A stretch of DNA of 64,000 nucleotides from contig CAVTDR010000006.1 in assembly GCA_963733535.1 (NCBI GenBank), positions 1,505,348 through 1,569,347 on the forward strand. The letters are read 5' to 3'. Position numbers and translations under genes: made by a program. This document shows positions 1 through 64,000 of the stretch, in pieces. Numbering within the stretch: position 1 is the first letter of the stretch; each line of letters starts with the position of its first letter. The DNA comes from an uncultured Bacteroidota bacterium (lineage in GTDB: Bacteria; Bacteroidota; Bacteroidia; Bacteroidales; UBA10428). The notes under the pieces were generated by a model. The model was not told the DNA's origin. It ran no database searches and saw only the letters and a program-made list of their open reading frames with translations.

Positions 1-618
1 GCGGTTGACAGGAGGGTTTTTAGAACGGTACACTTTCGATACCGTTTCTGTAATGAGTAAAGGGAGATAATTTTTGTTGAACACCTCGGATGAATCCATA
101 TAATCAAAAACAAAACTAAAATCCTTGATCAGACGGGAGTCCTTAAAATTCTCATCGATGTTGTTCAAATCGAGACGCAGTTTTGTGTAGGCATTATATT
201 GATAATTAGCGAGTTTATCGGGGTTATTTTGTTTTTTATGATCATTAATCCTGCTCAGGATTTCAAATGCAGGATTTTCACCTGGCTTAACAACCACAGC
301 ATCCAGTGCAATGCTTTTAGGAGCCAATTTTATTTCCAGGTTTTGCGTAATCCCTTTTACAATATGAATTCTTTGCATTTCATATCCCACGCTCGAAACC
401 AGCAGTGTATCGGTAGCTTTTGGAGTAGACAGATAAAAAGATCCATCGGTTTCGCTGATTGTGCCCACCAGGCTATGCAGAAATCCGATATTCACAAAAG
501 GGATTGCTTCGTTGGTTTCCGCATCAGTAACCTTGCCAGTTATAGTCGTTTTCTGACCAAATCCGGTGATTGGACTGATGAATAGAAGAGAAAGAAACAG
601 AAGTCGGTAAATATTCAT
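1..618 (-). CDS. CarboxypepD_reg-like / DUF5686-type secreted protein, N-terminal part only (gene runs off the left edge)
   Basis: This ORF is absent from the track because it is open at the window edge. The reverse complement of 601-618 reads ATG AAT ATT TAC CGA CTT. Hand translation gives MNIYRLLFLSLLFISPITGFGQKTTITGKVTDAETNEAIPFVNIGF...VVKPGENPAFEILSRINDHKKQNNP. That is a signal peptide followed by a carboxypeptidase-regulatory-like beta-sandwich motif. Confidence 0.7.
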   Translation of the reverse strand, partial: MNIYRLLFLSLLFISPITGFGQKTTITGKVTDAETNEAIPFVNIGFLHSLVGTISETDGSFYLSTPKATDTLLVSSVGYEMQRIHIVKGITQNLEIKLAPKSIALDAVVVKPGENPAFEILSRINDHKKQNNPDKLANYQYNAYTKLRLDLNNIDENFKDSRLIKDFSFVFDYMDSSEVFNKNYLPLLITETVSKVYRSKNPPVNR

Positions 619-674
619 GCTGTTATTCATGCGAACGAAACGAAAATATGAAAAATTGATCAATTTAGTAATCC

Positions 675-1385
675 TTAGAATTCCCACCTTAAGCCTAGTG
701 TGGGTGAAAAAGCCCAATCAGCGGGACCGACAGGGAAATTTTTGCTTATTTCCACTTCGCTGCCCAAAGCTATTTTGGGCGTCAGTAAGAACCATAATTG
801 TGGTTCGGTTTGAAATATCCATTCTTTTTTATCCGGATGGATATATTTATCCTGCGACCAAATATCGGCAAATCCGGTAAGGAGTATTTTCCCGTTGAAT
901 AACGGTTGATACCATACCGCTGTAAACTGAAAATCTGCTGAACGGGTACCTCTTGCAATTCTGCACAACCATTGTGTTGTAAGTACAAATGAGCCCAAAT
1001 GAACCGGATGCGCGAAGCCTGTTAAAAATACACTGTTATAACTTGCTGCTCCGAGCGTATCTTTTGCAATTTCATATGCTGTAAAACCATCATTATATTC
1101 CAGGTGAAAGGTGAGCTCATCAAAAAAAGCGTGCTTTCTTAAACCCGGTATATAAAATTCCCGGGCAATTTCCCAATATGCAGCAGACATACTTCTTGGT
1201 TTTCCGGGTAAATTAAAATCAAAATCCACAAACCAGAATGTGGATCCCAGGGAGTCGGGCCTGAACATTTCGAGTGTAGCAGTGTAATGTCGGCGATCTT
1301 CTCCAAAATCATAATGCATCTGGAGGTTCTGTGACCATGTGACCAGCGGTATGAAGACAAAAACAAGGACAATTAATTTTTTCAT
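675..1385 (-). CDS. DUF5020-like (Tsx-like) outer-membrane beta-barrel protein
   Basis: The tracked ORF is 675..1418. The likely true start is the internal MKKLIVLVFVFIPLVTWSQ signal peptide at 1385. The protein ends ...LGLRWEF, a C-terminal Phe beta-signal, and the NLQMHYDFG motif matches what I recall for DUF5020. Confidence 0.6.
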   Translation of the reverse strand: MKKLIVLVFVFIPLVTWSQNLQMHYDFGEDRRHYTATLEMFRPDSLGSTFWFVDFDFNLPGKPRSMSAAYWEIAREFYIPGLRKHAFFDELTFHLEYNDGFTAYEIAKDTLGAASYNSVFLTGFAHPVHLGSFVLTTQWLCRIARGTRSADFQFTAVWYQPLFNGKILLTGFADIWSQDKYIHPDKKEWIFQTEPQLWFLLTPKIALGSEVEISKNFPVGPADWAFSPTLGLRWEF

Positions 1386-1559
1386 ATGCCGTTTTAAAGG
1401 AACGCCAAAAGTAAGCATTCTTAAAGTTTAAAGCACATAAAGATGGGAGAGTACGTAGGCCACTCTTAAAGCATCTTGCTGTTACATCGTGATTAAGAAC
1501 AACCTGGATTCTGTAAACCGAAAAAAATTTTAATACTTTTACAAAAATACGAAGTGAAT

Positions 1560-2276
1560 ATGAGCTATAGGCATACATTGGAAGCCGCAATTGAAGGCAT
1601 TCATGACATTGAGGAATTACTGACTCAATTTTCCAGACAGGAAAGTATTGCAGCAATAGAGATGGATCTCACCCTCCAGAAAATGAGAAATATTTACGAA
1701 TTGCTTCTGATGATGAAAGAAAAGCAGCCGGTAATGGATGTAAATCCTTCTATTGAGAAAGATCATGAGCCCGTAAAAAAGGTTATACGGCCTGCTGAAG
1801 CTGAATTTCCTGAAGTATCGGATTTGAAGGCAGCCGTTGAAGTGAAGGAAATTGTCATCAAAAAAGAGGACATCCCCGATGAAGTTCCGCAGACCATAGT
1901 CCCGCCAAAAGAGAGAAGGCGGCAGGCTGAAAAGCCCGGGCAAACGCTGGCTGATCAGTTTCTGTCAAAGCCTACCTTGCATGAATCACTTCATCAGAAT
2001 AACCGAAAGGATGAACCATATTTTACTCACAATAAACCCATTACTGACCTGGCTGCAGCTATAGGAATCAACGACAGGTTCACCTTTATTCATGAGCTGT
2101 TTGGTAATGATAAGAACTTGTATGATAACACCCTGATCACGCTGAATCAGGCACCCAGCTTTAATGATGCTTATAATTACATGATTCATAATTTTGATTG
2201 GGATATGAACAGTGAACCGGTGCAATTATTACTGGATATGGTTCGCAGGAAATTTATAAAAGGAAGGAATGAGTAA
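1560..2276 (+). CDS. Hypothetical conserved protein (helical N-terminus, acidic/Pro-rich linker, C-terminal domain)
   Basis: The tracked ORF starts at GTG 1554, with an ATG at 1560. The linker reads PVKKVIRPAEAEFPEVSDLKAAVEVKE...PPKERRRQAEKPG and the C-terminal block reads ITDLAAAIGINDRFTFIHELFGND. The 3' end overlaps the rsmI start by 8 nt. Confidence 0.55.
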   Translation: MSYRHTLEAAIEGIHDIEELLTQFSRQESIAAIEMDLTLQKMRNIYELLLMMKEKQPVMDVNPSIEKDHEPVKKVIRPAEAEFPEVSDLKAAVEVKEIVIKKEDIPDEVPQTIVPPKERRRQAEKPGQTLADQFLSKPTLHESLHQNNRKDEPYFTHNKPITDLAAAIGINDRFTFIHELFGNDKNLYDNTLITLNQAPSFNDAYNYMIHNFDWDMNSEPVQLLLDMVRRKFIKGRNE

Positions 2277-2937
2277 ACTCTATATTGTTCCAACACCTAT
2301 AGGGAATCTGGAAGATATTACCCTCAGAGCACTCAGGGTGCTAAAAGAAGTGCAGGTAGTGCTGGCAGAGGATACCCGTACAACCCGCAAACTTTTTGCA
2401 CATTATGAAATTCATACACCCCTGAGATCCTACCATATATTTAATGAGCATCAGAAAACGGATATGCTGGTTGAGGAAATTGCTTTCGGACAGGTAACTG
2501 CGCTGGTAAGCGACGCAGGTACGCCTTCCATATCTGATCCGGGTTTTATGCTGGTTAGAGCTTGCATTGAGAAGGGGATTCAGGTTGAATGCCTGCCCGG
2601 AGCTACTGCTTTGATTCCTGCTCTTGTAAATTCGGGTTTCCCCAGTGAGAAGTTCTGTTTTGAAGGTTTTCTTCCGCATAAAAAAGGAAGAAAAACAAAG
2701 CTGGAAGCACTGGTTCAGGAAACGCGAACAATTGTTTTGTATGAATCGCCGCACCGGATTTTGAAAACGTTGACTGAACTCAAGGCGGTAATGGGAAATG
2801 AGAGAAAATGTTGCGTTTGCAGAGAGCTATCCAAAATTCACGAAGAAGTCCTCCGGGGTACCTTCGATGAGGTGATCAGTGTTTTCAATAAAAAAGAACC
2901 CCGCGGAGAAATCGTCCTGGTTTTATCGGCATTATAA
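2269..2937 (+). CDS. rsmI: 16S rRNA (cytidine1402-2'-O)-methyltransferase RsmI
   Basis: The N-terminus is MSKLYIVPTPIGNLEDITLRALRVLKEV. The length (222 aa) and tetrapyrrole-methylase-type fold motifs are typical of RsmI. Confidence 0.9.
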   Translation: MSKLYIVPTPIGNLEDITLRALRVLKEVQVVLAEDTRTTRKLFAHYEIHTPLRSYHIFNEHQKTDMLVEEIAFGQVTALVSDAGTPSISDPGFMLVRACIEKGIQVECLPGATALIPALVNSGFPSEKFCFEGFLPHKKGRKTKLEALVQETRTIVLYESPHRILKTLTELKAVMGNERKCCVCRELSKIHEEVLRGTFDEVISVFNKKEPRGEIVLVLSAL

Positions 2938-2974
2938 TTGATTTTTTGGTTGTAATCCAAAAAAGGTTTATTTT

Positions 2975-2997
2975 TACAAACCGACCGTCGGTATGTA
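2975..2997. promoter_or_regulatory. Near-perfect 23-bp palindrome, candidate TetR operator
   Basis: The sequence TACAaACCGAC-C-GTCGGTaTGTA matches its reverse complement at 20 of 23 positions. It lies directly in front of the ATG (3000) of the TetR gene that heads the ABC exporter operon. Confidence 0.4.
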
Positions 2998-2999
2998 AA

Positions 3000-3581
3000 A
3001 TGAAGGAAAATAAAATCATACGAATCGAATCCATCATTGATGCTGCTATTTCAGAATTTTTAGAAAAGGGGTATGAAGGTGCTTCCATGGAAGGCATTGC
3101 AGTAAGGGCAAATTTAAGCAAGGGAGGATTATACCACCATTTCAAAAGTAAAAGTGAAATTTTGTATACAGTAAACGTGAAGTTTCAGGAGCCTGTGACA
3201 GAATTTATAAACCGGATGGTCATGCAAGGTTCTGTCATTGAATCATTGCTGGGTTTTGTTGAGGAATATCTGAATTACTGGAATCAGCACCGGCGCGAAC
3301 TCATGCTTTATTTTATAACCATGAATGAAGCACTGGGCAATCCTGTCATCTTAAAATTGTATAGGGATTCAACGCAAGAGACATTTGGTTTTTTCAGGGA
3401 ACAATTTGAGAAAGGCTGGCAACAGGGTGTTCTGAAAAATTGCGATGCTTATGCCCGTGCTGTTTCCATGATTTCATGCATGGATGGTTACCTGGGATAT
3501 TTACTGATTGATCCGGAATTGAAACCGGAACGGATCATACAGGAAATTCAATCGGTTTTTATTGGCAGTCTCATTAAATGA
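3000..3581 (+). CDS. TetR/AcrR family transcriptional regulator
   Basis: The tracked ORF is 2946..3581, and the likely start is MKENKIIRIESIIDAAISEFLEKGYEGASMEGIAVRANLSKGGLYHHFKSK. That stretch is the TetR-type N-terminal HTH. Confidence 0.85.
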   Translation: MKENKIIRIESIIDAAISEFLEKGYEGASMEGIAVRANLSKGGLYHHFKSKSEILYTVNVKFQEPVTEFINRMVMQGSVIESLLGFVEEYLNYWNQHRRELMLYFITMNEALGNPVILKLYRDSTQETFGFFREQFEKGWQQGVLKNCDAYARAVSMISCMDGYLGYLLIDPELKPERIIQEIQSVFIGSLIK

Positions 3582-4516
3582 ACCCTATGGAAGCAATGAT
3601 CGAAATTACAGGTCTGTGTAAGAAGTTCGGATCGCTAGTTGCCGTGAAAGAGTTAAATCTATCGGTATACAAAAATGAAATTTTTGGCCTGTTGGGGCCC
3701 AATGGTGCGGGCAAAACAACTGCAATTAATATGATATGCGGTCTAATCCCCAAGACAAGCGGCAAAGTATTGATTCATGGACGTGATGCGCGTTCGAATA
3801 AATGGCTTATGGGCTATTGTGCCCAGGAGAATATCATTTATCCCCGCCTGACTTGTATGGAACAACTGCAGTTTTTAGCCAGCATGTATGATATTCCACC
3901 ACGGAAAAGCCATGACCGGACCCTAAATGTATTATCAGCCCTTGGATTAAGCGAAAAGGCAAATGTAAAAGCAGAGGCTCTGTCGGGTGGTATGAAAAGA
4001 AGATTAAGCATTTGTCTTGCTATCATCCATGATCCGGAAATCCTGATTCTTGATGAGCCGGAAGCAGGACTTGATCCGCAAAGCAGAATCATGGTAAGAG
4101 ATTTTATCAAACAATTCAGTTCCGGCAAAACCGTAATTCTTACCACCCATAATATGGATGAAGCCGACAGAATGGCCGACCGTGTTGCAATTATGGATTA
4201 CGGGCAGATACTCATGACGGATACTCCTGAAAACCTGAAAAAAACAATTGGAGATGGTGATATGCTTGAGATGACTGCTGAAACAAAAGATGAAATACGC
4301 CTGAAAGAATTTACAGAGAAAATTTCACAATATGTTACCCTTATGCATACCCATTCCAGTCAGGTTTTAATAAAGGGCAAAAACCTGATAACGCTGATCC
4401 CTAAGATTCAAAAAACAGCCGAAGATGCCGGAATCCGTCTGATTGAAATTAAACTCAGACAAAATACCCTGGAAGATGTTTTCATTCATTTAACCGGAAG
4501 AAATCTCAGATCATGA
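3578..4516 (+). CDS. ABC transporter ATP-binding protein (ABC-2 exporter type)
   Basis: It carries Walker A GPNGAGKTT, signature LSGGMKRRL and Walker B ILILDEP. It overlaps the neighbouring genes by 4 nt on each side. Confidence 0.9.
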   Translation: MNPMEAMIEITGLCKKFGSLVAVKELNLSVYKNEIFGLLGPNGAGKTTAINMICGLIPKTSGKVLIHGRDARSNKWLMGYCAQENIIYPRLTCMEQLQFLASMYDIPPRKSHDRTLNVLSALGLSEKANVKAEALSGGMKRRLSICLAIIHDPEILILDEPEAGLDPQSRIMVRDFIKQFSSGKTVILTTHNMDEADRMADRVAIMDYGQILMTDTPENLKKTIGDGDMLEMTAETKDEIRLKEFTEKISQYVTLMHTHSSQVLIKGKNLITLIPKIQKTAEDAGIRLIEIKLRQNTLEDVFIHLTGRNLRS

Positions 4517-5679
4517 AACTGAAAGGAATCATACTTAAAAGCCTGCGGGAACAAGTACGAAGTTACTGGTTACTGCTGTTATCCTTGATCATGGGCCCTT
4601 TTTTTATTTTTGTGTATTTTCTGATTGTCGAATCGTCAAAAAGCTATTATGACATCACCATTCAGAACAGCGATGCCGGAGCATTCACACAACAAGATAC
4701 GGTGAATCTGGGGGCGCAGCTCATCGACTTTTTTAAGGATAATGAGGAAGCGCATGCCACATTTCCTGTAAGGATAACACAGGTTTTCAGTAAGGAAACA
4801 GCAACCGATGCACTCAACAAAGGCAAATCACATATTTTTATTGAAATTCCTGAAAACTTTACCACTCAACTGCAGGCAATCACAAATGGTGATCCTTCAG
4901 TATCTGCAAGGGTTCATTTTACAGGCGATCTTACCAATACCAATTACCTGATCAGCGCAGTATGGGCAAATGAACTATTGCTGGATTTTACCTTGAAACA
5001 TACGCATAACAAAAGGCTGATATTTGTGGAGGAAACGGCACTGGGATCCTCCGGGGAAACCGACACATTTACCCAGGTAGTTCCCGGCATTCTTGTTATT
5101 TCGTTAATTATGCTCATGTTCACTGCAAGTATCGCATTTGTTTCAGAAGTTGAAAATAAAACGATACTCCGGCTGAAGCTCACCCGCATGTCTGCGCTTG
5201 AATATCTTGCAGGAGTGGGTTCTGTGCAACTTCTGGTGGGTATCGTGTCAATGCTGTTAACACTTTTAACCGCCATCGCACTGGGCTTTCAATATCAGGG
5301 TTCATTGGGGATTATGATACTCATAGGCGCATTAACCAGTATTTCAATTATCGCATTTAGTCTGGTTATCAGCGCTTTTACCCGTTCTGCTAATGAGGTG
5401 CTGATCGTTGGTAATTTTCCCATGTTCCTGTTTATGTTTTTTACCGGAGCTGCCTTTCCATTAAAAAGCGAACCCCTGTTCTCACTGGCAGGATATCCGG
5501 TGTCTGTTCAGGGACTCATGACTCCGGTTCATGCAATTTCCGCATTAAATAAAACACTGGTTGTTAATTTGGGTTTTCAGGAAATTATTCCAGAATTGGT
5601 TGCCATAACTGTGCTTACCCTGATTTATTTTTTCATTGGTGCCGTATTTTTTCATTTCAGACATCTGAAATTGAAATAA
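4513..5679 (+). CDS. ABC-2 family transporter permease
   Basis: It has an N-terminal TM, a large extracytoplasmic loop and a C-terminal cluster of TM helices. It is translationally coupled to the ATPase. Confidence 0.8.
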   Translation: MKLKGIILKSLREQVRSYWLLLLSLIMGPFFIFVYFLIVESSKSYYDITIQNSDAGAFTQQDTVNLGAQLIDFFKDNEEAHATFPVRITQVFSKETATDALNKGKSHIFIEIPENFTTQLQAITNGDPSVSARVHFTGDLTNTNYLISAVWANELLLDFTLKHTHNKRLIFVEETALGSSGETDTFTQVVPGILVISLIMLMFTASIAFVSEVENKTILRLKLTRMSALEYLAGVGSVQLLVGIVSMLLTLLTAIALGFQYQGSLGIMILIGALTSISIIAFSLVISAFTRSANEVLIVGNFPMFLFMFFTGAAFPLKSEPLFSLAGYPVSVQGLMTPVHAISALNKTLVVNLGFQEIIPELVAITVLTLIYFFIGAVFFHFRHLKLK

Positions 5680-5766
5680 AGATCTTTTCGTTTTTGGATT
5701 TTTCAAGAGATTGATTATTTTATGGACTTACAATTTGATTAATAAATAATCATTAAACCCATTTTT

Positions 5767-6105
5767 ATGAAAAACCCAATTGCCTGTTGTGGCATTAATT
5801 GTGAATCGTGCGACGCATATATTGCAACCGTTAAAAATGACGATATGCTTCGGAAAGCTACTGCCGAGAATTGGCAGAATATGTTTCAGGTCCCTGAAAT
5901 TGATTACCGGACCATAAATTGCACGGGATGCCGGGAAGAAGGCGTTAAATTCTCGCATTGTTATGAATGTAAAATTCGAAAATGTGTAGCTTCCAAAACA
6001 TTCCAAACCTGTGGAGAATGCCCCGAAATGGAATCATGTTCTGTTGTTGCCATGGTACATCAACATATGCCCGAAACCATTCAGAATTTGAAAAATTTGT
6101 ATTAG
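5767..6105 (+). CDS. DUF3795-type cysteine-rich protein
   Basis: The 112-aa protein contains the motifs CCGINCESCDAY, CTGCREEG, CYECKIRKC and CGECPEMESC. Confidence 0.7.
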   Translation: MKNPIACCGINCESCDAYIATVKNDDMLRKATAENWQNMFQVPEIDYRTINCTGCREEGVKFSHCYECKIRKCVASKTFQTCGECPEMESCSVVAMVHQHMPETIQNLKNLY

Positions 6106-6128
6106 CAGTTGACCGCAATTTTTCGAAT

Positions 6129-6161
6129 GCCCTTATGAATGCCCATCATAAGGGCTTTTTT
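6129..6161 (+). terminator. Rho-independent terminator
   Basis: A 10-bp perfect stem, gcccttatga (6129-6138) with tcataagggc (6146-6155), encloses a 7-nt loop and is followed by TTTTTT. Confidence 0.7.
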
Positions 6162-6340
6162 GTTGTTATCGTTTCAATTCCATATGAAATAAGATACCTT
6201 TGTTCTCTTCCAGATTATTTCCGGTTACAGACCTGTTTTCTACCGGCATTTTTAATCTTTAACATTTTTGATATCCTGAAATGACTATATTTAAAATCCT
6301 AAAATTTTTATGATTATTCGCTATCTAACACGCCATACTT

Positions 6341-7384
6341 ATGAAATACCTGATTTTTTTCGTCATATTGATGAGCGGTCTCGCTTGTTATTCCCAGGCA
6401 AATTTTAAACCAGGCTTTATCATTTTGAATTCCCAAGATACGCTCAAGGGGCTCGTTGATTACCGGGGCGATTTACTGATGTGTTCGATATGTCGTTACC
6501 GCACTGCCACTAAAAAAGAAATTGTTGAATACAGACCTGGCGATATTTCGGGATATGGAGTTGAATCGGGCAGATTATATGCTTCGAAAATTATTGACAA
6601 CATCCCGGTTTTTTTGGAATGCCTGATAGATGGTAAGTTACGTATTTATTATTTAAGGTATGAAAACCGCGACCGCTATTTTATGGAGAAGGATGATCTT
6701 CAATTGGTTGAAATTCCATATAAAGAGGGCACTAAAGAATACAATGGAATGCAACACTTTTATTCAACTTCCACACACAAGGCTTTACTCTCCTTATATA
6801 CCAATGATGCTCCGCAACTAAAATCAAAAATTGATTCAATCCGTAAGCCCAATCAAAAAAATCTGATATCCATTGCTGAAACGTACCATAATGAAGTAAG
6901 CAGTAATGAGAAATACATAATTTACAAAAAGAAGTTCTCCATTAATGTAATGGTTGAGCCGGTTGTAGGAGTTACCAAATATTTGGTTCTTAATAGTTTT
7001 AATCCGGAATATGGGGCTCATCTTTATTTATGGTTACCCGAAGACAACGAAAAGTTATTTCTTAAAACAGGGGTCATTTATACGGAAATTTCAGATGGTG
7101 ATGAAGAGCTGAAAGTTTTCAAATTTCCCATTCAAATTCAATATATTTATCCGGGGAATAAGTTCCGTCCTATGGCTGCATTTGGATTGGAAATTCTGAG
7201 TGCCAAATATGAAAAATTCGATTTTGGAGGACACTGGCTTGTTCTGAATGCAGGTTTCAATTACAAAATCAGCGAGAGAACAGCATTGAGTGTTGCCTAT
7301 AGATTGGAAACTACACCTATATTGGTTGGTACATTTACCGTTGTTTCAAATTCTGTTTTTGCAGGATTGATGTTCCGGTTTTAA
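6341..7384 (+). CDS. Hypothetical secreted / outer-membrane protein
   Basis: The signal peptide is MKYLIFFVILMSGLACYSQ. The C-terminal third has alternating beta-strand character and ends ...VFAGLMFRF, an OMP-type terminal Phe. Confidence 0.5.
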   Translation: MKYLIFFVILMSGLACYSQANFKPGFIILNSQDTLKGLVDYRGDLLMCSICRYRTATKKEIVEYRPGDISGYGVESGRLYASKIIDNIPVFLECLIDGKLRIYYLRYENRDRYFMEKDDLQLVEIPYKEGTKEYNGMQHFYSTSTHKALLSLYTNDAPQLKSKIDSIRKPNQKNLISIAETYHNEVSSNEKYIIYKKKFSINVMVEPVVGVTKYLVLNSFNPEYGAHLYLWLPEDNEKLFLKTGVIYTEISDGDEELKVFKFPIQIQYIYPGNKFRPMAAFGLEILSAKYEKFDFGGHWLVLNAGFNYKISERTALSVAYRLETTPILVGTFTVVSNSVFAGLMFRF

Positions 7385-7470
7385 AGGGACGCATTTCTAA
7401 TCGGCTTCATTTTTTTAAGAAATAGAAATAATAGGATTTCCGTTACGTTTAATAATGAATTTGATGTCTT

Positions 7471-8781
7471 ATGACAGTGTTCAGGTTTCTATTATCTGTT
7501 TTTTACCTCTATTTCCATAGCTGTTTGACGGCTCAGGAAATGACGGACTATATTCGTCCTGTATTTCCTGCCAATCATGCGCTGAATACCCGCATTGATA
7601 ATTTACCGGTGCATCCGAATTCTGCAACTATTATAAACGGTATGGGACCAGGTACCGCCTTACATCCCGATTTTGGTACCGCCTGGGATGATGATGGTGT
7701 AATGCGACAAATGGGCATTCCCTATAATGTTGTTGGAGAAGGTCAATCATTGGTCCCCATATCTTTTGTGTATTATCCCGAGGAAAGCGATCCCGGACCC
7801 TGGCCTATACCGCCTGACCCGTTTATCGAAACCGTTTTCGATTGGAGAGATACGGAGGATGGAGACCGGCATATGCTTATTGTCGATTCAAGTAATCAAT
7901 TGCTGTATGAAACTGGCAATGTTTTTGGAAATGCAAGTGGAACATCATGGGAAGGTGGTTGTGGAGCTATATTTGATCTCAGCTCAAACGATTTACGAAC
8001 TGTGACATGGACATCTGCAGATGCTGCGGGCTTACCCATATTCCCCTTACTGATCAGATATGATGAAGTGGAACGTGCACTTGAAACAGGATCGGAGATT
8101 CCTCATGCCATTCGTCTTACTGCCTCACTTACCAAAAAACAATATATCTGGCCAGCCCGACATTATGCATCCAATTCAACAGACCCCAACCGGCCTCCCA
8201 TGGGCTTAAGATTCCGGCTGAAAGCCAATTTTGATATTTCCGGATTCACACCGCGAATGCAAGTAATTCTGAAGACATTTAAGAAATATGGGTTCATCAT
8301 TGCCGACAACGGCAGCAATTGGTATTTTCAGGGAACCCACGATGATCGTTGGGATGATGAAGAGCTGAATTCTCTTAAATCACTTCATGGAAGAGATTTT
8401 GAAGCTGTTGATATAAGCCAATGGTTCACCCGGCCGGGTTTTGATGCGAATTCTGCTGCTGTTCCCCCCGGTACGGCCACGTCAATTCCTCAGAGCACGA
8501 ATGATATTCTGTCGTCTCAGAACTATCCAAATCCATTTAGCGAAACCACCACTATTTATTACAGTGTACCCGGAAATCTAAAAGTTGTCATCCAGATATA
8601 CAACAGCATCGGAATGGAAGTTGCTTTACTTGAAAGCAATACAGAGATTGCCGGATTGAATTCAATGGTATGGAACGGAACGGATGCCTCAGGAAATCGC
8701 CTCAACAGCGGCGTATACTTTTACCGGATTAAGTACCGGAATGAGCAATCACAGATCCGTAAAATGATATTGCTCGATTAA
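7471..8781 (+). CDS. Secreted protein of unknown function with T9SS type-A C-terminal sorting domain
   Basis: It has a signal peptide and an N-terminal domain of about 330 aa with motifs HAIRLT, YIWPARHYAS and IIADNGSNWYFQG. The C-terminus, NYPNPFSETTTIYYSVPG...SGVYFYRIKY...KMILLD, matches the T9SS CTD pattern. Confidence 0.7.
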   Translation: MTVFRFLLSVFYLYFHSCLTAQEMTDYIRPVFPANHALNTRIDNLPVHPNSATIINGMGPGTALHPDFGTAWDDDGVMRQMGIPYNVVGEGQSLVPISFVYYPEESDPGPWPIPPDPFIETVFDWRDTEDGDRHMLIVDSSNQLLYETGNVFGNASGTSWEGGCGAIFDLSSNDLRTVTWTSADAAGLPIFPLLIRYDEVERALETGSEIPHAIRLTASLTKKQYIWPARHYASNSTDPNRPPMGLRFRLKANFDISGFTPRMQVILKTFKKYGFIIADNGSNWYFQGTHDDRWDDEELNSLKSLHGRDFEAVDISQWFTRPGFDANSAAVPPGTATSIPQSTNDILSSQNYPNPFSETTTIYYSVPGNLKVVIQIYNSIGMEVALLESNTEIAGLNSMVWNGTDASGNRLNSGVYFYRIKYRNEQSQIRKMILLD

Positions 8782-8827
8782 TAAATAAAACACAGAATAG
8801 AAATGCTTCACCTGTATCTGAAAAACG

Positions 8828-9535
8828 TCAGTCTTTAAAAAACCTTTTTCGGAATTGTTCACGGTAATTTTCACCGACGGGAATCCATCTGTCGGATATC
8901 ATCACGCGACTGCGGGATAAGGATGAAATCCGGTCCATAGCAATAATAAAGGATTTGTGAACCCGCATAAATTTGTCATCCGGAAGTGTTTCGGAAAGAC
9001 CTTTCATGGTGAGCAGCGATAAAACCGGCTTTTTACCTTCTGTATGAATTTTTACATAATCCTTCAATCCCTCAATATACAGAACCGTATCAAGAACAAT
9101 TTTAATAGTCTGATAACCGGATTTGACCAGAATATATTTTTGTTCAATGAGTGATTCAGTAATGCCCAAGTTTTTTCTAAGCGTAAATAACTCGTGCGCT
9201 TTGTTCACTGATTTCAAAAACCGGTCGAAGGGTACAGGCTTCATCAAATAATCTGTGGCATTTACATTGAAACCTTGCAGGGCATGTTCAGAATAGGCGG
9301 TAACCAGAATAAACTGGGGAGGATTTTTTACTGAAGCAATAAAGTCAAGGCCTGAAATGCGGGGCATGTGAATATCCAGAAAAATGAGGTCAATTTCGAT
9401 TTTACGAAGGATTTCAGCTGCCTCTGATGCGTTGCTGCATTTTGCAACAACAGACAGAAAGGGTATTCTCCCTGCAAATTCCTCAATTACTTGTTGGGCA
9501 AGGGGTTCATCATCAACTATGAGACATCTCATCAT
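8828..9535 (-). CDS. LytR/AlgR (LytTR) family response regulator
   Basis: It has a receiver domain (LIVDDEP...DLIFLDIHMP) and a C-terminal LytTR DNA-binding domain. Confidence 0.85.
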   Translation of the reverse strand: MMRCLIVDDEPLAQQVIEEFAGRIPFLSVVAKCSNASEAAEILRKIEIDLIFLDIHMPRISGLDFIASVKNPPQFILVTAYSEHALQGFNVNATDYLMKPVPFDRFLKSVNKAHELFTLRKNLGITESLIEQKYILVKSGYQTIKIVLDTVLYIEGLKDYVKIHTEGKKPVLSLLTMKGLSETLPDDKFMRVHKSFIIAMDRISSLSRSRVMISDRWIPVGENYREQFRKRFFKD

Positions 9536-10583
9536 CTTTAAGCTTCAGCTTTAAATCTGTAACATATATATCATTCACGGGACCTGACGTAAGCGTAAAC
9601 TGTTCATGATATAACAAATTAAGTCTTTTCAGGGTATTATTGAAACCTATCCCTGAAGCCCCGTTTAATTCGCCGGAAGGGTGTTCTACTATCGGATTTT
9701 CAACATGCAATTTTAATTCCTGTGCTGATTGGCTGATATGAATAAAAATAGTGCCACCTTTCTCCGTATCAACACCATGCTTAAAAGCGTTTTCAATAAA
9801 TGGCAATAATAAAAGGGGCTCAATTACGGAGTCTTCCTCCAGATCGGTTTTGAAAACCACCTTCACGTGAGAAGGCAGCCTCAGTCGCTGTAATTCTATA
9901 TAATTGGCGATATATTCCAATTCTCCTGAAACAGGCACCACGCTATGTTCAGTTTCATAAATGATATATCGCATGATTCCTGAAAGTTTGATAATGGCTT
10001 CAGGAGTTTTGTCTGATTTGATAATGGCAAGCGAATAGATACTGTTCAGCGTATTGAAGAAGAAATGCGGATTTATTTGTGATTTTAATAAAGATAGTTC
10101 TGCACCCAGTTTCTGGTTTTCCATCTCTTTTTTCTGCTTTTCATTGCCATACCAATTTTGAGTAACCTTGATACTGGTTCCCAATCCCAATAAAGCAAAG
10201 CAAAATAAAACCGCATTATAACCTCTGTATCGGGGTGATTTCTTTTGACTTTTTACCCGATCTTTAGCTTCTTCCTTGTTGGCTGACTGTTCTTTCTGAT
10301 GGATATTACGGATATAAAATTCATTGGCTGAATAGGTAAAAACGAGCATTAAAAAAATAAACAGGAAATAGGTCAGAAATTTTCGTTTACTAAGATATTT
10401 GGGGATAAGCCATACATAGTTGATGTAAAAACACAGGATCACATTGAACCAAAAAAGATAATCTCCAAAATTGGCCGGAAGTTTCACCTCAGTCTGCAGA
10501 ACAAGGGGGGGCAGCAGATAGAGCAATATCCATCCAGCTATATGATACACAATCCGGAGTATTTTACGAAAAATCATCTGCAA
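9513..10583 (-). CDS. Sensor histidine kinase (LytS/His_kinase PF06580 type)
   Basis: It has N-terminal TM helices and the QINPHFFFNTLNSIYSL H-box typical of LytS-type kinases. It overlaps the downstream LytTR regulator gene. Confidence 0.8.
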   Translation of the reverse strand: MQMIFRKILRIVYHIAGWILLYLLPPLVLQTEVKLPANFGDYLFWFNVILCFYINYVWLIPKYLSKRKFLTYFLFIFLMLVFTYSANEFYIRNIHQKEQSANKEEAKDRVKSQKKSPRYRGYNAVLFCFALLGLGTSIKVTQNWYGNEKQKKEMENQKLGAELSLLKSQINPHFFFNTLNSIYSLAIIKSDKTPEAIIKLSGIMRYIIYETEHSVVPVSGELEYIANYIELQRLRLPSHVKVVFKTDLEEDSVIEPLLLLPFIENAFKHGVDTEKGGTIFIHISQSAQELKLHVENPIVEHPSGELNGASGIGFNNTLKRLNLLYHEQFTLTSGPVNDIYVTDLKLKLKDDEMSHS

Positions 10584-10762
10584 ACCGATATGGAGGTAAA
10601 TTTAGTGTATTGATGATGAGTACAGGCCATAATACAAAAAAAATAGATATAATGGTATTTTCTAACGACCAATAGGGCGCTATTTTCAAATCGCCTATAA
10701 ATATAACATATCAGATTGATGGCCGAATATTATAAAATTCCTATTTTCACAAAAATTTACGT

Positions 10763-11863
10763 ATGAGAAAGCTTAGAGTTGCCGTTATATTTGGAGGCAG
10801 ATCTGCTGAACATGAAGTATCTCTTCAGTCGGCCCGAAATGTTATTGAATCATTGGATAAAAACCGTTTTGAACCTGTTCTGATTGGAATTGATAAAGAG
10901 GGTCGTTGGTTTTTGAACGAGAATTCAATGCAATTGCTGAATGCAGGTGACCCAAGATATATAAAGCTTTCAACTTCCCAGAAACAAATTGCCCTTACGC
11001 CAAATGGTACGGGCAGTCAGTTAATTCGTCTCAATAGCAATGATCAGGTTGAATCTGTGGACGTTATTTTTCCGGTTTTGCATGGACCCTTCGGTGAAGA
11101 TGGTACCATACAGGGTTTGGCAAAACTTGCCAATTTGCCTTGCGTAGGTGCAGGCATTTTAGGCAGTTCGGTTGGTATGGATAAAGATGTAATGAAAAGA
11201 CTGTTGCGTGATGCCGGCATTCCGATTGGTAAATTTATAACACTTACCGCTGGAAACCGTGACATGTTTTCTTATTCAGCCCTTACGGCTCAGCTTGGGA
11301 AAACATTATTTATTAAGCCGGCTAATCTGGGCTCATCAGTAGGTATTTCCAAAGTAAGAAATGAAGAAGAATATATAAAAGCTGTGGATCTGGCCTTGAG
11401 TTATGATCTGAAGGTTGTTGTGGAGGAGGAAATAAAGGGTCGCGAAATTGAATGTGCTATTCTTGGTAATGAGAACCCCATCGCTTCCATACCCGGAGAG
11501 ATTATTCCTCATACGGACTTTTATTCTTATGAGGCTAAATATATTGATGATAAAGGTGCAGGACTGGATATTCCGGCAAAATTATCGGAGTCGCTGGTTC
11601 AGAAAGTGCAGGAAATTGCTATTGCTACCTATAAAACATTGGAATGTTTAGGGCTTGCCCGGGTGGATGTTTTTCTGACTCCCGATGAAAGAATTATTGT
11701 CAATGAAATCAATACCATACCTGGCTTTACTAAAATCAGCATGTATCCGAAATTGTGGGAAGCCAGCGGAATCACTTACAGTGACCTGGTAACCCGATTA
11801 ATTGAGTTGGCTATTGATGATTTTCAAAAGCGCAATCGCCTGAAGGTATCGGTAGAACTATAA
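10763..11863 (+). CDS. ddl: D-alanine--D-alanine ligase
   Basis: The N-terminus is MRKLRVAVIFGGRSAEHEVSLQSA. It has ATP-grasp motifs and is 366 aa, the long DdlA-type form. Confidence 0.9.
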   Translation: MRKLRVAVIFGGRSAEHEVSLQSARNVIESLDKNRFEPVLIGIDKEGRWFLNENSMQLLNAGDPRYIKLSTSQKQIALTPNGTGSQLIRLNSNDQVESVDVIFPVLHGPFGEDGTIQGLAKLANLPCVGAGILGSSVGMDKDVMKRLLRDAGIPIGKFITLTAGNRDMFSYSALTAQLGKTLFIKPANLGSSVGISKVRNEEEYIKAVDLALSYDLKVVVEEEIKGREIECAILGNENPIASIPGEIIPHTDFYSYEAKYIDDKGAGLDIPAKLSESLVQKVQEIAIATYKTLECLGLARVDVFLTPDERIIVNEINTIPGFTKISMYPKLWEASGITYSDLVTRLIELAIDDFQKRNRLKVSVEL

Positions 11864-11880
11864 ATCCCCTGTAAATAAAC

Positions 11881-11915
11881 AAAGCTCCCCATCCTGCGGG
11901 CAGGAGGAGAGCTTT
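11881..11915. terminator. Hairpin between convergent genes (likely bidirectional terminator)
   Basis: The sequence aaagctccccatcctg-cggg-caggaggagagcttt forms a long, nearly perfect stem. It lies between the ddl stop and the stop of the minus-strand gene at 11945. Confidence 0.5.
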
Positions 11916-11944
11916 GAGGGTATAAAACACAACGCGTATATTTT

Positions 11945-12583
11945 TTAGAATCTTCCAAATTTGAAAGTTACTCCGCCGGAAAATCCTCTTAAGATATCAG
12001 GATCCACATGGTATTCTGTTTCCTGTATATCCACATCAGAAGTATACCTGTAATAGGCGCCCACGCAGAATTTGAAAAAACGGGTTACATTCAGCTCAAC
12101 CTCCACGCCCGGTTCAATCACCATAAAAGCATCTGAAGCTTCAGATTCATACTCATCCCATCCGTCGTCATCCGAGGTTACAACAGAAACACCACCTGCA
12201 CCAATTAGAATCGGAAATGAAACATGTACAGGAAATCTTGGCATGATGATGGGTTCAAAGAAGAAACCGCCATATCCGCCGGCTAAACTAACATCCTGGT
12301 CTATTGTAGCATCATGCTGAACATCATTAAAAAATCCGGATCCGCCTAAACCAATTGCCATCATATGACCAACAACAACGGCTCCTCTGGCCCCAAAAAC
12401 AAATGCATCACGGCCTTCCAGTTCGGTGTATTGTATCATCAGTGCACCATAACCGCCAACTGAGTTGTTTTTCCCCATCAATGTCTGGATCTCACCATCC
12501 TTTGAAGAAGTCGGTTCATCATCCTGTGCAAAAGCCGGAATTGCAAGAAAAATAATTGCTAAAAATAATATTAACTTTTTCAT
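11945..12583 (-). CDS. Hypothetical outer-membrane protein (Gly-rich beta-barrel-like)
   Basis: The signal peptide is MKKLILFLAIIFLAIPAFAQ. The protein has Gly-rich segments and ends ...GVTFKFGRF. It is the last gene of the ECF-sigma operon. Confidence 0.5.
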   Translation of the reverse strand: MKKLILFLAIIFLAIPAFAQDDEPTSSKDGEIQTLMGKNNSVGGYGALMIQYTELEGRDAFVFGARGAVVVGHMMAIGLGGSGFFNDVQHDATIDQDVSLAGGYGGFFFEPIIMPRFPVHVSFPILIGAGGVSVVTSDDDGWDEYESEASDAFMVIEPGVEVELNVTRFFKFCVGAYYRYTSDVDIQETEYHVDPDILRGFSGGVTFKFGRF

Positions 12584-12606
12584 ATGTATTTGATTTTCAG
12601 TTTATA

Positions 12607-13119
12607 TTAAAATCTGTATTTGATTGAGATGCCTGCGCTTTGCAGGTATATGCTGAATATCTGAATTGTTGAGTATTCAAAATAGGGTTTAATATCAACG
12701 CTTATGAGAAATGGAAAATCAGGAAAGCGGTATTCCAATCCGATGAGTCCGTCTACTCCAAATAAAGGAGTAAAGCGATATTCATCCAAACGATACACCC
12801 GATTTAGTATTCTGTATTGGTCGATATACCGGAATCCTATGTGCATTCCCATGCCGTATTGAAAATATAAATTATCAGAAACATGTCCCAGGGCTGGTTC
12901 AAAGTACTCCTTCAAAACTCCGATAGTGGCACCATGCCGACCAATAAAAACCATGGCTTCCAATGCCTGTCGGTCATCCTGATGGGTGCGGAATGAGGCG
13001 GTGAAATAATCGCCCACCCGGATACCCACATCACGGGTATAATTTTGTGCTGTCAAAGAACCTGTAAAGAAGAGAAGAATGAAAAATAACAAAAAAATTC
13101 TCATACTGTTTTTGTTCAT
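12607..13119 (-). CDS. Hypothetical small outer-membrane beta-barrel protein
   Basis: It has a signal peptide ending ...FFTGSLTAQ and alternating aromatic beta-strand pattern, and it ends ...ISIKYRF. It overlaps the upstream gene by 4 nt. Confidence 0.5.
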   Translation of the reverse strand: MNKNSMRIFLLFFILLFFTGSLTAQNYTRDVGIRVGDYFTASFRTHQDDRQALEAMVFIGRHGATIGVLKEYFEPALGHVSDNLYFQYGMGMHIGFRYIDQYRILNRVYRLDEYRFTPLFGVDGLIGLEYRFPDFPFLISVDIKPYFEYSTIQIFSIYLQSAGISIKYRF

Positions 13120-13910
13120 CGATGAATTAATTTTCCGGAACCCGATATTGATTTGGTAATTTGCGGATCGTTTAAATAATATACAATACCACTTCCGGCG
13201 ATAACTACATGGAGCGACTGATCCGCGTTCACTTCAGCAATACCCGATCCGGAAATTTCCACAAAACAATCGTTTGTAATCAATTCTTCACTTTCAAGCC
13301 GACCTGATCCAATAATGGTATGGCTTGCTGTGGAAGCGATTCCTTCGACAACTATTTTTCCCGAACCTGCAATTTTGGTGGTAATGGTCTCAGTGATCAT
13401 ATTGCATTCTATTTTTCCTGAACCATACAGGTCGAGCGATGTGGAAGGGCTTTCCACATGATTGAAATGAATGGCACCAGAACCCCAAATACCTAATGAC
13501 AGCGTTGGTGAACGAAGTCCGTCACAATATACAGAACTTGAGCCATAAATTCCCAGATTTTGTAGTGACTGTGTGGTCACTTTAAGAATAATCCGGTGGG
13601 ATGGTTTAATACATACGCCATCATGCGTTTTTACTATTAGTTTTCCATCACTTACTGTGGTAATGATTTCGTCAAGTAGATTTTCATCCACTGTAATTAC
13701 GGCAGTGTAATTACGTCCGGTATCAATTTGTACTTCATAATCGCCATCGACCTCAATCGCATTGAATTCTGTGAGTATCCGGTTTTCCACCCGTTTAACT
13801 CCATTCCCTTCAATACAATTATCAAAAAATTCTTCTTCGCATGAATGGATTAACGGGGAAAGTACAACAACCGCTAAAAGACCAATATATATTCCAGAAG
13901 TTTTCATCAT
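13116..13910 (-). CDS. DUF2807 / head-GIN-domain putative adhesin-like lipoprotein
   Basis: The tracked ORF is 13116..13979, and the likely start is MMKTSGIYIGLLAVVVLSPLIHSC (lipobox-like). GSGxI repeats recur through the protein: GSGKIECN, GSGKIVVEG, GSGRLESE, GSGIAEVN, GSGIVYYL and GSGKLIHR. Confidence 0.65.
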   Translation of the reverse strand: MMKTSGIYIGLLAVVVLSPLIHSCEEEFFDNCIEGNGVKRVENRILTEFNAIEVDGDYEVQIDTGRNYTAVITVDENLLDEIITTVSDGKLIVKTHDGVCIKPSHRIILKVTTQSLQNLGIYGSSSVYCDGLRSPTLSLGIWGSGAIHFNHVESPSTSLDLYGSGKIECNMITETITTKIAGSGKIVVEGIASTASHTIIGSGRLESEELITNDCFVEISGSGIAEVNADQSLHVVIAGSGIVYYLNDPQITKSISGSGKLIHR

Positions 13911-13951
13911 AGGGTTTTTACTTAATGACAAAAAGAATCTTAAAGGGTTGC

Positions 13952-15052
13952 TTATTGTTGAGAAATTGTGATGCTGCACTTTCTGGGTGCTTTGATATTT
14001 ACCTTGGAATCAGTGGCTCCTGAACCGAATGTTCCGGAAGTGTGATACAATTTATCGTCGGCATTGATGATGCGGGAGGATATTTTAGCATTGGATACAG
14101 GATATCCGAAGGTAACGGCCTGGTCATGTGTAAGGTCAAAAGCGAAGGACATTGGACGCGCAAACGAAAGCGAGATATCCGTCAACTCAGAACTAAGGGT
14201 GATTGAAGAAAATGTTCGCTGAATATCATCAATGATAATATCTCCGAAGCGACTAACCATGGAGACTTCGTTTTTCAGCAGGCCCAGGTTAATATTCGAA
14301 AAATAGCTTTCACCGGATAGTGAGCCGATTTCATTTATAAATAGTTTATCCCGTCGCGAATTGAGTTTCAGGGTATTGATTTTTTCAATCGTAATAACAG
14401 AGGATTGAGATTGTGCCGTTAAACGGTTTGTTTCCCTTATATGAAAATTGGCATAGGAGCTGATAATATATCCTTCTTTCAGATAGTTGATATCAGCATC
14501 TCCTGACGAAATTTTTAAATCGGCCCGGCCATTTAATCTATTGGCTTTCAGATCGCCATAGGAAAGTGAAAGATTCACAGTTCCATCATGATCTTCAAAA
14601 AAGACATCTCCGAATTTATTTTCAATTTTAATGGCAGCATGTGCAGGAACCATTACGGTATAATTAATGGTAACGGAGTTGGATGATGAAAAATACGATC
14701 CGGCAATATCCACGATATCTTTAATCACATCGGTTCCATTTTCACCGAGTTTCGTACGTGCAATAAGGAAATATTGGCTTATAGTAAACTCAAAATCAAC
14801 ATTCTGTTTAATTTTTTCTACCTTTTGCTTATCCTTGGCTTTAATCCGTAAATCAATATCAAATCTTACAGAGTCATTATTCCATGGTATAATCTGAACC
14901 CTGCCGTATTTATTATAAATCTCCACATTTACAGCGCTGCTCACCCGATACGATTTTGACAAATGCCGGTGATAATCAGTAATCTGTGAGTAGCCTGTAG
15001 CACAGAATACAATAAGGAGAAAAAATATGGAAAATTTAAAGCGCATATTCAT
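13952..15052 (-). CDS. DUF4097-like beta-strand-repeat protein (putative adhesin fold)
   Basis: It has a signal peptide (FFLLIVFCATGYSQ). Repetitive short beta-strand units such as GDVFFEDHDGTVNLSLSYGDLKANRLNGRADLKISSGDADI resemble DUF4097. Confidence 0.55.
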   Translation of the reverse strand: MNMRFKFSIFFLLIVFCATGYSQITDYHRHLSKSYRVSSAVNVEIYNKYGRVQIIPWNNDSVRFDIDLRIKAKDKQKVEKIKQNVDFEFTISQYFLIARTKLGENGTDVIKDIVDIAGSYFSSSNSVTINYTVMVPAHAAIKIENKFGDVFFEDHDGTVNLSLSYGDLKANRLNGRADLKISSGDADINYLKEGYIISSYANFHIRETNRLTAQSQSSVITIEKINTLKLNSRRDKLFINEIGSLSGESYFSNINLGLLKNEVSMVSRFGDIIIDDIQRTFSSITLSSELTDISLSFARPMSFAFDLTHDQAVTFGYPVSNAKISSRIINADDKLYHTSGTFGSGATDSKVNIKAPRKCSITISQQ

Positions 15053-15599
15053 TCGATTTTGAAATGCATCCTTCCTGCAAAGGTTCCAGTTCTTTCAACA
15101 GATCCTCCAAAATGGATATTTTCAGCCTGTAATTTTCAATAATGGCTTCAATAACATCCTGATTGGCCATATTGTCTTTCAGGTCTCTTTTTAATTCGGT
15201 GTAAACACTGTCCAGTTCCGACATGTCATAGTCTACTTCTTCCTGAAGGGAGGGACAGTTTGCAATCACCGGTTTAAGTTCACTCAGCTTCTGATTTACC
15301 AATCCGGTATAATAGGCTTCGGCTTCATTCAATCCGGGAATGACATTTTCTTTAGAATGTTTTTTGCCTTTCATTCCCAGGAACGATTTGTTATCAGACC
15401 GATCCATAAGTTCATGAAAAAGGAATGAAGCTCCAAAAATGAGGATAACTATGGCAGCCCGTTTTGAAACAAGCATCCAGTTAATCTTTCGCGTTTTGCG
15501 AATATCTTTCTGAACCTTTTCCCAAATGGCGGGATCCGGATCGCGAAAATCAAAATTTCCGCTGTTATCGCTGATGAATTTTTCAAACCTGTCTTTCAT
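15036..15599 (-). CDS. Single-pass membrane protein, candidate anti-sigma factor
   Basis: It overlaps the ECF sigma gene by 17 nt. It has one TM (AAIVILIFGASFLFHEL) after a cytoplasmic N-terminus of about 45 aa. No zf-HC2 motif is visible. Confidence 0.5.
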   Translation of the reverse strand: MKDRFEKFISDNSGNFDFRDPDPAIWEKVQKDIRKTRKINWMLVSKRAAIVILIFGASFLFHELMDRSDNKSFLGMKGKKHSKENVIPGLNEAEAYYTGLVNQKLSELKPVIANCPSLQEEVDYDMSELDSVYTELKRDLKDNMANQDVIEAIIENYRLKISILEDLLKELEPLQEGCISKSNEYAL

Positions 15600-16140
15600 A
15601 CTGCTGGTTTAAAATAATTTCTTTCATTCTTTGTTTTGCCCTTGAATATTGTGACTTTGAAGTTGCTTCTGAAATTTCCAAGATTTGCGATATTTCTGCA
15701 TGATCATATCCTTCGAGGAGATAGAGTGAGAAGATGACCCTGTATCCTTCGGGCAGCTTTTCCATAGCATGTTGTACCTTTTCTATAGAAAGTCCGGGTA
15801 CGTCATCATCTCTATCATCCGATGCGGGTTGGTCTGCATATTGTTCCACCGGAACCAGATCGGCCTTCCTTTTTTTCAATGCATTAATACACTTATTGAT
15901 GGTAATGCGTTTTAGCCAGGCTCCAAAGGATGATTCATAGCGGAAAGTATCCAGCCTGTAAAAGGCTTCAGCAAATGCTTCCTGCAACATGTCTTCAGCC
16001 TCCTCCCTTTTATTCATCATCCTGTAGCAAATGTTATACATAGCTCTGGCATATAATTGGTAAAGTTGATGCTGAGCTTTGGAATTGCCGGCTTTACATA
16101 ATTCAATAATATCGGTATGTATGTCCTGGTAAAAGGCCAA
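15583..16140 (-). CDS. RNA polymerase ECF-type sigma-70 factor
   Basis: The 185-aa protein has region 2 (YARAMYNICYRMMNKREEAEDMLQEAF) and a region 4 HTH (HAEISQILEISEATSKSQYSRAKQRMKE). Confidence 0.85.
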   Translation of the reverse strand: MAFYQDIHTDIIELCKAGNSKAQHQLYQLYARAMYNICYRMMNKREEAEDMLQEAFAEAFYRLDTFRYESSFGAWLKRITINKCINALKKRKADLVPVEQYADQPASDDRDDDVPGLSIEKVQHAMEKLPEGYRVIFSLYLLEGYDHAEISQILEISEATSKSQYSRAKQRMKEIILNQQYERQV

Positions 16141-16290
16141 CTGAATAAATTTTTAATGCATTAATATATCATTTATACCAGCATAATCTGCCCATCATAG
16201 CTTTCTTTTAAAACTAAAGACAAAAAGCTTATCCGGGGGTTGCATCCCCTGTGAAAAATAATCACTTGCCGGAATATAATACTTATTGTA

Positions 16291-16812
16291 TTAGCCGGAT
16301 TTCCTATAGCATCCGGTTATTTCACCGATATAAAATTTGTGAAAGTCCTTTTCCTGATAATTCTGATCAATGATCTGTTTAGCCAGAAAATGTTCTTCTT
16401 TAATAAAATCAGTGTATATTTTTTTACATTCAATAACAAGTCGGCTTTGTTCGAAACTCACACATCCTGAAGGAGTTTCCAGGGGAGTGAGGCCGGTATT
16501 CAGGATTTTATCCACCGTTCTTCCGGAATGCGTGCCGCAATAATTCAAAACCTCTTTATGCGTATGATCAAAGAAGCTTAATGTATAGTGCTCCGATTTC
16601 TCCATAAAACCAAATGTATGGCGTTGTGGTCTCACAAAGCAAATAGTGATTGGCTTATTCCACAATATTCCGATGGTGCCCCAACTGGCGGTCATGGTAT
16701 TAAAATCACTCAGGCTCCCTGCAGTAATCAGCATCCATTCCTTTTGGATGACTTTAAAAAAATTATCTGTAAGTGCTTCTTGATTTGTTTTTGTGAATCG
16801 TTTATTAAACAT
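16291..16812 (-). CDS. Flavin reductase-like FMN-binding family protein
   Basis: The 173-aa protein contains ...WMLITAGSLSDFNTMTASWGTIGILWNKPITICFVRPQRHT..., which matches the flavin-reductase-like domain as I recall it. Confidence 0.7.
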   Translation of the reverse strand: MFNKRFTKTNQEALTDNFFKVIQKEWMLITAGSLSDFNTMTASWGTIGILWNKPITICFVRPQRHTFGFMEKSEHYTLSFFDHTHKEVLNYCGTHSGRTVDKILNTGLTPLETPSGCVSFEQSRLVIECKKIYTDFIKEEHFLAKQIIDQNYQEKDFHKFYIGEITGCYRKSG

Positions 16813-16983
16813 ATAGGTGCTTTATGGGACAAAAATAATGCTTTTCAATCACCATATGCGTAAAAATTCTGAACGTTTCTTTTATCCTCACTGACTGAAA
16901 ATCAGATTCTTTAGTAAATTTCAAAAGTTTTTATTCCATGAAGTTTGCGCTTTTATTCACCGTACGGGTTTTTTTTATAATTT

Positions 16984-16991
16984 TATTTTTG
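16984..16991 (+). promoter_or_regulatory. Candidate Bacteroidota -7 promoter box (TAnnTTTG)
   Basis: TATTTTTG lies 44 nt upstream of the MFS gene ATG (17035). Confidence 0.35.
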
Positions 16992-17034
16992 TTGTCTGAC
17001 CGCTTTCCAGGCTCCAACATAATCTCTTAAAATT

Positions 17035-18345
17035 ATGGCTATGAAGAAGGAATTAGCACCGGAGGGATACTTGTTTTCCCGTTCCTATACGAATTATGTT
17101 TTCGTATTATTATTTCTTCTGTATATGTTTGATTATGTCGACCGGATGGTTGTTACATCACTTTTCCCATTTCTAAAAGCCGACTGGAATTTATCAGATA
17201 CACAATGCGGTATGCTGGTTTCTGCTGTATACTGGTCCATTGTTTTACTGACATTTCCTGTATCTATTCTGATAGATCGTTGGAGTCGCCGGAAAACCAT
17301 TGGCATTATGGCTGTTGTATGGAGTGTGGCCACCGGAGTTTGCGCTTTTACACGTTCACTCCCTCAATTAATGACTGCAAGAACCTTTATAGGCGTTGGA
17401 GAAGCAGGTTATGCGCCTGGTGGTACTGCAATGATTGCTGCTTTATATCCTCAGGAAAAAAGATCTTGGATGATTGGATTATGGAATGCATCTATCCCTC
17501 TGGGGAGTGCAATAGGTATCGCCCTTGGAGGAGTTATTGCCCGATACTGGGGATGGCGTCATGCCTTCGGACTGGTTGCAATTCCGGGCCTGATCGTTGC
17601 TATTTTGTTCTTTTTCGTAAAAGATTATAAGACTGTAAATCTTAAGAAAACAGCCTCTCTCCCTCAGGAGAAGAATACCCGGAAAGAGGTTACCATGTCG
17701 ATTAAAGATATTTTAAAGGAGTTTACGAACAAGCCTTCGCTGATCTTTACATATTTTGGCATGTCTGCTGTGGTTTTCACCACAACCTCACTGCTAACAT
17801 GGTTGCCTACTTATTTTCACAGGGTGCAGCATTTACCGGAGGATCAGGCAGGAATTAAATCGAGTACCATTATGGTACTGGCACTTATAGGTGCACCGTT
17901 GGGTGGTTTCATTGCGGACCGGTGGAGAAAGAAAAAAATTAATGCCAGACTGCTATTTCCGAGCATCAGCACTTTATTATCTGCCTGTTTATTGTTTCTT
18001 GCTTTTGTTGTTTTTCCAGGCAAAATGCAATATTTATTGTTGTTGACAATGGGTGTGCTGATTACCGCTTTCATTTCTGCTGCATCTGCTGTTACTCAGG
18101 ATGTAGTACATGCCGGCATGCGTGCTATGTCGTATGCCATTGCTGTGGTTGTTCAAAATCTACTGGGAGCCTCAATGGGTCCCATTATTATGGGTGCGAT
18201 TTCCGATTATTCGAATATACAAACTGCTATGTCCTTCCTCCCTCTGGCATTACTTATTGCTTCCGTGTTATTTTTCGCCGGTTCGTTTTATTATGAGAAA
18301 GATTTGATGAAAGTAGAAAAAATAAACCTGGAGACGGCTGAATGA
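17035..18345 (+). CDS. MFS transporter, Spinster-like pattern
   Basis: It has 12 predicted TMs and MFS motif A (LIDRWSRRKTIG). The stretch VWSVATGVCAFTRSLPQLMTARTFIGVGEAGYAPGGTAMIAALYPQEKRSWMIGLWNASIPLGSAIG resembles the Spns-family signature as I remember it. Confidence 0.8.
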   Translation: MAMKKELAPEGYLFSRSYTNYVFVLLFLLYMFDYVDRMVVTSLFPFLKADWNLSDTQCGMLVSAVYWSIVLLTFPVSILIDRWSRRKTIGIMAVVWSVATGVCAFTRSLPQLMTARTFIGVGEAGYAPGGTAMIAALYPQEKRSWMIGLWNASIPLGSAIGIALGGVIARYWGWRHAFGLVAIPGLIVAILFFFVKDYKTVNLKKTASLPQEKNTRKEVTMSIKDILKEFTNKPSLIFTYFGMSAVVFTTTSLLTWLPTYFHRVQHLPEDQAGIKSSTIMVLALIGAPLGGFIADRWRKKKINARLLFPSISTLLSACLLFLAFVVFPGKMQYLLLLTMGVLITAFISAASAVTQDVVHAGMRAMSYAIAVVVQNLLGASMGPIIMGAISDYSNIQTAMSFLPLALLIASVLFFAGSFYYEKDLMKVEKINLETAE

Positions 18346-18377
18346 TTTGAACACAATTATTCTTAAAAACAATTCCG

Positions 18378-19820
18378 GTGCATGATGTGCAATGGGATCC
18401 TGAGTTCTTACAAAAACATAACAGTATCAAAAGATTGGCATACAAAAAAAAGCAAATAGACGATTGGGCATTGGATTACTGGCTGCTTCAGCAATATGCC
18501 AAGCTATGTTTCAGGATATATTACCGTAGGGTAACTATGGTGAATTCCAACAGAATCATATCAGGTGAATCTCTGATTATTGCTCCAAATCATCAAAATG
18601 CATTAATGGATGCAATGGTATTGGTTTGCAATACTCCTTTTCAACATGTATTTTTAGCCAGGGCAGATATTTTCAAGGGAAAGCGACTCAGCAGGTTCCT
18701 GCATTTTACAAACATTATGCCCATCTATCGGATTCGAGATGGAATTGAGAATGTCAAGCGAAACGATGAGGTATTTGAGAAAACCACCCGTGTATTGCAT
18801 AATCGCCAGAGTCCACTGATCATATTTCCCGAAGGAAATCATGGGGATAAAAGAAGATTACGCCCACTGGTGAAAGGATTGTTCCGAATTGCTTTTCAGG
18901 CTCAGGAGAAATTCGGAGATCAAAAGGCAGTAAAAATTCTACCCGTTGGAATTGATTATGGACATTATCAGAACTTCCGGACAACTATTTTCGTGAATGT
19001 GGGTGAACCCATTGAAATAGCGGATTTTCATAAAGAATATGTCGAAAATTCAGTTCAGGCGATTAATCATTTGAAAGATATATATGCAGAACGACTCAGT
19101 CAACTGATTATTGATATCCAGACTGAAGATTATTATGATCTTTATATGAATCTGCGGATGATTTTCAGGAACAAGATGAAAGCCATTCTGAATTTGCATT
19201 CCAATTCATTGTATGATGATTTTGTGGCAGATAAAAAGATGATTCAGGTGTTGGACTTGGAATTGGAACATGATCCACAAAAAATCGAAGCGCTCAACCA
19301 TTCTGTTAGCCGATATTTAAGTGATCTTCAACAGGAAGGTTTACGCGATTGGTTATTGGATGAAAATCAAAAAAAGAATCACGTTACCGCAATAGCTGTA
19401 AACATCCTGCTATCGGTGATATTATTCCCGGTCAGTTTGTTTGGATGTATTCATAATATCCTTCCTTACTGGGTTACTGTTTCTAAAGCACGCAATATAA
19501 AAGATACCCAGTTCCGAAGTACATTTAAATATGTGGTGGGAATGATAGTCTTCCCCATTTGGTATGGGCTTATCGCTGGAGTACTTGCTATCTTATCGTG
19601 GCCCGCAGTAATTATTATCCCTTACTTAATACTGCTTCCAATAACGGGACTTTTGTCTTTCCACTATTTTATAAATTTAAAAAAAATAGCGGGTAGAATC
19701 CGGTACATGAGAAAAAGGAAAAAACCTTCCGGAATTAGAATGGAAAGCGCCCGCAACGAAATCTGCACCCAAATGCTCGATATAATCAAGAAACACCTAT
19801 CACCCAATGAAAACCAATAA
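18378..19820 (+). CDS. PlsC-superfamily acyltransferase with C-terminal transmembrane region
   Basis: The start codon is GTG. Acyltransferase blocks are IIAPNHQNALMDAM (an HX5D variant of HX4D), IIFPEGNHGDKRRL and ILPVGIDY. The C-terminus carries 3-4 hydrophobic helices (VNILLSVILFPVSLFG..., VVGMIVFPIWYGLIAGVLAIL...). Confidence 0.7.
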   Translation: MHDVQWDPEFLQKHNSIKRLAYKKKQIDDWALDYWLLQQYAKLCFRIYYRRVTMVNSNRIISGESLIIAPNHQNALMDAMVLVCNTPFQHVFLARADIFKGKRLSRFLHFTNIMPIYRIRDGIENVKRNDEVFEKTTRVLHNRQSPLIIFPEGNHGDKRRLRPLVKGLFRIAFQAQEKFGDQKAVKILPVGIDYGHYQNFRTTIFVNVGEPIEIADFHKEYVENSVQAINHLKDIYAERLSQLIIDIQTEDYYDLYMNLRMIFRNKMKAILNLHSNSLYDDFVADKKMIQVLDLELEHDPQKIEALNHSVSRYLSDLQQEGLRDWLLDENQKKNHVTAIAVNILLSVILFPVSLFGCIHNILPYWVTVSKARNIKDTQFRSTFKYVVGMIVFPIWYGLIAGVLAILSWPAVIIIPYLILLPITGLLSFHYFINLKKIAGRIRYMRKRKKPSGIRMESARNEICTQMLDIIKKHLSPNENQ

Positions 19821-20604
19821 CAAAACAGCCTGGATTACCGGAGCCTCTTCGGGAATCGGTGAGGCTTTGGCAATGCAACTGTTTAGCCAGGGGGCAACAG
19901 TAATTTTATCTGCACGTAATATCGACAAATTAAACAAGCTGAAATCAAGCCTGGATGCAATTCAGACTGGACGATGCCATGTAATCCCCTGCGATGTTAC
20001 CAGTGAGGTTTCGGTAACCAACGCTGCAGCACAGGTTATGGCAGTTGTAGAGCGATTGGATATACTCATAAATAATGCGGGTGTCAGCCAGCGCTCTTTT
20101 GCATTGCAAACAGATATTTCTGTCGACCGTGCGTTACTCGAAGTAAACTTTTTTGGCTCAATTATGATTACTAAATCAATTCTTCCCTGGATGATCAGTA
20201 AGGGGGGAGGGCATATTGTAGTCATGAGCAGCATGGCTGGTAAATATGGATTCAGAATGCGCTCTTCATATGCTGCTTCAAAGCATGCACTACATGGTTT
20301 TTATGAAACATTAAGAGCTGAAGTTCATGATCAGAACGTTAACATCACCTTGATATGTCCGGGTCGGATCAAAACTGATATATCTGTCAATTCGCTTACC
20401 GGAGACGGATCAAAATATGGTATTATGGATGCAGGTCAGTCAAACGGAGTTCCGGTTGACCGGTGTGCACGTATTGTAATAAAGGCAATACAACGCAACC
20501 GGAAAGAGGTGTTTATTGGCGGACCGGAATTATTCCTTCTTATGGTGAAAAGAATTTGCACGCCACTTTACTATTGGATTGTTAATCGTGCGAGTCCGGT
20601 TTAA
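19807..20604 (+). CDS. SDR family oxidoreductase
   Basis: It has TGASSGIGEA (cofactor motif), NNAG and the YAASKHAL catalytic YxxxK. It overlaps the acyltransferase gene by 14 nt. Confidence 0.9.
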   Translation: MKTNNKTAWITGASSGIGEALAMQLFSQGATVILSARNIDKLNKLKSSLDAIQTGRCHVIPCDVTSEVSVTNAAAQVMAVVERLDILINNAGVSQRSFALQTDISVDRALLEVNFFGSIMITKSILPWMISKGGGHIVVMSSMAGKYGFRMRSSYAASKHALHGFYETLRAEVHDQNVNITLICPGRIKTDISVNSLTGDGSKYGIMDAGQSNGVPVDRCARIVIKAIQRNRKEVFIGGPELFLLMVKRICTPLYYWIVNRASPV

Positions 20605-20654
20605 AAATACATATTGAAAAACAGCATATTATTGATAACCCAAATTTTAGAACA

Positions 20655-21719
20655 TTGAAAGAAAAAGTAATTAGCGGGATTCAGCAGATTGGTATCGGCG
20701 TGCCCAATGTACATGAGGCCTGGAAATGGTACAAACAAAATTTTGGAGTGGATATCCGGATGTTTGAGGATAATGCGGTGGCCGAACATATGCTTCCCTA
20801 TACAGGAGGTAAGCCTCAAAAGCGACATGCTGCTCTGGCGCTAAATTTGCAGGGTGGGGGAGGATTTGAAATCTGGCAATACGTGGAACGTACGCCATTA
20901 TCTGCGAAGTTTGAAATTCAACTGGGTGATCTGGGCATATTTGCTGCTAAAATAAAATGCCGCAATGCAAAGATTACCTATGACTTTTTAAAAAGCCAGG
21001 GTGTAAACATGCTTACCGGGATACTGAGAGATCCGAGGGGCAAAGAGCATTTCTATATAAAAGATCCTTATGGGAATATCTTCCAACTGGTAACCAGTGT
21101 AACCTGGTTTATTAATGAAAAAAAACCTACCGGAGCTGCTTATGGTGCAGTAATTGGGGTTTCTGACATCAATAAAGCGGCTGAATTTTATGCCAGCATA
21201 TTGGGATATGACCAGCGGATTTTTGATGAGACCGCCGTTTTTGGTGAATATGCCGGTTTATCTGGTGGGAATAACCGTTTTCGGAGAGTATTGCTAAGGC
21301 ACAGCAAACCACGTTTGGGTGCATTTAGTCCCCTTTTCGGAACCAGCGAAATTGAACTGGTTCAAGTGCTTGATCGGACGCCTCAGAAAATTTACCATGA
21401 GCGGTTCTGGGGTGATTTGGGTTTCATTCACTTGTGTTTTGATATCAATGGAATGGATTTATTGCGTGAAGAATGTAAACAAAAAGGTTGCCCCTTTACC
21501 GTAGATGTTGATCACAGCTTCGATATGGGTGAGGCCGCAGGATCTTTTGCATATACGGAAGATCCGGATGGTACGTTAATAGAATTTGTGGAAACGCACA
21601 AGATTCCAATACTTAAAAGTATCGGATGGTATCTGAATCTGAGAAAGAGAAAACCTGAAAAAGCGTTACCGCATTGGCTGCTTAAAGCCATATCATTTAA
21701 CAGGGCTAAAGATATATAA
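20655..21719 (+). CDS. VOC (glyoxalase/bleomycin-resistance/dioxygenase) family protein, duplicated domains
   Basis: The apparent start is TTG, with the first in-frame ATG 35 codons further in. Two VOC-like halves are visible: ISGIQQIGIGVPNVHEAWKWY... and AYGAVIGVSDINKAAEFYASILGY... Confidence 0.7.
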   Translation: MKEKVISGIQQIGIGVPNVHEAWKWYKQNFGVDIRMFEDNAVAEHMLPYTGGKPQKRHAALALNLQGGGGFEIWQYVERTPLSAKFEIQLGDLGIFAAKIKCRNAKITYDFLKSQGVNMLTGILRDPRGKEHFYIKDPYGNIFQLVTSVTWFINEKKPTGAAYGAVIGVSDINKAAEFYASILGYDQRIFDETAVFGEYAGLSGGNNRFRRVLLRHSKPRLGAFSPLFGTSEIELVQVLDRTPQKIYHERFWGDLGFIHLCFDINGMDLLREECKQKGCPFTVDVDHSFDMGEAAGSFAYTEDPDGTLIEFVETHKIPILKSIGWYLNLRKRKPEKALPHWLLKAISFNRAKDI

Positions 21720-21798
21720 GCCCCGGGAGACAATGGAAAACGGATAAACTAAATAAGAAAAGAAGGTTTGTCTTCCCGGGACTGTTTCAGAGCGGTTA

Positions 21799-24700
21799 TT
21801 ATTTTGGAATTGTATTATATCTGCCCGTTGCATGCATATATGCTCTTATTTTTATGCGATAACGGGCTTTGGCTTCTGTAAGTGTATCTTTTGCCTGATA
21901 AAGAAGTGTCTGAGCTTCGAGCATATCCGAGATATTGATCATGCCTGACTGAAAATTATCACGGTTGATTTTCAGATTTTCTTGTGCCTGGCCCACTGTT
22001 TCAAGAGCAACATCAATTTCCATCCAGGCTTCATTCAGTTCATTCCATTCTTTTTCGATTTTCAGTACCAGCAATTCAGTATTATTTTTGCAGTTGTTGC
22101 TGACGATTTCCTCTTTGAGTTTTCGTTCTTTGATTGAATGTAACCCTTCCCACCAGTCAGATATTGGTATTGATACCGTGCCAAAGACCATACTGTTGGT
22201 TGTTCCTTTATCTGCGATATTATAATAGAGGGCTCCAACTCCAATTCCTGCTTCAGGCATGTATTCTCCGGTTTTAATACGTGTTCGTAATTTTTCAGCC
22301 TGGACACTCGTTTGCAACAACTTGTATTCTTCCAGATTATCAATGGCATTTGAGGCAGCAATATAGAAATCTCCAGGCTGTTTTTCAATCATCAGTGAAT
22401 CGGTGCATACCATGGTACTGTCATACGGAATTCCCATAAATTGACAAAAAGCCATGGAAGACAAGCGGATGCCATTTTCAAGTTTCAATTGATTACTTTT
22501 TATCTCACTCTTTTTCAAGGTAACCCTGAGAACTTCGTTCCGGTTAATAAGTCCTGCTTTCCATGCATCGAAAGCTTCATTATATATGCTGTCCAATAAT
22601 TGCATGGATACTGCCATCGTTTGCCGCTTTTCATAAAGTGACACGATCCTCCAGTATTGCTCTTCAGTATTGAGAACGATCTGATTTTCCGAAAGAATGC
22701 GTTGACTTTCGCTTGCATTTACACCAAGCCCTGCAAGTTTATTTCCGCTCATGATTCTTCCTCCGGCAAAAACAGGTTGCACCGCGGTGATCGAGCCTAG
22801 ATTTCCCTTATCAATCATGGATAAAGAAAACCCTGGGAAATAGGCAAATTGTGTTGGATGAAGAAGATTAACCGGATTGCCGTCATATACCGGCAGATTT
22901 CCACCTGGAATATCCAGCTTTACAAGAGGTTCATTAAAGCGATATATAATTCCGGTAGCAGTGATTGAAGGAAAGTACTTTGTAAATGCAGCTTTTTTTA
23001 TTTGACTTGCAGCCTGAACGTCCAACGTGGCGTTCCTCACCTGAATGTTATTGGATAGAGCCAATGATTGGCAGTGTTCCAATGTATAAGCCGGCTGTGC
23101 ATAAATGCCTTCAATGGCACACCCTAAGAATACCATAACGACAATAGTTCGTAAAAGTAAAGCCGATTTTTGAAGACCCGTTCCTTTGATTTTTGAATCA
23201 GCACGTCTGCAAATCATCCAATAGGCAACAGGCAGAATGAGTACCAGTAGAATCATCGAAGACAATGTACCAAAGCAGATTACGGCGCCCATTGGACTCC
23301 ATAGCGGATTTGCATTGACAATCATGGGAATAACACCTACCGATGCAGCTGCAGAAGTCAGGAAAATGGGTCGCATTCTTCTTTTTCCAGCTTCCATTGC
23401 AGCCTCTTTTACACTCAGGTTGTGCTTTTTGCGAATTTCTTCAGCATAATCCAGCATGATAATGCCATTTCTAACGAGGATACCTATCAGACTGACAATA
23501 CCTAAAATGGCTGTAATTCCAAATTCAGCTTTTAATATGATAATTCCCAGAAAGGCACCTAAAAGACTCAGAGATGATGCACTTAGAACAAGAAGGGCGA
23601 GTGCTATTTTTCTGAAATGAAGCAGAAGAATTATGAAAACAATAAATATGGCAATGATCAAGCCTGCAATAATATTTGGAACGTTTTCCTCATCCAATTC
23701 ATAGGATCCTCCATAGGAAATAAGAATATCCGATGGTATCTGCATGTTGTGGACCTTTGCTTCAACTGCGGAAAATACTTCCTGTACCTTATACCCGCGT
23801 TCAATATCAGCCATAAGGGTAAGCGTATGCATTCCGTTCCTCCGGACAATCTGATCTTGTGTCCAATCTGCCGATACAGTGGCTATTTGACGCAAAGGCA
23901 CAGATATACCCGGAATAAGTGAATGAATATATTCATCATAGATATTCTGGTCGTTTTCTTCAGATTCGGTTTTCAACACAACACTTAGCGGATAATCATT
24001 TTCCCACATGGTAGTAACCGGCAAGCCCTCATAACGGATGGCCAGATTTGTGGCCACTGATGTTTTATTGATTCCTAACCGGCTGGCTTCAGTAGCATTC
24101 AAATTTATTCTGAGAGATGGCTGCATTTCACCAAAGTCACTCCTTACCCAATCAATTCCTTTTATATGCTGTAATTGAGGAAGCAAAGAATCACTGATGA
24201 TCTTGAGCGATTTCAATGAATCACATGAAATTCTGACCTCAATAGGAGCAGCTATCGGCTGGTAATCAAGTTCTTTAAATCGTATATGGGCATTCGGAAA
24301 ATAGTCACCATAGATTTTTGAATAATCATCCAGCAAATCAACCGTTGCTGATTCCGAAATGGTATTTACAATAAACTGGGCATAATTTTTAGACGGGACT
24401 TTGGGGGCATAGGTAGTATGGAAACGGGGTGAGCTTGTTCCCACAAAAGAAGTAATGGATGTGATGCGCGGATCTTCTGATAACATGTGTTGCAGACTAT
24501 CTGAAACCAGCGCTGTGCTTTTAAGTGAACTGCCCTGGGGTAGATAAATTTCAATGGCAAATTGATTGCGTTCAGCTACAGGCAATAACCGCTGCGGAAC
24601 TTTAAAAAACAAGGCAATAGCACATAAAACAGAAAATAGTCCGATGCCGATCGTAAACCGTGGATAGGCAAATGCTTTAAGCAAATACTTTTCATAAAGA

Positions 24701-26253
24701 TTCTGAATGGAATTTAATACGTTAAAATGGTTTTTAATTTTCTTTTCAGCATTCAAGTACCCTTTTTTGATAAAATAATATTGCATAAAGGGAATAACCA
24801 TCATGGCAACGAGCAATGAAATTCCAAGTGTAAGCGTTACCGTCCATGGAAACATTTCCACAAAATCTTTAAATGTACCTTTCAGTGTGAAAAGAAAGGG
24901 TAGAAATGTGATGCTGATTGCCAGGGTAGCGGAAAATATGGCTTTAAAGTATATTCTGGCACTGGATATGGCAGCATACCAACGGGAAACACCCTGATCC
25001 AGCTTTTCCATATAACTATCTACGATGACTATGGAGTTATCAACGATCATTCCGAGCACTACAATCAAAGCCGCCAATGTCACAGTATTCAGTTCAATAC
25101 CGATAACATACATCAGTCCGAGAGAAATAAATATCGTAACCGGAATAGAAGAAGCAGCCACTGATGCTACACGTAGTGGTAGAAGCAACATGGTAACAAC
25201 AATTACAGAAAGAATGGCAAAGAAAAGTTCAAGCATAAAACCTGATACCGCATTTTTAACAACAAAAGGCTGATCGGCAATCCGCTTTATGGTAATGCCT
25301 TCAGGAAGCGACTTTTTAAAATCATTAAGTACTTCATTAACTTCTTCCCCGAATTGTACAATGTTATTGCCTTCCAACATTTCCATTGATATGAGCAGGC
25401 ATTTATGGGCATTGTTTTGTATGTAACTATCGGGGTCGGGATATTCTCTGATCACCGTGGCAATATCTTTCACACGCACCATGTTCCCCAAAGGGTCGGA
25501 ATAAATAATTTGTTCTGCCAGATCATCCTGGGTCTTATAGGGCGTGGTGATAATAACCGGAGATTCAATAGCGCCATAATCTACAGAAGCTCCGGCAGTT
25601 GTAAGCCCTTGTGCAAACAGGCCCGCCGTAATGATGGTGCTATTGAGACTATATTTCTCTAATTTTGCCTTGTCCAGGCAGATACTAATTTGCTCATGTT
25701 GCAGGCCAAAATGTCTGACTTTCGAAACCGATTCAATCCTCCTTAACCGGTCTTCAAGGCGGTATAAATAGGTTTCAAGATCGCGGTATGACATGTGATC
25801 CGCCTCCAATGAAATAAGCAATGCTGAAGTGTCTCCAAAATCATTGTCGGCATATAAAGCCAGGACTCCGGCAGGCAATTTGGACTTAAAGGTAATCAGA
25901 CCATGTTTTAACTTCGACCAAAATTCATCAGCATTCTTTACCTTATCATTCAATTCTACAAAAATGATCATCAAACCATTTTTGGAATAGGAGTAGGTTT
26001 TCTTTTTATTGATTTCTTTAAAGCTGAATAAATAGCGTTCGACTTCAGTGGTCAGTTGTTCATCGATCTGGTTTGAAGTTGCCCCGGGATATGCCGCTAT
26101 AACAAGTCCCTGTCGAATAGTAACGGTAGGGAACTCCTGACGCGGCATTTTCTTAAGCGCAAAGAAACCGAGGATAACCAGAAACACAACACTTAAAAAG
26201 ACAATCTGCCTGTTTTTCATAGCAGATTCTACAAAGGAAATTTTTTTACTCAT
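21799..26253 (-). CDS. RND efflux permease fused in-frame to a TolC-like outer-membrane factor (1484 aa)
   Basis: The frame is a single uninterrupted ORF. Residues 1 to about 1012 form a full AcrB-type architecture ending with TM12 (...GTLSSMILLVLILPVAYWMI). Residues 1013-1052 are signal-peptide-like. Residues 1053-1484 form a full TolC/OEP protein (QPAYTLEHCQSLALSNNIQVRNA...). The 5' end overlaps the MFP gene by 4 nt. Confidence 0.85.
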   Translation of the reverse strand: MSKKISFVESAMKNRQIVFLSVVFLVILGFFALKKMPRQEFPTVTIRQGLVIAAYPGATSNQIDEQLTTEVERYLFSFKEINKKKTYSYSKNGLMIIFVELNDKVKNADEFWSKLKHGLITFKSKLPAGVLALYADNDFGDTSALLISLEADHMSYRDLETYLYRLEDRLRRIESVSKVRHFGLQHEQISICLDKAKLEKYSLNSTIITAGLFAQGLTTAGASVDYGAIESPVIITTPYKTQDDLAEQIIYSDPLGNMVRVKDIATVIREYPDPDSYIQNNAHKCLLISMEMLEGNNIVQFGEEVNEVLNDFKKSLPEGITIKRIADQPFVVKNAVSGFMLELFFAILSVIVVTMLLLPLRVASVAASSIPVTIFISLGLMYVIGIELNTVTLAALIVVLGMIVDNSIVIVDSYMEKLDQGVSRWYAAISSARIYFKAIFSATLAISITFLPFLFTLKGTFKDFVEMFPWTVTLTLGISLLVAMMVIPFMQYYFIKKGYLNAEKKIKNHFNVLNSIQNLYEKYLLKAFAYPRFTIGIGLFSVLCAIALFFKVPQRLLPVAERNQFAIEIYLPQGSSLKSTALVSDSLQHMLSEDPRITSITSFVGTSSPRFHTTYAPKVPSKNYAQFIVNTISESATVDLLDDYSKIYGDYFPNAHIRFKELDYQPIAAPIEVRISCDSLKSLKIISDSLLPQLQHIKGIDWVRSDFGEMQPSLRINLNATEASRLGINKTSVATNLAIRYEGLPVTTMWENDYPLSVVLKTESEENDQNIYDEYIHSLIPGISVPLRQIATVSADWTQDQIVRRNGMHTLTLMADIERGYKVQEVFSAVEAKVHNMQIPSDILISYGGSYELDEENVPNIIAGLIIAIFIVFIILLLHFRKIALALLVLSASSLSLLGAFLGIIILKAEFGITAILGIVSLIGILVRNGIIMLDYAEEIRKKHNLSVKEAAMEAGKRRMRPIFLTSAAASVGVIPMIVNANPLWSPMGAVICFGTLSSMILLVLILPVAYWMICRRADSKIKGTGLQKSALLLRTIVVMVFLGCAIEGIYAQPAYTLEHCQSLALSNNIQVRNATLDVQAASQIKKAAFTKYFPSITATGIIYRFNEPLVKLDIPGGNLPVYDGNPVNLLHPTQFAYFPGFSLSMIDKGNLGSITAVQPVFAGGRIMSGNKLAGLGVNASESQRILSENQIVLNTEEQYWRIVSLYEKRQTMAVSMQLLDSIYNEAFDAWKAGLINRNEVLRVTLKKSEIKSNQLKLENGIRLSSMAFCQFMGIPYDSTMVCTDSLMIEKQPGDFYIAASNAIDNLEEYKLLQTSVQAEKLRTRIKTGEYMPEAGIGVGALYYNIADKGTTNSMVFGTVSIPISDWWEGLHSIKERKLKEEIVSNNCKNNTELLVLKIEKEWNELNEAWMEIDVALETVGQAQENLKINRDNFQSGMINISDMLEAQTLLYQAKDTLTEAKARYRIKIRAYMHATGRYNTIPK

Positions 26254-27299
26254 AAGGATCTTGAAAATGAAACAGGGCTGTTTTCGCTTAATTTATGATA
26301 GCCTTCAATAATCACATGATCGCCGATTTGAAGTCCTTCGGTAATTTCAATATCTCCATGAGATGATACAGAACCGATAATTACATTTCTTCTTATCGCT
26401 TTATTTAGTATGGTGTCTGCTATAAATACATACTTTTTCCCATCATTACCGGACAATACCGATTGTTGCGGAACACGAATTACAGTATTTTTATCAATTT
26501 GATCTATCGCCACATAGCAAACCATGCCCGGACGCATGGAAAAATCCGAATTACGAACTGCAATTTTAACTTCATAGGTATGGGAGAATGGATTCGCTAT
26601 AACACCTTTGTATTCAACTGTACCGGTATATATGGCATTATTCAGTGCTCCGACTTTCAGGGTTACTTTCTGGCCGGTTTTCAAACTGTTGATTTCGTTT
26701 TCAGGCACGGGTATTTTTACGAATACCTTGTCAATATTTACCAGTGTGATTATTGTTATCCCCGGTGCAATATTAGCACCGGGTTCAATCATCCGTTTAC
26801 CCACAATAGCACTTACCGGTGACACCAGATTGCAATCGCTGAGGTTTTTTTGGGCAAGCAAAGCCATGGCATGCGCCTGTTGCAAAGCAGTTTCGATCTC
26901 TACCATTTTTATCTCGGGCAAACTACCGTTTTTATAAACTTCTGAAAGACGGTTGTATGCATCCTGAGCCTGTCTTTCTTTCGCTGATGCTATTTCCAAA
27001 GCGTTTTTGTAGCTATAGTTGTCAAGACGGGCAAGAATCTGACCTTTTTGCACAGTCTGCCCTTCGTCTATAAATACTTTTTCGACGGTTCCGGAAGTAA
27101 GAAAACTCATGGGTATCGATTGGGATTCTTCGACAGTTCCAATATATCTTTCAGAAATATTGTCTGTTGAAGCGGATACCGCAAGAGTTCTTACCGGAGT
27201 AGCTGTTTGAACCGGCCCGACAACTTCATTATTTTTTGCACAACCGCTAACAATTATGAACAAAAATGCAGGTCCGAGTAAATGATGCAAAACATTCAT
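26250..27299 (-). CDS. Efflux RND transporter periplasmic adaptor (MFP/HlyD family) lipoprotein
   Basis: It has the lipobox FIIVSGC. Biotinyl-lipoyl-like and beta-barrel segments (GTVEKVFIDEGQTVQKGQILARLD) are typical of MFPs. Confidence 0.85.
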   Translation of the reverse strand: MNVLHHLLGPAFLFIIVSGCAKNNEVVGPVQTATPVRTLAVSASTDNISERYIGTVEESQSIPMSFLTSGTVEKVFIDEGQTVQKGQILARLDNYSYKNALEIASAKERQAQDAYNRLSEVYKNGSLPEIKMVEIETALQQAHAMALLAQKNLSDCNLVSPVSAIVGKRMIEPGANIAPGITIITLVNIDKVFVKIPVPENEINSLKTGQKVTLKVGALNNAIYTGTVEYKGVIANPFSHTYEVKIAVRNSDFSMRPGMVCYVAIDQIDKNTVIRVPQQSVLSGNDGKKYVFIADTILNKAIRRNVIIGSVSSHGDIEITEGLQIGDHVIIEGYHKLSENSPVSFSRSL

Positions 27300-27322
27300 A
27301 TGAGAAACATTTATAATGAAAA

Positions 27323-27949
27323 CTAGAAGAACAGGGTTACGCCAAAAAGAGCTGATTTATTACGGTCGTCAGAGGCTGATGACATTACCCTGGCAAATCC
27401 TTGTGAATACCTGAAACCGATCTGCATCACATGATTCCCTGCAGGCACCTGGATTCCGCCGCCAATGGTGTATCCACCATCTGTTGAATGGATATCATTA
27501 TTAAAATTCTCGCTATCCGTATGTTCTCCTGTAGCAGCTACTGCATTTTCAGCGTATGTTTTAAATCCGGCATAAAATCCTGCCAGACCATACAGTCTTG
27601 TATTTCCGCTTGCAGGTATAGACGCTTCGGCCAATAGAGGAATGGTAATATAATTGTACATGCCGGTGATTTTTTGCTCACCATTGCTTACATCCTGTTT
27701 TTTACGAAACCCTTTTTGTTCGTATATTATTCCGGATTGCAATCCCCAGGAAGGATTAATGGTATATCGAAAGGCGATGCCTCCACCAAAACCGGTTTTC
27801 AGCGCTTCATTATCATAAAAATTTCCGGGTTCGGATAAGGTGGATACAGTGAGTCCCGAAATTACCCCTGCCTCGATTCTTTTCTGACCATAAAACGGAA
27901 GTGTATTTATAATGGTCAAGATAAAAACAATCATCATTTTACTTTTCAT
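27323..27949 (-). CDS. Small outer-membrane beta-barrel (porin-family/OmpA-barrel-like) protein
   Basis: The tracked ORF is 27323..28030. The likely start is MKSKMMIVFILTIINTLPFYGQ at 27949. It has an alternating beta-strand pattern and ends ...FGVTLFF. Confidence 0.6.
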   Translation of the reverse strand: MKSKMMIVFILTIINTLPFYGQKRIEAGVISGLTVSTLSEPGNFYDNEALKTGFGGGIAFRYTINPSWGLQSGIIYEQKGFRKKQDVSNGEQKITGMYNYITIPLLAEASIPASGNTRLYGLAGFYAGFKTYAENAVAATGEHTDSENFNNDIHSTDGGYTIGGGIQVPAGNHVMQIGFRYSQGFARVMSSASDDRNKSALFGVTLFF

Positions 27950-28036
27950 CACACTGTTTATTAAATTGTTATTAAAACTATCTTTATGAATAATTCGACC
28001 AAAAACGTAGAATGGTCGAAATATGTACAAAAAATT

Positions 28037-28621
28037 TTATTTCTTCATAATGCCGTAAAAAAGAACATTTAACAGGCTTTCCAATTGATTTTCAGCATAT
28101 TTTCTTTTGCTTGACCAGAACATGGGGACTTCTATTCCTTTCAGGGCAGTAAAAATGGCAATAGCAGCAAGTTCTGTATCCTCAATACGAAAATCGCCCA
28201 ATGCAACACCTTCATCCAGAATATCCTGGAGCATGTGAATTTCTTTCAGATCGTATTTGTTCCTGATTTTCTCAATAAAATCAAAGTGACTATAGGCTTC
28301 CGACTGGATTACAGAATAGAAATTGGAAACCTTTCTGAAGGTTTTCATGCGGGTTAGCACATAGGCTTTCAATTTATCAGCAGAATTATTAAGCCGGGAC
28401 AACGCCTTAATTACCTCCTGACGTAAAAATTCAGCTTCAAATTCTAGTACAGCCTGATAAATTTCTTCTTTGCTTTTGAAATAATAATAGATAGAACTTT
28501 TCCCTTTGCCGAGCGATTGGGCAATTTCGTCCATGGTAGCCTTTTTATAGCCAAACTTATCGAAAATGCTTCGGGAAGCTTCGATAATCTGATCTCTTAT
28601 ATCGTTTTTATCAACGGACAT
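28037..28621 (-). CDS. TetR/AcrR family transcriptional regulator
   Basis: The N-terminal HTH is IIEASRSIFDKFGYKKATMDEIAQSLGKGKSSIYYYFKSKEEI. It is the first gene of the efflux operon. Confidence 0.85.
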   Translation of the reverse strand: MSVDKNDIRDQIIEASRSIFDKFGYKKATMDEIAQSLGKGKSSIYYYFKSKEEIYQAVLEFEAEFLRQEVIKALSRLNNSADKLKAYVLTRMKTFRKVSNFYSVIQSEAYSHFDFIEKIRNKYDLKEIHMLQDILDEGVALGDFRIEDTELAAIAIFTALKGIEVPMFWSSKRKYAENQLESLLNVLFYGIMKK

Positions 28622-28638
28622 TTATCTATTCGACTAAA

Positions 28639-28661
28639 ATACTTTAACGGTCCAAAAGTAT
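28639..28661 (-). promoter_or_regulatory. Candidate promoter -7 box overlapped by an inverted repeat (possible TetR operator)
   Basis: On the minus strand, TACTTTTG (plus 28653-28660) fits TAnnTTTG and lies 32 nt upstream of the TetR ATG. The inverted repeat ATACTTT-N9-AAAGTAT (28639-28661) spans it. Confidence 0.4.
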
Positions 28662-28743
28662 AAACAATTTTTCACTCAACAAAGTATTTCATAAAATATT
28701 TTTCGTATGATCGAATTAATTGTTCGAAAAGTACACTGACTGC

Positions 28744-28799
28744 TGATTGGTGATTGGTATTCGGTATTCGGTATTCGGTATTCGATATTCGGTGTTTGG
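28744..28799. repeat. Tandem heptanucleotide array, 8 units (TGATTGG x2, TATTCGG x3, TATTCGA, TATTCGG, TGTTTGG)
   Basis: I read the units directly. They start at 28744, 28751, 28758, 28765, 28772, 28779, 28786 and 28793. Confidence 0.95.
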
Positions 28800-28820
28800 T
28801 TCCTTTTTGACATTTACCAT

Positions 28821-28903
28821 ACCGTTTACTGATTACCGTTTACTGATTACCGTTTACTGATTACCGTTTACTGATTACCGTTTACTGATTACTGATTACT
28901 GAT
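28821..28903. repeat. Tandem 14-mer array (ACCGTTTACTGATT x5) followed by two extra ACTGAT(T) half-units
   Basis: I read five perfect 14-nt copies at 28821-28890, then ACTGATT (28891-28897) and ACTGAT (28898-28903). The array starts 23 nt downstream of the GT9 gene stop on the minus strand. Confidence 0.95.
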
Positions 28904-28926
28904 GGCTGCCTGCTGCTCGCCGACCG

Positions 28927-29916
28927 CTATGGCTCCATCAATCCTGATTTCTTCAGTATATCATCAATGCTGATTTCGGAACATTTAAAATGGTGCAATG
29001 GACATTCTCTTTTACCATGCAATCCACATGGCCTGCATTCTAATTTCTCCGAAGTTTCCAGAATGATACCGGAATCTGATAACGGGCCAAAACCAAATTC
29101 CCGCACAGTGGAACAGAATATAACGCCAACCGGAGCATTTGCGGCAGAAGCAAAATGTGCAGGAGCTGAGTCGTTGGTAAATGTAAATTTTGCATGTTTA
29201 ATTAAGGCAACGGATTGCAAAAAGCTGAGTTTTCCGGCCGATACAATTACACCTTCCCTATTGGTCCTTGCCTGAATTGACTCACACAAGGGCACATCTT
29301 CCGGTCCTCCGATCAGATGAATTTTGTAGGAACCGGGAATCCTGGAAATCAGAGCACACCAATTTTCAACGGGCCACATTTTGGTAAACCAGGTAGATGC
29401 CGGAGCCATGCAAATATATTCATAACCTGCAGGCACCGTTTCTTCATCTTTATCGGAAGGATACAACCGGGGCCTTACAAAAGTTGAATCGGTGATATGT
29501 TCTATCAGCCGGATATTTCTTTCCACTTCATGTACCAGATGATCTTTGGAGATCACATGCTTTACCTTCCGGGTATAAAACATCGAAAGGGGGTTTTTAT
29601 CGAATCCGATCTTTACTTTTCCTTTGGAAAAACAGGTGATCAGACCGGTAGTAATAAAGCGGTGTACATTAATTACATAATCATAAGATTGCGCACGGAT
29701 ATTTCGAATCAGAGGAATCAGATTCCTGATTTTTCTTTTTTTATCAAAGATCAAAACCGTATGAACATGGGGGTGTCCATCGAACAGGGATTGATTGCCT
29801 TTACGAACCAGCACGTCAATACGGCATTCCGGATAGCGGATTTTCAGTTTCTCAATAAGGGGAGTAACTAAAACCACATCCCCCACAAAAGCGGTTTGTA
29901 TAATAAGTATTTTCAT
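28927..29916 (-). CDS. Glycosyltransferase family 9 (heptosyltransferase-like) protein
   Basis: The tracked ORF is 28927..30033. The likely start is MKILIIQTAFVGDVVLVTPLIEKLK at 29916. The GT9 N-terminal motif and the C-terminal ...NDSAPAHFASA block support the call. Confidence 0.8.
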   Translation of the reverse strand: MKILIIQTAFVGDVVLVTPLIEKLKIRYPECRIDVLVRKGNQSLFDGHPHVHTVLIFDKKRKIRNLIPLIRNIRAQSYDYVINVHRFITTGLITCFSKGKVKIGFDKNPLSMFYTRKVKHVISKDHLVHEVERNIRLIEHITDSTFVRPRLYPSDKDEETVPAGYEYICMAPASTWFTKMWPVENWCALISRIPGSYKIHLIGGPEDVPLCESIQARTNREGVIVSAGKLSFLQSVALIKHAKFTFTNDSAPAHFASAANAPVGVIFCSTVREFGFGPLSDSGIILETSEKLECRPCGLHGKRECPLHHFKCSEISIDDILKKSGLMEP

Positions 29917-30068
29917 GGGAAATACGAACCTCGTTTTTAAGCGACTAAAGATACTTCCTACTGTAATCAATTCAATCAATTCGCGTGATTTTTTTAAACA
30001 GGTGGGTACGAAAGAACAATATCCCGGATTCACGAATTCCGGAATGACAAATTCTGATTTGCTTTTTA

Positions 30069-30076
30069 TACATTTG
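30069..30076 (+). promoter_or_regulatory. Candidate -7 promoter box (TAnnTTTG)
   Basis: TACATTTG lies 65 nt upstream of the aldolase-like gene ATG (30141). Confidence 0.35.
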
Positions 30077-30140
30077 GCATATTGATTTCAGGTTATAAAC
30101 TGCCTAAATATTTTCCCCAACTCCTTGATGGAATTAAAGT

Positions 30141-31091
30141 ATGTATAAAGAAGAAATAAAAGTAATGGACTGTACCATCAGAGACGGTGGTCTTATGAAT
30201 CATTGGCAATTTGATGATGACTTTGTTCGGACCATTTACCATTCATGTGTTGAAGCAGGTGTTGATTATATGGAAATTGGCTATAAAAGCAGCGATAAAT
30301 CCTATTCAAGAACTGAAAATGGTCCCTGGAAATTTTGTGACGAGGCAGATATTCGCCGCATAGTGGGAGAAAACAAAACAAACACCAAAATCTCGGTTAT
30401 GATTGATATAGGCCGGATAGAACTGGATTCTATCCCTCCTAAAAGTGAGAGTATAATTGATATGATCCGGGTTGCGTGTTACGTGCATCAGATTGACAAG
30501 GCCATTGACCATGCACACCATTGTCTGGATAAGGGTTATGAAGTTTCCATAAACCTGATGTCTGTTTCCAAAGTGTTGGATATTGATTTGGATGAGGCCT
30601 TGAAAGATATTGGCAAATCCAGGGTCACTAATCTTTATCTGGTAGATAGTTTTGGCAGTCTGCATTGTGAGCAGATAGAGGTACTTATGAAGAAATATGT
30701 GATGGCTTTACCCGGCAAAAACATTGGTATTCATGCCCACAATAATATGCAACTGGCTTTCTCAAATACCATAACGGCCATCATTAACGGCGCTACCATG
30801 CTTGATGCAACATTCCTGGGTTTAGGCCGTGGTGCAGGAAACTGCCCTATGGAATGCCTCATCGCCTTTTTGAAGAATCCCAAATACAGATTACTTCCTG
30901 TTTTAGATGGGATACAGAAAAAAGTACTGCCACTGCAAAAAGAAATATCCTGGGGATACCATATTCCTTATTTAATCAGTGGTTTCATGAATGAGCATCC
31001 GAAAGATTCTATGGAATGGATGGAAAGCGATAGAAGAGATGATTTTGTGGGATTCCTGAGAAAAATGCATGATAAAGAAATTCTTGAATAA
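30141..31091 (+). CDS. HMGL-like / DRE-TIM aldolase (pyruvate carboxyltransferase domain) protein
   Basis: It contains VMDCTIRDGG, DSFGSL and IGIHAHNNMQLAFSNT, which are metal- and substrate-binding motifs of the HMGL-like family. Confidence 0.75.
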   Translation: MYKEEIKVMDCTIRDGGLMNHWQFDDDFVRTIYHSCVEAGVDYMEIGYKSSDKSYSRTENGPWKFCDEADIRRIVGENKTNTKISVMIDIGRIELDSIPPKSESIIDMIRVACYVHQIDKAIDHAHHCLDKGYEVSINLMSVSKVLDIDLDEALKDIGKSRVTNLYLVDSFGSLHCEQIEVLMKKYVMALPGKNIGIHAHNNMQLAFSNTITAIINGATMLDATFLGLGRGAGNCPMECLIAFLKNPKYRLLPVLDGIQKKVLPLQKEISWGYHIPYLISGFMNEHPKDSMEWMESDRRDDFVGFLRKMHDKEILE

Positions 31092-31127
31092 AAAAATGTC
31101 ACCTGTTGTTTAATCTTTCATGAATCT

Positions 31128-32183
31128 ATGAGAACATTATACCCAATTGTGAGTTTGCTGATGATCCTTTCAGCCTGTAGCAAAAAAGTGAATGTTGATC
31201 CTTCCATTTATCCGGATAACCCGAATATTTTTTATACTGGGAGATTTGACTTCAGCGATTCTGCCAGACCGGTTTTTATGTATTCCGGCTGCGCCATTGT
31301 CATCGATTTTACAGGCTCATCCATATCCATTATGATGAAGGATGATAGTCTGAGAAATTATTTTACTGTTGTATTGGATGATTCCAGTTTTGTGCTGCAA
31401 ACCAACCGTACCGACAGCACTTATTTGCTGGCCAAGGGTTTGAACAACACGCGTCATCATTTGATTGTTTGGCGGCGCACGGAATGGCATGGTGGAAATA
31501 CTACATTTTTGGGATTCAAGGTGGATTCCGGTGCATCCGTAATTAAACCTCAAATTCCTGCCCGAAAATTGGAATTTATTGGTGATTCATATACATGCGG
31601 TTATGGCAACGAAGGTGCGGAACCTCAGGAAGATTTCAAGTACGAAACAGAAAATAATTATATGTCTTATGGTGCGATTACTGCACGGGCTCTGAACGCA
31701 CAATATCTGGCTGTATGCCGTTCAGGCATCGGTATTATCCAAGGTTATGGCGGTTTTAAAGGATTTACCATGCCCAGGTATTACAATGAGGTGATCAATG
31801 ACAGTACAAGGCAGTGGGATTTTACTAAGTACATTCCTGATGCCGTTGTAATTGTTCTGGGAGGAAACGACCTGTCGGTGGCATTGGATTCCTCTGCGTT
31901 TGTGAAAGAATATGTTCGGTTTGTTCAGCGGATCCGGCTGAATTATTCCGATGCTCAAATTATTTGTGTGGCCGGACCTGCTGATGCAGGAAAAAAATTC
32001 AATACGTGGAGTAACATGATCCATGCCATAGTAAATGAAACGCAAAAAAATGATCCGCGTGTTCATTATTTCGAATTCTCCACTTTTTACATGCATGGCA
32101 GCGATTACCATCCCAATATTGCAGAACATAACAACATGGCAGTTGAATTGACTGCATTTTTAAAAGAATTGTTGAAATGGTAA
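31128..32183 (+). CDS. SGNH/GDSL hydrolase lipoprotein with N-terminal beta-sandwich (CE2-like esterase layout)
   Basis: It has the lipobox MILSAC, then an N-terminal domain of about 140 aa, then FIGDSYTCGYGNEG (block I Ser) and VIVLGGND (block III). Confidence 0.7.
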   Translation: MRTLYPIVSLLMILSACSKKVNVDPSIYPDNPNIFYTGRFDFSDSARPVFMYSGCAIVIDFTGSSISIMMKDDSLRNYFTVVLDDSSFVLQTNRTDSTYLLAKGLNNTRHHLIVWRRTEWHGGNTTFLGFKVDSGASVIKPQIPARKLEFIGDSYTCGYGNEGAEPQEDFKYETENNYMSYGAITARALNAQYLAVCRSGIGIIQGYGGFKGFTMPRYYNEVINDSTRQWDFTKYIPDAVVIVLGGNDLSVALDSSAFVKEYVRFVQRIRLNYSDAQIICVAGPADAGKKFNTWSNMIHAIVNETQKNDPRVHYFEFSTFYMHGSDYHPNIAEHNNMAVELTAFLKELLKW

Positions 32184-32221
32184 TATTTAGAGAAGCAATG
32201 TTTTGCGTCTCTACTGAACAT

Positions 32222-32254
32222 AAAAAAAGCCCTGTCAAAAACAGGGCTTTTTTT
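32222..32254. terminator. Bidirectional rho-independent terminator
   Basis: The sequence is AAAAAAA-gccctgt-caaaa-acagggc-TTTTTTT. It lies between the convergent esterase (+) and hsp20 (-) genes. Confidence 0.8.
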
Positions 32255-32269
32255 ATAAGTAGTCTGCAC

Positions 32270-32704
32270 TTATGATATTTTTATTTGCCGTGCAGGTTTT
32301 TCTTTGGCTTCTTCTTTTTTTGGTATGGTAATATACAGAATTCCATCCTTGTGGGTAGCTTCAATTTTATCTGCATTTACCGTCATGGGTAATGTAAACG
32401 AACGGGTAAATGCATAATAATTGAATTCCTTCCGCATTACCTTATCTTCATTCCCTTCTTTTCTTTCTTCTCTTTCAGAATAAACAGTCAATACATTGTT
32501 TTCAAGGTCGATTTTGAAATCTTCCTTATGCAAACCGGGCGCAGCAACTTCAATTTTATAGTCATCCTTGCTTTCCAAAATATTTACAGCAGGCAGACTT
32601 TTCCTGATTTCGTTATCAAAGAATCTGGGAAACAATACATCGTTATTGAAAAATTCTTCTACCAGATTCGGCCAGGAATTTCGGGTTCTTAATGAAGGTA
32701 ACAT
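32270..32704 (-). CDS. Hsp20/alpha-crystallin family small heat-shock protein
   Basis: The 144-aa protein has an alpha-crystallin domain (PAVNILESKDDYKIEVAAPGLHKEDFKIDLENNVLTV...GILYITIPK). Confidence 0.9.
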   Translation of the reverse strand: MLPSLRTRNSWPNLVEEFFNNDVLFPRFFDNEIRKSLPAVNILESKDDYKIEVAAPGLHKEDFKIDLENNVLTVYSEREERKEGNEDKVMRKEFNYYAFTRSFTLPMTVNADKIEATHKDGILYITIPKKEEAKEKPARQIKIS

Positions 32705-32798
32705 AGCTTTTTCCTCCTCTATTTTAGTTTATTAATGTTCTTTTCATGGAGGGGAAAGCAAAATAAATACCAATCTAAAAAGCGGACAAAAAGACAGT

Positions 32799-32830
32799 AA
32801 AAACTGTCAATTAGGCAGACATATTGACAG
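32799..32830 (-). terminator. Rho-independent terminator downstream of dsbD
   Basis: On the minus strand, ctgtcaat-atgtctgccta-attgacag forms an 8-bp perfect stem followed by TTTTT. It starts about 24 nt after the dsbD stop. Confidence 0.6.
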
Positions 32831-32853
32831 GCTATCTTTTATAACTATTGCTG

Positions 32854-34848
32854 TCAGGGATTTTTCAGGGCAGACTCCAACCAACGGATGAATTTTTCAG
32901 GATCAGGATCATAGGTAGAGTATCCTTGCGATAAGGTATTGCCGTTACCATCTACCACTGCATATAGCGGCAATGCATTGGAATTGAATTTGTTAATTTG
33001 TAGCAGTTGATTCTTTTTTCCCAGTGTTTTTATTTTTGTACCGGAAATGGAATCTGTTTCAATTACAGGCAAGGCTGTTTTATCGTCGGTGTATAAGGCA
33101 GCGATAATAAATTTTTGTTGAAGCAGGGTGAGAACACGCGGATCTGAGAAAACCTCTGCATACATTTTTTTGCAATTCGCGCAGGTATGACCTACAAAAT
33201 CAACCAGAACAGGTTTGTTTTTTTCTTTTGCACAGGCCAGAGCCTCTTCATAATCGAAATAACCTTCAAGTCCATGAGGTAGTTGAAGAAATTCGCTATA
33301 AGAGGGTATACTGCAAAGGTCTGAAGGCTGTCCGGCAGCTATCATTGAAGTATTCTGATTTTTTCCTGCAGGAGGAAGTATGGTGGAAAATGCTTTGAGC
33401 GGATTTCCCAAAATACCTGTGAATAGATACAAGGCAAAAGAAAAACTGATGACTGATAAGAGGAAACGTGGGAAACCTGTATGTTCTGAAGGAGCGTCAT
33501 TTTCGAAGCGTATTTTTCCCAGCAGATAAAGGCCCAAAAGAATGAAAATCACAATCCATATGCTTAAAAACAATTCGCGACTCAGCAGTCCAAGGTGATA
33601 GGATTGATCGATTTTTGCCAGGAAATATAAGGCAAAGGCCAGCATGATAAAGGCAAAAAATACTTTAATGGAATTCATCCATCCGCCAGATTTTGGAAGC
33701 ATTTTCAATCCGGAGGGAAAAATGGCAAAGAGGGTAAAGGGCAATGCGAAGGTTATGGCGAAACCTGCCATTCCTATGATAGGTTCTAGAACATCACCCT
33801 GGGAAGCCTGTATCAATAAACCGGCTATGATGGGTCCGGTGCATGAAAAAGAAAGAACCGCCATGGCAAGTGCCATAAAAAAAGCTCCGGTATAGCCACC
33901 CTGATCTGCTTTCTGATCGAGTTTATTTCCGATTCCACTGGGAAGCATAATTTCAAACATCCCAAAAAATGAAGCAGACAATGCAAGGAAGACGAGGAAG
34001 AAAACAAGATTCGTGATCCAATGGGTGGTTACATCATTTATGGCATTGGGATTTTTGAGAAGCGCTACTACAACTCCGATTAAAGTATAGAGAAACACAA
34101 TGGAGAGTCCAAAAACCAGGGCTTCAGATATAGCCCTTGACCGGGTTTTTGATCCCCGCAGGAAATAAGAAACCGTTAGAGGGATCATCGGGTAAACACA
34201 CGGTGTAGCAAGTCCCCCCAATCCCAACAGCAGCGAAATAAAGAAAACCTTCCACAATGATTTTTTTGGAGCAGATGGTGTGGAAATCACAGGCTGTTCG
34301 TCATTATTTTGCGCAGCAGATTGATTCGTATCATTTTGTGCAGTAGCAGAATCGGTATCCAATGCCGAAATGCCTGAGTCCACAGTGTTTCCGGGTTTTC
34401 CTCCGAATTTGAATTCAAAGGCTGCATCACCGAGTATACATTGCATATCGCTGCAAGTCTGGTAATTTAAGGTACCTGTTACAAGGATGCTATCGTTGCT
34501 GGTTTTTCTTATTCTTTGTGTTATGGTGGCCTTATCGCTGTGCAATTCCACTTTCATACCGAAAATTTCATCATCCACAAGATTTGGTTTTGGGGATTGC
34601 CGTGGTTTTCCAACCAGTTCAAAACCAGTGGTATTTTCAAATGAGATGGAGAATGGAACAGGGCCTCCTTCGTTGATATTGAGACCATACATGTGCCAGG
34701 GACGGGAAATGGTGGCTTTAAAAATCAGATCCACCTGATCCGGATTTACATTTTTGGTTTCAAAAGTCCATTGGACCGGATTAATAATTTGTGCAGAAAG
34801 CGCAGATGCAAATATGATTAGAAGCGAAAAAACAGAAAGACGTTTCAT
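32854..34848 (-). CDS. dsbD: Thiol:disulfide interchange protein DsbD family
   Basis: It has a signal peptide plus N-terminal periplasmic domain and a central TM domain with CVYPMIPLT and ...SFSCTGPII. The C-terminal thioredoxin fold carries CANC. Confidence 0.85.
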   Translation of the reverse strand: MKRLSVFSLLIIFASALSAQIINPVQWTFETKNVNPDQVDLIFKATISRPWHMYGLNINEGGPVPFSISFENTTGFELVGKPRQSPKPNLVDDEIFGMKVELHSDKATITQRIRKTSNDSILVTGTLNYQTCSDMQCILGDAAFEFKFGGKPGNTVDSGISALDTDSATAQNDTNQSAAQNNDEQPVISTPSAPKKSLWKVFFISLLLGLGGLATPCVYPMIPLTVSYFLRGSKTRSRAISEALVFGLSIVFLYTLIGVVVALLKNPNAINDVTTHWITNLVFFLVFLALSASFFGMFEIMLPSGIGNKLDQKADQGGYTGAFFMALAMAVLSFSCTGPIIAGLLIQASQGDVLEPIIGMAGFAITFALPFTLFAIFPSGLKMLPKSGGWMNSIKVFFAFIMLAFALYFLAKIDQSYHLGLLSRELFLSIWIVIFILLGLYLLGKIRFENDAPSEHTGFPRFLLSVISFSFALYLFTGILGNPLKAFSTILPPAGKNQNTSMIAAGQPSDLCSIPSYSEFLQLPHGLEGYFDYEEALACAKEKNKPVLVDFVGHTCANCKKMYAEVFSDPRVLTLLQQKFIIAALYTDDKTALPVIETDSISGTKIKTLGKKNQLLQINKFNSNALPLYAVVDGNGNTLSQGYSTYDPDPEKFIRWLESALKNP

Positions 34849-34937
34849 TTAGATCCGGTTTAGTGAATACAAATTTAAATGAAAATGAGCAATCTTTTTA
34901 CCGGATTTTCAACCGGATTTTTCAGGATTAAACAGTG

Positions 34938-36485
34938 TTAAATGATTTCTTCTCCTTTGGAATCAAACAGGTGATATTCCAGAAAATCATAAGAAGAAAT
35001 GGGAATCACTTTAATGCGGACCCCAAGCTGAAAGCGCCATCTGAAACTTAATGGAATGATTCCTTTTTTCAGATATGCAGCCACATAAGGATGCAATTTA
35101 ATGGTTATAACTTTGCGTTTCTCTTTTTCCAGCAAGGAAGTAATGTGGTTCTCAATTTTATCGATATATAATATACTGGGTGAAATTTCGCCGGTACCGT
35201 TGCAAGTTGGGCATTTTTCAGTAGTGCTGATGTGCATTTCAGGACGAACACGCTGACGGGTTATTTGCATTAGTCCAAATTTACTCAACGGCAGGATGCT
35301 GTGTTTTGCCCTGTCGTTTTCCATGGCCTGCTTTATTTTTTCATTCACCTTTTGGCGATGTTCGCTCGATTGCATATCGATAAAATCGATAACAATGATT
35401 CCGCCCATATCCCTGAGACGCAGCTGTCGGGCAATTTCTTCAGCGGCAGCCAGATTGGTTTCAAAGGCATTGCTTTCCTGGTTGTTTACTGATTTAGAAC
35501 GATTGCCACTATTCACATCAATTACGTGAAGGGCTTCTGTGTGTTCAATAATCAAATAAGCACCGTTTTTAAAGGAAACGGTTTTGCCAAATGAAGATTT
35601 AATTTGCTTTTCAACCCCAAAATGCTCGAAAATCGGAATCGTTCCTTTATGGAGCTTTACAATCTTTTCTTTTTCAGGGGCAATGGTGTTGATATAATCT
35701 TTTATTTCCCTGAAAATAGTTTCTTCATCAACCGTAATGCTGTTAAATGAAACACTCAGGATATCTCTCAATATGGCAGAGGTACGATTGATCTCACCAA
35801 TAAAAAGATAGGGAGGTTTTACGCCGCGCAGTGAATCAAAAGCCATTTCCCACTTTCTGATAAGGCCTCGTAATTCTATATCGAGATCTCTTACTTTTTT
35901 ACCTTCAGCAACTGTTCTTACGATAATTCCATAGTTCTGAGGCTTGATACTTTGTATCAGTGTTTTGAGGCGGTTTCTTTCTTCAGATGATTGTATTTTC
36001 TGAGAAACGGATACCTTATCGTGGAAAGGCATGAGAACAAGATTGCGTCCTGCAATGGATATTTCAGAAGTCAGTCGGGGTCCCTTCGTGGATATGGGTT
36101 CCTTGGCAATCTGAACCATAACGAGTTGACCTTGCACCAAAACATCGGTAATGGTACCTTCCTTATCAATATCATGTTCTCTTTTAAATTTCTGAAAGGA
36201 AACAATTTTGCCTTTACGGTTTATTGTGGCATCCAGGTATTTGTGAAGCGAACGGACCTGAGGACCCAGGTCGAGATAATGCAAAAATGCATCTTTTTCA
36301 AATCCTACATCAACAAAAGCAGCATTTAACCCCGGCATTAATTTCTTTACCTTACCGATATATATATCCCCAACGGCAAACTTCGGGTTGCTTTTTTCCT
36401 TATTTAACTCAACTAATTTTTTATCCTCTAAAAGAGCTATATTAACATCACTTGTTGATGTATCAATAATCAATTCTTTGCTCAC
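34938..36485 (-). CDS. rng: Rne/Rng family ribonuclease (RNase G-like)
   Basis: The start codon is GTG. It has an S1 domain (VGDIYIGKVKKLMPGLNAAFVDVG) and an RNase E/G catalytic core (IIVIDFIDM), in 515 aa. Confidence 0.85.
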   Translation of the reverse strand: MSKELIIDTSTSDVNIALLEDKKLVELNKEKSNPKFAVGDIYIGKVKKLMPGLNAAFVDVGFEKDAFLHYLDLGPQVRSLHKYLDATINRKGKIVSFQKFKREHDIDKEGTITDVLVQGQLVMVQIAKEPISTKGPRLTSEISIAGRNLVLMPFHDKVSVSQKIQSSEERNRLKTLIQSIKPQNYGIIVRTVAEGKKVRDLDIELRGLIRKWEMAFDSLRGVKPPYLFIGEINRTSAILRDILSVSFNSITVDEETIFREIKDYINTIAPEKEKIVKLHKGTIPIFEHFGVEKQIKSSFGKTVSFKNGAYLIIEHTEALHVIDVNSGNRSKSVNNQESNAFETNLAAAEEIARQLRLRDMGGIIVIDFIDMQSSEHRQKVNEKIKQAMENDRAKHSILPLSKFGLMQITRQRVRPEMHISTTEKCPTCNGTGEISPSILYIDKIENHITSLLEKEKRKVITIKLHPYVAAYLKKGIIPLSFRWRFQLGVRIKVIPISSYDFLEYHLFDSKGEEII

Positions 36486-36553
36486 ATTTCCTATTAATTA
36501 TGAAGACAAACTGATATTACGAGCCAGAAGAATGTTCCATGGATAAACATAAT

Positions 36554-36586
36554 AAACCTAAAGTGATCCATATCCACTTTAGGTTT
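36554..36586 (-). terminator. Strong hairpin downstream of the HU / small-ORF unit (probable terminator)
   Basis: A perfect 12-bp stem, aaacctaaagtg with cactttaggttt, encloses a 9-nt loop about 30 nt after the small ORF stop. The downstream U-tract is weak (AUUAUGUUUA). Confidence 0.5.
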
Positions 36587-36617
36587 ATTTCAGCTTATAT
36601 CGTGCAATCAGAACAGA

Positions 36618-36713
36618 CTATCTGTTCTTTTTCTTATGTCTATTCTTACGCAAACGTTTTTTACGTTTGTGTGTAGCCATTTTATGTCTCTTACGCTTCT
36701 TTCCGCTTGGCAT
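36618..36713 (-). CDS. 31-aa highly basic peptide, bS22-like (AURKAIP1/COX24-type) ribosomal protein candidate
   Basis: This ORF is below the track's size cutoff. Hand translation gives MPSGKKRKRHKMATHKRKKRLRKNRHKKKNR*. The KRKRxKM..HKRKK.LRK pattern parallels mycobacterial bS22 (…[20 protein letters not shown]…) as I recall it. It lies 28 nt downstream of HU on the same strand. Confidence 0.6.
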   Translation of the reverse strand: MPSGKKRKRHKMATHKRKKRLRKNRHKKKNR

Positions 36714-36741
36714 GGGTAAAGTTATATTAAAATGAAAAATG

Positions 36742-37026
36742 TTATTTAACGTTTGCTTTTACTTTATTCACAAAAGTCTTGGCAGGCTTAAACGAAGGGA
36801 TATTATGAGCAGGAATAATCAAAGTGGTGTTTTTGGAAATATTCCGTGCCGTTTTCTTTGCCCTTTTCTTAATAATAAAGCTACCAAATCCTCTGAGGTA
36901 GACGTTCTTATTAACAACCAGCGAGTCTTTTACAGCTTCCATAAAAGCTTCTACTGTCTTCTGAACAGTGATTTTCTCAATCCCGGTGTTTTTAGAGATT
37001 TCGTTTACAATATCCGCTTTCGTCAT
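36742..37026 (-). CDS. HU family DNA-binding protein
   Basis: The 94-aa protein reads MTKADIVNEISKNTGIEKITVQKTVEAFMEAVKDSL...GFGSF...RNISKNTTLIIPAHNIPSFKPAK. Confidence 0.9.
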   Translation of the reverse strand: MTKADIVNEISKNTGIEKITVQKTVEAFMEAVKDSLVVNKNVYLRGFGSFIIKKRAKKTARNISKNTTLIIPAHNIPSFKPAKTFVNKVKANVK

Positions 37027-37079
37027 TGTTAAAATTCTTTAATTATCAATTAATTAGATGTTTACAAAAATATGAGTTG

Positions 37080-37087
37080 CAAATATA
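37080..37087 (-). promoter_or_regulatory. Candidate -7 promoter box (TAnnTTTG) for HU
   Basis: On the minus strand, TATATTTG lies 54 nt upstream of the HU ATG. Confidence 0.35.
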
Positions 37088-37161
37088 AAGCATTTCCTCC
37101 GATAAATAAAATACTAAACCATTAATTTTGACAATCTTTATAAATAATAACCCAAAACATC

Positions 37162-38223
37162 ATGTTCATATCTGCTGCACTGCAAAAATGGTATCACCTA
37201 AATAAGAGAGATTTGCCATGGAGGAAGACAGGATCGCCATATCATATATGGCTTTCTGAGGTTATACTTCAGCAGACCCGCATTAACCAGGGAATTGGTT
37301 ATTATTATCGTTTTCTGGATGCTTTTCCGGATGTTCATAGCATGGCCGCTGCCTCTATAGACTATATTTTAAATATATGGAAGGGACTGGGTTATTATAA
37401 CCGCGCTGTTCATATGCATCTTACTGCACAAGAAATTGTTCAAAAATGGAATGGTATTTTTCCTGATGACTATGACAGATTGTTGGAGTTGAAAGGAATT
37501 GGACCCTATTCTGCTGCTGCTATTGCCTCTATTGCATTCAATCATCCATACGCTGTTGTCGATGGCAATGTTATACGGGTATTGTCCCGGCTTAATGCAC
37601 TGGATATTCCCATGGATGATGTTGCTGGCAGGAAAATCGTTCAGAATCAGGCAACTTCACTGCTGGATACAAAAAATCCGGGAATCCATAATCAGGCGAT
37701 GATGGAACTTGGGGCCCTTATTTGTCTTCCCCGTAATCCGAGTTGTTCAGAATGCCCATTATCTGCGTGGTGCAAGGCTTATATACAAAACAAGGTGCAG
37801 TTTTTTCCGGTTAAATCTTCCAGGACCAGAATTCGGGAACGACATCTGAATTACTTCTTTATTGAATCCGAAGGACAAACAGTTATAAAAAAGCGCACAG
37901 GTAAGGATATCTGGAAATATCTGTTTGAATTTCCGTTAATTGAAACAGAATGTATGACGGATTTGAACCATTTAAAGAAAACTGGTTCTTTCAAGGAATT
38001 ATTTGGAAAGGGAGCCTATCGCATTTCGGAATACCCTGTTTGTTATAAACACAAACTTACCCATCAACTCCTTTTGTGTTCCTTTTATCGGTTGGTTGCC
38101 GATCCACAGGAGTTCACCAGCAAAGGATACATACCGGTGGCCATCAAAAGTTTGAATAATTATGCATTCCCCGTTTTGATCAGCCGGTATTTGAACCATT
38201 TAAGCAAGGATTTAACAATATGA
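37162..38223 (+). CDS. mutY: A/G-specific adenine DNA glycosylase MutY
   Basis: It has a HhH-GPD region (LLELKGIGPYSAAAIASIAF) and a 4Fe-4S cluster loop (CLPRNPSCSECPLSAWC). The C-terminal domain is NUDIX-like. Confidence 0.9.
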   Translation: MFISAALQKWYHLNKRDLPWRKTGSPYHIWLSEVILQQTRINQGIGYYYRFLDAFPDVHSMAAASIDYILNIWKGLGYYNRAVHMHLTAQEIVQKWNGIFPDDYDRLLELKGIGPYSAAAIASIAFNHPYAVVDGNVIRVLSRLNALDIPMDDVAGRKIVQNQATSLLDTKNPGIHNQAMMELGALICLPRNPSCSECPLSAWCKAYIQNKVQFFPVKSSRTRIRERHLNYFFIESEGQTVIKKRTGKDIWKYLFEFPLIETECMTDLNHLKKTGSFKELFGKGAYRISEYPVCYKHKLTHQLLLCSFYRLVADPQEFTSKGYIPVAIKSLNNYAFPVLISRYLNHLSKDLTI

Positions 38224-38274
38224 AAAGGATTCATAATTTTTTTATAATTTTACTTTCAATTTAAATCAGATACC

Positions 38275-38709
38275 ATGTCAGTGAACAAAGTTATTTTAGT
38301 AGGTCATGTCGGACAGGATCCGGAAGTTCGTTATCTGGATAATAACACACCTGTTTGTACCCTCAGGCTGGCCACTAGTGATGTTTACAAAAACAAAAGC
38401 GGAGAACGCGTAACAACTACAGAATGGCATAGTGTTGTTTTATGGAGAGGACTGGCAGAAGTTGCTGATAAATATGTTAAAAAAGGGAGTCAGATTTTTG
38501 TTGAGGGTAAGTTGAGAACCCGTTCATGGGATGATAAGGATAAGAATAAAAGATATACCACCGAAATTGTTGCCGATGTTATGCAGTTATTAGGTAAAAA
38601 AGCCGATGATCCAGGCTCTGTTTCCCAACATCCTCCAACAAGTGAACAAAATTCCGCAGAACGGGCTTCTATGGAAGAACCTGATGTTACCAATGATTTG
38701 CCTTTTTAG
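38275..38709 (+). CDS. ssb: Single-stranded DNA-binding protein
   Basis: It has an OB fold ([21 protein letters not shown]...TEWH) and an acidic C-terminal tip ending DLPF. Confidence 0.9.
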
Positions 38710-38715
38710 GACACG

Positions 38716-40071
38716 GTGATAATACAAATTCTTTCAACATTGGACGAAGAGCCATATTACCAGGTAATAGGCAGTATTTTTGATGTTACGGTGTACCCGT
38801 TTACCATAAATCTGTTGATAGCGATCATAGTGGTTTTGCTGTTACTTATCCTTTCAGCACTGGTGTCTGGTGCAGAGGCTGCTTTTTTTTCCCTTTCACC
38901 TTCTGAAATAAACCGGATAAAGTCTTCCAAACACAAAAGCGACCTGATCATTACACGCCTTCTGGGCATTCCGGAAAAATTACTGGCTACCATTCTGGTT
39001 ACAAATAACATGCTGAATATTGGTATCATCGTTATTTCTGCCTATGTCAGTTCTTCTCTTTTTGATTTTAGGAATTCACAAGTCCTCGGGTTTATCGTTG
39101 AAGTTGTAGTAATCACGCTCATTATTGTATTTTTCGGAGAAATTCTGCCTAAAATTTATTCCATACGTTATTCAGGTAAAGTAGCTGCTTTCATGGCTAT
39201 TCCTCTTGAAATTTCAGAAAAAATATTCAGGCCCCTTAATTTTTTGCTGATCAATTCCACCGCATGGATTCCACAACGCCTTTCGCATCAGAAGAAAAAT
39301 ATTTCCATCGATGAATTATCCGATGCACTTGATCTGACAAAGCATGGAATCAGCGAAGACCAGAAAATCCTAGAAGGTATCGTGAAATTTGGGAACATCA
39401 ATGCCAGTGAGATTATGACCCCACGCGTTGATATTGTCGGCACTTCTACACAAACCAGGTTTAAAAATCTGATTAGCAGTATTGTGGAATCGGGATATTC
39501 AAGAATTCCTGTATTTAACAGCCACCTTGATGATATTAAAGGAATTCTTTATATTAAAGATCTCCTGCCACATCTTGATAAACCCGATTCGTTTAACTGG
39601 CAGTCGCTGATGCGGCCTGCCTACTTTATTCCTGAATCCAAAATGATCAATGATCTGCTGAAGGAGTTTCAAACCAGCAAAATTCATATGGCTGTCGTCA
39701 TTGATGAATATGGGGGCACCTTGGGTATTGTAACCCTTGAGGATATACTTGAAGAAATAGTGGGTGAAATTACGGATGAATCGGATAGTGACGAAATTAC
39801 ACATACCAAAATTGACGACCGTAATTTCCTCTTTGAGGGCAAGGTATTGCTAAACGACTTTTTTAAAGTTTTTAATGCGGAAGAAGATATTTTCGATGGA
39901 ATTAAAGGTGAAGCAGATACTTTGGCAGGACTGATTCTGGAGTTAAAAGGTGAAATGCCAAGAAAAAATGAATCATTTACCTGTAAAGGTTTTACATTTA
40001 CGGTGAAATCTGTTGATCAACGAAGAATAAAACAAATACAGGTAACACTTGATAATAAGAACCTGAAATGA
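38716..40071 (+). CDS. gldE: Gliding-motility-associated protein GldE (DUF21-CBS-CorC_HlyC family)
   Basis: The start codon is GTG. It has an N-terminal DUF21 TM domain, a CBS pair and a CorC_HlyC C-terminus. The mutY-ssb-gldE-gldD synteny is known from Flavobacterium. Confidence 0.7.
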   Translation: MIIQILSTLDEEPYYQVIGSIFDVTVYPFTINLLIAIIVVLLLLILSALVSGAEAAFFSLSPSEINRIKSSKHKSDLIITRLLGIPEKLLATILVTNNMLNIGIIVISAYVSSSLFDFRNSQVLGFIVEVVVITLIIVFFGEILPKIYSIRYSGKVAAFMAIPLEISEKIFRPLNFLLINSTAWIPQRLSHQKKNISIDELSDALDLTKHGISEDQKILEGIVKFGNINASEIMTPRVDIVGTSTQTRFKNLISSIVESGYSRIPVFNSHLDDIKGILYIKDLLPHLDKPDSFNWQSLMRPAYFIPESKMINDLLKEFQTSKIHMAVVIDEYGGTLGIVTLEDILEEIVGEITDESDSDEITHTKIDDRNFLFEGKVLLNDFFKVFNAEEDIFDGIKGEADTLAGLILELKGEMPRKNESFTCKGFTFTVKSVDQRRIKQIQVTLDNKNLK

Positions 40072-40667
40072 GAAGCTTTAAACCTGTTGCTTTGATTACG
40101 GTACCTGTGGTGCTTTGTTTGTTTATCTGCATTCTGGCATCCGGTTGCAAAGAGCATTACACTCCAAAACCACGCAGTTATTTCCGGATTGACTTTCCTG
40201 CCAAAAAGTATATTGAATATCATGCTACAGATTGTGGTTATAGTTTTGAAATTCCGGATTATGCAAAAATTGTCCCCTTTAGCGGGTATCAAACAGAACC
40301 TTGTTGGATTAATATTGTTTTTCCCGGATATAAAGGAACCATTCATCTTACGTATAAACGAATTGAAAGGGATTTAAGCGAATATGCCGAAGATATTCAT
40401 ATACTTGCCTATAAACATACCATTAAGGCGGATGATATCATTGAAAAGCCTTTTTCTTATCCGGAAAGAAATGTGAGCGGAATAATATATGACATAAGAG
40501 GAAATACTGCTTCATCTTTAAGCTTTTATGCAACAGACAGCAGCAAACATTTTTTAAGTGGAGCACTTTATTTTAATGTTCGGCCAAACAAAGATTCTTT
40601 AGCCCCTGTGATCCGATTTTTTTCGGCCGATATTGAGCATCTGATACAAACATTGAACTGGAATTAA
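40068..40667 (+). CDS. gldD: Gliding-motility lipoprotein GldD
   Basis: It overlaps gldE by 4 nt. The lipobox is ILASGC, followed by KEHYTPKPRSYFRIDFP, which matches the GldD N-terminal signature I recall. Confidence 0.7.
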   Translation: MRSFKPVALITVPVVLCLFICILASGCKEHYTPKPRSYFRIDFPAKKYIEYHATDCGYSFEIPDYAKIVPFSGYQTEPCWINIVFPGYKGTIHLTYKRIERDLSEYAEDIHILAYKHTIKADDIIEKPFSYPERNVSGIIYDIRGNTASSLSFYATDSSKHFLSGALYFNVRPNKDSLAPVIRFFSADIEHLIQTLNWN

Positions 40668-40686
40668 CGAAATTATTCATACGTCC

Positions 40687-41328
40687 ATGGCAATACTATT
40701 GAATGAGCATTTAGAATGCGGCTGTCATTTGGGCATCTGGAAAATAACTGAAAATTACGACACTTTGCTTTCACGACTCACGTTGACCCGGGAAGAATTG
40801 GAAACCCTGGAACGTTTCAGTCATATGCCCCGAAAAATCGAATGGCTTAGTGTACGGGTTTTATTAAGTGAAATGACCAATAAAGAACTTTCCATTTATT
40901 ATAACGGCAACAGAAAACCTTTTATCAAAGGCAACTCTCACTTCATCAGCATCTCTCATTCAAGAGATTTGACTGCCATATTGTTAAGTCGTGATAAGAA
41001 AGTGGGTATTGATCTGGAATATATGTCGCATCGGATTGCCAGCATTTGCGACCGCTTTATCAATGATAATGATGTGATCACAACCGAGGATTCAGAATCT
41101 AGGAAATACCATTTATATATACACTGGTGTGCAAAGGAAGCTTTGTATAAGATTTGTGATAAACAAGATATTAATTTCAGGGACAGCCTTACCATTGAAC
41201 CTTTTAAACCGTTGGAGCGGGGTGTGATCAATGGCCGTGTGCAAAACAAATCGCGGGATGAAATTTTTGAGATGAACTATTTCTGTATGGGCAATTATGT
41301 AATTGTATGGACCTGTAAGGCGGCCTAA
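40687..41328 (+). CDS. 4'-phosphopantetheinyl transferase (Sfp-type) family protein
   Basis: It contains the KVGIDLE and WCAKEALYK motifs in 213 aa. Confidence 0.8.
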   Translation: MAILLNEHLECGCHLGIWKITENYDTLLSRLTLTREELETLERFSHMPRKIEWLSVRVLLSEMTNKELSIYYNGNRKPFIKGNSHFISISHSRDLTAILLSRDKKVGIDLEYMSHRIASICDRFINDNDVITTEDSESRKYHLYIHWCAKEALYKICDKQDINFRDSLTIEPFKPLERGVINGRVQNKSRDEIFEMNYFCMGNYVIVWTCKAA

Positions 41329-41341
41329 ACTACCCGGAACA

Positions 41342-42079
41342 ATGAATACCACTATTTATAATGCATTATTCGGTCAGAACAAAAAAATTTTCGCATTGCT
41401 TATTGATCCGGAAAGACAAGCATATGACGATCTGGAGAAAATAATTATTGCGGCTGATAAAGCAGTTGTAGATGTGATATTGGTTGGAGGAAGTCTTACT
41501 TCCGAGCCCATAGACAACACGCTCCTATTTGTGAAAAAAAGGACATCCATTCCTGTCGTTTTATTTCCCGGGAACTTGCTGCAATTAAGCGGAAAGGCGG
41601 ATGGCATATTACTTTTATCGTTGCTTTCAGGCAGAAATCCAGAATACCTCATTGGAAACCATGTTCTTGCTTCCCGGTTCCTGAAAAATTCGGGACTTGA
41701 AATAATACCAACCGGATATATTATGGTAGACGGGCATCAGGTTACCTCTGTTGAATATATCAGTAATACCCGTCCGATTCCCTCAGACAAACCTGATATT
41801 GTTGTAGCTACCGCATTAGCCGGTGAACAACTGGGATTAAAACTTATTTATCTGGAAGCCGGCAGTGGTGCGCAAGATGCGATAAATTCCGATGTGATTG
41901 CTTCTGTAATCAATAATTTAACCATACCCGTAATTGTAGGGGGTGGCATTTCGGATGCTGACGATATCCGAAGAATTTATAAATCAGGTGCCAATGGCGT
42001 AATTGTTGGTTCAGCCATTGAAAAAGACTACAGGCTTCTGGAAGTTTTAACTGATGTCCGGAATGAATTTAATGGATAA
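41342..42079 (+). CDS. Geranylgeranylglyceryl phosphate synthase family protein (PcrB/GGGPS)
   Basis: The tracked ORF starts at 41303, and the likely start is MNTTIYNAL at 41342. The TIM-barrel motifs DVILVGGS, VLFPG, IYLEAGSGA and VIVGGGI are typical of the GGGPS/HepGPS family. Confidence 0.8.
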   Translation: MNTTIYNALFGQNKKIFALLIDPERQAYDDLEKIIIAADKAVVDVILVGGSLTSEPIDNTLLFVKKRTSIPVVLFPGNLLQLSGKADGILLLSLLSGRNPEYLIGNHVLASRFLKNSGLEIIPTGYIMVDGHQVTSVEYISNTRPIPSDKPDIVVATALAGEQLGLKLIYLEAGSGAQDAINSDVIASVINNLTIPVIVGGGISDADDIRRIYKSGANGVIVGSAIEKDYRLLEVLTDVRNEFNG

Positions 42080-42246
42080 TTAGACTCCATTCATCAACAC
42101 ATCATTTGGTTTCACAGAATATTCTAAACAATGGATTGATTCTTGCGTATCAATAGTTAAACAGCACGATTCAGATAACAGGTTCTTAAAAAAATATAAA
42201 GGTTTGCCCAAGTTGGTTTAGTTAGTAGTTTTGTTTAATGTAAAAA

Positions 42247-42276
42247 AGAGTCATCAACGGATGACTCTTTTTTTTT
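42247..42276 (+). terminator. Rho-independent terminator
   Basis: The sequence agagtcatc-aacg-gatgactct forms a 9-bp perfect stem followed by TTTTTTTT. It lies 165 nt after the GGGPS stop. Confidence 0.75.
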
Positions 42277-42298
42277 ATTATTAGCGTATATTTATCTA

Positions 42299-42306
42299 TA
42301 TCTTTG
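42299..42306 (+). promoter_or_regulatory. Candidate -7 promoter box (TAnnTTTG)
   Basis: TATCTTTG lies 26 nt upstream of the ATG at 42332. Confidence 0.4.
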
Positions 42307-42331
42307 TAAGCCTTATTACTTCAACAAAAAA

Positions 42332-42718
42332 ATGACCTTAACCGAAAAAGTAAGGATTGATAAATGGCTCTGGGCAATGCGACTTTTTAAAACCCGCAGT
42401 CTTGCTACTGAAGCATGTAAAAAGGGAAGAATTATTATTCATGGAAATGAAGTAAAACCCTCCCATGAAGTGAAACCGGGAGAAATGATTTTTGTCCGTA
42501 AGCTGCCAGTTATTTACACGGTGAAAGTTCTGGCACTTACACAAAACAGACTCCCTGCCCAAAAGGTAAAAGAGTATTTGGAAGATTTAACTTCTCCTGA
42601 AGAGCTTGAAAAACTTAAAATAAAAGAGGATGCTTTTTTTATCAGAGATAAAGGCACCGGGCGTCCTACAAAAAAAGAAAGAAGATTGCTTGATGATATT
42701 TTTAATACTCCCGAATAA
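42332..42718 (+). CDS. RNA-binding S4 domain protein (Hsp15-like)
   Basis: The S4 motif is VRIDKWLWAMRLFKTRSLATEACKKGRIIIHGNEVKPSHEVKPGEMI. Confidence 0.8.
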   Translation: MTLTEKVRIDKWLWAMRLFKTRSLATEACKKGRIIIHGNEVKPSHEVKPGEMIFVRKLPVIYTVKVLALTQNRLPAQKVKEYLEDLTSPEELEKLKIKEDAFFIRDKGTGRPTKKERRLLDDIFNTPE

Positions 42719-42757
42719 CACAGGAAATACAATCAACCCAAAATTCACCGGATATTT

Positions 42758-43300
42758 ATGCTGATTGCCCAGGAAAAACGAAAAACAAATATTGCTGAGT
42801 ATATTTTATACATGTGGCAGGTAGAAGATTTGATCAGAGCTTACCAGTTTAATATGGATGAAATTGACACACATCTGATCTCTCAATATACCCAATCTGA
42901 AAGGGTTAAAAACGAAGTGCGCGACTGGTATGCCAATCTGATACTCATGATGTATCAGGAAGGAATACGGGAAAAGGGCCACCTGAGTTTCCTGAAAACC
43001 CTGATAGATGAAATTACAGATCTCCATATCCGGATCATTAATCTGGAAGGACATTCTGATTATCACAAAGCATTTTCAAGTGCTGCACCTTATCTGGAAG
43101 AATTCCGAAAAAAAACCAACAATCAACTTGCAGGCGATATTGAAATCAGTTTGAATGCCCTGTATGGTCTTTTATTGCTCAGGTTAAAAAAGAAACCGGT
43201 GAGTCATGAAACCGAACTGGCTATGGCCTCATTCAGCAAACTCATAGCCATGCTCTCAAAGATTTTTCTGGAAGTTGAAAGGGGAGAACGTGAGATTTAG
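42758..43300 (+). CDS. DUF4924 family protein
   Basis: The N-terminal pattern MLIAQEKRKTNIAEYILYMWQVEDLIRAYQFNMDEI matches what I recall for DUF4924. Confidence 0.65.
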   Translation: MLIAQEKRKTNIAEYILYMWQVEDLIRAYQFNMDEIDTHLISQYTQSERVKNEVRDWYANLILMMYQEGIREKGHLSFLKTLIDEITDLHIRIINLEGHSDYHKAFSSAAPYLEEFRKKTNNQLAGDIEISLNALYGLLLLRLKKKPVSHETELAMASFSKLIAMLSKIFLEVERGEREI

Positions 43301-43343
43301 GTTTCAGAAATTTTAGTTCGGTTTGGTTTTGGAAATAAAATTT

Positions 43344-43351
43344 TACATTTG
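43344..43351 (+). promoter_or_regulatory. Candidate -7 promoter box (TAnnTTTG) for tRNA-Val
   Basis: TACATTTG ends 12 nt upstream of the tRNA 5' end. Confidence 0.45.
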
Positions 43352-43363
43352 CACATGCAAAGG

Positions 43364-43438
43364 GGGCATTTAGCTCAGTTGGTTTAGAGCATTACCTTGA
43401 CAGGGTAGGGGTCACTGGTTCGAATCCAGTAATGCCCA
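43364..43438 (+). tRNA. tRNA-Val (anticodon GAC)
   Basis: I folded it by hand. The acceptor stem is gggcatt/aatgccc and the D stem is gctc/gagc. The anticodon stem ttacc/ggtag carries the loop TT-GAC-AG. The T arm is actgg-ttcgaat-ccagt and the discriminator is A. No CCA is encoded. Confidence 0.9.
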
Positions 43439-43594
43439 CAAAATGGAAAGCCGGTGGTGATATCCATGATCAGATTCAGGCTTTCTTGTTTTGAATGGAA
43501 AACAACCCGATGGATGTGTTATTATTGGTTTAATTGCCCTCGGGCGTTTGCAGTGAAATAACGTTTGTGAAAGATTCAACCAAAAACTAAGAAT

Positions 43595-44443
43595 ATGCGT
43601 TGGAAAGGACGTCAGCAGAGTGGCAATGTAGAAGACCGCCGTTCTTTTGGTGGTAAAAAAATGGTTGCAGGTGGAACTATTGGAACTATTGTGATCGTTG
43701 TAATTGTTTATCTTCTGGGGGGAAATCCAGGAGAGTTGCTCAATTCCATTCAAATGCCGGGAGTCTCTACTGGAGTTGCCGATTCATCCGTAATTCAGGC
43801 AGAGGAAGAACTTGCCCAATTTGCACTGGTTACCCTAAAAGATACAGAAGATATATGGAACGACCTTTTTAGCAAAATGGGAAAGGAGTATCGCGAACCG
43901 GTACTTGTATTGTTCTCAGGTTCCACTGAATCGGCCTGCGGATATTCTTCTTCAGCAACAGGCCCTTTCTACTGTCCGGGGGATGAAAAAGTGTATATTG
44001 ACCTCTCCTTTTTAAATGATCTTCAGACGAAGCTGGAGGCAGAAGGTGATTTTGCCATGGCCTATATCATTGCCCATGAGGTGGGACATCATGTGCAACG
44101 ACTTTTGGGTATTACCGATAAACTGGAAGAAATTCGGGGTAGCGTGGATGAAAAAGAATACAATGAATATTCTGTAAAGCTTGAGCTACAGGCTGACTTT
44201 TTTGCGGGTATATGGGCACATTATGCACAAAAAACCAAAAACATACTCGAAGAAGGAGATGTTGAAGAAGCTATAAATGCGGCATCTGCTGTAGGGGATG
44301 ATCGTATTCAAATGCAATCGCAGGGCCATATTGTTCCCGATGCATTTACGCATGGAACTTCAGAGCAACGCAAATCATGGTTTCTTAAAGGATTCAAAAC
44401 AGGATTACTGGAAAAAGGCGATACTTTTAAGGAGCAGATATAG
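43595..44443 (+). CDS. ypfJ: YpfJ-like neutral zinc metallopeptidase
   Basis: The N-terminus MRWKGRQQSGNVEDRR is followed by a TM helix. The HEVGHH zinc motif is present. Confidence 0.8.
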   Translation: MRWKGRQQSGNVEDRRSFGGKKMVAGGTIGTIVIVVIVYLLGGNPGELLNSIQMPGVSTGVADSSVIQAEEELAQFALVTLKDTEDIWNDLFSKMGKEYREPVLVLFSGSTESACGYSSSATGPFYCPGDEKVYIDLSFLNDLQTKLEAEGDFAMAYIIAHEVGHHVQRLLGITDKLEEIRGSVDEKEYNEYSVKLELQADFFAGIWAHYAQKTKNILEEGDVEEAINAASAVGDDRIQMQSQGHIVPDAFTHGTSEQRKSWFLKGFKTGLLEKGDTFKEQI

Positions 44444-46589
44444 CCTCCAGAAGAGGATTAGATTTGCCGGAGTTATGTATAATCAGCAGGGAAGGAAATT
44501 GATTTACAGGCAGATTGTGCTTGTCCTCCAAAATTCTCCAGTTTTCTTCTGATACCAATACAAGATCAATTGTTTGAAGAAAAGCAGGTTGTAATAAGCT
44601 TCCTGTAACAGGTACCATTGGAATTCCCGAATTATTGTAAGCATCGGCGGTGTCCTTGTTTTCAAGACCCCTGTGGTACGTATAAAATTTCTTACCATTA
44701 TTATAATTCAAGGCCCGTGCATAGTCAAAAACGAAATCATCTCCATTTCCAAAATATACAATCAGCATAGAGTTAATCCGGTTAAAATTGCGCTCGTTAA
44801 ACACCAACACATCACAGGGAGCTTCATTGATAATCCGTTTCAGAATTCCACCCAGTATATCCTTGCTGAATACCGTTCTTGCACTACCAAGGATAAGAAA
44901 ATCAGGTTTCTCAATCCGGCAAGTCTTCATGATTTCACCATATATTTCATTGGTGTTCACATAAATGGTGTTTAAAGTCAGCTTGTTTTTTTCAGCTACA
45001 TCACGGATCGACTTGAAGCTCTCTTTTTCGAAAATGCTGGCTTCATCAGGAGATAAATCACTACGTGGAGAAATGTGCAATGCCGTAAACAACGTATCCT
45101 TTATAGAGCGCATTACCAGCTGGCGCGTAACATTCAGCAGTGTTGCTCCCATTTTTGGATTCGCAAAAGAAAGCATCACTTTGTACATTTTGTTGGTTCC
45201 ATGTTGCTTTTCTTTCTTTGGGCGCAACCATTCAATCAGATTCAACCCCGGTCCGGTAATTACCGTAGTGATGAGCGCCATAAGCACAAGCATGGCAAAT
45301 ATTTCCGGGCTCAGTATACCCAACTCATATCCGATATTCAGAACAATCAGCTCCATCAGACCTTTGGCATTCATCAATACACTAAGGGTAAGCGAATGAT
45401 TCCAGTTGAGGCCTACATAACGGGAAGCCAGTAATGTTCCTCCAAATTTTCCAACAATAGCAACCCCGGTGATCAAAAGACAAATCATCCATAAATGCCC
45501 GGTATTGATCAGGCCGATTTCTGTTCGCAAACCGGTAGATACAAAAAATAACGGCAGCAAAACGACCAGAGACAGATCTTCAATTTTCTCAGTGAATACT
45601 CTTTTGAAATTCAGGTTTTCCGGCATGATCACACCAGCCATGAACGCACCGAACAGGGCGTGTATGCCAATAACCTCTGTAAGAAGGGATGAAACAAGAA
45701 TTAACAAAAATACCAAAGCAACAATGGGTTTAATCATAGCCTCACGACTCGAATACACATGACCAATTCTGTACATGATCGGCTTCACCACATAAAACAT
45801 CAGCAAAATATATAAAACCGAAAATACAATGGTTAGAAATGAATTGCTGAACCCTCCGGCCTTTACAATGGCAATAACAACAGCAAGCAAGCACCATGCT
45901 ACCACATCACCAATAGCTGCAACAGAAATAGCCATTACACCAACAGGAGTTTTTGTAAGCTTACGTTCCTGAACAATTCGTGCTAAAATAGGGAATGCAG
46001 TAATGCACATGGTAGTGCCCATAAACAAGGCAAAATAAATGAGTTGAAATTTGCCATCCGTAAATTCTCTGTGCAGATAATAGGCCAGCATAATGCCCGA
46101 AACAAATGGAATGACAATCCCGGCTGCGCTGATAAGCAGGGCTTTATTGGCCGATTTCTGGAACGCCTTTGTATCCAGTTCCATGCCGATGATAAACATA
46201 AAAAAAATCAAACCCAGCTGACTAAGCTGTTGCAACACATGAATCGACTGCTCCGGAAACAAAGTGGAAAAAGCATTGGGAAATAAAGCACCGAGTACCG
46301 AAGGTCCCAGAATAAGTCCCGCTACTATTTCCCCGATCACCAGGGGTTGCTGCATACGTTGAAAAAGATAACCCATTATCCGGGCTACCACCATAATTAC
46401 AATTAACTGAAGAATGAGAATGCCGGGAGCCTTCATCAACTTATCCGCAAAGTGCTGCAAATCAATGCCATGTTTAGTGCTTTTTACGGCTGAAAGGGAT
46501 TCAGCCGGCATATTGTTTAAAAACAGAAACCCTACAGCCACAAGGGCAAGCAGAATCAAAGCGCTATACAGATATAAAGGTTTCTTCAT
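44427..46589 (-). CDS. Cation:proton antiporter (CPA2-like) with C-terminal USP-like cytoplasmic domain
   Basis: A Na+/H+ exchanger TM domain of about 420 aa is followed by about 290 aa of soluble domain. The 3' end overlaps ypfJ convergently by 17 nt. Confidence 0.8.
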   Translation of the reverse strand: MKKPLYLYSALILLALVAVGFLFLNNMPAESLSAVKSTKHGIDLQHFADKLMKAPGILILQLIVIMVVARIMGYLFQRMQQPLVIGEIVAGLILGPSVLGALFPNAFSTLFPEQSIHVLQQLSQLGLIFFMFIIGMELDTKAFQKSANKALLISAAGIVIPFVSGIMLAYYLHREFTDGKFQLIYFALFMGTTMCITAFPILARIVQERKLTKTPVGVMAISVAAIGDVVAWCLLAVVIAIVKAGGFSNSFLTIVFSVLYILLMFYVVKPIMYRIGHVYSSREAMIKPIVALVFLLILVSSLLTEVIGIHALFGAFMAGVIMPENLNFKRVFTEKIEDLSLVVLLPLFFVSTGLRTEIGLINTGHLWMICLLITGVAIVGKFGGTLLASRYVGLNWNHSLTLSVLMNAKGLMELIVLNIGYELGILSPEIFAMLVLMALITTVITGPGLNLIEWLRPKKEKQHGTNKMYKVMLSFANPKMGATLLNVTRQLVMRSIKDTLFTALHISPRSDLSPDEASIFEKESFKSIRDVAEKNKLTLNTIYVNTNEIYGEIMKTCRIEKPDFLILGSARTVFSKDILGGILKRIINEAPCDVLVFNERNFNRINSMLIVYFGNGDDFVFDYARALNYNNGKKFYTYHRGLENKDTADAYNNSGIPMVPVTGSLLQPAFLQTIDLVLVSEENWRILEDKHNLPVNQFPSLLIIHNSGKSNPLLEAISAP

Positions 46590-46591
46590 AG

Positions 46592-47884
46592 CTACCTTTC
46601 CTGCTCTTTAAACAATCCGATATATTTTGAAAAAAGAAGGATGACCACGATACCTATAATCATATGTCCTGCAAGTACAAACCATGTATATTCAGGATGT
46701 CCCAGGTTTTCAAAATAACTGGAAATCCAGGACGTATAAATAAACCCGCTGCAAAGCCCGCCTATGCCGATTGCAAGAAAATTCGATCCCATATATAAGC
46801 CTGCTTTCTCGGGAGGCGCTATCCAGGTAATATACTCCTGAATACGCGGAGAACTGATCATTTCACCAAATGCCACAAGCATAACACCGGGGAATACCAA
46901 TACCGGATTATATATTGCCGACAATGCCAGAAAAACAAATCCCAGACTTAATACAAACAAACCAGATACAAAGGAGGATACAGGTTTGAAGCGCTCAAAA
47001 ATCAAGGATATAAAAAACTGGAAAACAATAATCACCCAACCGGTATGAGATATGGTTTCGCCCAGTACCTTCCGTACGCCATTGTAATCTTTTGATAAAA
47101 AATGGGCAACATGTGTACCCGCAAATGCCCTAATGTCTTCATACAATCGGTGTCCGTCGAGAAAATTTTCGACAAACCGGGGACAAAGATTAAAAAACGA
47201 CCAGAAGGGAAGCCAGAAAAATAGTCCCAGTAATATCAGAAATGAGGAAAATTTCAGGTTGGAAAGGGCATCGCCCATATCCCTGAATTTCTTTTTCAGC
47301 GTTTCTCCCTGGATTTCCCGTTTGGGTTCCTTATAAAAAAACAGCGTAATGAAAAACATGACTCCTACAGCAACAGCGCCGGCTATATATGCCTTTTCCC
47401 ATGAGTCGGAGCGAAGGCTTCCCATAATTAAAGGGCCAAAAGATGCGCCAATGTTTACCATCGCATAAAAAATACCAAAACCAATAGTACGGTTGGTTCC
47501 ATCGCTAACAACGCGAACGGTTCCGGATATCAGCGGTTTAAATATTCCTGCAGCCAGGGCAATGCTTAACATAGCCAGGGCAATGCCTGAAAACGAATGG
47601 GTGATAATCAGCAATAAAATGGCAGGAAGATATGCCAAATAGGATATCAGTAACATTTTGCGAAAACCGTAGCGATCGGCAAAAGTCCCTGAGAAAATGG
47701 GTATTATATAAGATATAAATAGGAATATGCTTTGAATGAATCCCAGCTGTTCGGTAGTGTATCCCAGAATCTGGAAATAAATTCCAAATCCCATGTAAAT
47801 TCCATAATATGCAAAACGTTCAAAAATTTCAACAGTATTGGCAATCCAGAAAACCGGGGGAAAGGCTGAACGTTTATTTTTCAT
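46592..47884 (-). CDS. POT/PTR2-type MFS (peptide:H+ symporter family) transporter
   Basis: The tracked ORF extends to 47947, and the likely start is MKNKRSAFPP at 47884. It carries EIFERFAYYG, which fits the ExxERFxYY POT motif. Confidence 0.75.
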   Translation of the reverse strand: MKNKRSAFPPVFWIANTVEIFERFAYYGIYMGFGIYFQILGYTTEQLGFIQSIFLFISYIIPIFSGTFADRYGFRKMLLISYLAYLPAILLLIITHSFSGIALAMLSIALAAGIFKPLISGTVRVVSDGTNRTIGFGIFYAMVNIGASFGPLIMGSLRSDSWEKAYIAGAVAVGVMFFITLFFYKEPKREIQGETLKKKFRDMGDALSNLKFSSFLILLGLFFWLPFWSFFNLCPRFVENFLDGHRLYEDIRAFAGTHVAHFLSKDYNGVRKVLGETISHTGWVIIVFQFFISLIFERFKPVSSFVSGLFVLSLGFVFLALSAIYNPVLVFPGVMLVAFGEMISSPRIQEYITWIAPPEKAGLYMGSNFLAIGIGGLCSGFIYTSWISSYFENLGHPEYTWFVLAGHMIIGIVVILLFSKYIGLFKEQER

Positions 47885-47989
47885 AACTACAGAGGATTCA
47901 GATTCATACAGAATTACTTTCCATTTCGCTGAGCGGAAAGATAACAAAAATCATGGATCATCCTGCAACAAAATAAGGCGAATTGATTC

Positions 47990-48691
47990 TTAATTACCTT
48001 GTTTTACCTCAAGTCGGAATCCTGTATTATGAATATTTACGATGGAAACGGAAGGGTCACCTCCCAGCATTTTTCTTAGTTTGGTAATGTATACGTCCAT
48101 ACTGCGGCCCATAAAGTAATCATCCTCGCCCCAAATAGTTTTAAGGGCCAGGTCTCTGCGTAAAATGTTATTCATGTTGAGACACAACAGGCGTAATAAT
48201 TCGGCTTCTCTTTTGGTAAGCTGGCGCTCCTCGTGGGAGTTCGACAAAATATGGTTGGCATAGTTAAACGTATACCTGCCAATGGCAAATATGCTTAGCG
48301 TACTGTCTGTATTTTTTCTGATTCTTCTGAGTATGGCATTGATTCGCAATTTCAGTTCTTCGGTGCTAAAGGGTTTGGTAATATAATCATCGGCTCCGAT
48401 TCGAAATCCCTTTAATTTATCCTCCTTCATAGCGCGGGCTGTAAGGAAAATGATCGGCGTTTCACAATCCTTTTTTCGAATTTCTTCAGCAACTGTAAAT
48501 CCATCCAATAGCGGAAGCATGATATCGAGGAGTACAAGATCAAAAACACCATTGTTAAATTCGCGGAGACCTTCTTTTCCGTCTTCTTTAAGGATTACCT
48601 GATAGCCCGACATTTCGAGAAAATCGCGGATCACAATTCCCAGATTCTTATCATCTTCTACCAGTAATATGGTACCTTTCGATTGACGCAT
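47990..48691 (-). CDS. OmpR/PhoB family response regulator
   Basis: It has a receiver domain (ILLVEDDKNL...DLVLLDIMLP) and a winged-helix C-terminal domain. Confidence 0.9.
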   Translation of the reverse strand: MRQSKGTILLVEDDKNLGIVIRDFLEMSGYQVILKEDGKEGLREFNNGVFDLVLLDIMLPLLDGFTVAEEIRKKDCETPIIFLTARAMKEDKLKGFRIGADDYITKPFSTEELKLRINAILRRIRKNTDSTLSIFAIGRYTFNYANHILSNSHEERQLTKREAELLRLLCLNMNNILRRDLALKTIWGEDDYFMGRSMDVYITKLRKMLGGDPSVSIVNIHNTGFRLEVKQGN

Positions 48692-48695
48692 TATT

Positions 48696-49991
48696 TCAAG
48701 TTTTTACCACTGAGAGACTCGGTAGGTAAACATCAAAGCAACTGCCTTTGTTCAGTTCGCTTGTTACTTTAATAATACCTCCATGGGCCTCCGTCATTAT
48801 TTTGGCATAATACAATCCCAGTCCGAAACCCTTTACATTGTGCACATTGCCCGTAGGCACCCTATAGAATTTTGTAAAGATATGCTTGAGTGCATCGCGG
48901 CTTATGCCAATCCCTTTATCCATAATTGAAATGAGTACGCCATCATCATGATTGCTGGTCCTGACAGTGAGTTCAGGTGTTCCCGTAGAATATTTCAGCG
49001 CATTTTCCGTAATATTTGAAATAATGCTGCTTACATACATCATATCGGCTTGAAGAATGGGATCTGAGGCTTCCAGCTGGTAATGAACATTTACATTATG
49101 CTCGCTCTTTTCGAGGCAAATATTAGGTACTATCGCATATATGAGTTTGTGCAGATCGAATGATTCAATATTCATTTTAATTTGCTGATGATCTTGCTGG
49201 GCTATTTCCAATACCCTTTCAATCTGTCTTCTCATCCGCTCATTTTCATCATGGATAATCTGCGCATAATTTCTAATGCGTTCCGCATTTGTTTTCGGAC
49301 TCGATTTCATCAAAACTTCGGTGGCTAAAGCAATAGTTGAAACCGGAGTTTTAAATTCATGGGTGACATTATTAATGAAATCGTTCTTTATTTCAGACAA
49401 TTTCTTTTGCCTCAGGTAGGTAAAAATAATGATGGCAACACCGCCTGATATAACAATCAGAAAAAGGAGTGTGAGGCTGATCCAAACCACCTGCTGAAGC
49501 ATGATGGCCCTGATTTTTGTGGGGAAGAACAGAGAAAGGTGGTAATAATCATCTTTTACGATGCACGAAAGACAAGCCTTATATGGAGCAGGGTGTTTGA
49601 ATTTTTCAGGAAAGCCGGATGATTTATGTATGATGGAATCGTTTGAAGATTTAAAAATCGCATAATAATAGGGTTCATCCAGTCGGTGATAGGTTGTGTA
49701 TTTTTTAATTAAATAATCCAGAAAAACGGTATCTATTTTTTGCAATCCGGAATGATTCATATAGCACATGGTGCTGTTATGGCTGTGGCCGGAATGCGAA
49801 GTTAAGTCAGGGTCGCTCAACTCCTTCAGTACATCAGTTAACGCATTATCAGCACGGTGGTCAAATTGCTTTTCTGCCAGCTTAATTTCCTCGCGTATCC
49901 AGAAAGCCTGAGTAAACACCAGTCCCAACAAGGCAGCGCATGATATATATATTATTATTTTAAAATGGGTCGGACGCATACTGTATAACAA
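48696..49991 (-). CDS. Sensor histidine kinase (HisKA/HATPase_c)
   Basis: It has two TMs, the H-box HEFKTPVSTI, the N-box ITENALKYS, G1 DKGIGI and G2 GFGLGL. Confidence 0.85.
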   Translation of the reverse strand: MLYSMRPTHFKIIIYISCAALLGLVFTQAFWIREEIKLAEKQFDHRADNALTDVLKELSDPDLTSHSGHSHNSTMCYMNHSGLQKIDTVFLDYLIKKYTTYHRLDEPYYYAIFKSSNDSIIHKSSGFPEKFKHPAPYKACLSCIVKDDYYHLSLFFPTKIRAIMLQQVVWISLTLLFLIVISGGVAIIIFTYLRQKKLSEIKNDFINNVTHEFKTPVSTIALATEVLMKSSPKTNAERIRNYAQIIHDENERMRRQIERVLEIAQQDHQQIKMNIESFDLHKLIYAIVPNICLEKSEHNVNVHYQLEASDPILQADMMYVSSIISNITENALKYSTGTPELTVRTSNHDDGVLISIMDKGIGISRDALKHIFTKFYRVPTGNVHNVKGFGLGLYYAKIMTEAHGGIIKVTSELNKGSCFDVYLPSLSVVKT

Positions 49992-50067
49992 GTACAGCGC
50001 GAATTTAACACAAAATGAGGTTGTTTTGAAATTTTAACAAAGATTTAACCCGAACGTTGAGGCGCGA

Positions 50068-50631
50068 TTACTTTTTGTTGTAAAAATTCATCGTTCGTTC
50101 GATACCCAGCGTTCCGAAACCCTGAATAATTTCATGGCAAATGGAGATGCGTTCAGGTAAAAGGGAAGCTTGTTCATTGGTCCATGGTCCAAGTACATAA
50201 TCAACCTGAGTTCCATAAGGGAAATCGCTGCCGATTCCAAAACGCAGGCGCGCAAAATTATCGTGTTCCAGGGATTCAATAATACTGGTAAGTCCGTTAT
50301 GCCCGCCATCGCCGCCTTTGGCCCTTAGTCTGATGGTGCCAAAGGGTAGAGACAGTTCGTCAATAATTACCAGGAGATTTTCAACAGGAATAGATTCTTT
50401 TTGAAGCCAATAGTTTACCGCTTTGCCACTTAAATTCACATACGTATTTGGCTTGAGGAGTACAAAAGTCCTTCCTTTAAATTTATACTCTGCAGTAGCC
50501 CCGTATCGTTTATCGCTAAATACAATACCAGATGCTTTTGCTAAAGCATCCAGTATTGTAAATCCTATATTGTGACGGGTGTTGTGGTATTCTTCACCAA
50601 CATTACCCAGTCCTGCAACCAGGTATTTCAC
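50068..50631 (-). CDS. pth: Peptidyl-tRNA hydrolase
   Basis: The N-terminus is MKYLVAGLGNVGEEYHNTRHNIGF, in 187 aa. Confidence 0.9.
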   Translation of the reverse strand: MKYLVAGLGNVGEEYHNTRHNIGFTILDALAKASGIVFSDKRYGATAEYKFKGRTFVLLKPNTYVNLSGKAVNYWLQKESIPVENLLVIIDELSLPFGTIRLRAKGGDGGHNGLTSIIESLEHDNFARLRFGIGSDFPYGTQVDYVLGPWTNEQASLLPERISICHEIIQGFGTLGIERTMNFYNKK

Positions 50632-50642
50632 AGTCAGTCAGA

Positions 50643-51299
50643 TTATTTCTTCTGTTCAGCCGGAGCACCTGCAGCCGGAGCAGCACCTGCAGCGGGAGCA
50701 GCAGCACCTTCAGCCGGAGTAGCGCCTTCAGTTGCCTCACCCATACCTTTAGAGGCAGCACGGGCAGAGATAACGCCAACAACAAGAGAGCGGGCAGGTT
50801 CGAGAATTTCTACTGAATCATATGTCAAATCACTGGTTAATACTGCACCACCAATATCCAGATCACTGATGTCGATAACCAATTCATCGGGGAGTTTATT
50901 GATCAGCCCTTTTACTTTAATATATCTTTTTCTTTGTCTGAGTTTTCCTCCAGCACGGATACCTACTGAATTCCCTGTGATTTCAACAGGAAGGTCAATG
51001 ATAATCGGTTTTTTCGGATCTACTTCAATAAAATCAATATGGTTAATAATGTCGGATACCGGATGAAACTGAATTTCTTTCATCACAGCAATATGACTGT
51101 TTCCGTCAATGTTCAAATTAACTGCATATACATGCTGTGTGTAAACCAAATCTTTAAATGCACGCTCTTCAGCAGAAAAATGAATGGTTTCCTTACCACC
51201 GTAAAGTACGCAGGGTACCAATTTATTTCTTCTCAGGTTTTTGGAGTCTTTTTTCCCTGTTGCTTGTCTCAGGGAGGCTTTTAATTCAAAAGTTTTCAT
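50643..51299 (-). CDS. rplY: 50S ribosomal protein L25/general stress protein Ctc, with Ala/Pro/Gly-rich C-terminal tail
   Basis: It has the Ctc-type two-domain L25 layout (LRRNKLVPCVLYGG...). The tail reads GEATEGATPAEGAAAPAAGAAPAAGAPAEQKK. Confidence 0.9.
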   Translation of the reverse strand: MKTFELKASLRQATGKKDSKNLRRNKLVPCVLYGGKETIHFSAEERAFKDLVYTQHVYAVNLNIDGNSHIAVMKEIQFHPVSDIINHIDFIEVDPKKPIIIDLPVEITGNSVGIRAGGKLRQRKRYIKVKGLINKLPDELVIDISDLDIGGAVLTSDLTYDSVEILEPARSLVVGVISARAASKGMGEATEGATPAEGAAAPAAGAAPAAGAPAEQKK

Positions 51300-51463
51300 T
51301 TTAGAAAATTAAACAATTAATAATTGTGCTACTTGGAATTCCCCGGATTTTCCGGATTCCCCATTACACCATTGTTTAATAAAACAACAGTGGATAAAAA
51401 GGAGGGCAAAGATAGAAATTTATTTTATACGAAAAAATAATCCTGACAGGATGCGGTAATCGA

Positions 51464-52402
51464 TTACATGATAAAGTTTTCGGTAATCGATTTGTATTTG
51501 TACACTTTATGGATTACATCAGCAAACAGGTCGGCAATGGTTAATACCTTTATTTTATCGGAATGACCCCTAAGTGGTATGGTATCAGTAACTACAACTT
51601 CGGTAATCTGAGAATTCTGAATCCTTTCATAAGCAGGGCCTGACAATACAGGGTGGGAACAAACTACCCTGACGCTGCGGGCTCCTTCTTCCATCATCAG
51701 TTTCGATGCAAGGCATATGGTACCGGCTGTGTCGATCATGTCGTCCACAATAACAATATTTTTGTCCTTAATATCCCCGATAACTCTGATCTCTTCTACT
51801 ACATTGGCCTTTTTTCGCACTTTATAGCAGATTACCATTTCGCAATTCAGGAAACGGGAGTATACATTGGCTCTTTTTGTACCACCCATATCGGGTGCGG
51901 CGATAACCAGGTTTTCAAGATCCAGGCTCTTAATATAGGGAACAAATATGGTAGATCCGTAAAGATGATCAACGGGTACATTGAAAAAACCCTGTATCTG
52001 GTCGGCGTGTAAATCCATAGTCATTACCCGGTCGGCTCCTGCCGTGGTAAGAATGTCAGCAACCAGCTTAGCACCAATGCTACATCTAGGCCGGTCTTTT
52101 CTATCCTGACGTGCCAGGCCCAGATAAGGCATTACCGCAATAACCTGATATGCGGAGGCTCTTTTTGCGGCATCAATAAGCAACAACAGTTCCATTAAAT
52201 TATCTGCAGGAGGAAAAGTAGATTGAATGATGCAAACGATACATCCACGGACCGACTCTTCAAAATAAGGCTGAAATTCGCCATCACTGAACTCGAGAAC
52301 GGATGTTTTACCCAACTCGGTTCCATAACTTTTGGTGATTTTTTCGGCCAAATAATGGGATGCGCGGCCAGAGAAGAATTTAATGGGAGCTTTAATTTTC
52401 AT
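51464..52402 (-). CDS. prs: Ribose-phosphate pyrophosphokinase
   Basis: It contains DLHADQIQGFF and the PRPP-binding loop VIVDDMIDTAGT, in 312 aa. Confidence 0.9.
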   Translation of the reverse strand: MKIKAPIKFFSGRASHYLAEKITKSYGTELGKTSVLEFSDGEFQPYFEESVRGCIVCIIQSTFPPADNLMELLLLIDAAKRASAYQVIAVMPYLGLARQDRKDRPRCSIGAKLVADILTTAGADRVMTMDLHADQIQGFFNVPVDHLYGSTIFVPYIKSLDLENLVIAAPDMGGTKRANVYSRFLNCEMVICYKVRKKANVVEEIRVIGDIKDKNIVIVDDMIDTAGTICLASKLMMEEGARSVRVVCSHPVLSGPAYERIQNSQITEVVVTDTIPLRGHSDKIKVLTIADLFADVIHKVYKYKSITENFIM

Positions 52403-52428
52403 TCGTGCACTTCCTGATTAAGGTGATG

Positions 52429-52436
52429 CAAATGTA
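52429..52436 (-). promoter_or_regulatory. Candidate -7 promoter box (TAnnTTTG) for prs
   Basis: On the minus strand, TACATTTG lies 27 nt upstream of the prs ATG. Confidence 0.4.
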
Positions 52437-52515
52437 AAAAATATCCGCTCAACATGAAGCGCGATTGAATCATTTTGATTGAAATAATATTTTGCAACTG
52501 TCAGAAGGTTGATTC

Positions 52516-53121
52516 TTATGATTTTGCAAAGTGAGCATTACTTTTTTCAATAAAGGCAAGGATTTCGTCGCTTCCTGTTCTTTTTGCCGATGAAGTTACA
52601 AATATCGGAGGCAGCTCTTCCCATATTTCCAGTAGTTTATTTCGATAATTCATGATTTGAGCTGCAGCTGCTGTGGACGATACTTTGTCCTTTTTTGTAA
52701 AAGCCAACGCCAGTGGGATACCTGCATTACCTGCACGATTTATAAAATCAAGATCGCTTTGCAGGGGCTTATGACGGATATCCACTAAAACAAAAAGACA
52801 TGCCAGCGTAGTGCGATGCAACAGGAAATCTTCCAGAATGCTTTTAAAGGCATCTCGCTTTTGTTTACCAGCCCGGGCATATCCGTATCCCGGTAAATCT
52901 ACCAGATACCAGCTATTGTTTACAAGATAATGATTAATCAACCTGGTTTTTCCCGGTGTTGAGGAAGTTTTGGCGAGATTATGGGTGTTTACTAAAAAAT
53001 TAAGGAGCGATGATTTTCCTACGTTTGACCGTCCCGCAAATGCATATTCCGGTGGGCCTTCTTTAGGACAACTTTTCAGATCGGGACTACTTTTGATAAA
53101 TTCTACACTGGCTATATCCAT
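52516..53121 (-). CDS. engB: Ribosome biogenesis GTP-binding protein YihA/EngB
   Basis: It has G1 GRSNVGKSSL, G3 DLPGYG and G4 TKKD. Confidence 0.9.
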   Translation of the reverse strand: MDIASVEFIKSSPDLKSCPKEGPPEYAFAGRSNVGKSSLLNFLVNTHNLAKTSSTPGKTRLINHYLVNNSWYLVDLPGYGYARAGKQKRDAFKSILEDFLLHRTTLACLFVLVDIRHKPLQSDLDFINRAGNAGIPLALAFTKKDKVSSTAAAAQIMNYRNKLLEIWEELPPIFVTSSAKRTGSDEILAFIEKSNAHFAKS

Positions 53122-53133
53122 ATTTTTTTATTG

Positions 53134-54129
53134 TCAGGAGTGAGGGGTGTTACCAATAAATACTTCGAGAAAGGCAGCGTGCTGATCCGGAATAATTTCC
53201 AGCTTCTTTAATTCTGCCGGAATAAGTACGGTTTCGCCTTTTGTAACTTTTTCGTTTTCAGAGTCATAATACTTAATTTGGAAAGACCCGTTCAGGCAGA
53301 TATATATCACAAATGAATCCAGCAAATGATAATCCATACGAAGGGGAGTCGAAATATCATGGTAGTTGGTGGTGAAGTAATCACAGGATACCACATGATT
53401 GCGTTTTCCTTTTTCTCGGGTATAGGTTGTTTTGAATGAATCCACCGGTTTGAAATCTATGGCTTCCAGTGCTTTTTCAGTATGCAATTCACGTGGATGG
53501 CCCTGATCATCCACCCGGTCATAATCATAAATCCGCAATGTGGCGTCTGATGTTTGCTGAATCTCAGCAAGCAATATACCTGCACCTATAGCGTGAATGC
53601 GGCCTGCGGGCAGAAAAAAAACATCGCCCGGGACAACAGTTTCTTTATTCAGAATATCATCCAGTGTTTTGTTATCCAGGTGTTGTTGATATTTAACGGC
53701 ATCAACGGGTTGATTGAATCCTGCAATTATTTCAACATTTTTTTCTGCCTCAATAATATACCACATCTCCGTTTTGCCATAGGAACTGAATTGCTTTTCG
53801 GCAAGTGGATCATTCGGATGTACCTGAACGGACAAACGGTCATTTGCATCAATAAACTTTATCAGCAAAGGAAATAAGGTTCCGAATTGATCAAAAATCC
53901 GGTCGCCTACCAAATCACCCATATATACCTCAATCATTTCCTCAAGTGTATTTCCTGATAAAAATCCATTACGCACCTTGGAAACATCACCCGGGAATCC
54001 ACTTATTTCCCAGCTTTCACCTGCTTTATTGGTCTTTGTTTTTTTACCGAGAATATCATGGAGCCTTGTTCCTCCCCATATTTTATCTTTAATAACAGGT
54101 TTAAACTTCAGTGGATACAAACGATTCAT
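53134..54129 (-). CDS. manA: Class I mannose-6-phosphate isomerase (cupin type)
   Basis: The tracked ORF extends to 54162, and the likely start is MNRLYPLKFKPVIKDKIWGG at 54129. It contains the SVQVHPND zinc-site motif. Confidence 0.8.
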   Translation of the reverse strand: MNRLYPLKFKPVIKDKIWGGTRLHDILGKKTKTNKAGESWEISGFPGDVSKVRNGFLSGNTLEEMIEVYMGDLVGDRIFDQFGTLFPLLIKFIDANDRLSVQVHPNDPLAEKQFSSYGKTEMWYIIEAEKNVEIIAGFNQPVDAVKYQQHLDNKTLDDILNKETVVPGDVFFLPAGRIHAIGAGILLAEIQQTSDATLRIYDYDRVDDQGHPRELHTEKALEAIDFKPVDSFKTTYTREKGKRNHVVSCDYFTTNYHDISTPLRMDYHLLDSFVIYICLNGSFQIKYYDSENEKVTKGETVLIPAELKKLEIIPDQHAAFLEVFIGNTPHS

Positions 54130-54221
54130 GTTAAACAGTTTAATGTGTTTTGATAAATGCACGAAAAATTCGTAAATTATACCAGCATTTGTGCAAAAGT
54201 AGCTATTCTTGAAACAACCCT

Positions 54222-54947
54222 ATGTTAGAACAATTAAAAATCGGGAATATTCTGTTTATAGATATTGAAACAGTTCCTGGTTATGCGTCTTATCATGATT
54301 TACCGGAAGCATGGAAGGTGCTCTGGGATAAAAAGGCTTCCTACTTCCGGAAGAATGAGGAATCCCCCGAAGAGTCCTATGCGAATGCAGGTATATACGC
54401 CGAATTTGGAAAGATTGTCTGCATAAGTACGGGCATGATCGGGTTACAGGAAAATGATCGGGTACTTCGGATTAAATCGTTTTATGGCACCATGGAGGCT
54501 GATTTGCTCAGATCATTTGCCGATTTGGTAAACCGGTTGTTTCTGAAGCGTGAAATCGTATTATGTGCACACAATGGAAAGGAATTTGATTTCCCTTATA
54601 TTGCCCGCCGAATGGTCATTCAAGGAATTGCATTGCCTGCTATTTTTGACACTGCAGGAAAGCGTCCCTGGGAAGTAGGGCATATTGATACTATGGAATT
54701 ATGGAAATTCGGAGATCATAAACATTATACCTCGCTGAATTTACTGGCATCTGTGTTTCAAATCGACAGTCCCAAATCAGATATTGATGGAAGTCAGGTT
54801 TCAAACGTGTTTTGGAAGGATATGGATGTTACGCGAATTGTTCAATATTGTCGCCGTGATGTAATTACTGTGGCTCAACTTATTCTTAAATTTAAAGGCG
54901 AACCTGTCTTAACCGAAAATAATATTATTGTGCTGGATAATCTGTAA
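54222..54947 (+). CDS. RNase H-like 3'-5' exonuclease domain protein
   Basis: It contains ILFIDIET (ExoI-like DxE), AHNGKEFDFPYI and YCRRDV, which are DEDD-type exonuclease motifs. Confidence 0.65.
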   Translation: MLEQLKIGNILFIDIETVPGYASYHDLPEAWKVLWDKKASYFRKNEESPEESYANAGIYAEFGKIVCISTGMIGLQENDRVLRIKSFYGTMEADLLRSFADLVNRLFLKREIVLCAHNGKEFDFPYIARRMVIQGIALPAIFDTAGKRPWEVGHIDTMELWKFGDHKHYTSLNLLASVFQIDSPKSDIDGSQVSNVFWKDMDVTRIVQYCRRDVITVAQLILKFKGEPVLTENNIIVLDNL

Positions 54948-55020
54948 AATCTGCTTATCAAAGAAATCGTGAAACGAAAATAAATGTATATTCACCCTAC
55001 AAATTTAAGATTAGCATTCC

Positions 55021-56271
55021 ATGAATATCCGTATCCTTTCATTTGCCCTGCTATCCTCGCTTACCCTATCTGTTAGTTTACCTGTAACTGCTCAGGTTAA
55101 AGCCTATTTCCGGGAGTCTAAACCTGGCTTTTTTCAAACCTCTATTTTGAAAGATGACCGGGAAGTGGATGCGCGTACCCATCCGGAACCTCCCCGAAGC
55201 GTATTTGCAGCTGATTTATCGGCTTTATCGCTGCCTAATAAAAAGGATCTCTATACAAATCAGCAATGGCACTTTCCTCCCATTTCACAGGGTAATACCG
55301 GCACCTGCTGGTGTTTTTCCACCACCTCATTCATAGAATCAGAGGTATACCGGATCAACAAAATACAGGTGAAGATATCAGAAATGTATACTGTATATTG
55401 GGAATATGTAGAAAAGGCCCGGCGCTATATCGCTGAACGCGGTAAATCTGAATTCGGTGAAGGCTCAGAAGCCAATGCAAACACAAGAATATGGATCAAA
55501 TATGGTGCTGTTCCTGCTGAGGTATATACCGGACTGCTGAATGGTCGTATTTATCACAATCATGAGGTGATGGTTCAGGAAATGACAGATTTTCTCGAAT
55601 CGCTCAAAGCCAATTCAGCCTGGGATGATGAAACAGCCTTAATTACCATAAAGTCCATCCTGAATCATTATATGGGCGTACCCCCTAAAGAAGTGCTTGT
55701 AAATGGCAAAAAATATACGCCTCAATTATATCTTAAGGAAGTTTTACGCATCAACCCTGACGACTATGTGGACATTCTGTCCTATATGCAGGAACCCTTC
55801 TATAAAAAGGTGGAATATAAAGTACCTGATAATTGGTGGCACAGCAGTGATTATTATAATGTTCCACTGGATGTATATATGGCAACACTTAAAGAAATCG
55901 TACGAAAAGGTTATACGGTAAGTATTGGCGGTGATGTATCTGAACCCGGTTTTGACCGGTATACGCAATGTGCTGTAATTCCTGATTTCGACATACCATC
56001 CGCATATATTAATGATGATTCAAGGCAATTCCGTTTTACCAATAAAACCACAACAGATGATCATGGTATGCATCTGGTGGGATATTTGGAAAAAGAGGGA
56101 AAGGACTGGTATCTCATTAAAGATTCAAGTTCAGGTTCAAGAAATAATGATTCCACAGCAAGTGAATTCGGATATTATTTTTTTTCAGAGGATTATGTGA
56201 AGCTCAAAATGATGGATTTTATGGTGCATAAGGATGCGGTTCAGGATTTGCTGAAAAAGTTCACCCCTTGA
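55021..56271 (+). CDS. C1 family cysteine peptidase (aminopeptidase C/bleomycin-hydrolase-like), secreted
   Basis: It has a signal peptide ending ...LPVTAQ, the catalytic Cys context QGNTGTCWCFS and the His context DDHGMHLVGY. Confidence 0.8.
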   Translation: MNIRILSFALLSSLTLSVSLPVTAQVKAYFRESKPGFFQTSILKDDREVDARTHPEPPRSVFAADLSALSLPNKKDLYTNQQWHFPPISQGNTGTCWCFSTTSFIESEVYRINKIQVKISEMYTVYWEYVEKARRYIAERGKSEFGEGSEANANTRIWIKYGAVPAEVYTGLLNGRIYHNHEVMVQEMTDFLESLKANSAWDDETALITIKSILNHYMGVPPKEVLVNGKKYTPQLYLKEVLRINPDDYVDILSYMQEPFYKKVEYKVPDNWWHSSDYYNVPLDVYMATLKEIVRKGYTVSIGGDVSEPGFDRYTQCAVIPDFDIPSAYINDDSRQFRFTNKTTTDDHGMHLVGYLEKEGKDWYLIKDSSSGSRNNDSTASEFGYYFFSEDYVKLKMMDFMVHKDAVQDLLKKFTP

Positions 56272-56305
56272 TTTTGGCATACCCATACTATTAAATACCC
56301 TTATT

Positions 56306-56716
56306 ATGAAGTTTATTGACATCCAAAGAACGGATAAAACCCCTGAAATAATTCTCGATACCGACAAACGTTTGTTTCAGATCAAAGGAAACTGTTTGCC
56401 GGAAAATATTCGTGATTTTAGCGTTGAAGTGACCAGCAAATACGAGCAATTTCTTCGTCAATCATCAGCAGAACCCATTCATGAAGAGCATCCCGATGCA
56501 TTCAGGGTTCATTTCCGGCTGGGTTATTTTAATTCAGCAGCTGCCAAGTTTATTGCCGATATCATGATCATTTCCGGAAATTATATTGCAAAAGGATTCA
56601 ATATAAGATTATACTGGTATTTTGAAGAAGACGACCATGATATGCTAGAAGCCGGAGAAGAAATTTCTCAGATGGTGAGTGTTCCCATGGAATTTATTAC
56701 CATAGTTAAAGAATAG
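56306..56716 (+). CDS. DUF1987 (SiaC-like) domain protein
   Basis: The 136-aa protein begins MKFIDIQRTDKTPEIILDTDKRLFQIKGNCLPENIRDF, which matches the DUF1987 N-terminal pattern I recall. Confidence 0.65.
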   Translation: MKFIDIQRTDKTPEIILDTDKRLFQIKGNCLPENIRDFSVEVTSKYEQFLRQSSAEPIHEEHPDAFRVHFRLGYFNSAAAKFIADIMIISGNYIAKGFNIRLYWYFEEDDHDMLEAGEEISQMVSVPMEFITIVKE

Positions 56717-56834
56717 CGGGCATATCTACTTTCCTCTTTTAATATGCCGTTTTCATGCGGGAGCTGATATTTATTAGCTGGTTTTCGTTTTTATTTATAT
56801 ACTTTTAATATTTGCCAAAAAATTAAGGGATCTC

Positions 56835-57401
56835 ATGAAATCGGATGCTGATCTGATTTTGCTTTTAGGACAGGGCGATGAACAAGCTTTCGAAACCATT
56901 TTTAACCGGTTTTTCGATGAATTGTGCCGCTTTGCCAAAAGCATGGTCCGCGATAAAAATGTAGCCGAAGATATTGTGGAAGATATTTTTATGCATCTCT
57001 GGGTTCATTGCAATTTAAATCCTGTAACAACCACCATTAAAGGCTATTTATACCGCAGCACGTATAACAATTCCATTAAGTATATAAGCCGAAAAAAAAC
57101 TTTCGTATCTCTTTCAGGAGCATCCTCTGAAGAAGATCATAACCCTTTTGTTTTTCAGGCAGATGCTTATTCACTCGATTCGCTGATAGCCGAAGAAATG
57201 CATGATAAATTTGAGCAGGCCATTGATAAATTCCCCGAACAATGCAAAGCTATTTATCTGATGCACCGGGATGAAGATTTAAATTACAGGCAGATATCAG
57301 ATAAGCTTCACGTTTCGGAAAGTACCGTCAAAACCCAAATGGCTCGTGCGTATACCAAATTACGCAATTGCCTGAAAGCCATTACTCCTGTTTTTTTTTA
57401 A
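56835..57401 (+). CDS. RNA polymerase ECF-type sigma-70 factor (PUL-associated)
   Basis: It has sigma region 2 and the region 4 HTH (YRQISDKLHVSESTVKTQMARAYTKLRN). A FecR-like gene follows. Confidence 0.85.
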   Translation: MKSDADLILLLGQGDEQAFETIFNRFFDELCRFAKSMVRDKNVAEDIVEDIFMHLWVHCNLNPVTTTIKGYLYRSTYNNSIKYISRKKTFVSLSGASSEEDHNPFVFQADAYSLDSLIAEEMHDKFEQAIDKFPEQCKAIYLMHRDEDLNYRQISDKLHVSESTVKTQMARAYTKLRNCLKAITPVFF

Positions 57402-57464
57402 AATAAGTTGCCCCGCTTGTCGACTTTTTTTCCTTTCGTGGATCATCATAATAACACATACGAT

Positions 57465-58604
57465 ATGAAAGATAAATCAAATCAGGGTCAGATTATGGAT
57501 GAAATGTTGGTGCAATATCTTATTGGTCCTATCAGCGAGCCGGATCGAAAAACCATCGAAGAATGGCTACTCGAGTCTCCTGAAAACCTTAAATATTTCA
57601 ATTCATTAAAAGATTTATATTTCCTTGGAAGAATCACATCTGGGAATATCAAATTTGATAAAGAGCAAAGCCTGGAGCGAATCAAATCGCGTTATTACAG
57701 GCTTAAAGCAGACGAAATACCCGAAAAGAAAAATAATTTCCGGATACGCTATTGGACTGCTATAGCTGCTTGTTTTGTTTTAGCAGTGGGGTTGGGCTTT
57801 TATCTGAAATCGGTTTTTACAGGATCGGAACCCATGCCTGCCCAGACCGCAAAGGCTTACAATGAAATCACTGCACCCATGGGATCCCGTCCAAAAATCG
57901 TACTTCCCGATGGAAGTATTGTTTGGCTAAATGCCGGTAGCACACTGAAATATCCCATGAATTTTTTAACGGACAACCGGGAAGTACAACTATCAGGAGA
58001 AGCTTTTTTTGAAGTATCTAAAATGCCGGATAAACGATTTGTGGTAAATGCCAGTGATATTGCCATTCGTGTTTGGGGTACCAAATTTAATGTAAAGGCT
58101 TATCCTGAAGAAAAAACTATTGAAACAACATTGGTTGAAGGTTCTGTTTCCATAGAAAAACTGAAAGGAAAATCTAAAGAAAAAGCAACTTATTTATCTC
58201 CCAATCAGGTCGCTGTGTTTTATAAAGCGGATGAAGACAGCAGGATTATGGTAAGAGATCAGGCACTGGAACAGGTTGACGCCAAATCAAGGATGCTGAT
58301 CAAAGAAAAAATCAATACCCTGTTGTATACTTCCTGGAAAGATGAAAAATGGGTAATCGAAGGAGAACAACTGGGAGATTTGGCAACCGAACTTGAAAGG
58401 AGATATAATGTGGATATTATTTTTGATAATAATTCAATTAAGAATTATCGCTTTACCGGAACCTTTACAAATGAAACCTTTGAGCAATTGCTGGAGATTA
58501 TCAAAATGTCAGCACCCATTGATTTTTCTGTCAACAACAATACCATTTTGCTGAAGGAAAATTCATCCTCCAGGAAAAAATACGATAAATTCTTAACCCG
58601 ATAA
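57465..58604 (+). CDS. FecR family anti-sigma factor / transmembrane sensor
   Basis: The tracked ORF starts at TTG 57408, and the likely ATG is at 57465 (MKDKSNQGQ). It has a single TM (WTAIAACFVLAVGLGFYL), a FecR domain and a C-terminal DUF4974-like part. Confidence 0.8.
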   Translation: MKDKSNQGQIMDEMLVQYLIGPISEPDRKTIEEWLLESPENLKYFNSLKDLYFLGRITSGNIKFDKEQSLERIKSRYYRLKADEIPEKKNNFRIRYWTAIAACFVLAVGLGFYLKSVFTGSEPMPAQTAKAYNEITAPMGSRPKIVLPDGSIVWLNAGSTLKYPMNFLTDNREVQLSGEAFFEVSKMPDKRFVVNASDIAIRVWGTKFNVKAYPEEKTIETTLVEGSVSIEKLKGKSKEKATYLSPNQVAVFYKADEDSRIMVRDQALEQVDAKSRMLIKEKINTLLYTSWKDEKWVIEGEQLGDLATELERRYNVDIIFDNNSIKNYRFTGTFTNETFEQLLEIIKMSAPIDFSVNNNTILLKENSSSRKKYDKFLTR

Positions 58605-58741
58605 ATCCAAAAAAAGCCTATGATAAAATAAACTTCAATACATACAAAAGCGCAAGGTGCGCGAACACCCTGCGCTATAAGTCCAAATGCAACCTTATTG
58701 ACGTAAGGTTTAACCTAAGTACGAACTTAACATGCAAATTT

Positions 58742-61700
58742 ATGAAAAAAAATCAATGGTATCACACTCCGTCCCTAAACGGAGGATACCACAAACTACT
58801 CCTGATTATGAAACTATCCTTTGTCATTAGTCTGGTGTTTGCTGTCACATTATCAGCAAATACTTTTTCACAGAATGGCAGAATAACAATCAACATGGTT
58901 GATGTCACTGTCAAAGATGTGATTAAATCGATTGAGGCAGGAAGCAACTACCGGTTTTTCTACAATGATGAACTGACAGATATTTCAAAAGTAGTCAGTG
59001 TAAATTATAAAGAAACCCAGATTTCTGACGTGCTGAATGCTTTATTTCAGAATACGGGAATTACCTATAAGGTTCTCGAAAACAATCTGATTGTTATTGC
59101 ACCTCAAACTGCTATTCAAGCTACCAAAGTAACAGGTACTGTTACAGATGCTGCAACAGGTGATCCCATGCCAGGGGTGAACATTTTAATAGAAGGCACC
59201 AATTCCGGTGTAGCTACCGATATTGACGGAAAATACACCCTGGAATTGAATAATCCTGATGCAGTATTGGTATTTTCCTATATCGGTTACCTGTCACAAA
59301 CAATTCCGGTAGGAGGAAAATCCGTAATTGATATTAAGCTAGCCGCAGATGTAAAAACGCTGGAAGAAGTAGTGGTAATTGGTTATGGATCTATCAAGAA
59401 AAACGACCTGACCGGTTCCGTTGGTTCTGTATCCTCAGACGATCTGGTTTCAAAAGGAACTACTTCTGTAATGAGTGCATTGCAAGGTTCTATTGCAGGT
59501 GTTAGTATTACAAATACTTCGGGCCGGCCAGGAGGAAATTTTTCGGTGCAGATCCGTGGACAAAACTCTATTGATAAATCTGAACCTTTATATGTAGTTG
59601 ATGGTATTGTTACACAGGATATTGAATTTTTAAATCCTTCTGATATTGAGCGTGTTGATATTTTAAAGGATGCCTCTTCAACAGCGATTTATGGCTCGCG
59701 TGGTTCAAGCGGAGTTATTCTGGTTCAAACCAAGAATGCCAATGTGAATCAATCTGCTAAAATGAGAATATCTTACGATGGCTATGTGGGTGTTCGTAAA
59801 CTCGCCAGATTGCCCGATTTTATGGATGGCCGCGAATGGGTAGATTTTCGGACATCATGCTACTATTCATGGGATGCGACTACGCAAAGCTATACCCTTC
59901 CCAGCCAAAGTGCTATATTAAACGCATCTCCTGTTGTCGCCCAAAGGTTGTACGAAGAAGATTATGAAGATTGGCTTGGCCTTGCCACCGGGGATGGAAA
60001 ACAGCAGAATCATTTTTTGAATATATCCGGTGCAGCCAGTAACATTGCCTATAATATAGGGATTGGATATCAGAATGAAGAAGGAAATTTTGTTCGTGAA
60101 TCGTTGGATCGCTATACTGCTAAAATCAATTTAACACATAAGGCATCCGACATATTCCAAACAGGGTTCAATCTGAATTTGTCACAGACAACTTCCAATC
60201 AGGGGAGTCAATATGGTTACCGTGACTTAATGAAATTACCTGATATTCTACATGCTTATGATGACGATGGTAATATCATACCGCAACCTGGTATCCGTAG
60301 CGTACTTGGCACCGGAGCATCCGGAAATTTTACAAGTACCGCTAATCCTTTGCTTGAAATAGAAAATGGTTCTCAGGAAAAACGCAGACAGGATGTAATT
60401 TCCAGTATTTTTGCTCAGATCTCTCCATTAAAAGGACTCGATTTTAAATCCACCCTTTCATTTCGTTTTAATAAAACAAGAGACGGTAAATATTTTGGGC
60501 AGATTACGGGAAACAGAAGCGAAAGCTTTGCTTCTGCAAGAAATGCTGAAGCATTTGAATATACCTGGGACAATCAATTATCATATAGCCGGACAATAGG
60601 TTTACATAACCTGAACGCTACTATATTTAGCAGCATGTATCATACACGCGGAGAAGATACTTATTTGGAAGCCAATAATTTGCCTTATGATTCCAAATGG
60701 TATAATCTTAGAAGTGGCAATTTAACTGATAATTCCAGCTCTTCCTATACAGAAAGTTCTTTACTATCCTATGCAGGACGTGTTAATTACGAATTCAACA
60801 ACAAATACCTGCTTACAGCCACTCTCCGGTATGACGGTAGTTCAAAATTGAGAGATAAATGGGCTGCATTTCCGTCTTTTGCTCTCGCATGGAGGGCATC
60901 AGAAGAAACCTTCCTGAAGAACATCGACATGCTGTCTAATTTAAAACTTAGGTTTAGCTATGGCTTTTCAGGAAATAACAATATAGATCCATATAGCACT
61001 GCACTTACTCCAAGAACTCAAATTGTGGCCTATTATGACTTTAATGGTGCTACAGTAACCGGTTTCTTGCCGGGCCTACCCGTAAATCAAAATCTGACAT
61101 GGGAAAAAACCAGAGAAATAAATTTCGGTGTTGATTATGGTTTCCTGAAAGGACGAATCAACGGTAATGTAGATATTTACAATAAACTGTCTAAAGAATT
61201 GCTTCTGGAGCGTTCTCTGACCATTGAAAGTGGTGTGTCTAAAATGACAGACAATGTTGGTTCAGTTAGAAATAAAGGGGTTGAAATTTCATTAAATACG
61301 GTGAATATTGATGCCCGGAACTTTAAGTGGACTACCAATTTTACGTTTGCCAGGAATATCAATGAGATTATTGAATTATATGGAAAGAAAGAAGATGTGG
61401 TTGGAGAAGAATTGTTTATTGGCGAACCCATTAATGTGATTTATGATTATAAAATTCTTGGTGTATGGACAAAGGCCGAATATGATGCCGGATTAACTGA
61501 ATACAGGGACGATGCAAATAATTTGGTTTACAAAGCAAAATATGGCGAAGCAAAAACGCAGGATTCTGACAGGAATGGGGTTTTAAATGAATCTGATAAG
61601 AGAATTCTGGGGTCGCCTGATCCAAAATGGACTGGTAGCTTTACTTCTACGCTACAATTTATGAATTTCGATTTCAGCTTCAATATTTATACAAGCCAGG

Positions 61701-62176
61701 GCGTATTTATCCTTGATAAATTTACGGATCAGTATGGTTATAATACACAGCGTGGTATGGCTAAAGTCGACTTCGATTATTATGTACCACCTAATGTACC
61801 AGTTCCTGACTGGGATAATTTTACCGTCAATGGAAGTGGGCAGGCTACAATGAACTGGAAAGATTCCGGCGAAGGCCATGAAAATGCCAAGTATCCGATT
61901 TATAAAAACATAAATGGAGCGTATTATGGCACCAATGGAAATTATCAGGACGCTTCTTTCATAAAGGTTAAAAACATCACCGTGGGTTATACGCTTCCTT
62001 CAAACTGGATTAATAAAGCGCATATTTCCTATTTGCGTATTTATGCCAATGTATTGAATCCTTTCACATTTACCGATTATGTAGGTTGGGATCCGGAATA
62101 TGCAAGCACGGATTTAGTGGACGGAAACGGACCGAGCAATGTGACCTACCAGTTTGGGGTAAACGTTAAGTTTTAA
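58742..62176 (+). CDS. SusC/RagA family TonB-linked outer-membrane protein with N-terminal STN signalling domain
   Basis: It has an STN domain (VTVKDVIKSIEAGSNYRFFY...LENNLIVIA), a CarboxypepD_reg domain (VTGTVTDAATGDPMPGVNILIEG) and a TonB box region (EEVVVIGYG). The 1144-aa protein ends ...GVNVKF. Confidence 0.9.
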   Translation: MKKNQWYHTPSLNGGYHKLLLIMKLSFVISLVFAVTLSANTFSQNGRITINMVDVTVKDVIKSIEAGSNYRFFYNDELTDISKVVSVNYKETQISDVLNALFQNTGITYKVLENNLIVIAPQTAIQATKVTGTVTDAATGDPMPGVNILIEGTNSGVATDIDGKYTLELNNPDAVLVFSYIGYLSQTIPVGGKSVIDIKLAADVKTLEEVVVIGYGSIKKNDLTGSVGSVSSDDLVSKGTTSVMSALQGSIAGVSITNTSGRPGGNFSVQIRGQNSIDKSEPLYVVDGIVTQDIEFLNPSDIERVDILKDASSTAIYGSRGSSGVILVQTKNANVNQSAKMRISYDGYVGVRKLARLPDFMDGREWVDFRTSCYYSWDATTQSYTLPSQSAILNASPVVAQRLYEEDYEDWLGLATGDGKQQNHFLNISGAASNIAYNIGIGYQNEEGNFVRESLDRYTAKINLTHKASDIFQTGFNLNLSQTTSNQGSQYGYRDLMKLPDILHAYDDDGNIIPQPGIRSVLGTGASGNFTSTANPLLEIENGSQEKRRQDVISSIFAQISPLKGLDFKSTLSFRFNKTRDGKYFGQITGNRSESFASARNAEAFEYTWDNQLSYSRTIGLHNLNATIFSSMYHTRGEDTYLEANNLPYDSKWYNLRSGNLTDNSSSSYTESSLLSYAGRVNYEFNNKYLLTATLRYDGSSKLRDKWAAFPSFALAWRASEETFLKNIDMLSNLKLRFSYGFSGNNNIDPYSTALTPRTQIVAYYDFNGATVTGFLPGLPVNQNLTWEKTREINFGVDYGFLKGRINGNVDIYNKLSKELLLERSLTIESGVSKMTDNVGSVRNKGVEISLNTVNIDARNFKWTTNFTFARNINEIIELYGKKEDVVGEELFIGEPINVIYDYKILGVWTKAEYDAGLTEYRDDANNLVYKAKYGEAKTQDSDRNGVLNESDKRILGSPDPKWTGSFTSTLQFMNFDFSFNIYTSQGVFILDKFTDQYGYNTQRGMAKVDFDYYVPPNVPVPDWDNFTVNGSGQATMNWKDSGEGHENAKYPIYKNINGAYYGTNGNYQDASFIKVKNITVGYTLPSNWINKAHISYLRIYANVLNPFTFTDYVGWDPEYASTDLVDGNGPSNVTYQFGVNVKF

Positions 62177-62194
62177 TCCTAAAAAATTACAATT

Positions 62195-63934
62195 ATGAAA
62201 AAAATAATCAGCATATTATTAATTGCTTCATTCTTTTTCGGCTGCAAAGATTTTCTGGAAGAAGAAAACAAAGGAAGCATTGCAAACGATGACTTTTATC
62301 GCACAAAGGTGGGATTTGAAACTTTGATCACTGCAGCTTATTCTTCTCTAAGGTTGACTTATGGTACTTCGATATTACCAGATGATGATGATTTTGATCC
62401 GAAGGAAGATATAACCGCTGTATCGAGCTGTCCATGGTTGCTTCTGGCAGGCACTGATCTTTATCAAAAAACCCGTCAGAACGATCATTTAGGATTGTAC
62501 GAATATGTGAGCCTTTATCCGGATGATGATTACGTGCTTGAATTTTATACCAATTGTTACAATTCAATCCAGACAATTAATACAGGCTTGTATTATGCCG
62601 ATCTGGCAGAAATGGATGAGACACTGAAAGCCCAATATAAAGCTGAACTCCGTTTTCTGAGGGCTTTTTATCATTTTTTGCTGGTAGAACAATTTGGTGG
62701 GATAACCATTAATGACGAGATTACTTTATCTCCCAGAATCGACCTTCCCAGAAATACCATTGAGGATTGTTACGACTTCATCATTTCTGAAATTGAAGAG
62801 AGTCACGCCGATTTATCCGCTAATGCTATGGCACGTGTGAATCAGAATGTGGCAAATCATTATTTGGCTAAGATTTATCTGACACGTGGATGGGACCTGG
62901 GTAATAATGCAGATTTTACTACTGCCAAGCAGTATGCACAAGAGGTTATCAATGCAATGGGGGCTATAACAATTCCTTTTAAAGAATTGTGGAATCCGAA
63001 AAAGGAAAACAGTACGGAGATCATTTTTGCGATACAGTACGGTAGTGCATCCATTAGCAATTTCGATAAAGGAAACACCCAACAGGCATTATTTGGACAG
63101 TATATGGGAGGTGTGGAAACACATCAGAAACTGATGCTTACCCAATTGATTCCAGCCTGGTATCTCCATAAATGGTTTACGGCAAACGATAACCGGTATA
63201 ATGCTACATTCATGCTTACTGCATATGAAAACTATTTTGATTTTTACAGAACGGATCTTGATTATAATCCTGATACGGCTCAATTGAATGTGAGAGCTTA
63301 TTATCCCAGGTTATGGGGACGTGATTATACAAAGGCCGATCTGGATTTATGGAAAACAACCCATGATACCCTTGCAAGCTTTGTTTCCTATCCTTTTCTG
63401 GAAAACGATGAAGAAGCTTACAGGGCCAGTTTCCAGCGGGATTTTTATACACCAGTCATTAAGAAATTTGACAGTCCTGCTTCCCGGGATTATGGCTCCT
63501 CAAATACAAATTCCAGTGTAAGAGACATTGTTCTGGCTCGTTTAGCAGAAGATTATTTCATATATGCTGAGGCCTGTATTGGACTTAATGATTATGTTAC
63601 TGCTGCTGATTACGTTCAGGATGTTCTGGATCGTCCGGGTAATGCCAAATCAGGTTCTCTCACAAATGGTATTGCAGCTGCAACTTCTCAACAGGAAGCA
63701 CTGGAACAATATCTCATTGAAAGTGGAAAGGAATTCGCCGGTGAATATAACGGTCGTTGGCCCGAATTGAGACGCACCGGTATGCTTGAGTTTATGGTGG
63801 AAAAATACAATTATGATATCAGGAAACAAGGTATTGATCTGGATTGGAGCAAATATAAACTCAGACCTATACCTCAGAAGGCCATCAATTTAAACGAAGG
63901 TATTACAGATGAAGATCAGAATCCCGGATATTAG
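62195..63934 (+). CDS. SusD/RagB family nutrient-binding outer-membrane lipoprotein
   Basis: The lipobox FFFGC is followed by KDFLEEE, a Bacteroidota surface-export-like acidic motif. It lies immediately downstream of the SusC-like gene and has TPR-like SusD motifs (EIRFLRAFYHF). Confidence 0.9.
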   Translation: MKKIISILLIASFFFGCKDFLEEENKGSIANDDFYRTKVGFETLITAAYSSLRLTYGTSILPDDDDFDPKEDITAVSSCPWLLLAGTDLYQKTRQNDHLGLYEYVSLYPDDDYVLEFYTNCYNSIQTINTGLYYADLAEMDETLKAQYKAELRFLRAFYHFLLVEQFGGITINDEITLSPRIDLPRNTIEDCYDFIISEIEESHADLSANAMARVNQNVANHYLAKIYLTRGWDLGNNADFTTAKQYAQEVINAMGAITIPFKELWNPKKENSTEIIFAIQYGSASISNFDKGNTQQALFGQYMGGVETHQKLMLTQLIPAWYLHKWFTANDNRYNATFMLTAYENYFDFYRTDLDYNPDTAQLNVRAYYPRLWGRDYTKADLDLWKTTHDTLASFVSYPFLENDEEAYRASFQRDFYTPVIKKFDSPASRDYGSSNTNSSVRDIVLARLAEDYFIYAEACIGLNDYVTAADYVQDVLDRPGNAKSGSLTNGIAAATSQQEALEQYLIESGKEFAGEYNGRWPELRRTGMLEFMVEKYNYDIRKQGIDLDWSKYKLRPIPQKAINLNEGITDEDQNPGY

Positions 63935-63960
63935 GTCGTAAGTTTTATAGGGTTATTTGC

Positions 63961-63997
63961 AAGGGTAGTTCGCATAAAACTGAACTACCCTTTGTTT
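63961..63997 (+). terminator. Hairpin terminator after the SusD-like gene
   Basis: The sequence aagggtagttc-gcataaaact-gaactaccctt forms an 11-bp perfect stem followed by TGTTT. Confidence 0.55.
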
Positions 63998-64000
63998 AAT

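What the first reader, a model, noticed from the sequence alone, without database searches (positions are those of the whole stretch)
21799..26253. One uninterrupted 1484-codon ORF joins a complete RND inner-membrane pump to a complete TolC-like outer-membrane factor
Residues 1 to about 1012 have the full length and layout of an AcrB-type RND permease, ending with a normal TM12 (...AVICFGTLSSMILLVLILPVAYWMI). Residues from about 1053 to 1484 are a full-length TolC/OEP-type outer-membrane factor, whose mature-looking N-terminus is QPAYTLEHCQSLALSNNIQVRNA. These two components normally sit in different membranes and are encoded by separate genes. Here no stop codon separates them. The MFP adaptor gene overlaps the 5' end by 4 nt, so all three tripartite components are present but two are covalently linked at the gene level. 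I do not know of a characterised RND::OMF fusion. Targeting and assembly of the trimeric OMF barrel would need a non-standard route.
Basis: partly seen in the sequence, partly recalled or inferred. Interest (0 to 1): 0.75.

Follow-up and report, generated by a model that had tools for sequence, protein, structure and literature searches.

The report
RND pump–TolC channel polyprotein gene
One real, conserved gene encodes both the inner-membrane pump and the outer-membrane channel of a drug-efflux system, and the channel's own export signal sits between them, so the product is most likely cut into two ordinary proteins after it enters the membrane.

Summary
A 1484-codon ORF on the minus strand (21799-26253) carries a full-length AcrB-type RND permease (residues 9-1014) and a complete TolC-type outer-membrane factor (residues 1053-1484). 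It overlaps the adaptor (MFP) gene by 4 nt.

It is not an assembly artefact. With the RND part alone as query, the 97 best protein clusters (95% down to 59% identity) all carry both domains. Unfused relatives appear only at 58% identity or less.

It is the channel's retained Sec signal peptide:
- a positively charged stretch (net +5);
- a 12-residue hydrophobic core;
- I-Y-A|Q at the cleavage position.

Across 119 fused homologues, +1 is Gln in 116 and -1 is Ala in 104. This matches the signal peptidase I "Q-rule" of Bacteroidetes. In unfused relatives a stop codon and a 3-129 nt gap occupy the same position, followed by "MKK…A|Q".

The window gene has no usable internal start codon. The most likely mechanism is therefore a polyprotein. 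The linker acts as a 13th membrane helix and exports the channel part. Signal peptidase I then releases it for normal outer-membrane assembly.

The fusion arose several times independently. I found no paper describing it. Cleavage is inferred, not shown.

The parts
21799..26253 (-). Fused RND::OMF ORF, 1484 codons plus a stop codon at 21799-21801.
   Evidence: conserved as one ORF in 97 of the 97 best RND-only hits
23212..26253 (-). RND permease part, residues 1-1014. It has 12 TM helices and two periplasmic domains, and TM12 is helix 986-1019 in the model.
   Evidence: Pfam ACR_tran 9-1014. The nearest solved structures are MexK and 6vej. AF2 model: pLDDT 79.7.
23149..23211 (-). Cytoplasmic, positively charged part of the linker, residues 1015-1035 (CRRADSKIKGTGLQKSALLLR; 6 K/R, 1 D). 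It corresponds to the RND tail plus the n-region of a signal peptide.
   Evidence: Sequence. The mean net charge of this segment in 119 homologues is +4.3. AF2 pLDDT is below 50 for residues 1021-1033.
23113..23148 (-). Hydrophobic core, residues 1036-1047 (TIVVMVFLGCAI). It would act as the signal-peptide h-region and as a 13th TM helix.
   Evidence: Predicted helix at 1030-1048 and 1030-1051, with low confidence in both models.
23095..23112 (-). c-region E1048-A1052 and the predicted signal peptidase I site I-Y-A|Q, between codon A1052 (23098-23100) and codon Q1053 (23095-23097).
   Evidence: In 119 homologues, +1 is Q in 116, -1 is A in 104, and -3 is L/A/V/T/S/I. The pattern is the same in stand-alone OMF signal peptides. 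The Q-rule is described in PMC5837995.
21802..23097 (-). Mature TolC-type outer-membrane factor, residues 1053-1484.
   Evidence: Two Pfam OEP stretches. AF2 pLDDT 83.5. Foldseek matches TolC 1ek9 and 7ng8, VceC, OprM and CusC over about 440 aligned columns, TM 0.7-0.79.
26250..27299 (-). Periplasmic adaptor (MFP) gene. It overlaps the fused ORF by 4 nt.
   Evidence: TIGR01730 at 194 bits; HlyD_D23
27323..28030 (-). Small outer-membrane beta-barrel gene (OMP_b-brl_2) inside the operon. It is specific to this lineage.
   Evidence: It is present in the 81%-identical relative L081. In 9 other fused loci checked, the gene at that position is TetR.
28037..28621 (-). TetR-family regulator at the head of the operon.
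   Evidence: A TetR gene stands upstream of the MFP gene in 9 of 9 fused loci checked.

Best explanation
This is a genuine, evolutionarily fixed gene fusion that encodes a polyprotein precursor of two components of an otherwise ordinary tripartite RND efflux pump (operon TetR - [small OMP] - MFP - RND::OMF).

Origin: the ancestral arrangement is RND stop codon, a gap of a few nucleotides, then the OMF start. That arrangement lost its stop. The RND tail, the spacer and the OMF's Sec signal peptide became a 38-residue in-frame linker.

Proposed mechanism:
1. The RND part is inserted co-translationally, and TM12 ends in the cytoplasm.
2. The K/R-rich part of the linker stays inside the cell.
3. 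The 12-residue hydrophobic core (T1036-I1047) spans the membrane N-in/C-out as a 13th helix and starts Sec translocation of the 432-residue OMF part. The two large periplasmic loops of the RND part are translocated in the same way.
4. Signal peptidase I cuts after I-Y-A1052.
5. The new N-terminal Q1053 is cyclised to pyroglutamate, as in most Bacteroidetes signal peptidase I substrates.
6. The free OMF reaches the outer membrane by the standard chaperone and BAM route and trimerises.
7. The RND keeps TM13 as a C-terminal tail, and the pump assembles with the MFP as usual.

The likely benefit is obligatory 1:1 synthesis and co-translational export of the OMF without a second translation start.

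What is shown: the fusion is real, it is conserved, both domains are complete, the linker corresponds to a signal peptide, and no usable internal start exists.

What is inferred: membrane topology, cleavage, pyroglutamate formation and the benefit.
For: - Both domains are complete.
- With the RND part alone as query, which is unbiased for fusion state, all 97 best clusters (95% to 59% identity) carry both domains (95 are full-length, 1452-1501 aa; P0098 and P0030 are cut short). Split RNDs of 1030-1035 aa appear only at 58% identity or less.
- Linker features in 119 fused homologues: 35-48 aa long, preceding segment net +4.3, last uncharged run about 16 aa, -1 Ala in 104, +1 Gln in 116.
- Stand-alone and split relatives begin 'MKK..hydrophobic..A|Q' and continue with the same mature motif Y(S/T)LEQC..LAL.NN. 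The site motif is as strong in fused genes as in these N-terminal signal peptides.
- Independent fused lineages (P0131, P0154, P0176, P0210, P0248, P0260, and L033, L052, L056, L063, L073) all keep the same linker layout.
- The window linker has no ATG, GTG or TTG 16-35 codons upstream of the site. The only one is M1040 at -13, with no n-region. L009, L022 and L025 have no such codon at all.
- The Q-rule applies to Bacteroidetes signal peptidase I substrates (PMC5837995, PMC10653852), so a conserved +1 Gln only makes sense if a new N-terminus is created there.
- AF2 gives TM13 low confidence with or without the RND part, and its sequence is poorly conserved. This fits a generic signal sequence better than a structural helix.
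- Established knowledge (review PMC8277102): both termini of AcrB-type RNDs are cytoplasmic. The N-terminus of a TolC protomer lies far up the periplasmic tunnel. The few residues between TM13 and the first OMF helix could not span that distance, so an uncut fusion could not form the canonical pump.
Against: - No experimental data exist: no N-terminal sequence, no Western blot, no proteomics for any carrier.
- No dedicated signal-peptide predictor was available. My own weight matrix does place the best site of the whole protein at 1052|1053, but only narrowly (6.2 against 5.8 for the runner-up).
- Signal peptidase I cleavage behind a 12-TM protein is plausible, but I know it only from a few natural and engineered cases, recalled from memory.
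- 43 of 119 homologues keep a Met near the old OMF start, so internal initiation may contribute in some lineages.
- The proposed benefit is speculation.
Confidence: 0.75

Rival explanations
1. The protein stays uncut. It would be a 13-TM inner-membrane protein with the TolC-like domain tethered to it, working in some non-canonical way.
For: The ORF is continuous and conserved. Nothing experimental shows cleavage.
Against: The -3/-1/+1 signal peptidase I motif, including the Bacteroidetes-specific +1 Gln, is kept at stand-alone signal-peptide levels across deep divergence and across independent fusions. That would be unexplained without cleavage. The hydrophobic core has signal-peptide length (12 residues in the window). 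The OMF part keeps a complete TolC fold including the beta-barrel strands, and only about 5 residues separate TM13 from its first helix. A tethered OMF therefore could not reach the outer membrane (geometry from established structures, PMC8277102).
Confidence: 0.08
2. The ORF is continuous, but the OMF is made separately from an internal translation start. The fusion would then be a neutral read-through of little consequence.
For: 26 of 119 homologues keep M-K-(P/S/T/A) exactly where the ancestral OMF start was, and 43 of 119 have a Met 16-30 residues upstream of the site. Bacteroidetes do not depend on Shine-Dalgarno sequences, so internal starts are hard to exclude.
Against: The window gene has no ATG, GTG or TTG that would yield a signal peptide with an n-region; the only one is M1040, 13 residues before the site. 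Several other fused genes have no start-like codon in the linker at all. A neutral read-through would not stay in frame in every orthologue from 95% to 59% identity through a variable-length, poorly conserved linker. No promoter-like signal lies at the junction, although the scan does not cover Bacteroidetes promoter types.
Confidence: 0.07
3. Assembly or sequencing artefact, or a recent pseudogene-like loss of a stop codon in this genome only.
For: None found. The junction is a single short stretch, so one erroneous base could in principle have removed a stop.
Against: The identical protein is on record from an NCBI 2-Mb contig and from a separate Logan assembly. Homologues at 93%, 81%, 75% ... 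46% identity from more than 120 clusters share the architecture. 41 complete fused ORFs occur in other species' genomes. The 81% relative has the same synteny.
Confidence: 0.01
4. The precursor is cut by signal peptidase II at the Cys in the linker (F-L-G-C1045), giving a lipidated NodT/OprM-type OMF.
For: The window linker contains ...VFLGC..., which loosely resembles a lipobox.
Against: This Cys occurs only in the window, in P0001 and in a few others; it is absent from most of the 119 homologues. The invariant feature is A|Q, 8 residues further on. The conserved mature domain starts at Q1053, as in stand-alone relatives. F at -3 and L at -2 do not fit the canonical lipobox.
Confidence: 0.02

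Closest known systems
Canonical three-gene RND efflux operons with the order MFP-RND-OMF. Examples are the split relatives in Bacteroides ihuae (L012), Phocaeicola plebeius (L054), Prevotella, Xylanibacter rarus (L075) and Lutibacter, and the BmeABC-type systems of Bacteroides.
   Same: Same three components in the same gene order. The RND is 56-58% identical to the window's, the OMF has the same mature N-terminus, and a TetR regulator is present.
   Different: In these operons a stop codon and a 3-129 nt gap separate RND and OMF, and the OMF starts with its own Met. Here that stretch is read through in frame.
MexK (MexJK) and the 6vej RND transporter of Pseudomonas aeruginosa, the nearest solved RND structures.
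   Same: Full-length alignment (E 2e-102 and 4e-101). MexK has Arg where AcrB has K940 in TM10, as the window protein does.
   Different: About 30% identity. MexK has D-D in TM4, whereas this family has D405-N406. MexK has no C-terminal extension.
TolC (1EK9) and other solved OMFs (VceC, OprM, CmeC, CusC).
   Same: The whole protomer fold matches, over about 440 aligned columns with TM 0.7-0.79. There are two OEP repeats. Like TolC, it has no conserved lipobox Cys.
   Different: 11-16% sequence identity. The precursor's signal peptide is internal, preceded by a 1014-residue membrane protein. There is an insertion of several short strands between the first two barrel strands.
Bacterial membrane polyproteins cut at an internal signal sequence, for example Bradyrhizobium FbcH (the cytochrome b/c1 precursor). 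Recalled from my own knowledge; the paper is not in the held library.
   Same: Two subunits of one envelope complex are encoded in one ORF. A polytopic membrane part is followed by an internal signal peptide that exports the second part, which is then cut off.
   Different: In FbcH both products stay at the inner membrane. Here the second product must go on to the outer membrane. Cleavage is shown for FbcH and only inferred here.
Bacteroidetes signal peptidase I substrates that obey the Q-rule (PMC5837995, PMC10653852).
   Same: Charged n-region, short h-region, small residues at -1 and -3, and Gln at +1.
   Different: The signal is not N-terminal. After cleavage the 'signal peptide' would stay attached to the RND instead of being released.

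Membership tests
RND permease, AcrB/AcrD/AcrF type (Pfam PF00873) | Full-length match to the family profile above the curated cutoff. | tested here: met
   489 bits against a cutoff of 28; profile positions 3-1020 of 1021.
RND permease, AcrB/AcrD/AcrF type (Pfam PF00873) | 12 TM helices with two large periplasmic domains, after TM1 and after TM7. | tested here: met
   The AF2 secondary structure shows this layout, pLDDT 79.7. Full-length alignment to MexK.
RND permease, AcrB/AcrD/AcrF type (Pfam PF00873) | TM4 Asp-Asp pair (AcrB D407/D408) and a basic residue in TM10 (AcrB K940) for proton relay. | tested here: inconclusive
   TM4 reads V-D405-N406-S, and D-N is nearly invariant in the family. 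MexK has D-D. TM10 has Arg, as MexK does. One Asp is kept and the second is not.
Curated NCBIfam RND subfamilies (RND_permease_1 and _2, CusA/CzcA, MdtB, MdtC, AcrB ...) | Score above the curated cutoff of the subfamily model. | tested here: not met
   The best is RND_permease_2 at 409.7 bits against a cutoff of 1250. All other models also fall below their cutoffs. The protein belongs to the superfamily but to none of the named subfamilies.
Outer-membrane factor, TolC/OEP family (Pfam PF02321) | Two OEP repeats above the cutoff. | tested here: met
   151 bits against a cutoff of 22, in 2 stretches.
Outer-membrane factor, TolC/OEP family (Pfam PF02321) | Complete TolC protomer fold: 4 barrel strands, long coiled helices and an equatorial domain. 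| tested here: met
   AF2 pLDDT 83.5. Foldseek matches 1ek9, 7ng8, 5bun, OprM and CusC with probability 1.00, about 440 columns, TM 0.7-0.79.
Outer-membrane factor, TolC/OEP family (Pfam PF02321) | Trimer forming a 12-stranded barrel in the outer membrane. | not testable with these tools
   Only monomer models are returned, without coordinates.
NodT/OprM-type lipoprotein OMFs | Conserved lipobox Cys that becomes the mature N-terminus. | tested here: not met
   C1045 is not conserved, and the conserved site is A|Q. TIGR01845 scores 26.7 bits against a cutoff of 210.
Sec / signal peptidase I signal peptide (Bacteroidetes Q-rule type) | Positive n-region, hydrophobic core of about 10-15 residues, small residues at -3 and -1, and Gln at +1. 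| tested here: met
   Window: net +5; TIVVMVFLGCAI (12 residues); I-Y-A|Q. Family statistics are equal to those of stand-alone OMF signal peptides.
Sec / signal peptidase I signal peptide (Bacteroidetes Q-rule type) | N-terminal position in the precursor. | tested here: not met
   It starts at about residue 1015, behind 12 TM helices.
Sec / signal peptidase I signal peptide (Bacteroidetes Q-rule type) | Actual cleavage and a pyroglutamate N-terminus. | not testable with these tools
   Needs N-terminal proteomics or Western blots.
Tripartite RND efflux system | Adjacent periplasmic adaptor (MFP) gene in the same operon. | tested here: met
   TIGR01730 at 194 bits against a cutoff of 94.9, with a 4-nt overlap. 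The same arrangement occurs in L081.

The most novel reading that the evidence does not exclude
The polyprotein may be more than a convenient way of co-expressing two genes. It may be an assembly device. Three precursors would come together through trimerisation of their RND parts. That would hold three OMF protomers side by side at the inner membrane and hand them on as a pre-organised set, so the RND trimer would act as a scaffold for OMF trimer biogenesis. After cleavage, the retained TM13 might play an AcrZ-like accessory role on the pump. A weaker variant is that cleavage is regulated, so that pump assembly is controlled by proteolysis.
Probability: 0.12. Interest if true: 0.85.

Novelty: new variant of a known kind. 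Interest (0 to 1): 0.62.

Why it matters
Tripartite efflux pumps are textbook examples of three separately made proteins that meet across two membranes. A natural RND::OMF polyprotein, fixed in a whole clade of Bacteroidota and invented several times, would show three things:
- an outer-membrane channel can be delivered through the co-translational insertion route of an inner-membrane protein;
- signal peptidase I can serve as a polyprotein-processing enzyme in bacteria;
- strict 1:1 synthesis of pump and channel is selectable.

It also offers a ready-made natural system for studying how OMF trimers are made and how pump stoichiometry is set. In practical terms, genome annotation currently labels these genes only as 'efflux RND transporter permease subunit'. 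The OMF is therefore overlooked when efflux systems of Bacteroidota are counted.

Tried and rejected
- **Literature.** Six full-text searches found no description of a natural RND::OMF fusion (readings 15, 16, 42). Terms included RND, OMF, fused, Bacteroidetes, bmeB/bmeC, 'RND-OMF', 'TolC fusion', 'single polypeptide' and 'gene fusion'. The large tripartite-pump review PMC8277102 does not mention one, although only the first 300,000 characters of it are held. Absence from this library does not prove absence from the literature.
- **FbcH precedent.** The paper was not found in the library. It is cited from memory only.
- **Promoter and terminator scan of 21500-29000.** Counts were at shuffle level and nothing lay at the junction. 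The scan does not cover Bacteroidetes promoter types, so it is uninformative.
- **Home-made cleavage-site weight matrix.** The best site in the whole protein is 1052|1053, but the margin is small (6.2 against 5.8). This is weak support only.
- **AF2 model of residues 1-1052, to see whether TM13 packs on the RND.** TM13 has pLDDT 35-54, so there is no evidence of specific packing. No coordinates are returned, so contacts could not be checked.
- **Reading frame in split loci.** In all 35 split loci the OMF start is in the same frame as the RND (gaps are multiples of 3). I rejected this as evidence of read-through selection. The loci were chosen by a single tblastn segment spanning the junction, which favours in-frame arrangements. 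For the same reason the ratio of 41 fused to 33 split loci is not a prevalence. One search was run as the unbiased test.
- **Lipoprotein (signal peptidase II) processing at C1045.** Rejected because the Cys is not conserved.

Full report
**1. Observation**

It lies on the minus strand, 21799..26253, and is 1484 codons long.
- Pfam ACR_tran covers residues 9-1014, which is essentially the whole 1021-position profile (E 3e-146).
- Pfam OEP matches in two stretches up to residue 1477 (E 3e-44).
- The upstream ORF 26250..27299 (-) is a periplasmic adaptor (TIGR01730, 194 bits against a cutoff of 94.9) and overlaps the fused ORF by 4 nt.
- Further upstream lie a small outer-membrane beta-barrel gene (27323..28030) and a TetR regulator (28037..28621).
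- The junction DNA (23095-23211) has no stop codon.
- The window has 39.6% G+C. It carries ordinary Bacteroidota chromosomal genes such as SusC/SusD, DsbD and RNase E/G.

**2. Not an artefact, and conserved**

- A search with the whole protein returned at least 120 clusters (at the 90% identity level). Of these, 118 are 1452-1505 aa long and two are cut short. All but the truncated P0098 (1152 aa) carry both Pfam domains, and identity ranges from 93% down to 46%.
- Named sources include Paludibacter jiangxiensis, Maribellus maritimus, Mangrovibacterium, Draconibacterium and Prolixibacteraceae. JGI names them 'multidrug efflux pump subunit AcrB/outer membrane protein TolC'.
- That ranking favours fused proteins, so I repeated the search with the RND part alone (residues 1-1014).
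  - The 97 best clusters (95% to 59% identity) all carry both domains; only P0098 and P0030 are shorter because they are cut off.
  - Separate RND proteins of 1030-1035 aa, from Bacteroides and Parabacteroides, first appear at 58% identity or less.
- The fusion is therefore fixed in the whole orthologous clade.
- The identical 1484-aa protein is on record from a 2-Mb NCBI contig and from a separate Logan assembly.
- A relative at 81% identity (L081, GCA_964615995.1) has the same gene neighbourhood.

**3. Both halves are complete**

- The RND part aligns end to end with MexK and with 6vej (E about 1e-102).
- An AF2 model of residues 1-1052 (pLDDT 79.7) shows 12 TM helices and two periplasmic domains.
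- An AF2 model of residues 1015-1484 (pLDDT 83.5) matches TolC, ST50, VceC, OprM, CmeC and CusC over about 440 columns, with TM-scores of 0.7-0.79 and probability 1.00.
- By sequence alone the OMF part barely reaches TolC (E 4e-4), so the fold comparison was needed.

**4. The linker is the key**

The linker is residues 1015-1052: CRRADSKIKGTGLQKSALLLR-TIVVMVFLGCAI-EGIYA, followed by Q1053. It has the three parts of a Sec signal peptide:
- a positively charged stretch (6 K/R and 1 D);
- a 12-residue hydrophobic core;
- a short c-region with I at -3 and A at -1.

In an alignment of 119 fused homologues the linker varies in sequence and in length (35-48 aa). Four features are nevertheless kept:
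- net charge +4.3 before the hydrophobic run;
- a last uncharged run of about 16 residues;
- Ala at -1 in 104 (Ser 7, Gly 4);
- Gln at +1 in 116 of 119.

Gln at +1 is the mark of signal peptidase I substrates in Bacteroidetes. There the new N-terminus is cyclised to pyroglutamate (PMC5837995, PMC10653852).

**5. Comparison with unfused relatives**

- I ran an exhaustive search of 1.84 billion representatives with the OMF part. After one fused representative, the nearest hits are stand-alone OMFs of 427-463 aa (47-38% identity).
- Their alignment to Q1053 onwards begins at their residue 22-33, directly after their own N-terminal signal peptide 'MKK…A|Q'.
- In 33 genomes with split genes, the RND ends 11-42 residues after the TM12 Tyr with a charged tail.
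  - A gap of 3-129 nt follows.
  - The OMF then starts 'MKK..hydrophobic..A|Q' and continues with Y(S/T)LEQC..LAL.NN, the same motif that follows the linker in the fused genes.
- The fused linker is therefore the RND tail, the spacer and the OMF signal peptide, read through in frame.
- Remnants of the old start are visible: M-K-(P/S/T/A) in 26 of 119 homologues, and I/V/L-K-P in 43.
- The site motif is as strong in fused linkers as in these N-terminal signal peptides. That comparison used a site-finder that favours A|Q, applied equally to both sets. The figures are alignment-based.

**6. Recurrence**

- A neighbour-joining tree of the RND domain from 74 sequences (73 genome loci plus the window) places fused genes in at least six clades, interleaved with split ones. 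These are:
  - the window clade;
  - a large second clade of 23 loci;
  - a Rikenellaceae group;
  - L033;
  - L052;
  - L063 with L073.
- A tree of the OMF domain shows P0001-P0120 as one fused clade. Six other fused representatives each sit among stand-alone OMFs.
- All of these keep the layout TM12, charged stretch, hydrophobic run, small residue at -1, then Q/E.
- These are distance trees without support values, so the number of events is approximate.
- The common operon is TetR-MFP-RND::OMF.

**7. Mechanism**

- Both termini of AcrB-type RNDs are cytoplasmic (established knowledge). A following segment with a positive N-side and a hydrophobic core will therefore insert N-in/C-out. That places the A-x-A|Q site at the periplasmic face, where signal peptidase I acts.
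- The 432-residue OMF part would be translocated like the RND's own periplasmic loops.
- Cleavage would free a normal OMF precursor-less form for the usual route to the outer membrane. TM13 would remain attached to the RND.
- Internal initiation cannot supply the OMF in this gene. Between TM12 and the site, the only start-like codon in the useful range is M1040 at -13, which would give a 13-residue peptide with no charged n-region.
- Several other fused genes (L009, L022, L025) have no ATG, GTG or TTG in the linker at all.
- An uncut, tethered OMF could not take part in a canonical pump. Only about 5 residues separate TM13 from the first OMF helix, whereas the N-terminus of a TolC protomer sits far up the periplasmic tunnel (structures reviewed in PMC8277102). 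This step is an inference.
- TM13 is poorly conserved and gets low AF2 confidence with or without the RND part. That fits a generic signal sequence.
- I put the probability that the precursor is cut at A1052|Q1053 at about 0.75.

**8. Caveats**

- Cleavage, topology and benefit are inferred. No experimental data exist.
- The 80 genome loci were selected by one tblastn segment across the junction. This favours arrangements in which RND and OMF are in frame.
  - It explains why all 35 split loci have gaps that are multiples of 3.
  - It also means the ratio of 41 fused to 33 split loci is not a prevalence.
- My weight matrix for cleavage sites puts the best site of the protein at 1052|1053, but only narrowly.

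**9. Comparison with what is known, and novelty**

- The system is an ordinary tripartite RND pump in content and order. The new feature is the polyprotein encoding of the inner-membrane and outer-membrane components with an internal signal peptide.
- The nearest functional analogy I know is the Bradyrhizobium FbcH cytochrome b/c1 precursor. This is recalled from memory and is not in the held library.
- Six literature searches and the main review of the field gave no description of a natural RND::OMF fusion.
- Databases hold hundreds of such genes, mostly named only 'efflux RND transporter permease subunit'.
- I rate it a new variant of a known kind, of moderate to high interest.

Noticed in passing
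window 27323-28030 (-): A 235-aa outer-membrane beta-barrel gene (Pfam OMP_b-brl_2, E 1e-20) sits inside the efflux operon between the TetR and MFP genes. The 81%-identical relative L081 has it too. In 9 more distant fused loci the gene at that position is TetR, with no beta-barrel gene there. Its role in the pump is unknown.
   Followed up: partly
window 25036-25041 (-), residues D405-N406: The TM4 proton-relay pair is Asp-Asn (GMIVDNSIV) instead of the Asp-Asp of AcrB and MexK. D-N is nearly invariant across the fused family. This may mean a different proton stoichiometry or coupling.
   Followed up: partly
L020, L021, L022, L023, L025, L031, L037, L038, L039, L062 and others; cytoplasmic part of the linker: The second large fused clade has a conserved motif in the cytoplasmic linker, roughly S-D-K-x-K-K-P-G-F-W-S-V-P. 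The window clade lacks it. A conserved motif in what should be a mere spacer is unexplained.
   Followed up: no
L012-L080, split loci: In all 35 split loci the first ATG of the OMF is in the same reading frame as the RND stop codon. The gaps are 3, 9, 12, 15 ... 129 nt, all multiples of 3. This is most likely an ascertainment effect of the tblastn selection. It was not tested on an unbiased set, and real selection (for example stop-codon read-through) is not excluded.
   Followed up: partly
L063 (MAG labelled Candidatus Delongbacteria), L073 (Gemmatimonas), L047 (Syntrophothermus): Fused RND::OMF genes with A|Q sites occur in genomes labelled as non-Bacteroidota. This could be horizontal transfer, mis-binning, or independent fusions outside the phylum.
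   Followed up: no
L057 8001-9636: A Prolixibacteraceae locus where the ORF that reads through the junction breaks inside the OMF part. The ORF is 1227 aa, and the OMF continues in another frame. It is either a pseudogene or an assembly error.
   Followed up: no
window 22816-22923 (-), residues about 1111-1146: The OMF model has several extra short strands and a short helix (model residues 97-132, motif ...PGGNLPVYDG...) between the first barrel strand and the next long one, with pLDDT about 70. This looks like an insertion relative to TolC, and its location is unknown.
   Followed up: no
P0122 (785 aa, JGI contig of 4.4 kb): JGI names it 'outer membrane protein TolC/preprotein translocase subunit SecF'. 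It is a fused RND::OMF gene cut off by the contig end, not a different architecture.
   Followed up: yes

Follow-up and report, generated by a model that had tools for sequence, protein, structure and literature searches.

A fused RND permease and outer-membrane channel of Bacteroidota, predicted to be a polyprotein with an internal signal peptide

Introduction

How could a single polypeptide supply both the pump of the inner membrane and the channel of the outer membrane? This question is raised by a gene in which an RND permease is followed, within one open reading frame, by an outer-membrane channel protein (OMF). The gene lies in a stretch of 64,000 nucleotides from an uncultured Bacteroidota bacterium of the order Bacteroidales (hereafter the window), whose numbering is used throughout, and all the features located below are on its minus strand. 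Tripartite efflux pumps have a central part in intrinsic drug resistance, and to our knowledge their biogenesis has always been described as that of three proteins made separately. NCBI gives such genes just the name “efflux RND transporter permease subunit”, an annotation that would hide an outer-membrane channel; channels hidden in this way would affect the counts of TolC-like proteins and the resistome surveys of gut and environmental Bacteroidota. A first-pass annotation of this DNA had read the segment joining the two halves as resembling a signal peptide, and had proposed either a polyprotein cleaved by signal peptidase or an OMF gene nested in frame. Here, these readings are weighed against the comparative evidence.

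Two complete domains in one reading frame

The open reading frame (21799..26253, 1484 amino acids plus the stop codon) encodes an RND permease::OMF fusion, predicted to be a polyprotein precursor. The presence of both domains, already stated in the first-pass annotation, was confirmed, and each of them is complete. ACR_tran (PF00873) covers residues 9-1014 and positions 3-1020 of the 1021 of its profile (E=2.9e-146), and OEP (PF02321) matches in two stretches, reaching residue 1477 (E=3.2e-44). Therefore, the linker segment is located exactly between two complete domains. The RND domain (residues 1-1012; 23218..26253) is also recognised by the NCBIfam model RND_permease_2, and its score is below the cut-offs of those specific NCBIfam subfamily or equivalog models that matched. 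By hydropathy, it displays the 12 canonical helices, along with a pair of large periplasmic loops (305 and 308 amino acids). Its last helix, TM12 (23227..23283), corresponds to residues 991-1009 by hydropathy and to residues 986-1014 in the AlphaFold2 model, and its end is predicted to face the cytoplasm, as expected for the C-terminus of a protein with 12 helices. A loop of 22 residues with 5 Lys/Arg follows, and then a 13th hydrophobic segment at residues 1032-1050 (KD 2.15), the additional membrane segment suggested previously.

The predicted mature OMF comprises residues 1053-1484 (432 amino acids; 21802..23097). When the OMF half was compared as a single sequence with the PDB sequences by phmmer, no match reached E<=1e-5, and its fold was then assigned using AlphaFold2 and Foldseek, in addition to the OEP match. 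The AlphaFold2 model, which is that of a monomer, contains the helices H1 (1058-1068) and H2 (1070-1092), the strand S1 (1098-1106), and long helices of 67 and 69 residues. The best Foldseek matches are TolC, ST50, OprM, VceC, and CusC; the leading ones have target-normalised TM-scores of 0.63-0.74, and TolC (1ek9) has 0.73. As modelled, the OMF half is a complete protomer of the TolC fold, in which two OEP repeats provide 4 strands and long coiled helices.

Gene neighbourhood and distribution of the fusion

A gene for a periplasmic adaptor (MFP) lipoprotein (26250..27299; TIGR01730 RND_mfp, E=2.7e-57; N-terminus ...IIVSGC↓A, the arrow marking the cut) precedes the fusion, and its stop codon overlaps the ATG of the fusion (ATGA overlap). 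An MFP gene is found directly upstream in 76 of 79 related loci. A TetR-family regulator (28037..28621; Pfam TetR_N) heads the cluster, and a TetR homologue was detected in 21 of 46 fused loci, mostly just upstream of the MFP gene. The locus thus has the adaptor next to the pump, as a tripartite RND efflux system does.

The split relatives carry the OMF gene right behind the RND gene, sometimes in frame, so a single error, such as a lost stop codon or a mistake of assembly or sequencing, could join the two genes into a nonfunctional product and mimic a fusion. However, the 120 best homologues, which range from 93% down to 46% identity, are all fused, with about 1480 amino acids and both ACR_tran and OEP. 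One open reading frame spans the junction in about 45 of the 79 species-level genome loci, among them that of the isolate Prolixibacter bellariivorans ATCC BAA-1284; across the junction, the best locus from a species-representative genome has 62% identity. The matches also include fused proteins named to Maribellus maritimus and Paludibacter jiangxiensis, neither of them flagged as a metagenome bin, and the identical protein is present on an independently assembled contig. Moreover, both halves are conserved near the junction (72% and 58% identity). The fused homologues, the isolate genomes, and the independent assembly refute an artefact or a pseudogene, to which we assign a negligible probability, and show that the fusion is genuine; it is also under selection. 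Judging from the database sequences, RND::OMF fusions are indeed common in Bacteroidota. The remark of the first-pass annotation that such an arrangement would be unusual for efflux systems must therefore be divided: we found no description of a natural RND-OMF fusion in the literature searched, including a Chem Rev 2021 review of tripartite pumps and a survey of 76 families of outer-membrane pore proteins, but among the Bacteroidota in the databases the fusion is not rare.

Signal-peptide features of the linker

The linker consists of 40 residues, 1013-1052 (MICRRADSKIKGTGLQKSALLLRTIVVMVFLGCAIEGIYA), followed by QP, exactly as first read. Its span is 23098-23217; the end at 23217 given in the first-pass annotation was correct, whereas its start at 23097 is already one base into the Gln codon (Met1013 is ATG at 23217..23215, Ala1052 is GCA at 23100-23098, and Gln1053 is CAG at 23097-23095). 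Three parts can be distinguished. The putative n-region, or cytoplasmic loop (residues 1013-1029, MICRRADSKIKGTGLQK; 23167..23217), contains 5 Lys/Arg and includes the in-frame ATG at 23217. The h-region (residues 1030-1047, SALLLRTIVVMVFLGCAI; 23113..23166), delimited by hydropathy and by an AlphaFold2 helix at 1030-1050, is proposed to be a transient 13th helix. The c-region EGIYA (residues 1048-1052; 23098..23112) has Ile at -3 and Ala at -1, and leads to the predicted signal peptidase I site Ala1052↓Gln1053 (GCA↓CAG; 23095..23100). The Sec pattern proposed earlier, a basic n-region and a hydrophobic core ending in IYA, thus holds, with its 5 basic residues and acceptable -3 and -1 positions, and it recurs in the 119 homologues. 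Some traits of the query depart from the standard form: its hydrophobic core is broken by Arg1036, IYA is less canonical than the family norm xSA or xQA, and the signal begins only at residue 1013, behind 12 transmembrane helices, rather than at the classical N-terminal location. The AlphaFold2 model is uninformative on the linker, as pLDDT is below 50 at residues 1019-1033 and 1047-1051, and the position that it gives the linker helix with respect to the pump is unreliable (pLDDT about 50), so it offers no ground for an AcrZ-like docking of the retained helix on the pump.

A rule-based (-3,-1) scan of the whole protein, although crude, retrieved a single site, 1052↓1053, when Gln was required at +1; without this requirement it is not specific, since it gave 7 sites, 6 of them in RND helices. 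In the alignment of the linkers of 119 fused homologues with the query, the identity to the query is 19%, compared with 72% and 58% for the flanks. Nevertheless, the n-region has a median net charge of +5, Ala occupies -1 in 104/119 homologues (Ala, Ser, or Gly in 115/119), and Leu, Ala, Val, Thr, Ser, or Ile is found at -3 in 113/119. Gln is present at +1 in 116/119, while Pro at -5 (45/119) and Ser at -6 (57/119) are less general. Of the 118 homologues put through the strict scan, 30 break one rule. The spacing between the last charge and the cut site is also constant (median 18 residues, IQR 18-18; 17 in the query), and 18 residues leave room for a hydrophobic core of about 12. An ordinary h-region has about 7-15 residues and is followed by a polar c-region of about 5-6; a core of about 12 is thus usual for a signal that is cleaved, whereas an anchor held stably in the membrane tends to be longer. 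The linker therefore appears to retain the form of a signal peptide while its sequence diverges. This pattern exceeds chance, given the sole site with Gln at +1 and the same form in 119 homologues despite the low conservation of the linker. The Gln at +1 agrees with the Q-rule that describes signal peptidase I substrates in Bacteroidetes; in P. gingivalis, over 60% of the predicted substrates carry it (PMC5837995). A small OMP of the same gene cluster also ends ...FYG↓Q.

The closest known counterparts of the fusion are the split MFP-RND-OMF operons of Bacteroidota, represented by BmeABC of B. fragilis (PMC8277102) and by the relatives L012-L078 and L086. They resemble the query in their three components, in gene order, in the MFP gene directly upstream, and in their homologous RND and OMF proteins. 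In the split relatives, the OMF gene directly follows the RND gene. Free OMFs of 427-460 amino acids share up to 47% identity with the OMF half; their signal peptide (about 20 residues at the N-terminus), of the signal peptidase I type, aligns on the linker core and ends A↓Q in the same register, 2-4 residues ahead of a shared [YL][ST]L[ED]xC motif. In contrast to the split operons, the query has neither a stop codon after the RND half nor a start codon for the OMF, and the OMF signal is internal, after 12 helices and a basic loop. The linker probably descends from the signal peptide that began an OMF when this still had its own gene.

Competing explanations

The OMF could also be translated alone from the in-frame ATG at 23217 (Met1013), as a precursor of 472 amino acids (the length calculated in the first-pass annotation, which is correct), whose signal peptide would be cleaved normally, the fused frame being incidental. 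An ATG is indeed present there, and the precursor made from it would begin with a plausible signal peptide whose n-region is long. In addition, a Met is found exactly 20 residues before the cut site in 30/119 homologues, probably the old OMF start, and internal initiation may occur in some lineages. In the query, however, this old start position is a Leu (CTT). The column of Met1013 is Leu in 82/119 homologues, including the 81%-identical relative P0002, and Met in only 15/119, while 59/119 have no Met at all between the RND end and the hydrophobic core. The start context is also poor: the ATG has a single A in positions -15 to -1, where 29 ORF starts of the window have at least 3 and a median of 6 (a weak test), and a T at -3, where an A favours initiation in Bacteroidetes (PMC6847099). 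A scan of 21600-28900 for sigma-70-type promoters and terminators found no site near the junction, although such a scan is uninformative for Bacteroidetes promoters and gave 19 promoter-like sites versus 23 in shuffled sequence. Separate translation from this ATG, with its poor conservation and context, is therefore very improbable. Even with internal initiation the polyprotein would be made, because ribosomes completing the RND half read on through.

Two further possibilities accept the fused product and differ in the fate of the linker. Signal peptidase II could cut before Cys1045 (FLG↓C), leaving a lipid on the N-terminus of the OMF, as in the OprM/NodT type. OMFs that carry a lipid are known (PDB 4y1k, palmitoylated OprM), the 93% relative has FFGC where the query has FLGC, and a few homologues present better lipoboxes (e.g. 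SGC in P0011 and LGC in P0054). Nevertheless, only 5/119 homologues have a Cys in the hydrophobic region or c-region and the 81% relative has LVIGGA, while almost all have A↓Q. For a lipobox, Phe at -3 and Leu at -2 also compare poorly with the canonical VSGC of the adjacent MFP, and Arg1036 stands 10 residues ahead of the Cys, a position that would break the classical PROSITE lipobox pattern. The loose lipobox noted in the first-pass annotation is thus not sustained by the family, and we consider this route very improbable. The same very low probability is given to a fusion that is never cut, in which the linker would be a permanent 13th transmembrane anchor and the OMF half would work while covalently joined to the pump. 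Cleavage is indeed deduced from sequence, and the hydrophobicity of the segment suffices for a helix to be called, but its core is short, with only 18 residues between the last charge and the cut site, and a simple anchor would make no use of the residues conserved at -3, -1, and +1. The split relatives, moreover, make a free OMF with the same mature N-terminus. The geometry of the model points in the same direction: H1 of the complete TolC fold begins only about 5 residues after the cut site, and H2 (23 residues) runs straight into the barrel strand S1. In the TolC and AcrAB-TolC structures, the N-terminus of the OMF is more than 100 Å from the inner membrane, and therefore an uncut tether of about 5 residues cannot span the periplasm.

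Proposed maturation and its parallels

Our preferred explanation, which we hold to be likely, is that the fusion is a polyprotein cleaved by signal peptidase I at Ala1052↓Gln1053, with the linker as an internal Sec-type signal peptide. We infer export, cleavage, and pyroglutamate formation from the observed sequence features, their conservation, the equivalence to the free OMFs, and the completeness of both domains; the export of the OMF half and its release after IYA, as first suggested, find strong comparative support. The RND half would insert with its 12 helices, its end staying in the cytoplasm, and the basic loop 1013-1029 would remain inside the cell. The short core 1030-1047 would then enter SecYEG in the N-in/C-out orientation and initiate the export of the 432-residue OMF half. 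Signal peptidase I would cut behind Ala1052, leaving Gln1053 as the new N-terminus, probably cyclised to pyroglutamate as in other exported proteins of Bacteroidetes. The freed OMF would proceed to the outer membrane and trimerise, presumably into the 12-strand barrel of the TolC family, whereas the signal peptide would be retained on the RND pump as a C-terminal tail of 40 residues. The product would be an ordinary MFP-RND-OMF tripartite pump, with its inner- and outer-membrane parts derived 1:1 from one polyprotein.

Extending this to the family, we lean, with some reserve, towards the view that in a large clade of Bacteroidota the RND pump and its channel are made only as one polyprotein, resolved by signal peptidase I at an internal signal after 12 helices, the channel having no start of its own and the signal being retained as a short 13th helix. 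We know of no earlier natural case of one bacterial precursor supplying integral proteins to both membranes, nor of an earlier polyprotein route for a tripartite efflux pump. Natural bacterial precedents for signal peptidase I acting after 12 helices are few, and FbcH is the one known to us. This cytochrome b/c1 polyprotein of Bradyrhizobium japonicum, worked on by Thony-Meyer et al. in about 1989-1991, is reportedly separated by signal peptidase at an internal signal peptide. As in the query, the upstream partner of the fusion is a polytopic protein of the inner membrane and the downstream partner is exported, although both FbcH products belong to one inner-membrane complex, the downstream product of the query would go to the other membrane, and the families are unrelated. 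In the polyproteins of flaviviruses, pestiviruses, and HCV, internal signals after membrane spans direct translocation and the host signal peptidase cuts, giving equimolar products; these are, however, viral proteins processed at the eukaryotic ER, while the query belongs to a bacterial chromosomal efflux operon.

Other parallels are partial. The Rieske protein of Streptomyces has an internal signal peptide after transmembrane helices and uses the Tat pathway (PMC13186574). There too, an internal signal in a polytopic membrane protein exports a C-terminal domain, but through Tat rather than Sec, and this domain is not reported to be cleaved in that study (PMC13186574) and stays in the same protein. 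The SecDF of Thermus thermophilus is a fusion within the RND superfamily (PMC8277102), and similarly places two partner membrane components of an RND-superfamily machine on one polypeptide; its two halves are both in the inner membrane, in contrast to those of the query, and cleavage is not needed.

If the polyprotein explanation is true, the ratio of pump to channel would be fixed at 1:1, fitting the 3:3 stoichiometry of the assembled complex. The fusion would also represent a natural bacterial case of signal peptidase I acting on an internal signal behind a large polytopic domain, and a handy system to follow the handover of a Sec substrate from inner-membrane insertion to the outer-membrane assembly pathway.

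Fused and split relatives

On a neighbour-joining tree built from the RND part, the fused and split states have to change into each other at least 6 times, which suggests that the two forms are functionally interchangeable. Their apparent interconversion, several times over, provides natural matched pairs for comparison. In the split genome loci, the OMF open reading frame shares the frame of the RND open reading frame in 33/33 cases. We considered whether this conserved frame could be a sign of stop-codon readthrough or of very recent fission, and rejected it as a selection artefact, because the 33 loci were ranked by tblastn with a query spanning the junction, a ranking that puts loci in frame at an advantage. 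When free OMFs were sampled without this bias, one shared the frame of the RND gene and three did not, overlapping it by 4 or 8 nt.

Structure and distribution of the RND–OMF fusion

The minus-strand ORF 21799..26253 encodes a protein of 1484 aa in which an RND permease is joined to an outer membrane factor (OMF). Pfam ACR_tran covers residues 9-1014 (profile positions 3-1020 of 1021, E=2.9e-146) and OEP matches in two stretches reaching residue 1477, with concordant NCBIfam assignments; by these limits, the RND permease and the OMF are both complete, and a 40-residue linker exactly fills the space between them. In translation, residues 1013-1052 read MICRRADSKIKGTGLQKSALLLRTIVVMVFLGCAIEGIYA, then QP. 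The codon of Met1013 is the in-frame ATG at 23217-23215 (minus strand), that of Ala1052 is GCA at 23100-23098 and that of Gln1053 is CAG at 23097-23095, which places the linker where the first-pass annotation had it, to within one base. Kyte-Doolittle hydropathy recovers the textbook RND layout (TM1, a 305-aa loop, TM2-7, a 308-aa loop, TM8-12) and a 13th hydrophobic segment at residues 1032-1050, preceded by a 22-residue loop holding five Lys/Arg. Because twelve helices leave the RND C-terminus in the cytoplasm, this segment would span the membrane from inside to outside, in agreement with the orientation already proposed for it.

The fusion belongs to a minus-strand cluster of four genes, together with a TetR regulator (28037-28621), a small beta-barrel OMP (27323-28030, probable start Met at 27949; 208 aa, PF13568) and a periplasmic adaptor (MFP) lipoprotein (26250-27299; N-terminus ...IIVSGC/A), whose stop shares an ATGA overlap with the ATG of the fusion. 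The small OMP gene, whose product carries a signal peptide ending ...FYG/Q, is flanked by the TetR and MFP genes; tblastn retrieved no homologue of it in 80 related loci, and it looks like a local insertion in the operon rather than a part of the conserved system.

The best 120 database homologues are all of ~1450-1505 aa with ACR_tran and OEP, at 46-93% identity, with three partial fragments among them (P0007, P0030, P0098). JGI often names them 'AcrB/TolC' and NCBI only 'efflux RND transporter permease subunit'; the RND-OMF architecture is already visible in databases through the JGI names. A species scan with a junction-spanning alignment, using one genome per species, returned 80 loci, ~45 of them with an uninterrupted ORF over the junction. 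Among the carriers of fused loci are the isolate Prolixibacter bellariivorans ATCC BAA-1284 and metagenome bins classified as Paludibacter, Draconibacterium, Mariniphaga, Breznakibacter, Rikenellaceae, Paludibacteraceae and Prolixibacteraceae, while Prevotella and Bacteroidaceae bins are the source of more distant fused forms. The identical 1484-aa protein, in the same TetR-OMP-MFP-fusion order, was found on an independently assembled 8-kb metagenome contig. This contig and the fused homologues exclude an assembly error or a recent pseudogene.

Two fused homologues with linkers ending ...A/Q carry labels outside Bacteroidota, namely L025 (a Candidatus Delongbacteria MAG) and L052 (a Syntrophothermus-labelled MAG); contamination of the bin may explain the Syntrophothermus (Firmicutes) label. 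In L066 (a Prolixibacteraceae MAG), the fused ORF ends 264 residues past the RRMRPIFLT motif although the locus runs on, and this may be a truncated or frameshifted copy.

Conserved features of the linker

In an alignment of 119 fused proteins, the linker measures 34-47 residues from the conserved Trp1012 to the conserved Gln1053. Its identity to the query is 19%, whereas the final 113 residues of the RND part reach 72% and the initial 113 of the OMF part 58%. The linker nevertheless keeps the form of a signal peptide: the n-region has a median net charge of +5, the -1 position is Ala in 104/119 (Ala, Ser or Gly in 115/119), 113/119 have Leu, Ala, Val, Thr, Ser or Ile at -3, 45 carry Pro at -5, 57 carry Ser at -6, and Gln occupies +1 in 116. 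The last charged residue precedes the cut site by a median of 18 residues (interquartile range 18-18; 17 in the query). Once a c-region of 5-6 residues is taken off, the hydrophobic core, which contains Arg1036 in the query, is ~12 residues long, a usual length for signal peptides that are cleaved, but a short one for an anchor held stably in the membrane. The Gln at +1 fits the Q-rule of Bacteroidetes, as does the ...FYG/Q of the small OMP encoded next to the MFP gene; in P. gingivalis, Gln is the exposed residue of more than 60% of predicted signal peptidase I substrates and subsequently undergoes cyclisation to pyroglutamate (PMC5837995).

A crude scan by rules, run over the full length of the query, gave seven sites under the generic (-3,-1) rule, which is therefore unspecific alone; requiring Gln at +1 left a single site, 1052/1053. 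Under strict rules, the linker zone matched in 88 of 118 homologues, with four matches elsewhere in total. The signal-peptide pattern noticed in the first-pass annotation is conserved in form, and the comparative evidence strongly favours the release of the OMF by cutting after IYA, which it also proposed.

Some fused homologues have a much longer junction: L050 has ~40 additional Gln/Ala/Pro-rich residues past the apparent A/Q site, and the n-regions of L072 and L080 are 40-80 residues longer. Therefore, linker length is not always constrained.

Origin of the linker and relation to split loci

An exhaustive, profile-free search with residues 1013-1484 retrieved many stand-alone OMFs of 427-460 aa (identity up to 47%), which align to the hydrophobic core of the linker from their residue ~14-20 on. 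Their N-termini are ordinary signal peptides of ~20 residues, e.g., MKILNKILLTILLLDTGTVFA/QRTLTLEECKALALQNN, and their A/Q lies 2-4 residues ahead of the motif [YL][ST]L[ED]xCKxLALxNN, which also follows the linker of the fusion. The OMF gene directly follows the RND gene in 33 split genome loci; in an unbiased example, L086, the MFP gene is followed by RND at 918-4004 and OMF from 4001. From this alignment and adjacency, the linker consists, at the sequence level, of the RND cytoplasmic tail, a short stretch that was once spacer, and the signal peptide of the OMF itself. In 30/119 fused proteins, a Met lies exactly 20 residues ahead of the cut site (motif MKP, then the hydrophobic core), probably a start codon left over from the time when the OMF gene stood alone; at this position, the query carries Leu (CTT).

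Fused and split forms are interleaved, with at least six state changes by parsimony on a neighbor-joining tree of the RND part (L001-L080), built without support values from a biased sample. Our results suggest repeated gene fusion or fission, and functional interchangeability of the two forms.

Split loci that are in frame are over-represented in the species-genome sample. The OMF ORF is in frame with the upstream RND ORF in 33/33 split loci (L012-L078), with the junction near locus position 6400-6500 and spacers of 3-129 nt containing several stops. Among four unbiased free OMFs used as controls (L083-L086), only one is in frame and the other three overlap by 4 or 8 nt; the frame conservation was therefore rejected as a genuine signal and attributed to ranking by the junction-spanning tblastn query.

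Alternative readings of the linker

ALTERNATIVES raised by the first-pass annotation were a nested gene, with the OMF translated from its own start at ATG 23217, and a lipoprotein signal at FLGC. The evidence is against the nested gene; some internal initiation may occur, but the family does not depend on it. The Met1013 column, part of the conserved Y-W-[LM]-I-F stretch that closes the RND domain, is Leu in 82/119 homologues and Met in only 15; moreover, 59/119 lack any Met from the RND end up to the hydrophobic core, so that in half of the family no precursor starting at an ATG could have an intact signal peptide. The start context is also poor: ATG 23217 has one A at -15 to -1, against a median of six (minimum three) for 29 long-ORF starts in the window, and a T at -3, where A promotes initiation in Bacteroidetes (PMC6847099). 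The evidence likewise speaks against the lipobox: no more than 5/119 homologues carry Cys in either the hydrophobic or the c-region, the 81% relative has LVIGGA, and the residues at -3 and -2 of FLGC are atypical.

Predicted structure and proposed maturation

AlphaFold2 was applied to residues 881-1484 (43 homologues, mean pLDDT 81). TM12 is a helix at 986-1014, the n-region 1019-1033 (pLDDT <50) and the c-region 1047-1051 are disordered, and a helix at 1030-1050 has low confidence. The OMF half is modelled as a canonical protomer, with H1 at 1058-1068, H2 at 1070-1092, strand S1 at 1098-1106, two long helices (67 and 69 residues) and four barrel strands; Foldseek, searching the PDB, matches it to TolC (1ek9, target-normalised TM-score 0.73), ST50, OprM, VceC, CusC, CmeC and MtrE. 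H1 begins ~5 residues after the proposed cut site, and the 23-residue H2 (~35 A) leads straight into the outer-membrane barrel. In TolC and AcrAB-TolC structures, the OMF N-terminus is found at the equatorial domain, with the inner membrane well over 100 A away. An uncut tether of a few residues cannot bridge that distance, so the OMF would have to be released.

We consider it likely that the fusion is a polyprotein with an internal export signal, cut by signal peptidase I at Ala1052/Gln1053. The evidence from sequence, conservation, homology and fold is observed, and from SecYEG entry onward we infer the steps. The RND half would be inserted co-translationally and the basic loop kept in the cytoplasm, while the core would enter SecYEG with its N-terminus in and C-terminus out, acting as the export signal of the 432-aa OMF half. 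After cleavage at Ala1052/Gln1053, Gln1053 would probably be cyclised to pyroglutamate, the OMF would reach the outer membrane and trimerise, and the signal peptide would stay on the pump as a 40-residue C-terminal tail. A plausible benefit is that pump and channel are made 1:1; the two assemble 3:3. The function is that of an ordinary tripartite MFP-RND-OMF pump, with the same parts as in split Bacteroidota operons; its encoding and maturation are unusual.

The open-access literature searched yielded no account of a natural RND-OMF fusion or its maturation, although absence there is not proof. Among the closest precedents are, besides the split operons, the B. japonicum FbcH cytochrome b/c1 polyprotein, reportedly cleaved at an internal signal peptide, and viral polyproteins, likewise processed by signal peptidase. 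These also include the Streptomyces Rieske protein, with an internal Tat signal that is not reported to be cleaved (PMC13186574), and SecDF fusions (PMC8277102).

Within the OMF half, barrel strands S1 and S2 are separated by a long and strongly conserved insertion at residues ~1102-1155 (window ~22788-22950, minus strand; IPGGNLPVYDGNPxNL...TQFAYFPG; pLDDT ~55-66), common to fused and free relatives. TolC has only a short extracellular loop at this position.

Follow-up and report, generated by a model that had tools for sequence, protein, structure and literature searches.

A block of short tandem repeats lies between a GT9 gene and the promoter of a TetR/efflux operon in the 64-kb stretch of DNA analysed here (the window), which raises the question of how such a block arose and whether it acts on either of its neighbours. 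An original prediction described two adjacent arrays at 28744-28903, separated by 21 nt, and its account of the units and of their separation is exact to the base. The window was shuffled 100 times with its dinucleotides preserved, and no shuffle reached the observed unit counts, which are far beyond chance. Our analysis makes it likely that the block is a heptamer satellite made by slippage, in which two arrays form a convergent pair and give rise to an imperfect 3'-UTR hairpin after GT9. The original prediction had missed that the two arrays are one convergent family, that the repeats start at the GT9 stop and that they belong to a described class (PMC4679880, PMC4692102, PMC2670836).

Layout of the repeat block and its flanking genes

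The features of the locus are given below in the order in which they are read on the minus strand.

28927..29916, minus strand: GT9 (heptosyltransferase-family) gene; Pfam Glyco_transf_9, E = 3e-27; ATG at 29916, 329 aa; stop TAG at 28929-28927
28899..28926, minus strand: four degenerate in-phase heptamers right after the GT9 stop, CGGTCGG CGAGCAG CAGGCAG CCATCAG
28821..28903, minus strand: forward-type (YRGTNNN) array, reading CAGTAAT twice and then CAGTAAA CGGTAAT five times; this is the array first described as five 14-mers and two heptamers
28800..28820, no strand: non-repeat spacer of 21 nt, the loop between both arrays
28737..28799, plus strand: second array, of forward type when read on this strand (TGGTGAT, TGGTATT, CGGTATT and so on), general form YGGTRTT
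28699..28730, minus strand: boundary segment TTTTCGAACAATT..CGAAAAA, kept in array-carrying relatives
28653..28683, minus strand: TetR/efflux operon promoter; -33 TTTG (28683-28680), 19-nt spacer, -7 TACTTTTG (28660-28653)
28037..28621, minus strand: TetR/AcrR regulator gene, first of the efflux operon; Pfam TetR_N, E = 6e-14

The gene labels GT9, TetR and efflux of the original prediction were confirmed by Pfam, and all of these genes are on the minus strand. The start of GT9 was chosen from the translation and from 329-aa homologues. An exact-protein look-up found the identical product, with this ATG start, encoded in an independent assembly, and the same look-up with the GTG-start version gave no match. 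Downstream of tetR, the operon encodes an OMP beta-barrel protein, a membrane-fusion protein (MFP) and a 1484-aa RND-OMF fusion according to Pfam, and the order of the TetR/efflux operon is kept in relatives. In gene sense, the GT9 stop is followed by the 14-mer array, the spacer, the heptamer array, the -33 TTTG at 60 nt from the block, the -7 TACTTTTG at 83 nt (the promoter had been placed about 85 nt away) and the tetR ATG at 122 nt. The TAnnTTTG box is common to all six orthologous upstream regions compared, and we take it to fit the Bacteroidetes promoter consensus. The boundary segment at 28699..28730, a degenerate palindrome in the window and a perfect 13-nt palindrome in the relative L003, is a candidate operator.

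On the plus strand, positions 28744-28799 read as eight heptamers (TGATTGG twice, TATTCGG three times, TATTCGA, TATTCGG and TGTTTGG), and one further in-phase unit, GCAGTCA, extends the phase of this array to 28737. Positions 28821-28890 hold five copies of ACCGTTTACTGATT, all perfect, followed by ACTGATT and ACTGAT with the last base at 28903. The 14-mer is itself composed of two heptamers, CAGTAAA and CGGTAAT. TRF reported arrays of period 7 and period 14, with scores of 69 and 154 that far exceed all else in the window, and gave TTACTGA as the period-7 consensus of the block. Stop codons are present in all six frames of the 14-mer array, and the heptamer array is open in four frames out of six; the original prediction had made its claim of closure for the 14-mer array alone. 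The closure of every frame in the forward-type array is explained by the TAA present in each unit. The claim that the 14-mer array is non-coding, closed in six frames and built on a 7-nt period is therefore upheld by the frame check and by TRF. GGG is absent from every unit in the window, and neither array holds the four or more G3 tracts that would mark a G-quadruplex.

The original prediction placed the block 23 nt from the GT9 stop. This distance is right, but the gap itself (28926-28899) holds in-phase heptamers up to the stop. Since the 7-nt phase persists across the gap, the forward-type array effectively begins at the GT9 stop, and the four heptamers at 28899..28926 look like an older, decayed portion of it. 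When the 64-kb window was scanned for further two-unit matches, only those at 4562 and 21088 were found, which is at chance level (0.75 expected). The window thus has one locus of such arrays, as had been stated when nothing similar was seen in the 64 kb. Two other kinds of element were considered and rejected: a CRISPR array, as the units are contiguous and without spacers, and a replication origin, as there is no skew turn and nothing origin-like nearby.

Convergent orientation and folding of the arrays

The YRGTNNN-type form recurs in the second array, but on the opposite strand, which makes the pair convergent and both arrays members of one repeat family. On the gene-sense minus strand the second array is of reverse type and reads CCAAACA, CCGAATA, TCGAATA, CCGAATA three times and CCAATCA twice. 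The complementary pentamers noted originally are present, but they are part of a larger inverted repeat between the arrays, 33 nt long and 73% complementary. In the window, 69% of the reverse arm is paired with the forward arm. The GT9 transcript would enter the forward-type array, then the loop and then the reverse-type array, and its 3' UTR could therefore fold into a hairpin. The predicted fold of the sense (minus) RNA is a long imperfect hairpin of -33.6 kcal/mol (z = -2.5), and the DNA hairpin fold reaches -15.2 kcal/mol (z = -1.6). The inverted repeat and the imperfect sense-RNA hairpin bear out the suggestion that alternative pairings are possible in this region.

The antisense (plus) RNA has a predicted fold of -57.6 kcal/mol with z = -5.9, and no shuffle was as good. 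It folds better because the A/G differences between units give G.U pairs there and A.C mismatches on the other strand. Such a value could point to a plus-strand gene for a structured RNA that would be antisense to the junction of GT9 and tetR. It should be mentioned that shuffled sequences offer a poor null model where two arrays are partly complementary, that no TAnnTTTG or sigma-70-like promoter reads in on the plus strand, and that the sequence is not conserved in relatives. Rfam gave no match in the tract at the gathering score, and at E <= 1 it gave only eukaryotic hairpin models, far below threshold. We consider an RNA gene of this kind very improbable. For the slippage-made satellite with its 3'-UTR hairpin, the weak folds of the sense RNA and of the DNA count against it, and the finding that the antisense RNA folds better than the sense RNA argues against selection on a sense-strand RNA hairpin. 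Judged by the poor sense-strand pairing, selection for the hairpin is probably weak or absent in this genome.

An intrinsic (Rho-independent) terminator was also rejected. No terminator-like site was called at 28700-28930, and the nearest T-run (TTTT at 28730-28727) comes 13 nt past the last paired unit of a stem that is long, imperfect and rich in A+T. With no U-tract after the stem and no terminator called, the block is not a canonical terminator. A sigma-70 promoter scan of the tract found none.

Turnover of the tract among related genomes

The regions upstream of tetR were compared in the following relatives, with protein identities to the window's GT9 and TetR in brackets.

L133 and L001 (GT9 91%, TetR 98%; about 90% nucleotide identity for L001): GT9 upstream of tetR
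L134 and L003/L004 (GT9 81%, TetR 90%): GT9 upstream of tetR, with other heptamers and octamers from the GT9 stop onward
L002 (TetR 88%): divergently transcribed CM_2 gene upstream, no arrays
L127-L132 (TetR 78%): divergently transcribed DUF6599 gene upstream, no arrays

In L133 the GT9 stop is followed by CGGTCAG, CGGTCAG, CGAGCAG and CGATCAG and then by the contig end, and the tetR-side contig of L133 and L001 begins exactly at the conserved boundary TTTTCGAACAATT. The tract of L134 and L003/L004 contains GTGACAG.., CGGTCAG/CAGTCAG, 2.6 copies of the 15-mer GGTAATCAGGTAATC, AAGATTC and three copies of TTCAAATT, with seven reverse-type octamers (CTCTTCAC-like) before the shared boundary. Arrays are confined to those of the compared relatives in which a co-directional gene ends upstream of tetR. 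Since the GT9-carrying relatives differ in their heptamers and the relatives with a divergent gene are without arrays, the tract is hypervariable between species. Judged from these sequences, its site is a synteny breakpoint with fast turnover between species. A metagenome scan with the conserved 5'-UTR pattern returned only the contig of L002 and that of one distant relative, the latter without arrays. Among the roles listed in the original prediction, a slipped-strand hypervariable tract fits the differing orthologous heptamers, and a 3'-UTR or insulator element fits the sense hairpin.

The remaining role, an array bound by the local TetR, is not supported: the TetR orthologues that are 78-88% identical have a conserved promoter and no arrays, and the repeats adjoin unrelated genes in many phyla among the matches listed. 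A TetR operator or iteron is rejected likewise, with direct repeats that lie at least 60 nt from the promoter and are missing or different beside TetR proteins of 78-90% identity. The idea of a protein-binding array may be framed more widely, with the repeats as iterated sites recognised by a DNA-binding regulator, be it the local TetR or another one, or by a protein that binds RNA. The direct repeats are regular and, among the matches listed in the survey below, the unit core is kept across phyla. A binding hypothesis has been published for the TAACTGA repeats, with S1, Csp or CsrA-like proteins proposed (MacGregor, PMC4679880), and deletion of heptamer repeats near Nostoc recO altered reporter output, changing LexA and NtcA action (bioRxiv 10.1101/2022.06.06.494920). 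Such sites are nevertheless distinctly improbable here, given that the TetR orthologues of 78-90% identity have either no arrays beside them or units of a quite different kind, that repeats spaced by 7 and 14 nt do not keep step with the turns of the DNA helix, and that Pfam revealed no candidate binding-protein gene linked to the locus.

The read set ERR12035931 has two short-read contigs whose GT9 and TetR proteins are identical to those of the window; both stop inside the arrays, after covering 64 nt and 161 nt of the tract from its two sides. Tandem repeats are error-prone in assemblies, and the contigs of the relatives break there as well. Against an assembly artefact stand the extension of these independent contigs into the tract, the three related genomes with arrays at the same place, and an architecture like that of about 96 arrays elsewhere among the matches listed; we regard an artefact as extremely improbable.

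The ending of short-read contigs in both arrays, the perfect tandem copies upstream of a promoter and the differences of the tract among related genomes could also be taken as signs of a contingency (phase- or rheostat-variable) locus, in which gain or loss of 7- or 14-nt units would tune TetR/efflux expression in the way that hmw1A repeats do. Phase variation by intergenic simple repeats has been described (PMC8262952, PMC12721329). The 7-bp hmw1A/hmw2A contingency locus of Haemophilus influenzae has a heptamer tandem repeat whose copy number sets the expression of the gene downstream, and the window also has a heptamer repeat upstream of a gene. The hmw1A/hmw2A repeats lie inside the promoter/5'-UTR region and have a demonstrated population polymorphism, whereas the window arrays are outside the core promoter and lie neither inside an ORF, nor between the -35/-10 equivalents, nor in a 5' UTR. 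A promoter-spacing switch is unlikely, because 60 nt separate the -33 element from the end of the arrays upstream and changes in unit number cannot alter the core spacing. The promoter is complete and conserved in relatives without arrays, and published heptamer families adjoin all functional gene classes. The contig break in the 14-mer array is uninformative on polymorphism, since an assembler with k = 31 is expected to break at a repeat of about 77 nt. A contingency locus therefore has little probability in our judgement.

The unit form across phyla and the origin of the block

A search for the units in other genomes, a check proposed with the original prediction, found arrays of the same form in many phyla among the matches listed. 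One genome per species was scanned with the pattern GGTAATCAG-N5/6-GGTAATCAG, which gave at least 120 loci, with 138 pattern matches among those listed; by our own estimate, chance would give a few tens of matches across the whole collection. About 35 of the 138 listed matches were set aside as coding GNQ-type repeats or other 14/15-mers (e.g. L034, L086 and L106). The analysis covered 96 arrays of at least 21 nt (up to 245 nt) among the matches listed, in a survey that is biased by its pattern and uses crude ORF calls. The Bacteroidota carriers among these matches include Bacteroidales, Rikenellaceae, Saprospiraceae, Cyclobacteriaceae, Daejeonella and others, and the other carriers listed include Chloroflexota, Planctomycetota, Acidobacteriota, Verrucomicrobiota, Elusimicrobia, WOR-3 and others. 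One carrier that can be cultivated is Daejeonella lutea DSM 22385, with the loci L010, L047 and L055. By megablast of the window against all fetched loci, none of the listed 120 is the source genome or a close relative, and only L001 matched, at 90%.

Among the matches listed, the free positions of the pattern are mostly TAATC, TGATC, TATTC or TAAAC, and the unit consensus over the 96 arrays is C-R-G-T-A-A-T. The window units are among the commonest in these listed arrays (CGGTAAT 253, CAGTAAT 182 and CAGTAAA 30). Of the 96 arrays listed, 25 have a reverse-type array no more than 120 nt downstream and none has one upstream, and the order in the window is identical. In the 24 other convergent pairs among the matches listed, a median of 90% of the reverse arm is paired with the forward arm across a median loop of 15 nt, compared to 21 nt in the window. 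An ORF of at least 100 codons ends inside the array or no more than 40 nt before it in 44 of the 96 listed arrays; for half of those listed (22), the stop codon is inside the array and is the TAA or TGA of a heptamer. A gene end is found on at least one side of 22 of the 25 convergent pairs listed. Period 7 is the commonest TRF period in the array-holding genome stretches among these matches (310 of 850 arrays). The array-holding genome tiles elsewhere, again among the matches listed, have about one array per 9 kb, against one in 64 kb for the window.

Judged by its units and layout, the block is a member of a known but unexplained class, the bacterial intergenic heptanucleotide tandem repeats (STRR / TAACTGA / GGGAATC). 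It has the 7-nt head-to-tail units of the class, an intergenic position near the upstream gene end, a related unit, a convergent pair and variation among relatives. Every feature of the block fits this class except high genomic copy number, which is judged here over 64 kb alone. The described families are highly dispersed within a genome, whereas the window has one locus in 64 kb, and this counts against the preferred reading.

The TAACTGA intergenic direct repeats were described in Beggiatoaceae, 15 Cyanobacteria and 5 Bacteroidetes including Gramella, Aequorivita, Elizabethkingia and Paludibacter (MacGregor 2015, PMC4679880). Gramella and Aequorivita have long TAACTGA arrays mixed with other heptamers, which are missing in close relatives with the same neighbourhood; one case has a differing flanking ORF, and contigs of Elizabethkingia relatives stop in the repeats (PMC4679880). 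The TTACTGA of the window agrees with TAACTGA at six of seven positions. The window likewise has tandem intergenic heptamers that are missing in some close relatives, relatives' contigs that end in the repeats and a change of flanking gene, here GT9 versus CM_2. The sense-strand orientation is toward the downstream start codon in both, but the nearest start codon of the window is 122 nt off with a promoter in between. The phylogenetic spread of TAACTGA was called 'very limited' (PMC4679880), whereas units of the GGTAATC type are found in many more phyla among the matches listed. The published distribution looks too narrow.

GGGAATC / GGGGAYT heptamers were described in Xanthomonas and Nostoc (Rehm et al. 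2015, PMC4692102), in families of about 185 copies per genome that adjoin genes of all functional classes. Of the GGGAATC repeats in Xanthomonas, 89-93% are intergenic, and 70-75 pairs are convergent. Their mean distance is 28 nt to the upstream ORF and 160 nt to the next one, and few of them occur where the flanking ORFs diverge. At the same sites they differ in length and sequence between Xcc and Xac, and the study found no regulatory role for them (PMC4692102). GGTAATC agrees with GGGAATC at six of seven positions, and convergent pairing, closeness to the upstream gene end and variation among relatives are common to both. The GGGAATC repeats have G-tracts and form G-quadruplexes in vitro, whereas the window units are without a G-tract. 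Filamentous cyanobacteria have 7-bp STRR sequences with the capacity to form hairpins and with no known function, for which roles in transcript stability or translational coupling have been proposed (PMC2670836). They are 7-bp intergenic tandem repeats with hairpin potential, as in the window, but they are highly repeated genome-wide, were described in heterocystous cyanobacteria and have unit sequences that are not those of the window.

Considering the sequence together with the idea, cited in PMC4692102, that heptamers are favoured by polymerase slippage, we propose that replication slippage on 7-nt units would build and remodel the arrays while point mutations would diversify the units. The diverged pair CAGTAAA and CGGTAAT may then have been re-amplified recently as the 14-mer, and such a recent re-amplification would account for the five perfect copies beside decayed in-phase heptamers that reach the GT9 stop. 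The hairpin would probably serve as a 3'-end structure, either as an exonuclease barrier or as an element that partly keeps GT9 transcription from running on into the TetR/efflux operon. Because the pairing is poorly kept, this function is probably weak in this genome.

The same origin without any function would give a neutral satellite, that is, by-products of slippage that persist because the intergenic stretch is not essential, with neither flanking gene affected. The arm pairing of 69%, compared to a median of 90% elsewhere among the matches listed, is consistent with neutrality, as are the DNA and sense-RNA folds near background, the relatives that manage without arrays, and the GGGAATC repeats that remained without a role despite tests (PMC4692102). 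However, the 25:0 polarity and the closeness to stop codons across phyla, among the matches listed, are hard to obtain from neutral slippage alone, and complete neutrality is in our view possible but unlikely. With the preferred reading, a slippage-made satellite with an imperfect 3'-UTR hairpin, the window holds one more heptanucleotide satellite, with probably at most a mild effect on the 3' end of GT9 and on read-through.

The wider pattern is that of one unit form in many phyla, in which 25 of 25 pairs are convergent (among the matches listed) and arrays begin at stop codons or supply them. A doubtful, highly tentative extension would be that convergent YRGTNNN (GGTAATC-like) arrays are one gene-end module across phyla, seeded at stop codons, strictly polar, hairpin-forming and kept by a dedicated binding protein or generating activity. 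If this were true, the arrays would be the tandem-repeat counterpart of REP, and the window copy would be a partly decayed one that insulates GT9 from the TetR/efflux operon. The REP/BIME elements of enterobacteria are imperfect palindromes just past stop codons, in 3' UTRs or between convergent genes, and they stabilise upstream mRNA; REPs are fixed units of about 35 nt that are spread by RAYT transposases. The block would be alike in action if the hairpin reading is right, but it consists of tandem heptamers, has no sequence similarity to REP/BIME and is not a member. The heptamer class has been known since 1990, and its mechanism is still missing. The STRR units of Mazel et al. in 1990 were reportedly CCCCAGT, TTGGTCA and CAACAGT. 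In that form, they rotate to CAGTCCC, TGGTCAT and CAGTCAA, which have the YRGTNNN form, and CAGTCAA units occur in the loci L090 and L115.

Gene content upstream of tetR

The set of genes lying between the HMGL-like gene and tetR varies among relatives; its positions in three of the loci are as follows.

Window, 28927-30140: variable gene content between the HMGL-like gene and tetR
L002 (related locus), 3300-4000: the same region
L127 (related locus), 600-3000: the same region

This interval is occupied by GT9 in the window and in the related loci L133 and L134, by CM_2 in L002, and by CM_2 together with DUF362 and DUF6599 in L127-L132. From comparison of the window with these relatives, the heptamer arrays coincide with the synteny breakpoint upstream of tetR, and they are confined to loci in which a co-directional gene has its 3' end at that breakpoint.

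Boundary palindrome and RNA folding of the tract

On the promoter side the repeat tract is bounded by a palindrome, TTTTCGAACAATT-N5-AATTGTACGAAAA. The related locus L003 has it in perfect form; the copies in the window and in L001 are degenerate.

Window, 28699-28730, minus strand: palindrome, degenerate
L003, 288-318: palindrome, perfect

The array-less relatives that were compared lack it. The palindrome may be an operator.

For window 28730-28915 the antisense RNA, from the strand opposite to both genes, has a fold of -57.6 kcal/mol (z = -5.9), much stronger than that of the sense-strand RNA (-33.6 kcal/mol, z = -2.5), because G.U pairs in the former are replaced by A.C mismatches in the latter. 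No plus-strand promoter was seen for this segment.

Heptamer arrays in other genomes

Among the matches listed from the heptamer-pattern scan of species-representative genomes (L007-L126), GGTAATC-type arrays are present in many phyla, a range exceeding that reported. Within the same matches, paired arrays run from forward to reverse type in 25 cases and in the opposite order in none, and in 22 of 44 gene-end cases the gene is closed by a TAA or TGA that belongs to the array. A TRF census of tandem-repeat periods in these listed matches (851 kb, 850 TRF arrays) gave 7 as the most frequent period (310/850), exceeding periods 6, 8 and 9; >300 nt away from the matched arrays, period 7 accounts for 164 of 619 arrays.

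RND-OMF fusion and an 18-nt repeat

Window, 21799-26253, minus strand: RND-OMF fusion ORF, 1484 aa

Residues 9-1014 make up a complete RND (AcrB-type) transporter, followed in frame by an outer-membrane-factor (OEP/TolC-type) domain that reaches residue 1477. The two domains are separated by an extra hydrophobic segment (residues ~1027-1055) containing a lipobox-like VFLGC. A frameshift artefact as the source of the fusion is ruled out, since the proteins of relatives are equally long (1484-1486 aa).

Elsewhere in the window, an 18-nt (GCA/CCTG-rich) tandem repeat at 50657-50731 lies within overlapping ORFs and is probably a coding low-complexity repeat.
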